A stretch of 63,513 bases of DNA, filler included, from Reclinomonas americana ATCC 50394 (lineage: Eukaryota): NCBI GenBank assembly GCA_048213135.1. It is 21 parts of 21 records of this genome, joined end to end, with 100 filler letters (N's around TTAATTAATTAA, not from the genome) between each part and the next. Parts side by side here need not be neighbours in the genome. Positions count along the whole stretch, not along the records: positions 41,814 to 43,858 come from AFZH01023702.1; positions 43,959 to 45,336 come from AFZH01023703.1; positions 45,437 to 47,094 come from AFZH01023704.1; 18 more parts are not named here. The stretch is one strand, 5' to 3'. Positions within the stretch are counted from its first letter, which is position 1; every line of letters starts with the position of its first letter. Positions 1 through 63,513 of this stretch are shown one piece after another. A program made the position numbers and the translations under genes. Under the pieces are notes generated by a model. That model was not told where the DNA came from, made no database searches, and worked only from the letters and a program-made list of their open reading frames with translations.

Positions 1-143
1 CCGAGGATCTCGCCCTGGCGAACGTCGAGCGAGACGCCCTTCAGCGCCCGCAAGCCGCCGAAGCTGCGCTCGATCCCGGCGCAGGAGAGCGCGACGGGCG
101 CGCCTGCGACGCTCGTGGCGGGGCGGTATTGGACCTCATTCAT
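1..143 (-). CDS. ABC transporter ATP-binding protein, LivG-like (5' fragment, bacterial)
   Basis: Manual translation MNEVQYRPATSVAGAPVALSCAGIERSFGGLRALKGVSLDVRQGEILG matches the typical N-terminus of branched-chain amino acid ABC ATPases. Truncated at the window edge. Confidence 0.8.
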   Translation of the reverse strand, partial: MNEVQYRPATSVAGAPVALSCAGIERSFGGLRALKGVSLDVRQGEIL

Positions 144-315
144 TCGAGACACCCGCAACAGCCGGCCGAAGAGCCGCAATCGGCGACCCAAACCCCGATA
201 TCTGCGGGCGCCCGGCACACATGCGGCGCCGCCGCGCGAACGGCGTTGACTCCCACGGCATCCTCCCCGGCTGCGCTGGCTTGTTGGCTCAATAGGCGTC
301 AGCTCGATACAGCTA

Positions 316-330
316 ATGAATAGAATTCAT
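316..330. promoter_or_regulatory. Candidate TetR operator ATGAAT-N3-ATTCAT
   Basis: Perfect 6-bp inverted repeat upstream of the ABC gene. Degenerate copies at 1608-1622 and 1746-1760. Confidence 0.5.
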
Positions 331-465
331 CTCTTACTGTCAACTCTCCAGGCGATCGGTTTCCGCCCTGTCAGCAGGTTGGAATTTTCGCACGGGCACG
401 CCCGGAGTACCCCGTTCGCGCCGACCAGCGCACGCCTCTCAGCCGAACACCTCAATGAACCCGGC

Positions 466-1545
466 TCAGTCCACCGGCCCGCCAACGGTCCGGCACGACA
501 GATTCACGGCGCCTGCCAAGGTCGCCTCGTATTCTTCGGCCAATCGCCGGCATAGCTCGGATGCAGCGGGCAGGTCATCGATCGCACCGACACCCTGCCC
601 GGCCGCCCAGATATCGCGCCAGGCCTTGGCCTCCGTCGTACCGAAATCATAGCTCGCCGGCTTGCCGAGATCGTCGGGATCGCGCCCCGCTGCCAGGATG
701 CTCGCACGCAGGAAATTGCCATGCACGCCACTGATCGCCGGGGTGTAGACGATGTCGGCGGCAGACGAATCGAGCAGCATCGAGCGCAGCGCCTGCGGCG
801 CCATGCTCTCCTGCGTTGCCATGAAACGCGTGCCGAGATAGGCCATGTCGGCGCCCGCCAGCCGGGCGGCCGCGACCTGCGCTCCATTGCTCAAAGCCCC
901 GCCAAGCACGAGGGTACCGTCGAAGATGCGGCGGATATCGGCGAGCGCCGCGAACGGATTGAGCGGCCCGGCATGGCCGCCGGCGCCAGCAGAGACAGCA
1001 ATCAGCCCGTCGACGCCAGCATCGGCCGCCTTGGCGGCAAAGGCGAGGTTGATCACNNNNNNNNNNNNNNNNNNNNNNNNNNNNNNNNNNNNNNNNNNNN
1101 TTAATTAATTAANNNNNNNNNNNNNNNNNNNNNNNNNNNNNNNNNNNNNNNNNNNNAAGGCGAGGTTGATCACATCATGGAAGACCAACCCGCCATAGCC
1201 ATGTACCGCCTTGATCAGGTCGCGATTGAGACCAAGCGAGGTGATGACCAGCGGCACCTTGCGCTCGACCACGACGGCAAGATCGGCCTCCAGCCGCGGA
1301 TTGCTGCGGTGAACCACCAGGTTGACACCGAAAGGCGCAACCTCACCCCCAACTCCCAGCCGCCCTTCGATCTCATCGAGCCAGTCGGCGAAGCCGGCGG
1401 TGGTCCGCTGGTTGAGCGCCGGGAAACTGCCGACGACGCCATTGCGGCAGCAGGAGACGACGAGATCCGGCCCCGACATCAGGAACATCGGCGCGGCGAT
1501 GACGGGAACGCGCAGGCGTCCGGCGAAAGCGGCAGGCAACGGCAA
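466..1545 (-). CDS. Nitronate monooxygenase / 2-nitropropane dioxygenase family flavoprotein (bacterial), split by a linker
   Basis: Motifs PVIAAPMF, AGAGGHAG, GADMAYLGTRF and WAAGQG. The two halves share a 17-bp overlap (1040-1056 = 1157-1173), so they form one gene. Confidence 0.9.
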
Positions 1546-1853
1546 GGATCCCTCCCTCTAGCGATGCGATATCCGGCCGCGACGCAAGACGGCGCGGCAC
1601 AGAATCAATGAACGTGACTTATCAAGTCCTCCGGGAGCGCCGCCGCCGACAGAATGCGAGATCATCCGCCAAGCCGAAGCGCCGCCGACATTGCCTCGAC
1701 CAGCCTTCCGACGTACCCCGCGTTCCCGCTTGCGGCACGATAGTGATGAATGGTATTTATTAGCGCTGCGCCGGCCCGGCCTTGCGCAAAACCCTCGACC
1801 GGCTTTACCAGCCCCGCCGGCGCGCCGCCGCTTGGCCTCAGCAAGGATCGTCG

Positions 1854-2162
1854 ATGCCGCCCCGCACTGCCCTGAAGCGCCAGGTCAACCGGCTGCCGCC
1901 CGAGCGGCGCATCTCCGACATCATGGCCGCGGCCAAGGAGGTCTTCGTCGAGAAGGGCTACAACGACGCGCTGATCACCGATATCGCGCTGCGCGCCGGC
2001 GTGGTCGAAGGCAGCATCTACCGCTTCTTCGCCAACAAGCGCGAATTGCTGGTCAAGGTCGTCGAGCACTGGTTCGAGGAGATGCTGCGCGACGACGCCG
2101 AGCAGTTCGCCGCGGTGCGCGGCAGCTGGAACCAGATCCGCTTCATCATCTACACGCACCTG
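1854..2162 (+). CDS. TetR/AcrR family transcriptional regulator (partial, bacterial)
   Basis: N-terminal HTH IMAAAKEVFVEKGYNDALITDIALRAGVVEGSIYRFFANKRELL, with an AAGGA RBS-like sequence upstream. Confidence 0.9.
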
Positions 2163-2262
2163 NNNNNNNNNNNNNNNNNNNNNNNNNNNNNNNNNNNNNN
2201 NNNNNNTTAATTAATTAANNNNNNNNNNNNNNNNNNNNNNNNNNNNNNNNNNNNNNNNNNNN

Positions 2263-5200
2263 TGGACTCATTTCAGCATCACCGTCTTCACGTTGACCAC
2301 ATTCTGTCATGCGTCGCACGAGTGACGAGGCCACTGCGTTGTCGAATCCAACAGACGGCAGATTTCCCTTGACGCACAGATCACCGATCCACTCCACCGC
2401 CCCACACTGCACTAGAAGCCCGTTCGCACCAGCAGCATCACTCGCCCACATACCAACATCCTCACTCAACCGTCGCCACACCGTGTGCAGCACGCCAAGC
2501 AAGTCCCGTGACACCAGCAGAACACCTTCACTGTCGTTCCGTGAATCAACGCCATTCAGTACACAGCACACCAGTCGCATAATCAGTCGCTGCGCCCGTG
2601 ACACGGCATCCCCACACCGTCCCACAATCCACCCAGCAATCTCGTCGTGCACTCGATACTCCACCACCACGCCAGCACCCTTCCCTATTTGCTCACCACA
2701 CAACAAACGGGCCACACTGTCCATGCTGCCACTGACACCCACTGTCACCAGATTCGACAAACACAAACCCTCGAGCACATCTTCCACTCCATCCCCATCA
2801 CCACCCACCAACTCAACACGTCGTGCACGCACTCGTTGCTCCTCCTCCTCACTCATCTCGTCAAATTGCAATCGCTCCCCCACCACCTCAGGCGCACGCC
2901 GTCGTCTCTCCTGCGCCAGTTCATGCAGTCGCAGTCGACGCACACACGGACCCAACTCCACAAGTCGGCTTGCCGCCTCCTCATCTTCATCACCACCACC
3001 AACAGCCATCGTCATGTCGGGAATCACCCGCAACACACCCAGAGCCACTCGTGCGAAAGCCACGGTCACTGGTAAGCCGAGTTCCTTGCATGCAGTGATC
3101 AGCACCAACAGACGACGTGCTGCTGCTGTCTGCGACATCACATTCCGTTCCAGCAGCTGCGACAGTGCATCACCACCAATGCCACTCAGCACCTCTTCCA
3201 GTTGCGCTCCCACCAGCTGTGCTGCCGACTGGGACAGCAACCAGCTGCATGATGAAGAAGAGAAGAAGGGTGAGTTTTCATCAACGACACTACGTCAATC
3301 ACTTACTCACCCAACACAAGCACTCACTCGCAGTGCACTCTTTTCCTGCTGTCCGCTCTTCAGCGCCTCCACAATCCGTCGTCGCACATCCACTGACACC
3401 TTGTGGCGCAGTCGCTCCTCCACCAGCTGCACAATGTCCTCGTTCTCCACACTCTCCACTCGCACACACTCCACCTCCGCCTCGTGCATCATCGAGTCAC
3501 GAATCTCATCCGCCACTTGTCCATATCGACTCGTCACCACCACAATCGGTGCCACCATTCCACCTGCACAGACAGACACACATATACGATGCACATCAAG
3601 TCAGGATCCTACATCCAACCAAGTAAGAGAATTCTCTTACATGACACACGCACCCCCATCAGCACATTCAACAACACTCCTCACTTGCTCCTTCGATCCC
3701 ACATTGTCCAGCACCATCACTCCACTCGATGCGTGCATCAACTGTCGCAGGAGACGACGTGCTGGCTCCACCTCGCCACTCGCCAGCAGCGCATCTACCT
3801 GACCGGCCATTTTTCGTCCCTCCACTTCATCCACTCGCATCTGCGCTGTCACAAAGGCACACAGACTCTCGCCGAGTGCACTCTCCGCCTGCAGCACGTG
3901 ACAAAGAGAGAGAAAGATAGAGTCAGAATGACAGTCTGAAGAGATGACGCAGCATGAAATACAACATGCATGTTACTCAGCACACCTTCACATGCTCCGT
4001 CGCATCACCCACATGACCACGCATCTCCACCGACACGGCCGATCCCTTCCATCGACGAGTGGCCAGCAGCTCGGTCACCAGCAGCTCGGCCAGGAACGAC
4101 TTGCCAGTGCCACCATCGCCCGTCAGCACCACCATGATTGGATGGTGTGCTGCGCAAGAATCATCACCACCAACAAGATGAGAAAAATGAATATGGAACG
4201 GTAAGGGAGAATGAGAAGGAGCACCCAACCTTCAAAAGCATCCACGATGCGCGTGGCGAGTGAGGCAGCCAGTGCACGTCGAGTGGGGAAGCGGAATGCG
4301 GTTACTGGATTGACTGTGCGGGCCACGAGCGGTGTCTTGTGTGGGCGAATGCTGTCTTGTGCTGTGTGGCAAAGAGAGAGTGAGCAGAGCAATGCACATC
4401 CAATGCAGGTCCACCACGGAACACACCTGCAGCTGAGGGAGAAGACGGGGAGACGCTCATTGTGCTCAACTGCTGTCGCATGAGCTCCATCTGCGCGAGC
4501 AGTATGGCCTGATTCTGAACAATTTTATGTGAATGACATAAACAATGAGTCATCCGCAAGCGACTGCCCTCCTCATGCATTCCCACTCAACTTGCTCCAT
4601 TTGTGCCAGCAGCGAGTCTTGGTCAGCCTGACTCAATGCGCCTGCATTCACACACAAGCAAGACAGCATCCGCTATCATATTCGATTACATCATTAACAC
4701 ACAGACACATCTCTCTCCCCACTCACCATCGCGAGCCTCGTTCAGCTGCACCACCAATTCCTCCTCCACATCCCTGCCAATCTGTAGCCGCCTAACAAGC
4801 TGATGCAACTCGCCCTCTTCTCCTCCGACACCGAGCAGAGGCACAAAGAGTGCACGAGCTCGTGCAGGACTCGCTTGCTCAAACAGCTCCCTCATTCGCT
4901 CAATTGCATTGCGCTGTGTGACAATGAGAGAGTGAGAGACACAATCACACACAGAGGGAGAGATCACACTCTTCCTCCTTTTCCATCTCATCTCCTTCTC
5001 ATTCTCAAACACGCACCACATCGCCAGCCGGAATCAGACGATCCGGCTCGTCTCTCGGGTGCTCTCGATGACCCGCCAGCAGCAAGATCGAGCAACACAG
5101 CATCGCATCAAACGAACTGCAGTCGTGCAGCTGGCCTCGCTGACGCCACTCGCGCACCAGCTGACGCTCCTTCTCGTTCAACTGGACACACATGTCCACT

Positions 5201-5788
5201 CCATCTGGCATGGTGCTGCAACGTGGGAAAGGCACAATGAGAAGAGAGGATGTTGGTGAGTGAGGGAATGTGTGTGACAAGAAAGAGGGGCATTCATCAG
5301 GGATGGAATGTTAAAGTCGTGTGGTGTGAGGATGAAGAGTGCGAGAAGGGGGAGAAAGAGATGACCAGTGCAGTCACTATTTGCCGCTTGCTTGCGGCAA
5401 TCATATCTCTTCTCTCATTCACATCTCCATTCTGCATCTCGCCAATATGTGCTCCCATATCTTCCCCACACACACTCACCGCACATCACGCTCACTCGGC
5501 GCCTTGCACCACTCGGCAACGTGATTCACACCGGGATACGAATCGAGAAACGCCGGCAGCACTTGCTCGAGTTTGGATTGCAGTGCGCGGGTGCATGGAC
5601 GAGACAGGGCCTTGGCAAGGCGCATCGCGCACTCATCACCAGCATCGAGATGACTGCACGAGAGAGGAGAGGAAGTGACAGGGAACGAATCAGACACAAT
5701 GTGAGAACGACGTTGCAGATGCATCTGACAATAACACAATGAGAAAAAAGACACGCAACTCACGCGGCACTCCACTCCCACTCGCCAT
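2263..5788 (-). CDS. P-loop NTPase (NB-ARC/STAND-like) protein, multi-exon, paralog A, 3' truncated
   Basis: Walker A VVLTGDGGTGKSFLA, Walker B GVMVLDNV, sensor VVVTSR and a YRVHDEI motif. GT-AG introns. Aligns by eye with paralog B. Confidence 0.7.
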
Positions 5789-6400
5789 GATGATGCGTCA
5801 CAACAAGAAGAACAACAACAGCACACAGACAGATGCACAAGGGAATGTCACGCGCTCTCTCTCTCTCTCTCTCTCTCTCCACAATAAGAAGCGGAGAAAT
5901 GCAACAGCTCACTCTCCTTCTCTCCTTTCTCTCTCGCACGCACACACAGCAGGTGATGATACTGACACAGAACAGAACGAGAACACACGCTCACTTCCTC
6001 TCACAAAGCAACAGAACTTGTTGTCAACCAAACGAATGAACCACTGAAGTCTTGCCACTCTCTTCCCTTCTCCACTCTCATGCGCCGCGCCGCTCACGAC
6101 AGCGACGACAGTGATGATGACGAACCCGAGTCCTCAAGACAGCTGTAGCTTGTTTTGTTGGAGAATGGGTGTATGTGCTTGTTGTCGCACAGAAGAGAGT
6201 TTCGTGTGTTGGTCTCCTAGTGCATGTCTCTATCCGTGTGTGCAGGTGCTGACGTCGACACCAGAGCTTCCACATCAGCCTGTCTCCAACAGCCCTTCCC
6301 AATCCACCCTTCCCCATCCCACCTTCCCCATCTCAGCCCTTCCTCACATTCCAGCTTTTGTTGTACACTGCCCAACTCCTTACACCTTCTCAGCATCAAC

Positions 6401-7661
6401 TCAATACGACGACAACATCGACTGCGCCGCCGTGGTCGACGACGGTCCAAACACCTTCATCTGCAACGCCTTCTTCTCCGCGTCCAAGCGATCGCGCCAG
6501 CGCCGCCTTTCGTCGTCAATCAGCGTCTCCAATTCCTGCACACACAAGACATCAGCTTCTTCTCCACTCTCCATCTCCCTTGTCCACCACCTCCCTCACG
6601 CAACATGAATCTTTTGCGCCAATTGATCATTCTTCTGCGAGCACGACGTGATATCGTTGGCCGTCGAGTTGATCGACTGCTCCAGCTTGAAAAACGTGTC
6701 CTCGCGCTGCTTCATCACCTCCTTAAAGTACTGCTCGTGCCGCTGGAACGCCTCCGAAAACGTCAACGCCGACGACGACGACAGCAGCGACTTGGGCGGC
6801 AACAGCGTCCCACCCGTCGACGGCGACGGTCGCAGTGCCGACGATCGCGCATTCCCACTGCCCGCGTTGCCGGCATTGCTCGCATTCGCCGCGGCCGCAG
6901 CAGCAGCGGCGGCCGAGGCCGAAGGAGCCCCGCGCACAGGCGTGTTCAGATCGGTCATGGCCAGTGCGGGTTTCATCGAGCTGCCGACGAGTCGCGTCGA
7001 TGACAGTGTCGACTCGTAGAGAGCGGGTGGGGCGGTGGCCGAGGGTGCGGCGGAGGAGGAGGAAGAGGTGTTGCGGTACGAGGGTGAGGCGAAAGAGGTC
7101 TTCAGGTCGAGAGAGGAGGGCTTGCCGGAGCCCATCGAGAGGTACTGAGCGGCTTCGTGGGCCGGGAGTTGAATGACGAAGTCTGGAAAGGGGGGGAGAA
7201 GGGGAAGGGTGAGGGGTAAGGTGAGGGTGGAGGGGGGGAGGGGGGGGGGGGGAGGGGAAGAGCAAGGGGGAAGAGCAAAGGGGGGAGAGCAAGGGGAAAG
7301 AAGAGGAAGAGCNNNNNNNNNNNNNNNNNNNNNNNNNNNNNNNNNNNNNNNNNNNNTTAATTAATTAANNNNNNNNNNNNNNNNNNNNNNNNNNNNNNNN
7401 NNNNNNNNNNNNGGGGGAGAGCAAAGGGGGAAGAGCCAAGGGGGAAGAGCCAAGGAAGAAGAGCAAGGGGGAAGAGAGGGGGGAGAGACGGGGAAGAGAA
7501 GGGGGAGGGAGGGGGGAGGGAGGGGAAGAGGAAGGGGAAGAGGAAGGGGGAAGAGGAAGGGGAAGAGGAAGGGGGAAGAGGAAGGGGAGGGGAAGAGGGG
7601 AAGAGCAAGGGGGAACAGCAAGGGGGGAGAGACACTGAGAGAGCTAGAGACAGACAGACTC

Positions 7662-7711
<50 letters not shown>

Positions 7712-8399
7712 AGAGAAGGAAGAGAGAGAGCACAGAGCAAGGGGGACGAGGGCCGAGGAAGAGACACGTACTGAGAGCAACAGACAGACAGACTCAGAGA
7801 GAGGAGAAAAGAAGACACAGGGCCAAGGAAGAGACAAGAATGAGCGTGAGAGGGCTCACAGCAGTGACAGTGAGAGCGAGCGTGCGTGTGTGCGAGAGAG
7901 AGAGAGAAAGAGAGAGAGAAGAGAGGGAGAGAAAGAGCGAGAGACAGAAAAGACAGAGGAAAGAAGACAGGGCCAAGGAAAACACACGAGTGTGTGAGAG
8001 AGGGCCCACAGCAGAGACAGAGAGAGAGAGAGCGTGTGCGTGTGTGCGAGAGAGGAAGAGAGAGAGAAGAGAGGGCGCGTGCAACGGACGCACACACAGA
8101 GAGAGTGTGTGAGTTTGAGAGACGCAACTTGCAGGGACATAGCCTCTGAGTTCAGGCTGGCGGGCCAGTTGAACTTCAAGCCAGTCGTCTTGAGGCAGAT
8201 CTGAGTGTGTGCAAGAGCAGTGAGGGCCCGACCTCGTTGCAACATGGCCCACTCTCTCACTCAAGACTCAGACACAAACACTCGCTCTTTTCTCTTTCTC
8301 TGCTTGCTCACCTGCGGACATGACAATGTCGCCCTTGGTCACTGAGAGCTCACTCTCTTCATCGGCGGTGTGGTCGTAAAGCACGCGATACACTCTCAT
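6401..8399 (-). CDS. SH3-domain protein with Ser/Ala-rich linker and C-terminal coiled coil (spans a linker)
   Basis: YRVLYDHTADEESELSVTKGD..DDWLEV..RGYVPA|NFV. Splicing from 8129 to 7182 completes the SH3 P-x-N-F/Y motif and stays in frame with ORF 6596-7135. Confidence 0.85.
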
Positions 8400-9076
8400 G
8401 TTTTTGTGCAATAAAACAAGGTGATTGGAGGCGCTGTGAATTGTCAATCCGTCGGTTCGAATGTCCGACAATGCAATAATTGGTGGCGCGTGACGAAGAA
8501 GCGGTCGCTGAAGCAGAGTACTTTTGGGGGGATGCGGGCCAGTGGGGATCTGGATGGTAGGAACCGAGTTCTGAAGAATTCGAATTTAAAAACACAAACT
8601 TCGCGACGCCGACGTCGCGCGCAGCAACTGGCGGCACAATTCCAAGGTGAGGTCAGAGCTATCGTTGTACTCCTTGAACTTACTCGATGTTATCGAGTGT
8701 CGACAAACGAGAATTGTTTGGAATTCGAGATATCGATCGATACCTGAATTCGGATCAACGATTTCTGGCTCGTTCATGCCCTCTCCGAGAACCCATGCTT
8801 CTGGCCAGCCATGCATACCAGAACGTGATGTCGAACTCAGCTTTACAACAACAACAACGACANNNNNNNNNNNNNNNNNNNNNNNNNNNNNNNNNNNNNN
8901 NNNNNNTTAATTAATTAANNNNNNNNNNNNNNNNNNNNNNNNNNNNNNNNNNNNNNNNNNNNTTGACCCCGTTTGCCCACGTCATGCGCAGTCGCATAAT
9001 CACTGCCGGTGTGCGCTGTTGCGCGAGTGTGAGTAGCTGTGTGTGTGAGAGAGATGGAGACAGATGAGGGACGAAC

Positions 9077-9164
9077 CCGAGGGTTGTACTCTGAATTGCG
9101 CGTGCTCATCGCCAGCCGCAGGAGATCCACCGGGCAGCCGACGTTGAAGGTCGCAGCCACGTTG
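9077..9164 (-). CDS. TBP/TRF-like (TATA-binding protein family) exon
   Basis: NVAATFNVGCPVDLLRLAMSTRNSEYNPR resembles the start of the TBP core repeat (NIVSTVNLGC.LDL..IA..ARNAEYNPK). Flanked by AG and GT. Confidence 0.65.
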
Positions 9165-9639
9165 CTGGGGGAGAGGCAAAGTGAGCGATGGGGGAAGAGG
9201 CGAGGGAGAGGGAGAGGGGGGGACAAAAGGAGACGAGAAAGAGGATGCCAGCTGAGTGGACGCAGCGTGGAAGACTGACAGCCAGAAACAGAAGAAGAAG
9301 AGAAGACACAGAAGGAGCTATGAGACAGAAGAAGGAGAAAAGACACAGAAGGAGCTATGGCTGCAGTCGGGTGTGGGAAGAGGCAGCAAGAGGCACATGA
9401 CAAAGAGGCAGATAGTCAAGAAGTAATCAAGTAGAGCACCTGCTGTCTCTTCGCCATGTGCTTCTTGCCGTGCCTCTTCTCTCTTGGTGCTCGTGCACCT
9501 ATCTGTGCAGACCTTTTGCGGTCTCTTGCGCTCTTCATGGCCTTCTGCCTCATTATTAAATGAGCCTCTTGGTGACTCCTCTCTCTCTCTGTCTCTCTCT
9601 CTATCTCTCTCTCTCTCGATGAAGGTGATGATGAGTAAT

Positions 9640-10240
9640 ACTCAGAAGACGACCAGCACAGAGAGTGAAAAACAAGCAGCAAGAGGCATATGACAAACAG
9701 ACAGAAGCGAAAGAGACAGAAGACGAGCACAGATTCAAGCACATCCAACGGAAGAGAGAGATACGAGGCAGCAAAAAGAACACGACAGCGAGGCAGAAGG
9801 CGATGAAATCAGCAAGAGGCAGAAGACGACCTGCACACAGATAGAAACAAGCAGCAAGAGGCACATGACAACAGGCAGCAGAAGATGAGCACAGATTCAA
9901 GCACATGCAACGGAAGAGAGAGAGAGAGACACGAGGCGGCAAGAAGAACACGACAGCGAGGCAGAAGGCGATGAAATCAGCAAGAGGCAGAACAAGACCT
10001 GAACAGAGAGAGAAGACAAGCAGCAAGAGGCACATGACAACAGGCAGCAGAAGACGAGCACAGATTCAAGCACATGCAACGGAAGAGAGAGAGAGAGAGA
10101 GACACGAGGCGGCAAGAAGAACATGACACCGAGACAGAAGGCGATGAAATCAGCAAGAGGCAGAAGAAGACCTGCACACAGAGAGAGAGAGAGAGAGAAC
10201 AGGCACATGACAGCGAGGCAGTAGCGCATGAGACAAAAAA
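9640..10240. repeat. Tandem repeat, about 170-bp unit, 3-4 copies
   Basis: Recurring GCAGAAGGCGATGAAATCAGCAAGAGGCAGAA...GAGCACAGATTCAAGCACAT blocks. Confidence 0.8.
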
Positions 10241-10622
10241 TCGAGCACAGATACATCGGAGGAGAGGAGAGANNNNNNNNNNNNNNNNNNNNNNNNNNNN
10301 NNNNNNNNNNNNNNNNTTAATTAATTAANNNNNNNNNNNNNNNNNNNNNNNNNNNNNNNNNNNNNNNNNNNNTCTTCTTCTTCTCTCTTCTTCTTCTTCT
10401 TCTCTCTCCTCTTCTTCCTCCTCCTCCTTCTTCTCCTCCTTCTTCTTCTCGTTCTTCTTCATCTTCTTCTGCACTTACTGACGATCGCTCTTTTTCCGTT
10501 TGAGCTTGTAGAAGCATTTCTTCCGTACTGTTCCTCTCTCTCTCTCTCCCTACCCCTCATCTCTCTCACTCCCTCACCCTCTCTCTTCTTCTCCCTTCTC
10601 CTCCTCATTCCCTTCATTACAG

Positions 10623-13600
10623 CTCCGCCTCCTCACTGATCGCCTGCACGATTCACCCCATCGAGGCCTTCTGCTTCCCCAGTCGTCGCGAGCATGCCGT
10701 CGAGGTCGCCACTCGTGTCATCGATGCCGTGCAAGGTGCAGCACCAATCTCGCAGCCACCTCACCGCCCTTCAACTTATCTCTTTCTCCTATAAAAAGCA
10801 CATCGACCAGCGCTGGTCGTGGTGAGCGGTGCCGGCGGCAACGGCAAGTCGTTCTTCGCCGAGCTGTTGGTGACAGAGCTGCGGAGAACAGGGCGATGGA
10901 ACGGCTCGGATGTGTCAGTGGAGATGCGCGGTCACTTAGGCGATGCAAGGGAGCACGTGCAGGTACCGGGCGATGCTTTTGCAGTGGTGGGGTTTTTGCC
11001 TCTGGGGCTGACTGTGTCTGCAGGCGACGAGTGCACTGGAGACGTGCCTGCGTGCATTTGTCGCCGCGCAGATGCGCGTGGAGGCAGAAGCGGGCGCGCG
11101 AATGGCCAACGAGGTGGATGCGCTGGTTGGCAGTGGTGAAGTGCATGCTGTGCGGCGACGCGCCCGGCAGCTGATGGAGGCGTCGAGTGGAGTGCTGGTG
11201 TTGGATAATGTCGGCTCGAGGGAGCAAGTGTGGGAGGTGGTGCGCGGAGAAGATGATGGTGCGTTGTAGAAGAAGTGTCTGGAGTGAGAGAGGGGAGATT
11301 GGAGAATACGATGAGCGACACAGATGAGAGGTGCAGCGAGCACAGAGAGATGAAGAGTGTGTGTGTGAGAGAGACGGAGGCAGCATGAGAGTTGTTGAAT
11401 GTTTGGCTGCAGAATTCGTGGCGCCGGTGGTGATTGTGACGAGTCGACGCGAGACGCTGGCTGACGAACTGCGTCAGCTTCTGGGTGAGGGCGCGCTGGT
11501 GGAGTCCGTGCGACTGGAGAGCGTGGTGGAGAACGACATTGAGCAGCTGGTGGAGGAGCGGCTGCGTGACCGAGTGGGCGAGGACGTGCAACGACGCGTG
11601 GTGCATGCGCTGGAGAATGGGCATCACAGCGCGTTGCGCGTGAGTGCGTGTTTGGGGTGAGTGTGCTTTGAAGAGTAGAGGAGTGAAGATTGTCTTCCCC
11701 TTCAGTCTCTCTCCTCCTCCTCTCCTCTCTCCTCCTCCTCTCTCTCTCTCNNNNNNNNNNNNNNNNNNNNNNNNNNNNNNNNNNNNNNNNNNNNTTAATT
11801 AATTAANNNNNNNNNNNNNNNNNNNNNNNNNNNNNNNNNNNNNNNNNNNNCCCCACTCTCTCCCCTCTCTTCCCTTCTCCTCCCCTTCTCTTCCCCCTCC
11901 TCTTCCCCCCTCTCTTCCCCACTCGCACTTCCCCTTCCCCTTTCCCCCCTCCCTTCCCCCACTCTTCTCCTCCACCACCCCCCCCCCCCTCTTCTCCTCA
12001 TACCTCCTTCCCCTTCTACCCCCTTTCCCTTTCGCAGCTGGCTCCTCTCCTGCCCCCCGGACCAACTCTCCGGCGCCCCCCTGGAAGACACCCTGGCCGG
12101 CGTCGGCAGCGCTGCCCTCTCCCAGCTCCTGGAACGCAACCTGCTGGCACAGACCCCCACCGCCCGCCGCCTCCTCGTGCTCATTGCAACGTGCAAGGAG
12201 CTGGGCGTGAGCACCACTCCGCGATTCGTGCGCATGGCCATGGGCGTGCTGCGTGCCCTCCCTGACGTGATCGATGTGGAGGAGGTGGTCGCAGGGGAAG
12301 TGGAGGAGGAGGGAGAAGAGGGAGAAGAGGGAGAGGAGGGAGAGGAGGGAGAGGAGGGAGAAGAAGGCGGGCCGGCGGACGTGATGGAGGAGCAGTGCTT
12401 CCGACTGGTGATGCTGAGTGAGCGCATTCGACGACTGCGACTGCATCAGCACGCCCAGGCGAGGCGGCGACGCGCGCCGGATGTGGTCGGCAAGAAGCTG
12501 CAGTTTGACGAGATGACGAAGAAAGCCGCCGAAAAGATGCAAGAGCGGGTGCACGAGACCGTCAGTGGCGGCGGCGACGTCGAGTCGGCAGTCTCCGCGC
12601 TTTGCGCGGCCAATCTGGTGACGATCGGCGCCTCGTCCAGTGCCGACAGTTGGGTGCGCATTGTGTGCGGCGAGCCTGAAGGAGAGGGAGAGCAGCATCA
12701 GCAGGCGGCGGCGGTCGAGTATCGCGTGCACGACGAGATTGCTGAGTGGTTGCGGAATCGCGGCGACGGCAGTGGATTTGTGATGAGGCGCGCGATGCGC
12801 CTGCTTTTCCGCCTGCTCTGCTGCGTGGTGACGGCTGTCGACGCGGAACTCGACAAGGTCGGCATTTTGATGCTCTCACGAGACGCGCTGCACGTGCTGC
12901 AATGCGTGTGGAATCGCCTGAGCCACGCCGATGCAGTGTGGGAGGAGGGAATTGGACCGTTCGCCGAGCTGCTGCAGTGGCGCACCGCCGAATGGGTGTC
13001 GTATCTGCAGCGGACAAGCGCACTTCCCATTTGCGGCTTCGATCCCGAGGTGGACGAGCACCTCCTGCGACGGCTTGGTGACTACGACGATGACGCGCCC
13101 ATGGAATTGGATGTGGAGGAACGGGTGCTGATTTCCCGTCTTCGCTGCCGCAGCCGGCTGCACCAGCCGGGGCGCTCTGTCGACGACGCCGGCAATGCCA
13201 TTCAGCAAGCCTGGGAGTTGTGCTGTGCTCGGCAACCGACGGCCGTCTTGGAGACTCTCGACGCTCTCCGCTGCTACCAGGCCTACGCCATGTTTGTGGA
13301 TGGCGATGACGTGATTGCGGATTGCTGGAGTCGCTGCTGCGACATGCTGGGCGAGACGCACCCCGCCACGCTGTTTGCGCTCTTTAGCCACGGCATGCTG
13401 CTGGCCAACATTGGCTACTTCCCGCAGGCCGAGGCGTTGCATCGGGAGTGCCTGGAGAAGCGTCGGCGGGTCCTCGGCGAGGACCACGAAGACACCCTTG
13501 TGTCGCTCTACAACATCGCCTTTTGCATTCGCGATGAGGGGCGTCGCGCCGAAACCATTGCGTTGTTTCGCGAGTGTGTGGCACTCGGGCAGCGCACCGT

Positions 13601-13940
13601 CGGTCGCCTGCACACCAAGACCATTGCCGCGGTGTCGAACCTGGCCTACACCCTCAGCAAAGAGGACGATCCGGCGGCGCTGGCCGAGTCTGCCGAGCTC
13701 TACCGAGAGGCGCTGCAAGCGCGGCGCGAACTGTGCGGCGATCGGCATCGCAAGACGCTGCTCGTCATGCTCGGCTACGCCGGCTTGCTGCGGAAGCAGC
13801 AGGAGTTTGTGGAGGCCGAGCGCATGCTGGTCGAACTCGTCGACAGCCTGCGGGCCACTGTCGGCGACGCGGACGAGGATACGAAGACGGCGGTGTGGGC
13901 GCTCGGGGAGTGCCGAAGGGAGATGGCGATTCATAATTGA
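10623..13940 (+). CDS. P-loop NTPase (NB-ARC-like) + C-terminal TPR protein, paralog B (spans a linker)
   Basis: VVSGAGGNGKSFFA, GVLVLDNV, VIVTSR, YRVHDEI, then kinesin-light-chain-type TPRs (LGETHPATL, LGEDHEDTLVSLYNIA, CGDRHRKTL). Confidence 0.8.
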
Positions 13941-14049
13941 GGTAGAAGGGGGGAATAGGGGAGGGGGAGGGAAAGGGAGAAGGAGGGGAAGAGTGTTAAT
14001 TAATCTGATAACGTCGACGATTCTGTCACTTGGAAGAAGCGGGAGAGAG

Positions 14050-14490
14050 AGGAAGCGGACGTCAGTTGTTTTCTTGTTGTGGTGCGGTATGGAGAGGAGG
14101 CTCTTGTAAGGTGGGTGTAGATCGCGCAGGCGGTCGAAGGAGCGTGGAGGTGCAAGGTATGGAAGGAACGGGCGAGGGAAGGGGAGGGAAGGCATGAGTG
14201 CTTCGAAGTTCTTCCGTTGTCTGCCTTGTTTATTGTTTGTGGTGGGGTGTGGAGCTCTTGGATGGCGAGCAGACGAGATTACACAGGCCGTGGATGTTGT
14301 GGAGGTGCAAGGTATGGAAGGAACGGGAGAGGGAGCGGGAGAGGATGTCGACGTCGTACTTTGTTGTCACTTCGTTTTGTTTGTGGTGGGGCATGGAGAG
14401 GAGACTCTTGCAAGGCCAGTGTGTGCCAGCCAAGATCGTGCAGGCGATCGATGCGATGGAGAGCACAGTGGTGAAAGGTATGGAAGGAAT
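14050..14490. repeat. Degenerate tandem repeat, about 150-bp unit, 3 copies
   Basis: Repeated TTTGTGGTG...GGAG...CTCTTG...GGTATGGAAGGAA blocks. Confidence 0.6.
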
Positions 14491-14765
14491 AGGGAAAGTG
14501 ATCGAGAATGAGAGTGCGTGTGGATTCACCAGTGCGCAGTGTCGCGGCCAGGCCTGCACACCTGAACATTGTTGCCGTTGACGGTGAACTGTCCGTGGTT
14601 GCAGAGAACGGTCTTGCGCCCGCTCATTCCTCTGTTCTTTTATATCGATCTATATCTTCGCATAGCAGAACCGATCAATCGCAGCGAAATGCTCCCTTTT
14701 TTTCCTATCTACCCGCCTGGCGGTGGACTGATCCCCTCTTTTGTCAGTGTTCCGCGGAGAGGGGA

Positions 14766-16053
14766 ATGGATCTCCTCACGGCCTGCACGTGCGTCCTGTT
14801 CAGGATCAAGGCGGGGAACCTTGACTATGGGGTCTTCCCGGCGCGACAATGCGAGACTCACAAGTCCGCGGGTTGGGCACCAAAGGACTACGAGGCATTC
14901 ATGGAGCGGCTGCAGGCGTGGGTCCATGTCGACGCTCTGGAGCATGAGAAAAATGAAAGGTCCTCGCGTCCTCGTCACACGCACGCATATATACGTACAC
15001 GCACACGAAACACAGGAGAGTAGGATGGCTGCCAAGTACACACGGGCGCGGTTGCCACACGAGATCACAATGGCTGTCGTCGCTAAGTCGGCATTCAGGG
15101 TCGAGCCGGGGCGTCATGGACCACTCGTGCATGTTGTGCGAACAACGCACAACGGGTCAGAGTGCGTATCGGAGCCGGCGCTGGGCACACTGGACAGTGG
15201 CAACGACGGCCAGCTAATGGCCACGGCATATATCAAACGCAGCGGCGCGGTCAAGTACTGGATCCGCGTGGGGGCGCGTGCCGTCTTTGTGTGCATATGT
15301 CGTGGCGGCGACCTCTCGGATATGCTGGTCGACGTGTATGACCTGTCCGAATGGCTGCCGCCGGAACACGGGCTCGCCGACACGAAGTATGACCGGTGCC
15401 TGGGCGGGCTGCGCAGTCACGAGAGTGCGTCCCTGTGTGCCATCGGGGAGATTGGCCCCGCATGCACCGCGGAGACTACTGGTCTCTTATTCTACACGGA
15501 GAAGAACCATAACCACCTTCTCCATTCATTCATGTCGGTCAACAATGGCCACGTCACCGCCCTCGGCTACGATCGACAATGGACAGCAATCGGTATCACC
15601 CCGCGTGCCCTTGTCGCGGTGCACCCTCCCGACCACAACTTCATGATCAGCTGGAACTCGGTCGACGATACGTCGCGCTTGGCCTTTGGCGCCGGGGCCA
15701 CTGTCATGGTGGATTGTGTCAGGGAGCGTGTGATCTGCGTGGAGCAGTCGAGGGTGTACACCACCTGCAAGATCTACGAGTTCGCCGATGTGAGGAGATC
15801 ATTCCTGCCCTCGTACATCTTCCACCTCTCGCTGCCCGCGTGGAGCAGTGTCGAGTACCACGACTATTGCGACGTGATGGAGTTCCGACTCGTGGGTGGC
15901 GGGAGGGTCTTGCGGACGGGGTTTACTAATTACGACTCCGAGATGCACGCCATCGAGAACGCGCGCGAAGTGATGGGTCGCGGCAAGACGAGGCGCGATG
16001 ACGCACAGATCATAATCGAGGTGTGTCTTGAGCAGTGGCGTAAAGAACAGTAA
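14766..16053 (+). CDS. Hypothetical protein(s): 85-aa ORF followed immediately by a 342-aa ORF (possibly one spliced gene)
   Basis: Long stop-free ORF with protein-like composition. No family recognised. Confidence 0.55.
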
Positions 16054-16791
16054 AAGAAGAGAAGGCCACCGTTTAACGCATGCATCTGCGCGGCATCCTC
16101 GCGAGAACCCGGAACTCGTCTGACTACACACACACATTGTTGCACAACCAGTGCCGGATGCCTGTGGGGGAGCGTCCGTGAGTCGGGAAGAGGAAGTGTA
16201 GGGGGTGATGGGGAGGACAACGTACCGTGATGCGCATGAAGAGCGTGGAGCGGTCATACGCAAAGGCATGTTTGGTGAACTGGACCAAGAAGCGCCCTTC
16301 ATCAACAAAACACTTCATTCACCACATTCCAATAATGCGATATATATCCCTAGGTCTCGGGGGTTCGGTCCGCAGTGGGATGTCGTGGATCGAGGGTCCA
16401 CCCGTCGTACACCCCGCCACATCGTCAGGTGGAGGGCCAGTCATCGCTGGGAGGGGGGGGGGGGCGGGGGCGGGGGNNNNNNNNNNNNNNNNNNNNNNNN
16501 NNNNNNNNNNNNNNNNNNNNTTAATTAATTAANNNNNNNNNNNNNNNNNNNNNNNNNNNNNNNNNNNNNNNNNNNNCCCCCTTCTCTCCTCTCTCCTCCT
16601 CTCCCTCCCTCCCTCCTCCCTCCCTCCTCCCTCCCTCTCCCTCCCTCCTCCCTCCCTCCTCCCTCCCTCCTCCCTCCCTCCACCTCCCTCCCTCCCTCTC
16701 CTTCCTTCTTCTCCCTCTCCCTCCCTCCCTCCCTGCCTCCCTCCCTCCCCTCTTTCCCCTCTCCCTGTCACTCACGCTCGTCTCCCCACAG

Positions 16792-18434
16792 TGGTCAACG
16801 CGATCATTCACCCGGACTTGCAGACACCGATCTTCCCGCTCTTCCGCATGTCATGTCAGGTGCCAGTCAACATGGTGCTGGTGGCCGCCATGTTGCAAGC
16901 GCGATCAGTGAGTCTTGCATGCAGAAAAGATTCCAAGATCCTCTGGTTTGTCTCATTTCTCGCTGTGTGTGTCTCATTCGTGCAGATCCCGGCCGTGTTC
17001 ATGGCGCAGACTGCGAACCAAGTCTTCAACGTGTGTGTCAACCACGCCAATCGTAATGCGTCGAATCAAATGAGCACGGAGCAGTTGGCGATCTCGACGG
17101 GTGCGGCGATTGGGTCGGCGCTGATCACGTCGATTGGACTCAACGAGGGTGTCAAGCGGGCGGCGCTGTCGCCGGGCGTCAAGAGCTTTGCGTTGCGAGT
17201 TGAGTGGGAGAGGGAGGGAGAAGGGGGGAAAGGAGGAGGGTGAAGGGGAAGAGGGATGTGGGGGCACGGAGGAGAGGGAAACGAGCATATGGGCAATAGT
17301 GGGGCAAAGTGTTGCAATGCGAGGTAATAGTAGAGGAAGGAAAAGCAGACGAGAGGTGCAATGTGAGTGAGGAGCGAGACGAGAGAGGGAAACGAGCAAC
17401 TGAGCAATGGTGAGGCGAAGTCATGGGAAAGCAGACGAGGGGGCGAGGAAGTAGGAAGCGCGGCTCAACGAGCTAACAAAACAACATTGGGCGAAGTGGT
17501 AGTAGTAGAGGGGAAGGGAAAGCAGAACCGCGATGTGGGGAGCAGGGGTGCAGCCAGTGAGGAACGCGGCGAGAGGGAATCGAAGTGTTGCGATGCGACG
17601 ACAGAAAGGAAAAAGCGGAGCGATGTGGGGGCAGGGGTGCAGCGAGTGAGGAAGGAGGATGGCAGTGAGACTGCGAGGAAATGGATGGGTAAGAAGAAGA
17701 ATGAGTAGTGGAGTGTCGCGCCGTCAGGGGCGCGATAGTTGACGGCGGGAAAGAGTGAGAGACTGAACAGACAGGAAGATGAAGGGCAGCTGGGCCACAG
17801 AGAATGGAGAGCGCACCTTACGGTAAGAGGGGGCTAAATGCAAGAGAGAGAAATCCGCACACAATGTGTCGTTCCGCATCTCTCTCCCGCTATCCCTCCC
17901 TTTCTCTTTCACTCACCCCTTCTCTCTCTCTGTCGCAGTTCGTCCCCTTCGTCGCCGTGGCCGTGGCCAACGTGTGCAACACGGGCGCCATGCGCTGGAC
18001 GGAGATGCAGGGCGGCATTGACGTCAAGGACGCCGATGGCAACGTGCTTGGTCGCAGCCCCACCGCCGGTCGCATGGCCGTGATGCAGACCATCATTTGC
18101 CGTGTCTCCGCCTCCATCCCCGTCATGGCCCTCACACCGATGATCATGTTTGGCCTCGAGCTGTCGAGCTTTGTCAAGTCGCGGCCAAAGGTCGTCAACC
18201 TGCTCACTCTGAGTTGCGCAGCACTTTCATGTCGCATCCCTCTTGTCCTTCATCTGATTCGTGCATGTTGCAGTCGTCACTGGCGCCATGATTTGGCTGG
18301 CAGTTCCACTGACGCTGGCCATCTTCCCGCAACAAGCGTCGGTGGAGGCGTCGGCACTGGAGCCCCAGTTCCACAACCTCGTCGATCGCAACGGACGACG
18401 CATCGAGACCATCTACTTTAACAAGGGCCTTTGA
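16792..18434 (+). CDS. SFXN: Sideroflexin (mitochondrial tricarboxylate/serine carrier family), 5' truncated
   Basis: IHPD..IFPLFRMS, NQVFNVCVNHANRNAS, RFVPFVAVAVAN and the terminal YFNKGL*. Confidence 0.95.
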
Positions 18435-18519
18435 GGAGGAGTGGGGAGAGAGAGAAAGAGAATAAGGGAATCCGGTGTGTGAAACGCCGAGTAACACCAG
18501 AAAAACTGTTGGTGATCGT

Positions 18520-19860
18520 CTGAGCGAGAGGGAGAGAAGGAAGCAGCGATCGATCGAATGCAACAGAGAACGACACAGAAAAACGCTACGAGTAGAAGTG
18601 ATCGCTCCTTCTTGTCTCCGATCATGCAAGGATGCGAAGTGAGCAGAGAGTGATGGAGAAAAGCGATCACACCCTTCAACGTAAGCGATCGCGATCGCTC
18701 CTGCACTTGCCAGCGATCATACAAGGTGAGTTGCGTTTGAGGGAATGGTGAGAGTGAGGCACATAGAGAGGAGAAGAATCGTCCACAGTGAGCAGAAAGC
18801 GATGGTTACGATCGCTGCGATCACATCCCTTCAACATATGATCGCTCCTGCACTTGTCTCCAATCGTGCAGGTTGAATCGCGTTCGGGGGAATGGTGAGA
18901 GTGAGGCACAGAGAGAGGTGGCAAACCCTCCACAGTGAGCATAAAGAAAGCGATGGAGAAAGCGATCACACAAGCGATCGCTCGTTCACTTGTCTGCGAT
19001 CATTCTCCGATCGCGATGCCGAACGCTCATCAATCGATGCCACACGCGTGCAAGCTTCACTTGTCGAAAGCCTCTGTGAGAGAAGTGAGTGTGTGTGAGA
19101 GAGAAACACAAAGAGAGACAACAACGCGACTTGATAAAGGGAAACGAGAGCGCCAACTTGTAATGCAAGGTGAGTTGCGGTTGAGGGAAGGGCGAGAGTG
19201 AGGCAAAGGCGGTGATGCGCACAGAGGAGGCGAGTGTGCGCACGAGAGCAAACAACAGCGCAACACTCATTGAGAAAGCGATCGCTCCTGCACTTGTCAG
19301 CGATCGTGCAAGGTGAGTTGCGTTTGAGGGAACGGTGAGAGTGACGCACATAGAGAGGACCTCCACAGTGAGCAGAGAGAGCGATAGTTACGATCGCTGC
19401 GATAATACCCTTCAACAAGAGCGATCGCTCCTTCTTGTCTCCGACTGTGCACGGTGAATCGCGTTCGGGGGAATCATGAGAGTGAGGCACACAGAGAGGA
19501 GGCAAACCCTCCACTGTGAGCAGAGAAAGCGATGGAGAAAGCGATCACACAAGCGATCGCTCGTTCACTTGTCAGCGATCATTCTCCGATGCCGAACGCT
19601 CATCAATCGATGCCACACGCGTGCAAGCTTCACTTGTCGAAAACCTCTGTGAGAACAACACAGTGAGCAAGACACAAAGAGAGAGAGAGAAACACAAAGA
19701 GAGACAACAACGCGACTTGATAAAGGGAAACGAGAGCGCCAACTTGTAATGCAAGGTGAGTTGCGGTTGAGGGAAGGGTGAGAGTGAGGCAAAGGCGGTG
19801 ATGCGCACAGAGGAGGCGAGGGTGCGCAGGAGAGCAAACAACAGCGCAACACTCATTGTT
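18520..19860. repeat. CGATCG-rich complex tandem repeat / segmental duplication
   Basis: Near-identical blocks at about 18905-19270 and 19490-19856, with many (G)CGATCG(C) palindromes. Confidence 0.8.
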
Positions 19861-20812
19861 GTATGATAAGAAGAAAGAGTGTGTTTGTTGATTGGTTGTT
19901 TCCGTCGCTTGTTTGTTTTTGTTTGTGTGTGTGTGTGTGTGATGGAGAGCAAGAAGAAGAGTGACGTGAGCGAGTCTCGTTGCGTGTAACTGCACAGACA
20001 GTGTGTGTATGTGTGAGTGAGTGACTTGCATCTTTGCATGCATCTCGCATCTTTTGTCACTCCTTCTCATTCACTCTCTCACACTGGCTCTTCTCTCGTT
20101 GTCTCTTGCGCGTCTGTGCACCTCTCCTGTCTTGCGCTCTCTGTCACCTCTCTGCGTTCTTGCCTTTCCCTCTTTATCTCTCACCTTGTTCTCTCTCTCT
20201 CTCTCTCTTTGTCTCTCCTCCTCCTCCCCCTCTCCTCCTCCTCCCCCTCTCCTCCTCCTCCCCCCTCTCCTCCCTGTTCTCTTTCTCCTCCTTCTCCTCC
20301 CCCTTCTCCTTCCCTTCTCCTCCCCTTCTCCTCGCCCTTCTCCTCCCTGCCTCCTCCTGCCTTCTCCTCNNNNNNNNNNNNNNNNNNNNNNNNNNNNNNN
20401 NNNNNNNNNNNNNTTAATTAATTAANNNNNNNNNNNNNNNNNNNNNNNNNNNNNNNNNNNNNNNNNNNNCTGCTCTCTTCAACAGCCTCACAAACACTGA
20501 CACTCTTGCTTGGTCGACTTATTCCTCTCCATCCCGTCCTACTTACGCTCTTTCTCTCTCCCAAATGAATCACATCCCTCATCTGCAGAAACCCGTCTCT
20601 CTCACACCACAACGTTCTACCTCCTCCGTTAATCACAAACAACTGTTACTTATGAGGCAGCCTCATTCAAGCCTCTTGGACGACGTCTCGCCTTCTGTCG
20701 CCCATTCATCTCACTCCTTCTTTCACCCCTTCGTCTCTCGGCTTCCTCAACCGACTCACAACCCGCATCTACAGAGGCACGTCTCTCTCTCTCTCTCTCA
20801 CACACACACGCA

Positions 20813-20834
20813 CAATAACAACAATAACAACAGC

Positions 20835-20908
<74 letters not shown>

Positions 20909-20950
20909 GCAACAACAACAACAACAACAACAACAATAACAACAACAACG
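20813..20950. repeat. (CAA)n microsatellite
   Basis: Directly visible. Confidence 0.95.
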
Positions 20951-21453
20951 ACGAGTCAATTTCCCAGCCTACTTGAGCGTCACACAATTCACACTCACTT
21001 CCGTTTGCTCCTTTGTCTCGCCGCTTCCTATTTTGACTCAAATCTCTCATCAGTAGTAACTCGTCTCCCTCTCCCTCTCTCTCTCTTACACACACACATA
21101 CACACACACACAGCAACAACAACAACAGCAACAGCAACAAAAAATCTTTCTCCAGCCTTCTTACCCACTTCAGTTCTCTCCCTTGGCATTCACCTCACGA
21201 CACACTTCCGTTTTGAGGACTCTCTCTCTCTCTCTCTCATTCTCTCTCATTTGCTGCTCATTCTTCTGACGTGCCTCCCATACGCTTTTGCGTCTCTCCC
21301 TTCGTCTCCCTTCTTCAGCATGCATTCCTATAGTTCTGTCTCAGATCAACAACCTAGGCCTCAAATCCCTAAGAGTTTCTCTCTCTCGCTTAACATGCCG
21401 TCTTCCCTTCCTCTCCCAATCTCCCCCTCCCTTCCCCTCCCCACCTCACCTTT

Positions 21454-21827
21454 ATGGCCCTCGCCTCACACCCCTCCACATCCACCTTCATCAACAACAC
21501 ATCCTCATGCACATGCTGATCAATTGTCACCGTCGTCACCTCTCGCACCGTCCTTCCCGCCTCCTTACCCGCCGCCTCCACCGTCACCATCTGCCCATCG
21601 TAATCCACTCCCGGCTGCGGATCAAAGAACTTGCTCTCGCCCGCCTGATCCCACACTGCGCCAGTGACCACGCGCACCATGGAGCGCGGCACACCAAACT
21701 TCTCCATGTTGGCCGCAATCATGCTGGCGTTCTCCTCAATCGCCTCAAAGGCAATCACCGGGTGTCCAAGCATGGCGGACACGGCAGAGCAGCCGGCTTG
21801 GTTGGCGCCCACGTCGAGAATGAGGCC
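21454..21827 (-). CDS. FkbM-family SAM methyltransferase, internal exon
   Basis: LILDVGANQAG..VIAFEA..VTIDQ..LLMKVDVEGCE. Confidence 0.85.
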
Positions 21828-21933
21828 TGTAGAGGGAGAGAGAGGGAGAGAAGAGAGAGGGAAAGGCAAGGAGTGAGTAAGACGAGATAGGGAGGGAGGC
21901 AGAGTGAGTGAGACGGAGAAACAGAAAAGCAAG

Positions 21934-21969
<36 letters not shown>

Positions 21970-22103
21970 GAGACAGAGAAGAAGACGAGAGAGAACAACA
22001 ACGNNNNNNNNNNNNNNNNNNNNNNNNNNNNNNNNNNNNNNNNNNNNTTAATTAATTAANNNNNNNNNNNNNNNNNNNNNNNNNNNNNNNNNNNNNNNNN
22101 NNN

Positions 22104-22929
22104 TCAGCATCGACATCACCTCCTCCTCTTCCTCTGCATCCTCCTCCTCCGACGAGGAGGACGACATCAATGCCGACTCCTCCACACTCACACTGGTCGC
22201 GGCCGCCATGCCACACCTCCACGACGTGATTATTGTGGAGCGCGCACGATCACCACTGCGCCCTGCAAAGAGAGCACGCAGTCCTCCTCGTCCTCCACGT
22301 GCTTCTCCTCCTCCTCGTCCAGCTGCTCCTCCTTCGCGATCGCAATCGTCGCCGATTCGTGTGGCCATGTCGTCGCCACTCAAGCAGCGGTTGATGGAGG
22401 AGGAGGCGAGGCGGAGTGTGCCGCGGGCGGGCGATACCCCGTCGAGTGGACGCACGCCCATGGCGCTGCATGAGGGATACGAGATGGCGAGTAGAGTGTT
22501 GGAGGGGCTGCGTGCGGTCAAGGAGCTGCGGTCGTTGGAGTTGCAAGGTGAGTGTGTGTGTACAATGTAGGGGAATGAGCTGTGGAGTGCAGCGACTCAC
22601 CTCGTTTTCTGTTGCAGGTGTGCTGCTTGGATACTATGGCTTTTCGCGATTCGCCTCGCAGCTGGGCGACTTGCCGCATCTGCGCTCTGTTCGCTTCCAC
22701 GCCAATGATGCGCGGGCAGAGGGAGCGTCGGCGCTCGCTCTCCGTCTCTCGGCCATGCCCACGGTGGAGACTCTCGACATTTCCGGTGCGCATTCCCTTG
22801 CAAGCGTCGCCATCTCCCACCTGTTCTGAGCTTACATTCGTACGCAGGCAATGTTCTCGGCGACGCTGGTGTCGCGGCATTGGCCTCACACCTCTATCAG
22901 TTGCCGGCGCTGCGTACGCTGATCTTGGA

Positions 22930-22967
<38 letters not shown>

Positions 22968-25688
22968 CACGGCAAGAGGGGCATGTGTCTTCGTCTCACC
23001 GTTGCCACTTCCGCAGATAACCAAATTGGCGACGCTGGTGTCAGTGCTCTCGCTGCCGCGCTGCCTGCTCTCGTGCACCTGAGATATCTGTCACTTGCCA
23101 GTTGCGTTCTGCAGCAATAGGGCCTCGTCGCCATCTTGCACACGGAGATGAGGACGCATTGAGCGCCTACGGTTCCTGTTGCTCTCAAATCTTTCGCGTG
23201 GACTGTTTTTTGCTGTCACGTTCGTTTCCTACCTGCCATGCACGATGGTTGCTGAGAGAGCAGGGCCTCGTCGCCATCTGCACACGAAGATGAGGACGCA
23301 TTGAGCGCCAGTTGTTCCTGTTGCTCTCAAATCTTTCGCGTGGACTATTTTTTGCTGTCGCCTTCGCTTCCTAACCTGCCATGTGCGATGGTTGCTGACG
23401 GAGCAGGGTCTCGTCGCCATCTGCACACGTTGAGCCACCCAGAGATGATAGCGCATTGCGCCAGTTGCTCCTCTTGTTTGTTGCTCTTGCATCTTTCGCG
23501 TGGATTGTTTTTTGCTGTCGCCTTCGCTTCCTGACCTGTCATGTGCGATGGTTGCTGAGAGAGCAGGGCCTCGTCGCCATCTGCACACGGAGATGAGGAC
23601 TCATTGAGCGCCAGTTGTTTCTCTTGCTTGTTGCTCTTGCATCTTTCGCGTGGACTGTTTTGTTCGTTTCCTAGCCTGTCATGTGCGATGGTTGTTTCTT
23701 TTTCTATTATTGGTGTGGCAACTGTGTAATCGCTGCACACCTCGATCTTCGTCTGCTGGACATATTCCTGCGTGTCCCCTTGACCTTGGCATCTTATTCG
23801 TTTTTCGCGTTGTTCGCTGCTCTCTCATGGTGGATATTTTTTTGCGTAGGTCTTTGTTTCCTCTCACGATGAATGCACCCCTGCATCTTCTCCTCTGTGG
23901 CAGAGTTTGCTCACTTCAGTCCTCGCCCTCTTCACGTTTCCTGTTAGTTCTGTCTCATCTCCCGTTACCTCTCTCTGTGCGAGACTCTCATCGATCCTTC
24001 CCGTCGTGCACCATGTTGATCATCGTACCTCCCCTTTGCCCCCACAGACAACCCCTCCATCCACACCTCCGGCCTCACCGCCCTCAGTCACCAACTGCCC
24101 GCCCTCCCCGAGCTGCACACACTGCGCTTGTCGCACACCAGCGTCTCGGTGGCGGCTCTCCAGTCACTGGCCACCGATCTCGCCTCATGTCCGAGCCTCA
24201 TGTCGCTCATCATGGATCACGTGGGCATGACAGCGGAGGGCGCACTCGCCCTGGCCGGTGCGTTTTATGGCACACGCGGACTGCGCGTGTTGGAGTTGCG
24301 TGGGAGGGTGGAGGGTGAGTGATGAGGGGCACGTGGCTGACTGTGCGCGACAGCCTCTCGGGTAACCGCCTGGGGGATGCTGGCGTGCGCTACGTCGCCG
24401 CCTCGTTGTACGATATTCCGAATTTGGAGGAGTTGTCGCTGGCCGGTGAGGGAGGGGGGAAGAAAGGGGAAGGGGAAGGCGTGAAGGGGAAGGGGGAGGG
24501 AAAGGAAAGGGAGAGGGAGAGAGTGGAGAGTAGAGCCATGAGTGAGCGCAGTCGCTGAGCGATGCTGACACACATTCGGATTCGTAGAGAGGGGGGAAGA
24601 GGCAGGGATGAGAAAAAGAAGGAGAAAGACTGAACGAATAAGGAGACCGGAGGGGCAGCAGAGTCGGTGAGCAGATGCACGCGAAGAACTACACTGACAC
24701 ACATTCGCGCACGAAACGCTTTCAGAGTGAGGGATGAGAGAAAGGAGGGGTCTTATCGCGAGTCAGTGCCAGCGAAGAAATACACTGACACACATTGACA
24801 CACGAAAACGCTCTTGAATTTCGTAGAGAAGGGAGAGGATTATGAGAGAATGAAGATGAAAGAAAGAAGGAGAGAAGCTGATTGAAATAGGTAGAATAGA
24901 AGACAATAGAGTGGGTTTGTGTGTAAAAGAGAGAGTGGGAGAGACAGAGAGAGAGACACACACACACACACGCACGCACACGCACGCACACGCACAGACT
25001 GACAGATAGACAGACAGACCGAGAGAGAGAGAAAGGGAGAGGTGAGCGTACAACTCGGATCGACGCAGTGCAGTGATTTTGCTCGCTGGAGAGGCTCGCA
25101 AGGCGATGAAGAGAGAGGGAATCAAGCACTTCATGTCTTCTCTCTCCTCTTAACACCCTTCTCCCAATTCCCCGCAGACAACGACATCACCACCGAGGGC
25201 GTCCTCTCCCTCGCCGTGCACTTCCACGCCTTGGCCCGCCTCACCCGACTAAATCTGTCTCGTGAGTGTCCCCCCCCCCCCCCCCCTTCCTACGTCTTCC
25301 CCTATCTGACCTGCTCACGAAAGGAAACCCACTCGGTGCCGCGGGACTGGCGGCCATGACACCACACTTTGCCGATCTGCCGCGTCTGCGTGACCTCGTG
25401 CTCGATCACGTAGTGGAGGGCGACGGTGCGGGGTTGGAGTCGTTTACGCAACGGCTGCGTGAACTGGTTGCGCTCTCCACGCTGCACGTGGCCGGGCTGG
25501 GATCGAAGGGCATGCGCCTGCTGCTGCAGGAGATTTTGCGCGGTAGCCTGCACCTGCAGCGAGTGGCCATGGCCAACGGGTTGACGGCGGCGTCCGCGGC
25601 CACGGCAGCGGCTGTGGGTGAGGGGGGTGATACGGAGCCACTGGCCGACGCCATTGCCGCGGTGCGCGGTGTAGAATTCGTCTTGTGA
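22104..25688 (+). CDS. RI/NLRC3-type leucine-rich repeat protein, multi-exon
   Basis: Repeats such as NQIGDAGVSALAAALPALVHLRYLSL, LDLSGNRLGDAGVRYVA and NDITTEGVLSLA. Confidence 0.85.
23105..23700. repeat. Intronic tandem repeat, about 140-155-bp unit, about 4 copies
   Basis: Repeated GGGCCTCGTCGCCATCTGCACACG...ATCTTTCGCGTGGA. Confidence 0.8.
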
Positions 25689-25805
25689 GCGGTAGCGAGG
25701 GTGGGAGGAGGCTAAAGGGGAAATGTACGCTTTTCTGTTGCCCTTTTCATTTTTTTAGTCGCGGAATTTGAGGACGGGACGGAGAAGCCGACGAGTGGCT
25801 GAGTC

Positions 25806-26016
25806 TCACGCCTTCGAGGCGGCCATCATGAGCGAGATGTTTTCGCCCTTGAGGAGGATGCGGCCTGTGAGGGGGCAGAGTGAGTGAGGGAGGGCAACTA
25901 AGGGGAGAGGGCGGGGAGGAAGGAGGGAGGTAAGTACCGAGAGTCTTTCTCGTGTCCTTCTTCACGTTGACCTCCTCGGCGTGGTCCATGGTGAGGTTCA
26001 TGTACTCGTCGAAGCC
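25806..26016 (-). CDS. SNRPE: Small nuclear ribonucleoprotein E, last two exons
   Basis: GFDEYMNLTMDHAEEVNVKKDTRKTLG|RILLKGENISLM matches the SmE Sm1/Sm2 motifs. Confidence 0.9.
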
Positions 26017-26744
26017 CTGGAGGGGGGGGGGGGGGAGGGATGGAGAAGGGATGGGGGGAGGAGGCACAGTAAGAGTCAAGTGTAGGGATTCGCGGCGAAG
26101 AAAAAGAGTAGGCGGAGGGATGACGACAGGGCGCACCAACATGAATGGAACGAGTGACGTATTGTGCCCAGTCTCCCTAAAACATGCACAACCTCTCTAA
26201 TCTTCGGGGCAGAGACATCAAGTGATGCACGTACAACACACACGTGTGTACAGACACAAATGGAACAGGGTCAAGGGGCAGCGAAGTAAGTCGAGTTGTA
26301 CAAGTGGGTCGATGCCACTCTTCTTCTCTCTGTTGGTTTGTATGTTGGTTTGTCTGTTTCTATTTCTCCCTATCTGTCTCTTTTTTCTCTCTGTCTCTCT
26401 CTATCTGCTGGTCTGTCTGTCTCTATTTCTCACTTTCCGTCTCCTGTGTCTTTCTTTGTCTCCCTCTCTCTTCATCTCTTCTCACTTTCTCCTTCTCTCC
26501 CCTCCCCACAATGGACGCGCACGCATGCACAAACAAGTGAAAGGAAGAATGCACACAAAGAAAACGCGTAAAGCTGTGGCAGGAAGTGCAAACACGTCAA
26601 TGCCACCACGAGAGCTTCAACTCTGCGTGTGAAGACAGAATGCACAAAGCGAGTCAATGCCACCAAGAGTTTCAACTCTGCGTGCGTGGACTGGACGTGA
26701 ATGAATGCATGGGGTCTTACAACACTCGATTGCGTCCCGGGTCC

Positions 26745-26783
<39 letters not shown>

Positions 26784-27009
26784 CAGAGGGAGGAGGGAGA
26801 GAGAGAGAGAGAGAGAGAAGGAAGGAGAGAAAANNNNNNNNNNNNNNNNNNNNNNNNNNNNNNNNNNNNNNNNNNNNTTAATTAATTAANNNNNNNNNNN
26901 NNNNNNNNNNNNNNNNNNNNNNNNNNNNNNNNNTCTCCCTTCACAGAATCCTTCTCCACCCTCACTCTTCTCTCCTTCCCTTGTCGCCTGTGGCGATTTC
27001 CTACACCTT

Positions 27010-27228
27010 GGACTCGCCGCAGCCTCAGCGCAATTAGAACCATCGCGTCGCTACTGCAGCACACCCACCAGCTTCAACGAGTTCAGCGTCTACGTAGGCC
27101 GCTGACACCATTTGCGCCATGAAATCCTTTCGAGGCCAACACGCGTTTGATTGGCTTTGCCTTTCGAAAGGGAAGATGACTGTTGGTATTTGTGGATTGG
27201 AATGTGGTGAATGAAGTGTTTTGATTGT
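27010..27228. repeat. Dispersed non-coding repeat, copy 1
   Basis: About 170 bp is the reverse complement of 37171-37340, followed by ATTGGAATGTGGTGAATGAAGTGTTTTG. Confidence 0.8.
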
Positions 27229-27420
27229 TGACCTCCACTTTGCATACCAGCAGGGGAAGTGCCAATCTGCATGCATCCGCTCGCTCTCCGTACTGAACTA
27301 AACCACGAAATGCGCCACTGGCGGCTGCCGCAAGTTGCTTGAAAGCCTTTTCAGTCGGCGAGCAGGACTGCCCGGGTGGAGCAACTGTCCGCTGCGGGGT
27401 TTGAGTGCGCGACAATAACA

Positions 27421-29108
27421 ATGACCAGCACCGCGATATGTTCGCCGATGCTGCCTCTCCTCCACTTCGTGCTGATCATTAGCGCCCTGTTGGTGGCAGC
27501 GCCGACGACAAGCAGTGCACAAAGTTGAGAATGCGTGAGTTTGTGTCGAGTTTAAATTTGTGGCTGGCCATGCGCGCACTTGCGTTCGTTCCGTTTTTGC
27601 TGACAGCGAACACGCAGTTACTGTGAGCACGGCGGTCTCGATTGCTGGCGAGGAGGTGTGAGTGTTCCTCTCTCCGCATGTGTGGCAAAGATTCACTCCT
27701 CACGAGTGCATCATCATGCTGCGCATCTTGTTGCAACAGACGCGAGCATGCTTCTGCACGCGGCATCCTATGCTGTACTTGCGCTCTACATGCGCGCTGC
27801 AGTGGGTGATTTACAATCGGCAGCAGCGTACCGTTTTAGTGCTGAAGTGTGCGGCGCCGACAGACCCAGCCATGGAAGGAAAGTATGTTCCCGGTGGTGT
27901 CAATATCGGGCGTGGCGAGTGGCACGTGGTCGCTGCAGACACGCCTGCAGAGCAACTGGAGCGACAGTTACTGTCGAACTGCATGCGTGACTGGGTGTGT
28001 GGCCGCTGCTTTTGTGCGCAGCATTCGATCTTCTTCTCCTCACGTCAAATTTGTTTTGTGTGTGAGCAGCTGATATAGAGGGCAATGGTCGCGGTGAGTA
28101 GGTGCGACCGGGATTGCATTCCTTCCGCGCGCGCGCGCGCGCTCACCTGCTGTGCACACACACGCAGCACTCACCGACGTGTGGTACATGGTAACCGACA
28201 AGTTCCCGGAGGCCAACGATCCGTCGAACGTGGAGCTTATACAGCGCGGCAATATCGAGGGCGACAATCGGCTGTTTCCCGCACCGTACCTGACGCCTGC
28301 CTCGCCCCAGCTGCCACTTGTGTCGTGCCTGACAATCACCGATCGACGCGTCTGGTACGCCTTGCGCTCGGTGTATCTCTTCCAGCAGCAAACGTACGTC
28401 AACCGCGAGCTGGTGATTGTGACCAAGAACCGCGCGACGGCGACAATGCTCCGCGGCATTCTTCAGCAGCTTGGCGACTCTCGCATTCGCCTGTTCGATG
28501 TGCAAACATCAACAGAAGAGGAACGCCAGCAGCTGACACTGGGTGACTTGCGGAACCATGCGGTGGCGATGGCGCGCGGCGAGTACGTGGCAGTGTGGGA
28601 CGATGACGATATTTTCGATCCCGATCGGCTCGCCGTGCAGATGCAGGCCATTTTGCGCTTCGACTCGTTACACGTGGTGGCGTCGACTCTAGCACGCGAG
28701 ATTGTCTGGAACGCCAACGTGTGGCCACCGATAATCTCTTTTACGGACATTTGGCATTCGTATAACACGCTCGTCTGCCGCAAGTCGGTCATGCCAATGT
28801 ACCCTCGTCTCAACAGAGGCGAGGATATACCAGTGATGCACCACTTGTTCCAGTCGGTGCGCATAATAATGGTCGATGCACCTACGCTGTTCTGGTACGT
28901 GCAGCACGGCAACAACACAGTCTCAGCGGAGGACTTCGACTCCTTGCGCACCGTCCAGTCAGTTGTCCTGAGTGGTGTTTCAGCCATGACGCTGCACGGG
29001 GAAATGCTGCGGCGAACCGGCCTGGTAGGCCCACAAGCTACCGTTCCAGCCTCGCATCCTGTGCTCTGCATGACCGCTGGTGATCAAGCGGCAACTGGCG
29101 AGGCCTGA
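27421..29108 (+). CDS. Glycosyltransferase family 2 protein with signal peptide, multi-exon
   Basis: Signal MLPLLHFVLIISALLVAAP; PLVSCL, QQTYVNRELVIV, LGDLRN..ARGEYVAVWDDDD, GED. Confidence 0.85.
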
Positions 29109-29632
29109 GAAGACATTCAGGCGCCTGTACATGTGTGGGGGGAGAAGAGAGAGTTCCCCTTTATGCATTCCCTCTCGTTGTCTTCGTGAGCTCTTCCGTC
29201 CTCTTCTGAGAGAGTCAATGAACATTCTTGACCAATATGCATGACATCGCCTCAGGTTCACGCAACAACAGTTTGTTCGAAGGACTTGCATTAATTGATC
29301 GAACTGTTTCATTTTGCGTAAGCAACATGATTTTTGCGAGGATGAGTCCATTTCTCTAGTCGGTTCATCCGACTCATCCTCGTTTTGCTCGTCGTGTAGG
29401 AGAGGCCCTCCCGACCCACCCTTTTCTTTGCTCGTCTCTTCGTCCTTCCCATCCTCGTTTTGCTCGTTTCCGTCTGTCTCGTCTTATTTCTCTCGGTTTT
29501 GATGNNNNNNNNNNNNNNNNNNNNNNNNNNNNNNNNNNNNNNNNNNNNTTAATTAATTAANNNNNNNNNNNNNNNNNNNNNNNNNNNNNNNNNNNNNNNN
29601 NNNNTCTCACCTCTCTTCCCTTCCTCGCTCCT

Positions 29633-29679
<47 letters not shown>

Positions 29680-30253
29680 CGCTCTTTCTCGCTCTCTCTC
29701 TCCCTTTCTCCCCCTCCTCCTACCGGTCTAAGCATTGGCCATCCTGTCACAGTTTCTCAGTGGCGAACTCTGTTTCGTTTTGTCGAACGAATAATTCATC
29801 GAAAGAGCAAGCATCGCATTGTCTCCTTTCACCCACACTCCCCACGCACACACGTTCGAGCGGACACCAGGCAGATTTCTTTCTTTCGCCACTTTGGTAT
29901 TCTCGACAAGTAGTGTACTTGTGTGCATAAATACAGTGTGCTGCGCCAGCAAGGTGAGCTGTCAACAAACACACATTTTGGTTGCACACCACACACACGC
30001 ACACCACACACTTACACGCACGCACACACGCACACGTAAGTGCACACAAACGCACAACACATGCACTCACGTTCGCGCACCACGCATCCAAAAGTGGTGC
30101 ACATGTTTGTTCTTTGTGCGCGACATGGCCACGTTTTCGCGCGCATTCTTGCACCTCTCATGAGCTCATGTATTTTATTATGTGCGTATGCTCCACTGTA
30201 GTGTGTGAACGTACGCCGCAACAACAACAACCATTAGCTCCCAGACAAGCAAG

Positions 30254-32656
30254 ATGACGATGGCGTGGACCAGTGTCTTTGTCGCGGTAGTGTTGCTGGT
30301 GGCCATGTCTGCGGTCAGCGTTCGTTGCGTCTCTTTTCCTCCTGCGATACGTATACAGAAGTACACTAAGAAGCGTTCATGTGCGTCTCCCACTCCCAAC
30401 TGACCCCATCATCATCTATATGCAGATGGAAAAGAAAGCACGACTTGCGCCGCTGTGCCGCACGAGTCGAAGCGCATTTGGTGGTCGGTGGCCTCCAATG
30501 CCGACGGCACTAAGCTGGCGGCCGTGGCCGAGTTCGGCCGCATCTACACCTCCACCGACTCGGGTGCGACGTGGACGCCGCGCGACACGAACCGCTACTG
30601 GGTCAGTGTGGCCTCCAGCAGCGACGGCACCAAGTTGGTGGCCTGCGTGTACTGTGGTGGTCAGATCTACACCTCCTCCGACTCGGGCGCGACGTGGACG
30701 CCGCGCGCGTCGGTGCAAGCGTGGTCGTCGGTGGCCTCCAGCGCCGACGGTACCAAGCTGGTGGCCGTGGCCTTCAGTGACTCGATTTACACCTCCACTG
30801 ACTCGGGCGCGACGTGGACGCCGCGCGCGTCCCACCGCGATTGGGTCTATGTGGCCTCCAGCGCTGACGGCACCAAGTTGGTGGCCGTGGTGAATGGCGG
30901 CCAGATCTACACCTCCACCGATTCGGGTGCGACGTGGACGGCCCGCGACTCCAGTCGACCGTGGGCGGCCGTGGCCTCCAGCGCGGATGGCGCCAAGCTG
31001 GTGGCGGTCACCCACGGTGGTCAGATCTACACCTCCACCGATTCCGGCGCAACGTGGACGGCGCGCGAGTCGGCGCGATTGTGGCGATCGGTGGCCTCAA
31101 GCAGCGACGGGTCGAAGCTGGTGGCTGTGGTCGGCAACGACAAGATCTACACGTCGAGCAACTCGGGTGTGACGTGGTCGGCTGTAGACTCGAATCGCAA
31201 CTGGTTTGCCGTGGCCTCCAACGCCGCCGGCACGAAGGTGGTGGCGAGTGTGTACGACGGACAGATCTACACGTTGGATGTCAGCACGTGCGCGCCGTGC
31301 TCGGGCCACGGCACGTTGAACAACGACGGTTCGTGCACGTGCTCCGGCGACTACGTGAATGCCACTTGCAACTGCAGTCCCTCGGTGACGTGCTCCGGCC
31401 ACGGAATGTGCCAGAGCGACGGCACGTGCCAGTGCAGCAACAACTATTACGGTGCCTCGTGCAATGTGAACTGTGTGGCGGCGACGACGTGCTCGGGTAA
31501 CGGAACGTGCAAGAGTGACGGCACGTGCCAGTGCAGCGCTGGTTTCACTGGAGCGGCGTGCGGCACTGCAACTTCAACCTGCGTGGCGGCGACGACGTGC
31601 TCCGGCAACGGCACGTGCAAGCCTGACGGTACATGCCAGTGCAACAACAACTACTACGGTGCCTCGTGCAATGTGAACTGTGTGGCGGCGACGGCATGCT
31701 CCGGTCACGGAACATGTAAGACAGACGGCACATGCCAGTGCACGGGCGACTACACCAACGCCAACTGCAACTGCAGTCCCTCTATCACGTGCTCCGGTCA
31801 TGGAACGTGCAAGACTGACGGTACGTGCCAGTGCAATGCCAACTATTACGGCACCTCGTGCAACGTGAACTGCGTGGCGGCGACGACATGCTCCGGCAAC
31901 GGCACGTGCAAGCCTGACGGTACATGCCAGTGCAACAACAACTACTACGGTGCTTCGTGCAACGTGAACTGCGTGGCGGCGACGACTTGCTCCGGTCATG
32001 GAACGTGCAAGACTGACGGTACGTGCCAGTGCACGGGCGACTACTCCAACGCCAACTGCAACTGCAGTCCCTCCGCCACGTGCTCTGGTCATGGAACGTG
32101 CAAGACGGACGGCACATGTCTGTGTACGGGCGACTACAGCAATGCCAGCTGCAACTGCAGTCCCTCCGCCACGTGCTCCGGCCACGGAACGTGCAACGCC
32201 GATGGTACTTGCCAGTGCACGGGCGACTACACCAATGCCAGCTGCAACTGCAGTCCCAGCGTCACGTGCGGTGGAGGCGGGTGCAGCCTTGACGGTACCT
32301 GCGAGTGCTTGGCGGACGATTTGCAGTGCTCAAGTGCCTCCCAGTGCTGCGGTGGTTTTTGCAATTACGGGTTCTGCTCGACCAGCTGCTCCGCAGTCGA
32401 CAGCTTGTGCTACGATTCCATGGAGTGCTGCAGCGGTATATGCGACAGCGGCATGTGTGTGCTGCCGCCTGCCCTTGAATGCCTTTTCGAGCACGCCCCG
32501 TGCTTTTTGACCGAATTCTGCTGTGAGTATTCCCCGTACTGTGTTAATGGTTTTTGCTCGAGGACTTGTGGCGCTGTCGGTGCTGGTTGCACGTCCGACG
32601 TCGACTGCTGCTTTCACAATTGCAGCAACAATGTTTGCGCCAATCCCCCCATTTAA
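30254..32656 (+). CDS. Secreted Asp-box (BNR) beta-propeller + EGF-like repeats + four knottin-like repeats, paralog A
   Basis: Signal-peptide exon; seven SVASSADGTKLVA..GQIYTSTDSGATWT blades; CSGHGTC..DGTCQC repeats; C-terminal C-C-CC-C-C units. Confidence 0.85.
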
Positions 32657-33015
32657 GCCTGGGTACCGATATTCGTTGCCGTTTTCTTCCCCTTTGTTTT
32701 CCGTGTGATGTGCGATGTCACTCGGTTCTTTTTCTTTATGATCCCCACCCCCTCACCCCCTTGATGCATTCCCCCTGGTTGTCTTCGTCGTCTTCTTCCG
32801 AGAGAAAGAATGAACACAAAATTGAGCAACCGGGACAACATGACAAGCTTGTATTCCTCGTCTGTCCCCTCCACTTCTTCTGCATCAGATCCATCGCCTG
32901 TCGGAGTCAGTGGTGTTGCAACGCTGTGTGCGTGTGTATGATGGGTACTGGCGTCAAATCAGTGGGGTGTTGTGAGAGGAGAGAGGGTGAGAGAAAGACG
33001 GGGAAATGGGAGTGT

Positions 33016-33051
<36 letters not shown>

Positions 33052-34754
33052 TCTTTCTTTGCTCGACCTGTGCTCGCTCTCTCTTCTTCCACAGCGTTCC
33101 CATCTTCACTCCTTCACTGCGCCCTCTTTCAACTCATGCCTCTCCTCTCTGTTTTCTTTCTCTCCCCTTGCGCAGCACTCTCAGTTCTCCATGCCATTGT
33201 CTCTCTCCTGTGTCTTTTTTTCTTTCCATTCTCCTTGTGATCCCGTCCTTCCCAGCTTCTCTTCTCTTCTCTTCACACTCATGTTTCATTCTCAGCTCAC
33301 TCGCCGCAGCACTCACCGACTCCCCTCCCCCTCCACAACACTCGCGGTTCTCTTTCCCCGTCGAATCTTGTCTCCCTTGACAACACACCTTCCCCCACCC
33401 CCGGCACTCTGCCTCCTTTTCCTCTCCACTTCGCGCCTTCCTGTGATGGGCACATGCGTATGCTGCCTCCCTTGCTCACTCTCATCTCCTTCCCACAGCG
33501 CCATAATGTCCCTCTTGTCTTCGCATCAACCTCCAGCATCCCTCTCCGCCCTGCCTCTTCCACTCTTTCACCTTGCCATCTTCGTCACAACACACCCTCC
33601 CCAGCACTCACCAACTCTGTTGCCTCTTAGTTCTCATAATCAGCATCCTTCTCCCTCTGTCTTCTTTTCGTTTGCCCATCTTGCCTCTTGTGAATGACGT
33701 TGCGAGAATCCGTGCTCTGTGTCTTGTCTCCCGCCTTAAAACAACTCTCAAAATGTCCCCACACTTCTCCCATATGCATGAACTCACCACTTACCTTGCT
33801 CTTTTCTCAGTACTCTTCTTCATCGTCACAGCTGCCTCTCTCTTTCTCGAACCTCAGTGTCTTCCTCGCTTTTTGCCTTCTCTTCTGTTGTCAACGAGCC
33901 TGCTCGCTCAGTGGCATCGCCCGCTCGTGAGTCTTGTCGCTGCGCTTGCTCAAAACCGGACCTCTTCCGCTGTTCCACAGATGGCGTGCTTGTGTGACGA
34001 CCAGCCTTCCTCGTTCTCTGTCAAAGTATGCATCTCACTCTCCTGCCTCCTTGCACATTTACTCCAGCACACCAACTGACATCTCCCCTTTGTTCTGCAT
34101 CCCAACTTGTTCCCTCTTTTGTATTACTCTCTTCCGTTTTGCCAAAGTTGGTGAAACAGAGGGGAGACAATGAGAGGGGAATGAAAGGATTGCACGAGGA
34201 AGAACGAAAGTGAGCAACACCTAGTTTCGTGCATTCTTCCCATGAGCAGATACCACTGACAGTTCGGTAGCGTCATGCCCATGCCAATGCCGGGAGGACA
34301 GCGAATATCCCGGCGAGCTTTATTGTTGGCTGTATCGATTTTCTTTGCAGTGCGTGTGCGTGTGAAGCGGACGCAAGATTCATAACTACATCACCACCCT
34401 GTGACAGCAGACAGACAACAACGCCCACTGTATCCTTCGCCATGGTGAGCAATCGCAACCGCACTGTGTGCCGCGCACGCGTCCTTGTTTTCTTGCAAAC
34501 AACCAGACTCACGCGCACACAAGCGCGGACAGTACACACGCATGCGCACGCCCACGTCTCCTCTAGCAGCGACAGTTGAATGAGTGAGAGAGAGAGAGAG
34601 AGGGAGAGAGCATCGCACATTTTTGTTCATCACTTCGCCCGATATTCGCGCGCATGTCTGTTTTTCTCACCGCGCATGCTGTGTGCCCCACCACAGTGTG
34701 TGAACGAAGCAAGTAACAATAGCAACGACAACAATGAGCTCCCAGACAAGCAAG

Positions 34755-36724
34755 ATGACGATGGCGTGGACCAGCGTGCTGGCCGTGCTGGTGTTGCTGG
34801 TGGCCATGTCCGCGGTCAGCGTTCGTTGCGTCTCTTTTTCTCCTTCGCGGTCATGTGCATCTCTTCCACTCATCATCTGAACGTAGGCGGACAAGCGGCG
34901 CCCACTTGCACCGCCGTGGCGCACGAATCCAAGCGCATTTGGTGGTCCGTTGCCTCCAATGCCGACGGCAGCAAGCTGGCGGCCGTGGTCGAGTTCGGCC
35001 GCATCTACACCTCCACCGACTCGGGTGCGACGTGGACGCCGCGCGACACGAACCGCTACTGGGTCAGTGTGGCCTCCAGCAGCGACGGCTCGAAGTTGGT
35101 GGCCTGCGTGTACTGTGGTGGTCAGATCTACACCTCCACCGACTCGGGCGCGACGTGGACACCGCGCGCGTCGGTGCAAGCGTGGTCGGCTGTGGCCTCC
35201 AGTGCCGATGGCACGAAGCTGGTGGCTGTGGCCTTCAGTGACTCGATCTACACCTCCACGGACTCGGGCGCAACGTGGACGCCGCGCGCGTCCCACCGCG
35301 ATTGGGTCTATGTGGCCTCCAGCGCTGACGGCACCAAGTTGGTGGCCGTGGTGAATGGCGGGCAGATCTACACCTCCACCGACTCGGGCGCGACGTGGAC
35401 GGCCCGCGACTCCAATCGACCGTGGGCGGCAGTGGCCTCCAGCGCGGACGGCGCCAAGCTGGTGGCCGTCACCCACGGTGGTCAGATCTACACCTCCACC
35501 GATTCCGGAGCGACGTGGACGGCTCGCGAGTCGGCGCGGCTGTGGCGTTCGGTGGCCTCGAGCAGCGACGGATCGAAGCTGGTGGCGGTGGTCGGCAACG
35601 ACAAGATCTATACGTCGAGCAACTCGGGTGTGTCGTGGACGGCTCGCGACTCCGACCGCAACTGGTTTGCCGTGGCCTCCAATGCCGCCGGCACAAAGGT
35701 GGTGGCGAGTGTGTATGACGGTCAGATCTACACGCTGGACGTCAGCACGTGCGCTCCGTGCTCGGGCCACGGCACGTTGAACAACGACGGGTCATGCACG
35801 TGCGCCGGCGACTACACCAATGCCACTTGCAACTGCAGTCCCTCGGTGACGTGCTCCGGCCACGGAACGTGCAAGAGTGACGGCTCGTGCCAGTGTGCCA
35901 CCAACTACTACGGTGCCTCGTGCAATGTGAACTGTGTGGCGACGACGACGTGCTCGGGTAACGGAACGTGCAAGAGTGACGGCACGTGCCAGTGTGCCAC
36001 CAACTATTACGGTGCCTCGTGCAATGTGAACTGTGTGGCATCCACCACGTGTTCCGGCCACGGCACGTGCGAAAGTGACGGTACGTGCCAATGCAGCGCT
36101 GGTTTCACCGGTGCAGCGTGCGGCACTGCAACTTCGAATTCAAACTGCGTGGCGGCTACGACGTGCTCTGGTCACGGATCGTGCAACCCTGACGGATCAT
36201 GCGCATGCGACGCTGACTATTACGGTGCCTCGTGCAACGTGAACTGTGTGGCGGCGACGACATGCACCGGTAACGGAACGTGCAAGAGTGACGGCACGTG
36301 CCTGTGCAATGACGATTACGTCAACCCCAGCTGCAACTGCAGTCCCTCTACCAACTGCTCTAGCCTATTCGCTTGCAAGGCTGACGGTATGTGCGACTGC
36401 ACCGCCAACAATGAGTCGTGCACAAGCGCAAGCCAGTGCTGCGGTGGCCATTGTGGCTACGGGGTGTGCTCCTCGTCTTGCCTTGAGCTCGCAGAGCTGT
36501 GTTACGATTCGAGCGAATGCTGCACGGGCTATTGCAACAGCGGCCAGTGTGCAATTGCCTGCTTGCAAGAAACTGAGTTCTGCACCGATGCAGACCAGTG
36601 CTGTTCCAGCGCTCCTCACTGTGTGCATGGTAACTGCTCGTCGACTTGCGGTGCAGCCTTCTTTAGCTGCACTCGCAACACGGATTGTTGCAGTGGGGCA
36701 TGTGCAAACCAAAGGTGCATTTGA
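34755..36724 (+). CDS. Secreted Asp-box + EGF + knottin-repeat protein, paralog B
   Basis: Same architecture and intron as paralog A, with fewer EGF units. Confidence 0.85.
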
Positions 36725-37170
36725 TTTGCGATGTTCCGGTCCCCAGCGATGTTTCCACCTCCTTTCCCCTTGATGCATTCCCTCTTCTCGTCTTCGTGAA
36801 CTCCTGAGAGAATGAAAATGCAACAACAAGTATTCATGCACCAGCAAACGCAACAGTTGTCTTGATGCAAACATTATTTCCAACCAGGTCCAGACTCTTT
36901 CTTGTGTTCCAACAAACCTTCCGCCTCCACTGCTTTGCGTTGCAATAAGTGACCACAAATCCCTTGCTGACAATGACCTTCGCACACCAACAATATAGAC
37001 ACACAAGTACTCTTCTTCAACAGTAACAACAACTACAACTTTACTAACCCAAACAGCAACACAGCTGCATGATGATCACCATCTTGATCATGAGTGAGCA
37101 CCAGAAACTCAGACATCACGAGAAAAGCGAGAAAAAGTCGAGATGGCTAATGCTGGCGTTTCTGCAAGAG

Positions 37171-37650
37171 CATCTTCCCTTTCAGGCCTAGGAGGCAAAG
37201 CCAATCAAACGCGTGTTGGCCTCGCGATCGACAGGATTTCGAGGCGCCTATGATGTCAGCGCTAGCGGCCATACGTAGTCGCTGAACTCGCTGAAGCTGG
37301 GTGCTGCAGTAGCGTTCTAGTTGCCCTGAGGCTGTGGCGCATGCGCAGCTGCTGCGGGTGGGAGATAATTTGTCGGCAAGGGATTTGTGGACGTTTGTTG
37401 CATTATTGGAATGTGGTTATTTGTCGCATTATTGGAATGTGGTGAATGAAGTGTTTTGTTTGTAATGAAGTGTTTTGTACATATGTGTGGTTGATTCGAA
37501 TTCGAATTCTGCACCTATATGTCATTGTGATTGCTTGGCTTTGCCTACTGAAAAGGAAGATGACTAGTTGGAGAAGTTTCTGGTAGTTTGTGCCTTGGTC
37601 ATTGTCGGCATGGGATTTGTGCACATTAATATTGGAGTGTTTGTTGCAAT
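37171..37650. repeat. Dispersed non-coding repeat, copy 2, with an internal inverted repeat
   Basis: CATCTTCC..GGCAAAGCCAA (37171-37204) is inverted relative to TTGGCTTTGCC..GGAAGATG (37535-37562). Confidence 0.75.
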
Positions 37651-37837
37651 TGTATAAAAAACGTTTTGAGCCGGTTACAGCCGGATCCAGACTCGCTCTT
37701 GCGTTCCAAAGAAAACCACCATGCACACCTACAACGAAGCCTCGACTTCTTTCCGATCCGGACCGGGCTTTTGCATTTCCAAAGCCCACTTCCATCATTG
37801 TTCGACAGCAGGACCGTCGACGTGCATTGTAAACGAA

Positions 37838-38151
37838 ATGCTGAGCCGGAGCAGCTCTGCCTCCGCAGCTGCATCAGTAGGAGGAGGTGTCCCCTCCTCC
37901 TCCTCCACTTCGCCTTCCCCTTCTTCTGCATCAGCTTCGTCGCCATTGGGAGTGTTCTTCTCGTCGTTGTTTGGCGGAGTCGGAATGGTGTATGTGGTGT
38001 TGGTGTCGTGTGTGATGATTGTGGGCACGTGGACGTGGACACTGGCGTCGAATCGGTGGATTGTTGCGTGAGAGTAGAGGGAGAGAGAGGGGGGGGAAAG
38101 AAGGGGGGAAGAGATGAGAGAAGAGTGAGTGAGTGAGTGAGAGAGAGGGTG

Positions 38152-38211
<60 letters not shown>

Positions 38212-40512
38212 TGAGTGTGAGAGAGAGAGAGCTTGTGTGTGTGAGAGGCATTGAGTAATCTGTGTTCGGGTCTTCTCGCTCTTCTTCTCTTCACTGACTT
38301 GGAGCTCCTTCCTCATTGCTCGATTGTGCCTGCCTGCCTCTCTCTCTCTCTCTGTTCCATTGTGCTCTCAGTCTCTCTGCTCTTCCTTCAGCGATTTGCA
38401 AGCTCTTGCGCTCCTTCTTGTCTTCTCCTCGTTGTTGCTTGACATCCTCTTGCCTGCTTCTCGTTTCTCTCCTCTCTCACCAACCACCTTGTCTCTTTCT
38501 CCCTTTTGAGTTCTCCCTTCGTCCCCATCTCAGCTCATGTTTCTTCACGTCATCCTTCCTCTGTCTTCTTTTCTTCTTCCCTTCTCGATTGACTTTGCAA
38601 GAGGTTGTGTGCTCTCTCGCCCTCTTTTTCTCCCTTCTCATCTCTCTCTCTCTCTCTCTCAAGTCTCTCCCACAGTCTCTCTTTCTCCTTCACAGTTCTC
38701 CTTTCTGCATCATTCCAGCTCACATCTTCGCATCCTCCGTCCTTTGTCTTCTTTTCTTCTCCTCTTGCCTGTGGTGATTGACGTCTGTCCCCCTTGTCTC
38801 TATTCTCCATAGCGCTCTCATCTTGACATTCTCTCACCTTGCCCTTCGCAACAGCCTCATGTTTCCTTCTCTTCTCTTTCTCGCTCTCTCTCTCTCTCTC
38901 TCTTAAACACTCGCCAACTCACACTGTCTCTCCCCCCTTGCACTTTGTTCTATTCTCCGCTTTCCAGCTGCCTTCTCCACCTCCCTCTGTCAAGCCTTCT
39001 CTCCATTTTGCGAGTGACTTTGCAAGAGGTCGTGTGCTTCATAGCACTCCTCGTTCCCTCTTTTCATTGCCCATCATCTTACCCTTCTTTCTATCTCTCT
39101 CTCTCTCTCCCCCTCTCTGTCTCTCCATCTTCAGCGCTCTCAGTTCTGATCTTCACTTTTTGCAACGTGCTTCTCTGCCTTCCCTCTGTCTTCTTACCGT
39201 CTTCCCCTCTCGCCCCTTGCGATCGACAGCGCTTTCTTGCTCCATTGCTCGCTTGTCTTCTTTATCTTTCTTCCTCCCTTGCCCTTCTCTTCTTGTTCAC
39301 GTTTGTCTCCGCTCTGAGTTCCTTCTTCGCCTCTCCCACATTCTTGATGCCCTTCTTCGTATCCATTCTCGTGCTCCGCCTTCCAAAACTCTCTTTTGCT
39401 CCTTTCGCCATCTCTTTCCTGACTTGCCCCTGTTGTAGTACGCCGCCTCCCCTCAAGTCTCCGTCTTCGTCTACGTCGGCCTCCTCCACCTGCAACTCTG
39501 CGTGCAGGGCGAGTGCCGTTTCGTCAACTTTGACAATCAAATCGCCGCCGACAACTCGTGGGACTCGTCTGGACGCGACAACTTTCTGTGGATTGTGCTG
39601 GCCTGCGTCGGCTACGTGATTGGCTCGGTGTTCTACGTCATGTTCCTGCGCTCGCATCGAGTGCCCGTGTGGCGGTGGATGGGATTCGTTGCGTCAGGGG
39701 GAGGAGAAGGGAGAAGGGAGTGAAGGGGAAGTTATGGAGTGTGTGTGTATCTTTTCTGCGTGTGCTTCGTGTGAGTAGGCTGCGCCCCTCTGATTGTGCG
39801 ACAACGATGCATTCCTTTTGCTATGCTGTGTGTGTGTGCTGCCTGATCTATATGCTTGCTCTATCCCTTTTTCCATGTCCACTGCTGACTCCTGTAGACC
39901 CCCCTCTCTGCTGTTCTCCTTTCCTTCTTATCCCGTTCTCTTCCCTTGCCGGCGACGACGTTGGCACACCAACAATATACAAATCCGCACTCTCATTCTT
40001 CGTTGCTGGTCTCCTTTCCCCTCTTATCCCTCTTCCCAGTCCCTCACCTCTCTTTTATTTTTCTTTTTCCCCATCTCCCCATTCCCCAGTTCTTCATCTC
40101 CGGCGCCTCCTGCATGTCCCTCATCGGCATGGCCACGTACACCGCCTCCATCGTCCTCCCCACCAGCGACGCGAACCAAACAGGCGGCTTCGACACTGCC
40201 TTTGTCATCTCGTGGACCACGTCGGCGTACGGTTCGCCGCCCGTCTCCCTCCTTCCCACCCTCCCTCCCTCCCTCCTGTTTCTGATGTACCTGCTGTGCT
40301 CAGCCACCACCACCGCGCTAATGGCCGGTCTGTGCATCGACCGCCGCCACAGAAGACGTTCGCAGCGCGCCACCATGATGAAAACGCTCGGCACTGACGC
40401 CCTTCTTGGCGGCGGCGGATCATCTGCGTACGGACGCTTTGCCGGCACCTCAACCTCCAGCTCCTCACTGGCCTCCAGCCAGTACTATGCCGCCGGCAGG
40501 TTAATCTCATGA
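37838..40512 (+). CDS. Claudin/PMP22-like tetraspan membrane protein, 4 exons
   Basis: TM1, then SNRW...YVGLLHLQLCVQGEC (W-GL-C-C loop), three more hydrophobic segments and a basic/Ser-rich tail. Exon phases are consistent. Confidence 0.6.
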
Positions 40513-40862
40513 CGAAAACAAGTAATGCAGGGGGAAAAACAGAATTCTTCAATGTGTACAACGAACGACTCACTCCGCGCCGTCTTCTGCGAACAAACGA
40601 GTGAATCGGGGGCTGCCAGAAAGAGGAGTGAAGTATAACAACACGCAAACCATCCAGCACCACCCACAGGTGCTCGCCGTCGGCTACCGCCTCCCGCACG
40701 ACGCCATTCAGGTCTATTTCGTCGCCGTTTTCTCGTTGCAGCGCTCGGGGCATGCCTGGTCGAGGAGGGGAGGGGGGAGGGGAGGAGAACATGAGAAGCT
40801 GTCCCGTCTGTCTTCCGTAGATGCGAGAGAGAGAGACAGAAAGGGCGGAGAGGGAGCAGAGA

Positions 40863-40901
<39 letters not shown>

Positions 40902-41627
40902 CCCACTCTTTATTCGCCTCCTCGTTCTGCCTCTCCGTCTTTCTCTCGCTAGTGAACGGCAGTGCGTGAGAGAATGACGGAGAGAGAGAGAGAAGGAGAG
41001 TCGACGGCAGCTCTCTCTTTCCCTCTGGTGGAGAACCGTGTGCACGAGACAGGCAATTGAGAGAGGAAGGGCAGCGAGACGGGAAGGAGAGACTCGTTGC
41101 TTTCTTCCTCTCTTTTCCTCTCGTTTCCTCTCGTTTCCGCAATCTCATTCCTTCTATCTCACTTCATCTCTCTCTCTTTCATTCTGTGGAAGAGGACAGT
41201 GTGCGAGAGAAGAGAATGAAGAGAGAAAGGACAAGAGGAAGAGAACGAGAGACTCTCTTCTTCTGTTGTCTCTCATGTCGTGAATCACCTCTCCCTCTCT
41301 CCCTCTCTGTCTCTGGTAAGCACAGCGTGTGAGAGAAAGAGAATGGAGAAAAGGACAGTGAGAATAGAACGAGACTCGCACTCTTCTTCTGTTGTCTTTC
41401 CTGTCGTTCATCCACCTCTCCCTCACTCCCTCTCTGTCTCTGTATGCACAGCGTGTGAGAGAAAGAGATTGGAGTGAGCAAGGGCAGTGAGAATGGAAGG
41501 AGACTCTCTCTCTCTCTCTCTATCGTCTGTACGTTCACCTCTTTCTCTTGCTGTCTCTCCTTCTATCTCTGGAAGAGGACTAGTTTGTGAGAGAAGAGAA
41601 GGGAATGCGAAGGGCGGTGAGAATGGA

Positions 41628-41713
<86 letters not shown>

Positions 41714-42356
41714 NNNNNNNNNNNNNNNNNNNNNNNNNNNNNNNNNNNNNNNNNNNNTTAATTAATTAANNNNNNNNNNNNNNNNNNNNNNNNNNNNNNN
41801 NNNNNNNNNNNNNAACTAAAAATGATCGGAGTAAAGACTCCGATGGACAAAGTGAAGCCCGCAAACCAAGCGGGCCCATACACAGCGAATGCATGGTTCG
41901 CGCAACTCCGATCATTGTACGGCAGCGGTGGTGGTGTTGGTGGTGGCAACTTCATCAGACCGGCGGTGAGCTTCGAATTCGTTCCCAGCCGAAGCGAATT
42001 CGAATTCGAATCACAGCTGCAGGTGCAACTGGGATACAGCTATGCTAATTCCTGTAGCACTATGATCTCCTATTGTGCGTGAACGCGAAATCGAGACAAC
42101 TGCAGCTGCAGCTTCAAGTGCCTTGCGCATGCATGCCGAATTCGAATTCGATTTCGAATTTGAATGCAGGCGCTGCTGCACGAGGAAACCCGTTGCAAAG
42201 ACCGCCAATGGAGCGCCTCATTTGCAGTGTGTATCCCCACCGTCGCCGCGAAGACGACAACCTTGGAAACAGCTTCGTTTACAGTTTGTCCGACCGCGAG
42301 CACTCCCGGTTTGTCACCGCAAACCCCTTTTTTTCTTGGCCTTTTTAGAGAGAAGA

Positions 42357-42887
42357 ATGGAGTTGATGGTGAAGCGTCTGTCGGCAACCGCCACCCTGCC
42401 CACCCGGGCCTCAGAGCTCGCAGCTGGCTACGATCTGTCAAGGTTTGCTCAATCTGTCTCTCACTCACACGCACTTTCATCACTCACCTCTCCCTCTCTC
42501 CCTCTCTCACGCAGCGCGGAGGAGTCGGTGGTCCCCGCGCGCGGCCGCGCACTGATCAAGACCGACTTGGCGATCGCCGTGCCTCTGGGCCACTACGGGC
42601 GAGTGGCACCGCGCTCGGGCTTGACATGGAAGAATGGACTCGACACGGGCGCTGGCGTCATCGACGCCGACTACCGTGGCAATGTCGGTGTGATCCTGTT
42701 CAACCACTCGGATCAGGATTTCGCAGTGCATGTGGGCGATCGCATCGCGCAGTTGATCATTGAGCGAATTTCCACGCCACAAGTGCTGGAGACTCTCGGC
42801 GATCTGCCAGACACGGTGCGCGGGGAGGGCGGCTTTGGATCGACGGGAGTTGGCTCCGCGTCGTCTGCTGCTGCTGGCGTGCAGTGA
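42357..42887 (+). CDS. DUT: dUTP diphosphatase, 2 exons
   Basis: [31 protein letters not shown] and [10 protein letters not shown] motifs. Confidence 0.97.
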
Positions 42888-42975
42888 GTTGTGGAGGGAT
42901 AGATGGGTTATTGATTGAGGATTGTTGTTACTTGTACATCTGTGACGTGCGATTTGCTACTCCCACGCATCATCA

Positions 42976-43650
42976 TCACTTGGCAGTCGCTTCAGCAGGG
43001 GCGCGCGCTCGCCGTGGCGAGTGGCGCCGTTTCAACAGGAATACACCGTCCGGCCGCGAGAAGATGCCGTGACGGTCGGCACACTCAAAGTACTGCACGC
43101 CATTCACCGAGCCGTCATTGCGGCCGTCTGGGTCGGGAGGGTGTGGGTGAGAAAAAGACCCAAGACTGCCATCAGCATCTCGCAAAGCCATTCGCTTTGT
43201 TGTTACAAAGACAGAAATCCACGCACCACAGAGACACTATCTCCTTTCTTCTCCTCCACTGCGTGAACACAGAAACACAATCTCCTTCCTCACCCACAGC
43301 GAGCACTCAAACCCCATCTGACCACTTAACCACAAGCCACGCCCACTTGCACAATCTCCTTCTTCTCAACGTGCAAACAAAGCCATCCGAACAAAGCGTC
43401 GAAACAAGCCTCTTTCCGCCACAATATCATCCTTCTATCCATTCTCCTTCCCCACTTTCCGCACTCACCGGGGTGCACCAACTCAATTCCAATCCACAGA
43501 CCCTCCGAAAACGCCGGCTCTCCCACATAGCGCACCGTGCCAGGCAAACGCATAGTGGTCACCTCTACACGCTCGCCAATCTCCGGCAAGCGCTTCGGCT
43601 TTGGCGGCGACTGCGGTGACGGCGGTGACGCAGCTTGCTCGGCATCCTGT
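42976..43650 (-). CDS. CAP-Gly domain exons (C-terminal end of a protein)
   Basis: IGERVEV..GTVRYVGEPAFSEGLWIGIEL..DGRNDGSVNGVQYFEC..HGIF. Confidence 0.9.
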
Positions 43651-43958
43651 TGATGAATGTCAGCGGGCATATACACACACACAGCAACTCTCCCTTTGCT
43701 CCGCACGCAACGACTTGCTGTACGGGATCGTACGGCTGCAACACACGAGCCAGCTTCTCGTATTGGTGAGTCCGTGCCAAGACGGCGAGTTGCGCGAGTG
43801 CATTCTCCTGCCACCCACCAGTCTGTGAGACAAATGCCCACCCTCACACAATAAGCATNNNNNNNNNNNNNNNNNNNNNNNNNNNNNNNNNNNNNNNNNN
43901 NNTTAATTAATTAANNNNNNNNNNNNNNNNNNNNNNNNNNNNNNNNNNNNNNNNNNNN

Positions 43959-46900
43959 GCACTCCAGCACATGCCGAACAAGTTCCGGCGAGAACTCTGG
44001 CTGGTTGGCGTACTCTGACAGCTTGTTGATTGTGCTCGGCGTCAGTCGGTCCATGTCGTAAATCTCCATGACGTGGCGCAAGCGCGGGTCCTGCATTTCG
44101 ATCAACACGCATGTGAGCGCGAGTGATGCACACAAACATACTTGAATCAGCAGACACGACCAAACCTTTAGCGCGGTGCGCACTTCGTCCATGGTCTGCG
44201 GTTTTCCGAGAACCAACATAAGCGCCTTCAGCACGACTTCGATTTCTGGTCTGAACTGCTTCATGTCGCGTAGTTGTCGCAGGTCCGCCGCTTCAGGGAG
44301 CGGGAGAGCTGCTGACGCCTCGTCTCTCGCCAGAACAGCCTGCGACCGTGGTTGAGAACAAGCGACCAGGATTGGTAAACTAAAAAGCGAGCACGCGCAC
44401 ACACCTGCTCCACTTGCAACGAGGCGATTTCGCACTCATCGCGGGCATTGTCGACGGCGCGTTGCAGCCGCACAATGGTCTCCTCCAGCTCGCCCAGTGT
44501 CTGCCAGCGTTGAATGAATAAGCAATCAACAGCGAACTGCGAATCGCTGGCACAAGGATAATAACTCTGTCACTCACTCACTCACTACACACACAAACAC
44601 ACATTTCCAAGGTACTACATAAAATTTCGCCTGTCTCTGTTCGCACCAGTTTCCGATTCTGACACTTGCTCTTTCGTCGTTTTCCCCATCTCCACGGATT
44701 CCAATACAACTTACGCCTACTGCTGTCTTTCCTTACTCCCCTTCCCCTTCCCCATTTCCCCTTTCCCCCTATTACCCCTTCCACCACTCACCATCAAATC
44801 CAGCTCATTCGTGCTCAGTGCCTGCAGAAAACTCGAATCGCTCTCGGAGGTCTTTGGTCGGCGCAGCGGCGCACTCCCAGCCGCCAGCGGCCGCACGTGC
44901 CGCATGCGCTCCTCGGACAGCAACTGCGGTCGATACTGCAGCGGCACTCGCGAGCCACTGCCACCGGCGGCCGCCAACTCCACACCGTCGCTCTGCAGCT
45001 CGCCTTCGGAGGGAAGGGCGGCGACTGCATCCAGCAGCGACTGCGGAATCGCTTGCACGTCACCGTGCCCGAGCTGCTTCGCCTGGCGACTGTTGGGCGG
45101 TGACACGTCACCCCTCGCATCGTCACCAGCCACGTCAACATATTGCAACTGGCGTCCATTGGTGGCGTACGGTGGCGGCTGCCGACCCGAGTTGTCCGGC
45201 GACGACTCAATGCGTTCGACGGCATCGAGAACACGCTGAATGCTGGTCTCGAAATCCACCTCCTGCAATACACGAACACGCACACGCATGAGACAAAGCA
45301 CACAAAAATATCTTCATCAACTCGCCCGCCCGCACCNNNNNNNNNNNNNNNNNNNNNNNNNNNNNNNNNNNNNNNNNNNNTTAATTAATTAANNNNNNNN
45401 NNNNNNNNNNNNNNNNNNNNNNNNNNNNNNNNNNNNCGGTGTGATGGCTACTTGCATTGACGGATCGTCCGGATCTGTGCATCGCCCAAACAGAAGATGA
45501 GCACAGAGCGCACAAAACTCTGCTGCATTTCTCTTGTCTTGCGCACCCGGGATAATGTCCTGCACAGTGGCATACTCGAGCTTCTTGGTGATTTCGTGCA
45601 GACGCCGATGCGCGACATCCAGTCGATCCCTGTAGGGAGTGACAGTGGCCATCAACTCGGCGTGCAGCACCGCGTTGAGCACCCAGCTGCACAGACCCTG
45701 TGCGAGACACGAAAGAGTCGGAATACTGCATGAAGAGATCGAAAACCCTCGAAGTATTGGTTGGCAAACCTGTGCCGCCTTGGAGATCTTGCCGACAGCG
45801 TGCGGCGTGAATGCCGGGTCCTCCGTGTATGTCTTGACACGGCGCAACACTTGCGGCGTCAACTGCGTCTCAAAATCGTACTCCAGCAGCTGCTGTCGAA
45901 AGCGCGCCCCCTGCAACGTCTCCTTGGCGGCGTCAACCGTCTCAGGCCGGCCCAACAATACCATCACCGCTTTCAACACCTACACGTCGACCAAAGGGTT
46001 CAGAAAATGTGTGTCGATTCGCAGATCACCACCCGAACTGCCACGCAACATTCTCGACGAGTGGCGGTGCGTGCGAAAAGTAGCGCAATTGATTAATATC
46101 GGAGAGTGCCACACTCGACAGCGACAGCAGCGAGGATTCGACCAGCGGCGCCACTCCTTCGTACTCCTTCTCAGCTAACCGCACGGCCTCCAGCGCTTGA
46201 TCACGCTCCAGCAGCAGGCGACTAATGTCACTCCGACGACGCTGTACCGGGCGCAGTGAGCAAGCCAAACGCAGACGAAAAAATACATTCTCATGCGCAC
46301 ACACAGACACACCTTGGTGGAGAGTGGCGTCGTCGGCGGCACATCGACATGTAACCTCCGACTGACGCGATCCAGTCCCTCTTGTGCCAGGCGCGCCAGT
46401 TGCCGCACCGGATCGAGGCGGTGCGTCATCAACCCAAACTTCTCCATACTCGAGGCCCACTGGAACAGGCCAACAGCGGGCGGACACGTGGCCTCCACCG
46501 TCTTCCCAACGCGCACATGAGGAAAAAAAGGCACACATTGCACATTCCTCGCCAAAAAAACTCACCTGTAACCGAAACTCGGGACGCTTCGTGTACTCGG
46601 CCGCCTGGATGAGCATGGTGGGCGAGATGGTGCCACGATTAAAGTAAATCAGCTGTCGCAGACAGCTGGACTCCTTCAGCCACACTCGTGCCGCACTCAG
46701 CGTCGGTGGCTGGCAGAGGAACACCATGATGACTTTGAGTACGGTCTCCACCTGACGTCGCCATTCGGTGAGTGATTGGGAAGACCATAGGATCACATGC
46801 ACTATACACACCGGCGACGAAAGGAGCGGCAGAGAGCGCAGCTTGTGCACATCTTGCATGGAGAGCGCAGAGATGCCGGCCAGGTAGCGGTTGAGAGCGG

Positions 46901-47094
46901 GACCGCTCTTGCGCAGCGCACCGTCGGCCGCATCGCGGATGCGCACAAGACGTCGCTGCAGCGCCGTCAATTCCTCCTCTCCAAGTCGATCCAGCGCCGC
47001 CTCGCTGACCTCCGACTCGCGCAGACGCATCTCGTTGACATCGTCGTCGGGAGGTGTGATCCAAATGGTGCCGCGCTGCTGACGCGCAGCCGCT
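43959..47094 (-). CDS. Protein with three dynein stalk/microtubule-binding (MTBD)-like repeats, multi-exon, spans linkers
   Basis: Three units such as DINQLRYFSHAPPLVENVLKAVMVLLG..F..QLLEYD..PAFTPHAVGKISKAAQGLCSWV..V.P. No AAA motifs between units. Confidence 0.75.
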
Positions 47095-47194
47095 NNNNNN
47101 NNNNNNNNNNNNNNNNNNNNNNNNNNNNNNNNNNNNNNTTAATTAATTAANNNNNNNNNNNNNNNNNNNNNNNNNNNNNNNNNNNNNNNNNNNN

Positions 47195-48796
47195 CTCCAT
47201 CTCCGTCGGCTTCATCGGCTACCCCAATGTCGGCAAGAGCTCCATCATCAACACTCTGGTCAAGAAGCGTGCCTGCTCCGTGGCACCCATTCCCGGTCAG
47301 ACCAAGGTGAGCAGTTGCCAGTGCCATTATTTCTCGCTCTTCCCTTCGTCCCCTCTGACTTTTTTTCCTTTTTCATTCCCAGATCTGGCAGTACGTGTCG
47401 CTCTTTGGCCGCGTGTACCTGATCGATTGCCCCGGTGTGGTGCATCCGAGTGCCGACTCGTCTGACTCGGACTGCGTGCTGCGCTCGGTCGTGCGTGTGG
47501 AGGACCTTGCGGAGCCGGAGCAATACGTGGAGGATGTGATGCGCCGTGTGCAACCGCAGCATTTGAAGCGCACGTACGGCATTGCGGACTACACCGACCA
47601 CGTTGACTTCCTCGAGCAGTACGCCGTGCAATCAGGACGCCTGCTGAAGGCGGGCGAGCCAGACGTGCCGACGGCTGCCAAGATGATGCTGTACGACTGG
47701 CAGCGCGGTCGTCTGCCGTGGTTTGTGCCGCCGCCCAAGCGCGAGGGTGACGAGGCTTTCGCCACGGCCGGTGCCGACGGGGATGATGGCGAGGTGGAGT
47801 ACGACGAGGACGGCAAGCGAATCAAGGGCACCAAGAAGCGCACGACACGGACCAAGGACGGCGAGGCGATTCTGCCGCAGCTGCGACAGAACTTTGCGGG
47901 TCTGCGGCCGATGGCGGCCATGGAGAACGAGGTCGATCCCGATCCGGAGGATGCGGACGAGGGGTGAGTGTGTGTGTGTGTGCGTGTGCTTGCGTCGATC
48001 GAGTCCAGTTGTGATGCTGACGTGCCTCCGTGTGCGTGCCAGTGATGACCTCATTGACTCGGCCAAGGACGAGAGCATGTACGAGGCGGTGATGAGCGAG
48101 GCCCCGGTGGAGGGCTTGTTGGAGGATGCCACGAGGCGAGGAGTGGAAGAGCGACTTCAGCGCGGCGAAGAGGAGGACGAGGACGCAGAAGAGGAAGACG
48201 AGGAGGAGGAGGAGGAGGAGGATGAGAAAGAACAGGGCAGCCGGAGATCGAACAAGAAGAAGGAGGTGCCAATGGCGGTGGAGGATGAGGAGGCGGAGGA
48301 CTCGGAGAGCGACGTGGAGTGGGACGCTGTCATGCGCAGCGCTGCAGCGCTGTCCGACGGCGCACCGTTGCCAGGAGCTAGCTTCGTGCAGAATGGCTCT
48401 GAGCATCATGCGGCAGACCACCACGATGACGATGACGACGACGAGGCGGAGGAGATGGAGGCCGACTTGGTGGAGCGCGATGAGGCGCGATCCGCTCGCC
48501 GCGCCCGTGCCACCCCCGCAGAGGCCAAGATGGAGGCCAAGAAGCAGCGTCGACGCATGCGCAAGGGCATTAAGCGCGAGCTGGCGCGTATCGAGGAGGC
48601 TGAAGAAGACGAGGAAGACGACGAAGAGGCTGCAGTGGTGGAAGTGGAGGAGCCGAAGGCAAAAACAACGCCCAAGTCGAAGCAGAAGAAGTCCACCGGT
48701 GGCAAGAAGGCCACTGCCAACGCGGCAGCGGCCAGCGGCAGCGGCAAGAAGCGACGAAAGATTGGGGCTGCCAAGTTTGTTGTGACGTCGGAGTAA
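47195..48796 (+). CDS. GNL2: Nucleolar GTP-binding protein 2, C-terminal part
   Basis: [42 protein letters not shown] and [13 protein letters not shown], followed by an acidic/basic tail. Confidence 0.93.
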
Positions 48797-48853
48797 ACGT
48801 TTGTCCTCCCGCATTTTTCCGCCGAAAGACAAGGACAACAGAGAGGGTTTGCC

Positions 48854-49227
48854 ATGAGTGAGGCCGCAGGATCAACAGATTACACAGTGGAGGAGCTGCG
48901 CGGGGACTTGGAAGAAGGTGCCACTTGCCTCTGTGAGAGAGTGTGAGCGTGTGTTGTTGTTGTCTCACTCTCAACACAAACAGCATTGGGTTACATCAAA
49001 AGTCGCGAGTATCGCGATGCTGCAGACACATTCCAGTCTCTCATTGTGCTCTCGTTGCGTACATGTGAGAAAGAAAGAGAGAGAGGAGCAAAGTTCTCAT
49101 TGCTTCTCTCACAGCAAGGATCTCTTTGGTGATGAGGAGAGTGTGCATCTGGCGGAGCTGTACTATGGATATGCGAATGCGACCATGCTGGAGGCGGAGA
49201 ACTCGGAGACTGCGCTGTGGACGGGAG
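48854..49227 (+). CDS. NASP/Hif1-like SHNi-TPR histone chaperone, first three exons
   Basis: ALGYIKSREYRDAADTFQSLIVLSKDLFGDEESVHLAELYYGYANATMLEA resembles NASP TPR1-2. Confidence 0.6.
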
Positions 49228-49321
49228 GTTGAGTGTGCAACACAAAGAGAAGAGAGAGAGAGAAAGAGAGAGAGAAAGAAAAGAGAGAGAGGGAGAGAGA
49301 GAGAGAGAGAGGAGGAGAGAG

Positions 49322-49401
<80 letters not shown>

Positions 49402-49516
49402 GACGTACGTACGTACNNNNNNNNNNNNNNNNNNNNNNNNNNNNNNNNNNNNNNNNNNNNTTAATTAATTAANNNNNNNNNNNNNNNNNNNNNNNNNNNN
49501 NNNNNNNNNNNNNNNN

Positions 49517-52500
49517 ATCGTGGGTGTCGGTCTCACCAACACCACCGACGTGCATGTGGTGGCACCGGGTGCGACGTGCGCCGCCGGAGCCATCGACATG
49601 GACGTGAAAATCACACTCGGCACAGTCACCGACGGCAAGGTCACGGTGACGGCCACTTCTGTGGCTCCCAACGCCGGCTACACGTTGTGCATTGGCCTGT
49701 ACGGCAACGCTGGCGGCCCGGTTCCGGTCACTGGCGGCACCCTCACGGTGCAGGGTCCGAATGCGGCGACTCCGCTGCAACCCAACACATTCGACACGAA
49801 TCAGCCACTGGCACCGATGACGTTTACTGGTTTCGGTGTGGATGGTGGCGAGCAATTCAAGTTTGTGCCACCAGGCTCCGATTGTGCCGCCACAGCACAG
49901 CCGGCGTACATTGCGTCGAACTTGGGCGCACACACTGCCACGACACTGGTGGTGAACACGCAGAGCACGACTCCCGGCCCCTTCGACACGTGCATCCTCT
50001 TTGCCGGCACCACCCACTGGTTCTCCGCCGGGACCGTCAGCTTCCGCGGCTCCTCTGCCGTGACGCCGTTGGCTCTGGGCATCACGGCGGCCCAGCAGAT
50101 CACGATCAGCGGCTACGGTTTCAGCACCGGCGACGCCGTCAAGGTCATTGCCACGGGAGGCACCAACAGCTGCGCTGCGACGCCGCAATCGGCGAATGTG
50201 CCAGTGACCAACGTGAATGTGGTCAATGCATCGCGCCTGCTGGCCACGCTCACTCCGTCGGCCGTCGGTCAGTACCAGGTGTGTGTCGCGTTCTCGGCGA
50301 CACCCACAGTGTTTGTGGCGGTGCCGAATGGACAGATTGGTGTATTCAGTTGCGGCGTTGCTCGAAATCACCGTGGTGTCTCGCACATTTCTCATTAATC
50401 CGCCCCGTGCACAGACGCCGTCACCTACGGCATCTATCCGAGTCTGCTGGCCACCGACTCAATGAGCACCGTGTACATCAGCGGCCAGAACCTGCAGCCG
50501 AGCAACGAGCTGCGCGTGATTGCGGCCGCCGGCAACTGCCAGGTGGAGGAACCTGTGGAACTGGCGGCGGTGAAGCTCGGCACCGTCACCGGCACTGCAG
50601 CGTTGCTGACTGTGCCTGTGTACACGAACTCTACCACTGTCGACGGCAAGCTGTGCATCAAGTACACGGACGCACCGACATTTGAGCCGGTGACCAACGG
50701 AGCGGTGCAGGTCAGCAACACGGTCGCACCGACGACCACCGGGGTACAGCCGACCACACTACCGCAGTACATTGGCGAGATGGTGACGGTAACGGGCACA
50801 CAACTGAATGCTATTGAGCAGGTGACGCATGAGAGTGTGTGTGTGCATGCGTTAAAGGGCGCGTCGGTACTGACACAAGTGTCTTTGAAGATTATTCCGG
50901 TGGCGGCGGGGACATTGTGCACACAAAAACCGATGCCCACTCCGGCGCCGGCCACCACGTTGACGTCACTGACTGTGGTATCGCCGACGTCGTTGCATGT
51001 GGCTCTCGTCACCACCGGCACAGTTGGTTTCAAGTTGTGCGCGCTGTTCTCTGGCGCGGCGACATTTGCCGACGTGACTGGCAGCACCATTACCGTGCTG
51101 AGTCCCACACTCACCTCGTTTGCGCCGACGTCCATGCCGCCGTCGTTGGAGACGATGGTGATTTTCCAAGGATCCAATCTGCAGCAATTCGGCAATCAGA
51201 TTGTGGCTCTGACGCCGCAGACGAAAACGTGCGTGCCGGGCTCCACCAGCGACGCCAGCATCACCGTAGGCGCCATCACAGTCAACAATGCCTTCAACCA
51301 GCTCTCGGTGCCGCTGACATCGACTGCTCCCAGCAGCACGCAGTATCGCCTGTGCGTGCAATTTGCTGGTGGTGCATTGCAGGATGCCACACCTGCACCC
51401 GTCCTGCTCATCCAAGGTGAGAGTCGAGCGAACGAAAGGAGAAAGTCTTGTCGACTTACAACGCGCTTCCTGCATTGCCAACCTCACAGCGGCCTCGGCA
51501 ACCAGCATGTCACCGAACACCATGGCGGTTGCACAGCCGACGACATTGACAGTGAACGGCGTGGTCTTGAGTGCGAGCAACCTGCTGCGCTTGGTCGACG
51601 CCACCACGGACTGCGCGCAGGAGATGCCGCCGATTCCGGTGAGTTGCCTGGAGTGTGTGTGTGTCTCTCTGTGCAAATCAACTGCGTGCACTTACCCTCC
51701 ATGCACGCAGGGCGTTGTCCTAATGACCAACTTTAACGTGGTCTCGACCTCCCGGCTCACGGTCGACGTGACAGTGACCGCGGCCGGCGACTACAAGATG
51801 TGTATTCTGCTCAGTGGCACCACATACTCCAACGTCCTCAACGGCTTCCTCACTGTCAATGGTGAGCCCGTACCGACGGCGCTTCTGTGTGTTCATTGTT
51901 GAAGGCCAGACTCTCACTCCCTGTGCTCCGTTGTCGCAGGCGGCTCGTTGGGCGGATTCGGCTTCCCGCTTGTCCTCGGTATTGGAGCCACCACTACTTT
52001 TACCATCAACGGATCTAGCCTGGCGGCTCCGGGCACCGTCTTCCGCGTGCTCTCTCCTGGCGCCGCATGCGCCACGGCCCCTTCGCCCGTCAACGACAAT
52101 AGTTTCACCGTCGGTGATATTGCCGGCAGCGCTGATGGTCTCACGCTCACCGTGCCAGTGACTGGCACTATGGCGGGCATGGGCTTCATTCCGTGCATTC
52201 GCATGAGTGGCCAGGCGGCGTTCCAGGCAGTGCCAGGCGGCACGTTCCGCGTCACCAGTTATGAGTTGTCGCCATTTTCCCACCTGCGAAAAGTCGATCG
52301 TTGCTCACTTTATGCCATGCATGCGTGCGTAGCGCCTACGTTGACCTCCATATCGGCTCCGCCAATGGTGGTCGGCGTCTTTAATAATGTGATGCTCACC
52401 GGCGACGCATTGTCGGCATACGAGAAGGTCCTGGTTATCGACGCACCGGCTGCCACAAGCGCTCGCGACGCCCGCATGGTGGCGGCGGAGACATGCGCCA

Positions 52501-53578
52501 CAGCCACGGCAAACTCGAACAATGTTCTCGTCAATCCGGCAACCCTCAACGAATCCAACTACGCTCTTGTGGTGCCGACGAATCCGCTCATGGAGGGCCT
52601 CAATTTTGTTTTTTGTGTCAAGTTCAGTGGCACCGGTGTGTCGCCGACGCCAGAGCCAGTACCCGGCTCGCTCCCCTCCATTGGTCAGTCGCGCGTACCC
52701 AATGTTCATCACTCTCTCTTTCTCCCTCTCACGCATCTCGTTCCTCGGGCACAGTGTCCTCGGCTACGGGCTTTTCACCGCTCCGCATTATTGCTGCAGT
52801 CGGTGTTTCGCAGTACATGAGCGTCGTCGGGCAGGGATTCCGCACCGGTGACGGTGTGGTGATTGTGGAAGGGAATTCGCTCTGCACCGGCCAGCCGACG
52901 AACGCTGACGGTATCACCATTGCGTCGCTAACGGCGTCGGATGATGGGCAATCGTTGGTGTTCAGGGTGACGGCAGATCTGGCGGGCCAGTACACACTGT
53001 GCGTGCGTTTGACGCCGTCGACCTCGTACCACGTGGTACCCGGTGGCACGCTCTCAGTCGTGGCAGTCACCACCGACGGCTTCAACCCCAACACCGTGAT
53101 TATCAACGCGGCCACCACAGTCACCATTGCCGGCAGTGGGTTCTCCGACAACGATCAAGTGCGTGTTGTGCGTTGGATTGACGTTTGCGTCGGAACCAAC
53201 GTGCAGAACGCGGCCGGCGTCGAACTCGGTGCGATCTCACACGACGCAGCGTATGCGGAGACGTACTTTGATATTACGCCGAGCAATGCTGGCGACTACC
53301 GCATCTGCATCTTGTTTGACGGCCTGCCGTCGTACAGTCGCGTCACCGGTGGCAAGCTGACGGTCAACCATTCAGGATGTTGCGTGACAAATGAGAATGG
53401 AGAAGAGGAGTATCGCTGTTGCTGATACGTGTCGTTGTTCGCAGCGGGCGGCATTCATACATGGGCCATTGCTCTCATTGTAATCTTCTCGGGCATTGCC
53501 CTTGCCGGCATTGTGCTGTTGATCGTCGGTTGCAAGCGAGGCTGGTTCACACACCGCGGCAAGTATCGCTCTCTATAA
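49517..53578 (+). CDS. Large type-I membrane protein with IPT/TIG-like Ig repeats, 5' truncated
   Basis: About 100-aa repeats (P..ITISGxGF..D.V.V..C..G.Y..C). Last exon has TM WAIALIVIFSGIALAGIVLLIVGC and a tail ending GKYRSL*. Confidence 0.75.
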
Positions 53579-53672
53579 AATAAACAATCCTACTACCTGT
53601 GTATTCACAACAAAGCAACAAAAAACAACGCGAGCAAAACAAGACGCAAACAGCAAACAATAACACACATAC

Positions 53673-63513: not shown

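Follow-up and report, generated by a model that had tools for sequence, protein, structure and literature searches.

A candidate Reclinomonas americana gene combining tandem dynein-type microtubule-binding domains with a C-terminal CAP-Gly domain

Dynein heavy chains carry a ring of six AAA+ modules and a single microtubule-binding domain (MTBD), which is held between AAA4 and AAA5 on a stalk, an antiparallel coiled coil with about 100 residues in each of its two strands. The CAP-Gly domain binds the EEY/F tails of tubulin and EB proteins. An earlier note on genomic DNA of Reclinomonas americana had claimed that several dynein-type MTBDs follow one another on one strand, are probably capped by CAP-Gly, and belong to a motor-less protein, possibly a multivalent microtubule cross-linker or plus-end tracker. 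The locus raises the question of what kind of protein such an array would form, and whether a motor belongs to it.

The window is a 63,513-nt stretch of joined contigs from R. americana ATCC 50394 (GCA_048213135.1). It contains 40 runs of 44 N, paired around TTAATTAATTAA, which make up 20 artificial spacers (N44-TTAATTAATTAA-N44). The finding covers three contigs, A (41814-43858), B (43959-45336), and C (45437-47094), and the real gap lengths between them are not given by the 100-nt spacers. The artificial spacer between A and B (43859-43958; N44 + TTAATTAATTAA + N44) interrupts an MTBD-like unit, and that between B and C (45337-45436) has intron-like composition on both flanks (51-53% GC vs 58-66% in exons). 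A third artificial spacer (47095-47194) separates contig C from the next contig, D, and covers the 5′ end of the MTBD gene together with the N-terminal half of a neighboring NOG2 gene.

As the earlier note had claimed, two MTBD-like units lie close together on contig C. Between them are only short helical segments and a linker, the latter about 18 residues long. Unit 2 (45566-46241, minus strand) was modeled as three exons (46241-46050, 45979-45770, and 45697-45566); its 3′ end is unsure, and GTGCAG at 45565 is the sole donor in phase with the next exon. Unit 2 passed the Pfam MT profile (PF12777) with 33.3 bits and an E-value of 3.4e-8 (cut-off 24). A phmmer search of the PDB gave 17 matches, every one of them to a dynein-type heavy chain where its MTBD lies; 16 were named dynein and the other was an AAA+ protein of 4191 aa from an axoneme entry. 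The same unit was found by tblastn with the dyneins P0048 and P0044, with E-values of 8e-13 and 4e-12, respectively. Its AF2 model had a pLDDT of 83.4 and superposed on 3err_A with a Z of 11.2 and an rmsd of 2.3 over 113 aligned residues (VIA-align). The best nine VIA-align rows were all dynein MTBDs (Z 11.2-7.1; 10.5 for 8i3j), after which the first unrelated row dropped to Z 3.3; the Foldseek E-values were weak, the best being 0.038.

Unit 1 (46313-47094, minus strand; exons 47094-46812, open at the contig end, 46751-46566, and 46501-46313) comprises a CC1 stub, H1-H6, and a CC2 stub of about 22 residues, followed by the short linker, which places it about 40 residues from unit 2 on the same contig. 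Its reading frame remains open where contig C ends (47094), and an in-frame ATG is present at 47030-47028, 57 codons ahead of the unit. Aligned by hhalign with a dynein-only profile built from 38 dynein fragments, from which the window sequence was excluded, unit 1 (46566-47093) gave an E-value of 4.6e-7 and a probability of 92.6, and its H6 exon matched in register (E 4.9e-4). It also scored 68.4 bits with the HMM made in this analysis. The AF2 model had a pLDDT of 84.7, and the top five VIA-align rows for its H1-H5 part were all dynein MTBDs (Z 7.5-5.3, 66-67 residues), followed by a row with Z 2.9. The structure predictions that the earlier note had proposed as a check thus gave best matches to dynein MTBDs for both units, with middling Z values and from input alignments that consisted of dynein MTBD fragments and so bias the models toward that fold. 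Together, these results indicate that unit 2, as modeled, has the dynein MTBD fold.

The third unit that the earlier note had placed in the next fragment was recovered on contig B. Unit 3 (43959-44500, minus strand; exons 44500-44405, 44339-44166, and 44090-43959) contains CC1 and H1-H5 and is truncated by the contig end with its frame still open. With the dynein-only profile, hhalign gave an E-value of 3.3e-9 and a probability of 96.1, looping out 25 intron-coded residues, and our HMM scored the unit at 60.9 bits. BLASTP aligned it with unit 2 at 61.6 bits and 31% identity, and the alignment continued over the joint between contigs B and A. Upstream of unit 3, a linker exon (44792-45262, minus strand) runs from an AG acceptor to a GTGAGT donor with the frame open throughout. 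It encodes 157 residues that are acidic (pI 4.7) and rich in P, S, G, and A, with a coding-type GC pattern, and it showed no Pfam domain and no match to the MTBD profile.

The similarity to the MTBD was specific in the window: only four of 1389 stop-to-stop frames reached an E-value of 0.1 or less, all on the minus strand of contigs B and C. When the units were aligned with dynein fragments, the predicted in-frame introns appeared as unique insertions at the expected places. Pairwise identity among the three units was just 25-31%; therefore, they are not assembly duplicates. The HMMER check suggested in the earlier note succeeded in part, since unit 2 and the CAP-Gly domain matched their Pfam families and units 1 and 3 gave no MT match when read-through frames and single exons were scanned. 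Units 1 and 2 keep the Trp of H6 and the conserved prolines at the starts of H1 and CC2, and all three units have replaced a Trp with a conservation of at least 90% among the dynein fragments ("TW..AK"). The net charge of the core is +4 in unit 1, 0 in unit 2, and -1 in unit 3 (median +2 in 71 reference domains); because these cores are neutral or slightly acidic, microtubule binding is less certain for units 2 and 3. A single tubulin-contact residue was obtained from PMC6629372.

Contig A opens with the end of an intron, after which a coding-like exon joins the CAP-Gly exons in phase. This first exon (43715-43822, minus strand, 36 codons) has a phase-0 acceptor 36 nt into the contig, a CTCAC branch-like motif, and a GTCGTT donor, and its GC1 exceeds its GC2. 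It scored 0.1 bit with the MTBD HMM, and its hhalign match was not significant (E 0.083), falling on columns 124-134 at the "Y..V...V.P" position, where H6/CC2 would be expected; the exon may encode H6/CC2 at the end of unit 3. Next come a P/S/K-rich spacer and a CAP-Gly domain (42976-43646, minus strand; exons 43646-43469 and 43127-42979), whose halves are joined in phase by a phase-1 split codon across a 341-nt GT...AG intron. The two pieces scored 33.3 bits (profile positions 1-39) and 41.7 bits (positions 35-64 of 65) with Pfam CAP_GLY (PF01302; cut-off 26.5), and the GRNDG motif occupies 43125-43111. The domain is followed by a basic tail, about 20 residues long, and a TGA stop (42978-42976). 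These features indicate that the predicted CAP-Gly domain is complete across its two exons, in agreement with the earlier claim of a GRNDG-type C-terminus on the same strand. An in-frame ATG at about 43671 lies inside the predicted intron upstream of the CAP-Gly exon.

All within-contig junctions of the resulting model are GT...AG and in phase. Exons have 58-66% GC, with GC1 exceeding GC2 and a GC3 of 0.64-0.80, and introns have 47-54% GC; neither in-frame stops nor frameshifts occur across the 13 modeled exons. Contigs C and B could be spliced in phase, since the donor at 45565 and the acceptor at 45263 are both phase 0, and contigs A and B are both cut mid-gene on the same strand. The points that favor a step from contig B to contig A (shared strand, mid-gene cuts, phase, and the composition and profile match of the first exon of contig A) are weak ones, and the MTBD array would be capped by CAP-Gly if that step holds.

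No AAA module was found in any window contig by tblastn with full-length P0048 (4367 aa) and P0044 (3377 aa), which matched the window solely at the MTBD units. Pfam likewise found no AAA domain in 29 further large ORFs or in ORFs of the neighboring contigs, and plus-strand ORFs overlapping the region had no Pfam match. No AAA4 before, and no AAA5/6 after, any unit was in view, and because AAA5/6 does not follow any unit, a complete dynein ring is impossible. Judged by its sequence, the gene is not a canonical dynein. The description of the protein as motor-less accordingly holds for the window, with the frame still open at 47094 and at least about 1 kb hidden upstream. This minimum follows from contig D, because the N-terminal half of NOG2 is missing from it: PF08153, present in all NOG2 relatives, is absent from contig D. 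What contig D contains of this GTPase gene is the 3′ half; it lies on the plus strand, divergent to the MTBD gene, with best identities of 40-58% to fungi, insects, and algae.

We also searched for proteins of similar architecture. Queried with unit 2, a phmmer search of 1.8 billion representatives gave 58 matches at an E-value of 1e-3 or less, among which there was no orthologue, the nearest having about 45% identity. The top match, P0001, was set aside as a Cys-rich repeat matching intron-coded residues, and P0070 (Chromulina) was rejected as an ordinary dynein fragment. Word-indexed searches gave seven matches with profile A1 and 65 with profile A2, the latter nearly all ordinary dynein fragments and none with PF01302. 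Atlas searches returned generic PF12777 clusters only and, with P0056, were uninformative (scores of at most 0.84). Pfam scans of 13 relatives showed, in nine of them, two to five MT stretches with short linkers and without a dynein AAA domain. Examples are P0003, whose 746 aa contain five MTBD units; P0060, from the dinoflagellate Tripos fusus, which is 979 aa long and was derived from a transcript; and P0056, a 386-aa transcript ORF of Diphylleia rotans with an M directly ahead of the first unit, as P0003 and P0068 also have. Other companions of MT stretches were a myosin-head fragment preceding two of them in the environmental sequence P0057, and EF-hand and TPR domains in P0255. MT and CAP_GLY did not occur in one protein among the 65 profile A2 matches or the 13 Pfam-scanned relatives. 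Multi-MTBD proteins lacking the dynein motor thus exist in other protists and in environmental contigs, and none of those examined had CAP-Gly. In databases, the multi-MTBD relatives are labeled only "hypothetical" or dynein fragments, and we found no description of motor-less or tandem dynein-MTBD proteins in open-access papers and bioRxiv.

A maximum-likelihood tree of 107 MTBD units, made with a quick search only and having long branches, does not settle where the units came from. In it, the three window units group together (SH-aLRT 84) beside ordinary dynein fragments and outside a supported clade (95) to which 22 of the 34 tandem units belong; the end branches of units 1 and 3 are 2.9 and 3.4. 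This placement suggests that the window array may have arisen separately from the other tandem-MTBD proteins.

The reading we prefer, with slightly more confidence than doubt, is that one gene for a non-motor, multivalent microtubule-binding protein extends over contigs C, B, and A, which would contain its 3′ part or possibly the whole of it; in this reading, we infer that the three contigs are linked, that the N-terminus lacks a motor, and that the protein binds microtubules. It would be a single minus-strand gene of at least 13 exons whose product, of at least 835 residues, would run from unit 1 over the linker of about 18 residues to unit 2, over the acidic, disordered linker of about 157 residues to unit 3, and on to a short P/S/K-rich spacer, CAP-Gly, and the basic tail. 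Because AAA5/AAA6 is absent behind every unit, no ATPase ring would set the registry of the coiled coil. Each unit would dock statically on the microtubule lattice in the manner of a dynein MTBD. Three weak binders on flexible tethers could add up by avidity, and the long linker would permit bridging of protofilaments or neighboring microtubules. The C-terminal CAP-Gly would add a second type of contact, with the EEY/F tails of α-tubulin or EB proteins, and the protein would act as a non-motor MAP that bundles, stabilizes, or anchors microtubules.

It is improbable, in our judgment, that two genes are present instead, namely one for a tandem-MTBD protein ending in the gap between B and A and one for a CAP-Gly-only protein of about 120 residues starting at the ATG near 43671. 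That ATG is in frame with the CAP-Gly exon; however, it lies in an intron-like stretch with a GC of 0.53 and a (TG)n run, near a CTGAC branch-like motif 14 nt before an AG, and the preceding exon shows coding-type composition and begins at an in-phase acceptor. This exon lacks significant similarity to the MTBD profile, as a split into two genes would predict, and the relatives examined offer no precedent for MT with CAP_GLY; the adjacency of the contigs is itself inferred. Conversely, contig B ends inside a domain with its frame open, and therefore a downstream continuation is needed. A similarly low chance is given to the view that these domains form the C-terminal tail of a larger protein with a hidden motor or catalytic N-terminus (myosin, kinesin, or truncated dynein), in which the MTBD array and CAP-Gly would serve as a second microtubule anchor. 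The open frame at the end of contig C and the size of the gap toward contig D leave room for such an N-terminus, and P0057 (myosin head) and P0255 (EF-hand/TPR) provide parallels. Nevertheless, the same gap must also accommodate part of the divergent NOG2 gene, no motor domain was found anywhere in the window, and a start is available at the in-frame ATG at 47030, 57 codons ahead of unit 1, much as P0003, P0056, and P0068 begin with M at the first unit.

An artefact of mis-ordered contigs, or a decayed relic made of functionless, pseudogenised duplications of the dynein stalk, seems very remote. The assembly is highly fragmented, and units 1 and 3 are strongly diverged, as their long end branches show, but the modeled exons are free of stops and frameshifts, splice sites are canonical, the codon-position GC pattern is retained, and two units with their linker lie on a single uninterrupted contig.

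The single-gene architecture would be a new arrangement of known domains. Like the dynein stalk tip, the units have an H1-H6 bundle flanked by CC1/CC2, and unit 2 superposes on solved MTBDs; unlike a dynein heavy chain, the gene has three units, helical stubs of about 20-35 residues, and no AAA ring in view. With units 1 and 2 on one contig and no dynein AAA domain, it belongs by domain content with the multi-MTBD protist proteins (P0003/P0068, dinoflagellate P0060/P0010/P0042, and Diphylleia P0056), which also have at least two units without dynein AAA, whereas CAP-Gly is absent from those examined. The +TIPs CLIP-170 and p150Glued have an N-terminal CAP-Gly and a long coiled coil, and CLIP-170 also has zinc knuckles and an EEY/F end. 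In contrast, the window CAP-Gly is C-terminal and is followed by the basic tail and a stop instead of an EEY/F end; Pfam scans of the region found no zinc-knuckle family. KIF13B and TBCB share the C-terminal position of CAP-Gly. The complete domain with its GxNDG loop and adjoining basic stretch resembles that of CLIP-170, p150Glued, TBCB/TBCE, and KIF13B, although the loop reads GRNDG rather than the usual GKNDG. p150 has a dynactin shoulder and KIF13B a kinesin motor; unlike in these proteins and CLIP-170, the partners of the window CAP-Gly would be dynein MTBDs. DNAHX, described in the title of PMC11785096 as a "non-motile dynein heavy chain subfamily", is likewise dynein-derived and proposed to be non-motor, but by that title it is a full heavy chain, whereas the window gene keeps only the MTBD, in several copies.

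More broadly, and with doubt somewhat outweighing belief, we propose that the dynein MTBD has been reused as a repeat module of non-motor MAPs more than once in protists (the window lineage, dinoflagellates, Diphylleia, and the P0003/P0068 group), and that the gene described here is the first observed case of such an array coupled to CAP-Gly. The dynein MTBD is usually treated as the tip of a motor, whose AAA ring sets its affinity through the stalk. Stalk-less MTBD arrays would show this module working, or re-tuned, as an autonomous lattice binder. If the proposal is true, the MTBDs would read the lattice while CAP-Gly reads the tyrosinated tubulin or EB tail, with no registry set by an ATPase, an arrangement suggestive of coincidence detection with the lattice and the tubulin tail as its two inputs. 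The gene would then be a natural experiment on how an uncontrolled MTBD behaves, would supply ready constructs for the registry and affinity state of an unconstrained MTBD, and would extend the short list of modules from which MAPs are built. The relatives in dinoflagellates, Diphylleia, and environmental data point to an unrecognized group of proteins.

The window contains 40 runs of exactly 44 N, paired around TTAATTAATTAA within 63.5 kb, and is thus a chain of about 21 short contigs joined by artificial spacers. The candidate gene lies on the minus strand and is read from contig C (45437–47094) through contig B (43959–45336) to contig A (41814–43858). Splice sites were chosen by frame, GT/AG and similarity, giving a model of 13 exons in which all within-contig junctions were canonical and in phase (contig C: 47094 (open)–46812, 46751–46566, 46501–46313, 46241–46050, 45979–45770 and 45697–about 45566; contig B: 45262–44792, 44500–44405, 44339–44166 and 44090–43959 (open); contig A: 43822–43715, 43646–43469 and 43127–42976, with the stop TGA). 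The exons in view encode 835 residues. The DNA is eukaryotic in character, with short GT-AG introns; exon GC was 58–66% (GC1 > GC2, GC3 0.64–0.80), that of introns and contig-end flanks was 47–54%, and a CTSAY-like motif lay 12–22 nt upstream of the AG in most introns. The introns of the gene (42979–47094, minus strand) were mostly 60–75 nt long, two being 291 and 341 nt, and their donors were diverse (GTGAGT, GTGTGT, GTTTGS, GTTGCG and GTCGTT). Pfam gave no match to plus-strand ORFs across the gene region.

The earlier note had described two closely spaced units resembling the dynein stalk's microtubule-binding domain (MTBD) in one fragment and a third in the next, and this was borne out: units 1 and 2 lie on contig C, separated by a linker of ~18 residues, and unit 3 lies on contig B. 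Unit 2, the best preserved of the three, scored 33.3 bits (E 3.4e-8) for the Pfam dynein stalk domain MT (PF12777), above its cut-off of 24. A phmmer search of the PDB with this unit returned 17 matches, each to a dynein-type heavy chain at the place of its MTBD (best, DNAH6, 5.5e-7), one chain being named only 'AAA+ ATPase domain-containing protein'; full dyneins matched it by tblastn at 8e-13 and 4e-12. The PF12777 check that the note had proposed held for unit 2; units 1 and 3, submitted as read-through frames and as single exons, gave no Pfam MT match and were found by a dynein-only profile. This profile, A3, built from 38 dynein fragments with window sequences excluded, matched unit 1 (probability 92.6, E 4.6e-7), the exon for helix H6 of unit 1 in register (E 4.9e-4), and unit 3 (probability 96.1, E 3.3e-9), which is broken off by the contig end after H5. 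In the A3 alignments and the MAFFT alignment A4, in-frame introns of 20 and 25 codons appeared as unique insertions, precisely where the model had placed them. An HMM seeded with unit 2 and iterated over retrieved matches scored 68.4 bits for unit 1, 60.9 bits for unit 3 and −1.6 bits for the linker; over all 1389 window frames, HMM matches were confined to four minus-strand frames on contigs B and C.

The AF2 model of unit 2 (read-through stretch 45560–45979, 39-row alignment) had a pLDDT of 83.4, with its 18 intron-coded residues below 50, and the partial model of unit 1 had a pLDDT of 84.7. VIA-align placed nine dynein MTBD entries at the top for unit 2 (Z 11.2 to 7.1, then a drop to 3.3; top row 3err_A, Z 11.2, rmsd 2.3, 113 residues) and five for unit 1 (Z 7.5–5.3 over 66–67 residues, next row Z 2.9); these Z values are middling, and both models were built on dynein-fragment alignments that bias them towards the dynein fold. 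In Foldseek, rows 1–17 for unit 2 were dynein MTBD or stalk entries, although the best E-value was only 0.038. The units share 25–31% pairwise identity, and a Trp conserved in at least 90% of dynein fragments is absent from all three. Their core net charges were +4, 0 and −1 for units 1, 2 and 3 (median of 71 reference domains, +2); the basic charge of unit 1 would be as expected of a microtubule binder, and units 2 and 3 make a weaker case.

On contig C, H6 of unit 1 is followed by ~22 helical residues, the ~18-residue linker and ~30 residues of CC1, the coiled-coil helix leading into unit 2. This stretch lies entirely on one contig and leaves room for neither a long stalk nor an AAA5 between units 1 and 2, which certainly belong to one reading unit. 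A short CC2 stub follows unit 2. Contig B starts with an acceptor and an acidic, domain-free 157-residue exon rich in P/S/G/A. At the start of contig A, 36 nt resembling intron sequence lead up to an acceptor, behind which lies an exon of 36 codons. This exon matched the MTBD profile non-significantly (E 0.083; HMM 0.1 bit) at the expected 'Y..V...V.P' columns and is in phase with a P/S/K-rich spacer leading into a CAP-Gly domain. An intron of 341 nt, placed within a phase-1 codon, divides the domain, and both halves exceeded the Pfam CAP_GLY cut-off of 26.5 (33.3 bits for profile positions 1–39; 41.7 bits for 35–64 of 65). Its binding loop is GRNDG, and a basic tail precedes the TGA, confirming the same-strand C-terminus described in the note. 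A convergent trimeric-type dUTPase gene (42066–42887, plus strand; Pfam E 5.9e-37; apparent in-frame intron) ends 88 nt beyond this stop codon.

Whether the CAP-Gly belongs to the same gene depends on the joints between contigs. The C/B and B/A joints, the two gaps within the proposed gene, are flanked by sequence of intron-like composition; on either side of each the gene is broken off part-way, strand and order agree, and the phases are matchable. GTGCAG at 45565 is the only donor after unit 2 with a phase fitting the next exon, and a BLASTP alignment of units 2 and 3 spans the B/A joint. Conversely, the CAP-Gly could form a separate protein of ~120 residues starting at an ATG near 43671, which is in frame and inside a predicted intron. 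The single gene proposed in the note agrees with strand, order and phases, and linkage across the C/B and B/A joints is plausible, though inferred. Next to the spacers at 41714 and 49417, the contig ends carry long (GA)n/(CT)n microsatellites, and (TG)n runs occur within introns; the breaks in the assembly are probably due to simple repeats.

Within the window the candidate gene is motor-less. The note had held that AAA domains would speak against its reading; no AAA-dynein module was given by tblastn or Pfam in the window, two full dynein heavy chains matching nothing outside the units by tblastn, and Pfam detected no AAA-dynein, kinesin or myosin domain in 29 further large ORFs and the neighbouring-contig ORFs. 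Because only further units and the CAP-Gly follow the units, a complete dynein ring is impossible. The N-terminus is nevertheless out of view: the frame is open at 47094 (in-frame ATG at 47030), and a motor or other domain may be encoded upstream. The contig after C begins mid-way through a plus-strand NOG2/GNL2-type nucleolar GTPase (47196–48796; 3′ half, G1 motif at the contig start, long acidic tail), in which MMR_HSR1 is present and the PF08153 half carried by relatives is missing, so that the upstream gap hides at least about 1 kb. The weight of the finding is limited by this fragmentary assembly.

The best identity of the NOG2/GNL2-type protein to any database protein was only 40–58%, indicating an organism without a close sequenced relative in the searched collection. 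Elsewhere, the window carries two neighbouring paralogous plus-strand ORFs (30404–32653 and 34580–36721) with BNR/Sortilin-Vps10, DSL and teneurin-type EGF repeats; long plus-strand ORFs open at the contig start (49517–53425), one with an IPT/TIG domain; and fragments of ordinary sideroflexin (16578–18418, plus), reduced-folate-carrier (53673–55278, minus) and nitronate-monooxygenase-like (469–1056, minus) genes.

A phmmer search of 1.8 billion representatives with unit 2 gave 58 matches at E ≤ 1e-3, the closest only about 45% identical; the top match was dismissed as a spurious Cys-rich repeat. Thirteen were scanned with Pfam: nine (P0003, P0010, P0036, P0042, P0060, P0050, P0056, P0012 and P0057) carried 2–5 MT stretches without any dynein AAA domain, and four were ordinary dynein fragments. 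P0060 and P0056, both transcript-derived, are labelled as the dinoflagellate Tripos fusus and Diphylleia rotans, and the P0003/P0068 group has 4–5 units and an M-start. Judged from these protein sequences, motor-less MTBD arrays are not peculiar to this genome and occur in other protists. Among the proteins scanned, no such array was coupled to a CAP-Gly: CAP_GLY was found in none of the 13, and PF01302 in none of the 65 matches (483–2000 aa) of a second search, which were dynein fragments and one EF-hand/TPR/MT protein. Two environmental proteins, P0057 (721 aa; a myosin-head fragment, then two MT stretches) and P0255 (1550 aa; EF-hand/TPR with two MT units), show the MT domain in further settings outside dynein and might be either genuine fusions or chimeras created by gene calling. 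In an ML tree of 107 units from a quick search, in which the window branches are very long, the three window units grouped (SH-aLRT 84) beside ordinary dynein fragments and outside a supported clade (95) of 22 of the 34 tandem units; the tree tentatively suggests an internal triplication in this lineage and an origin separate from that of the other tandem proteins.

Each module is known, but full-text searches of open-access papers and bioRxiv found no description of the arrangement, in which several MTBDs lack a dynein ring and a CAP-Gly forms the end. In dynein, stalk registry shifts driven by the AAA ring modulate MTBD affinity, and with three stalk-less MTBDs such control would be impossible. 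Static, avidity-driven lattice binding by the three MTBDs would be the likeliest behaviour, and the 157-residue linker would permit bridging of protofilaments or microtubules. CAP-Gly domains recognise the EEY/F tails that alpha-tubulin and EB proteins carry, and the CAP-Gly with its basic tail may contribute a tail-dependent contact. The protein may bind microtubules, bundle them or, as the note proposed, track their plus ends.
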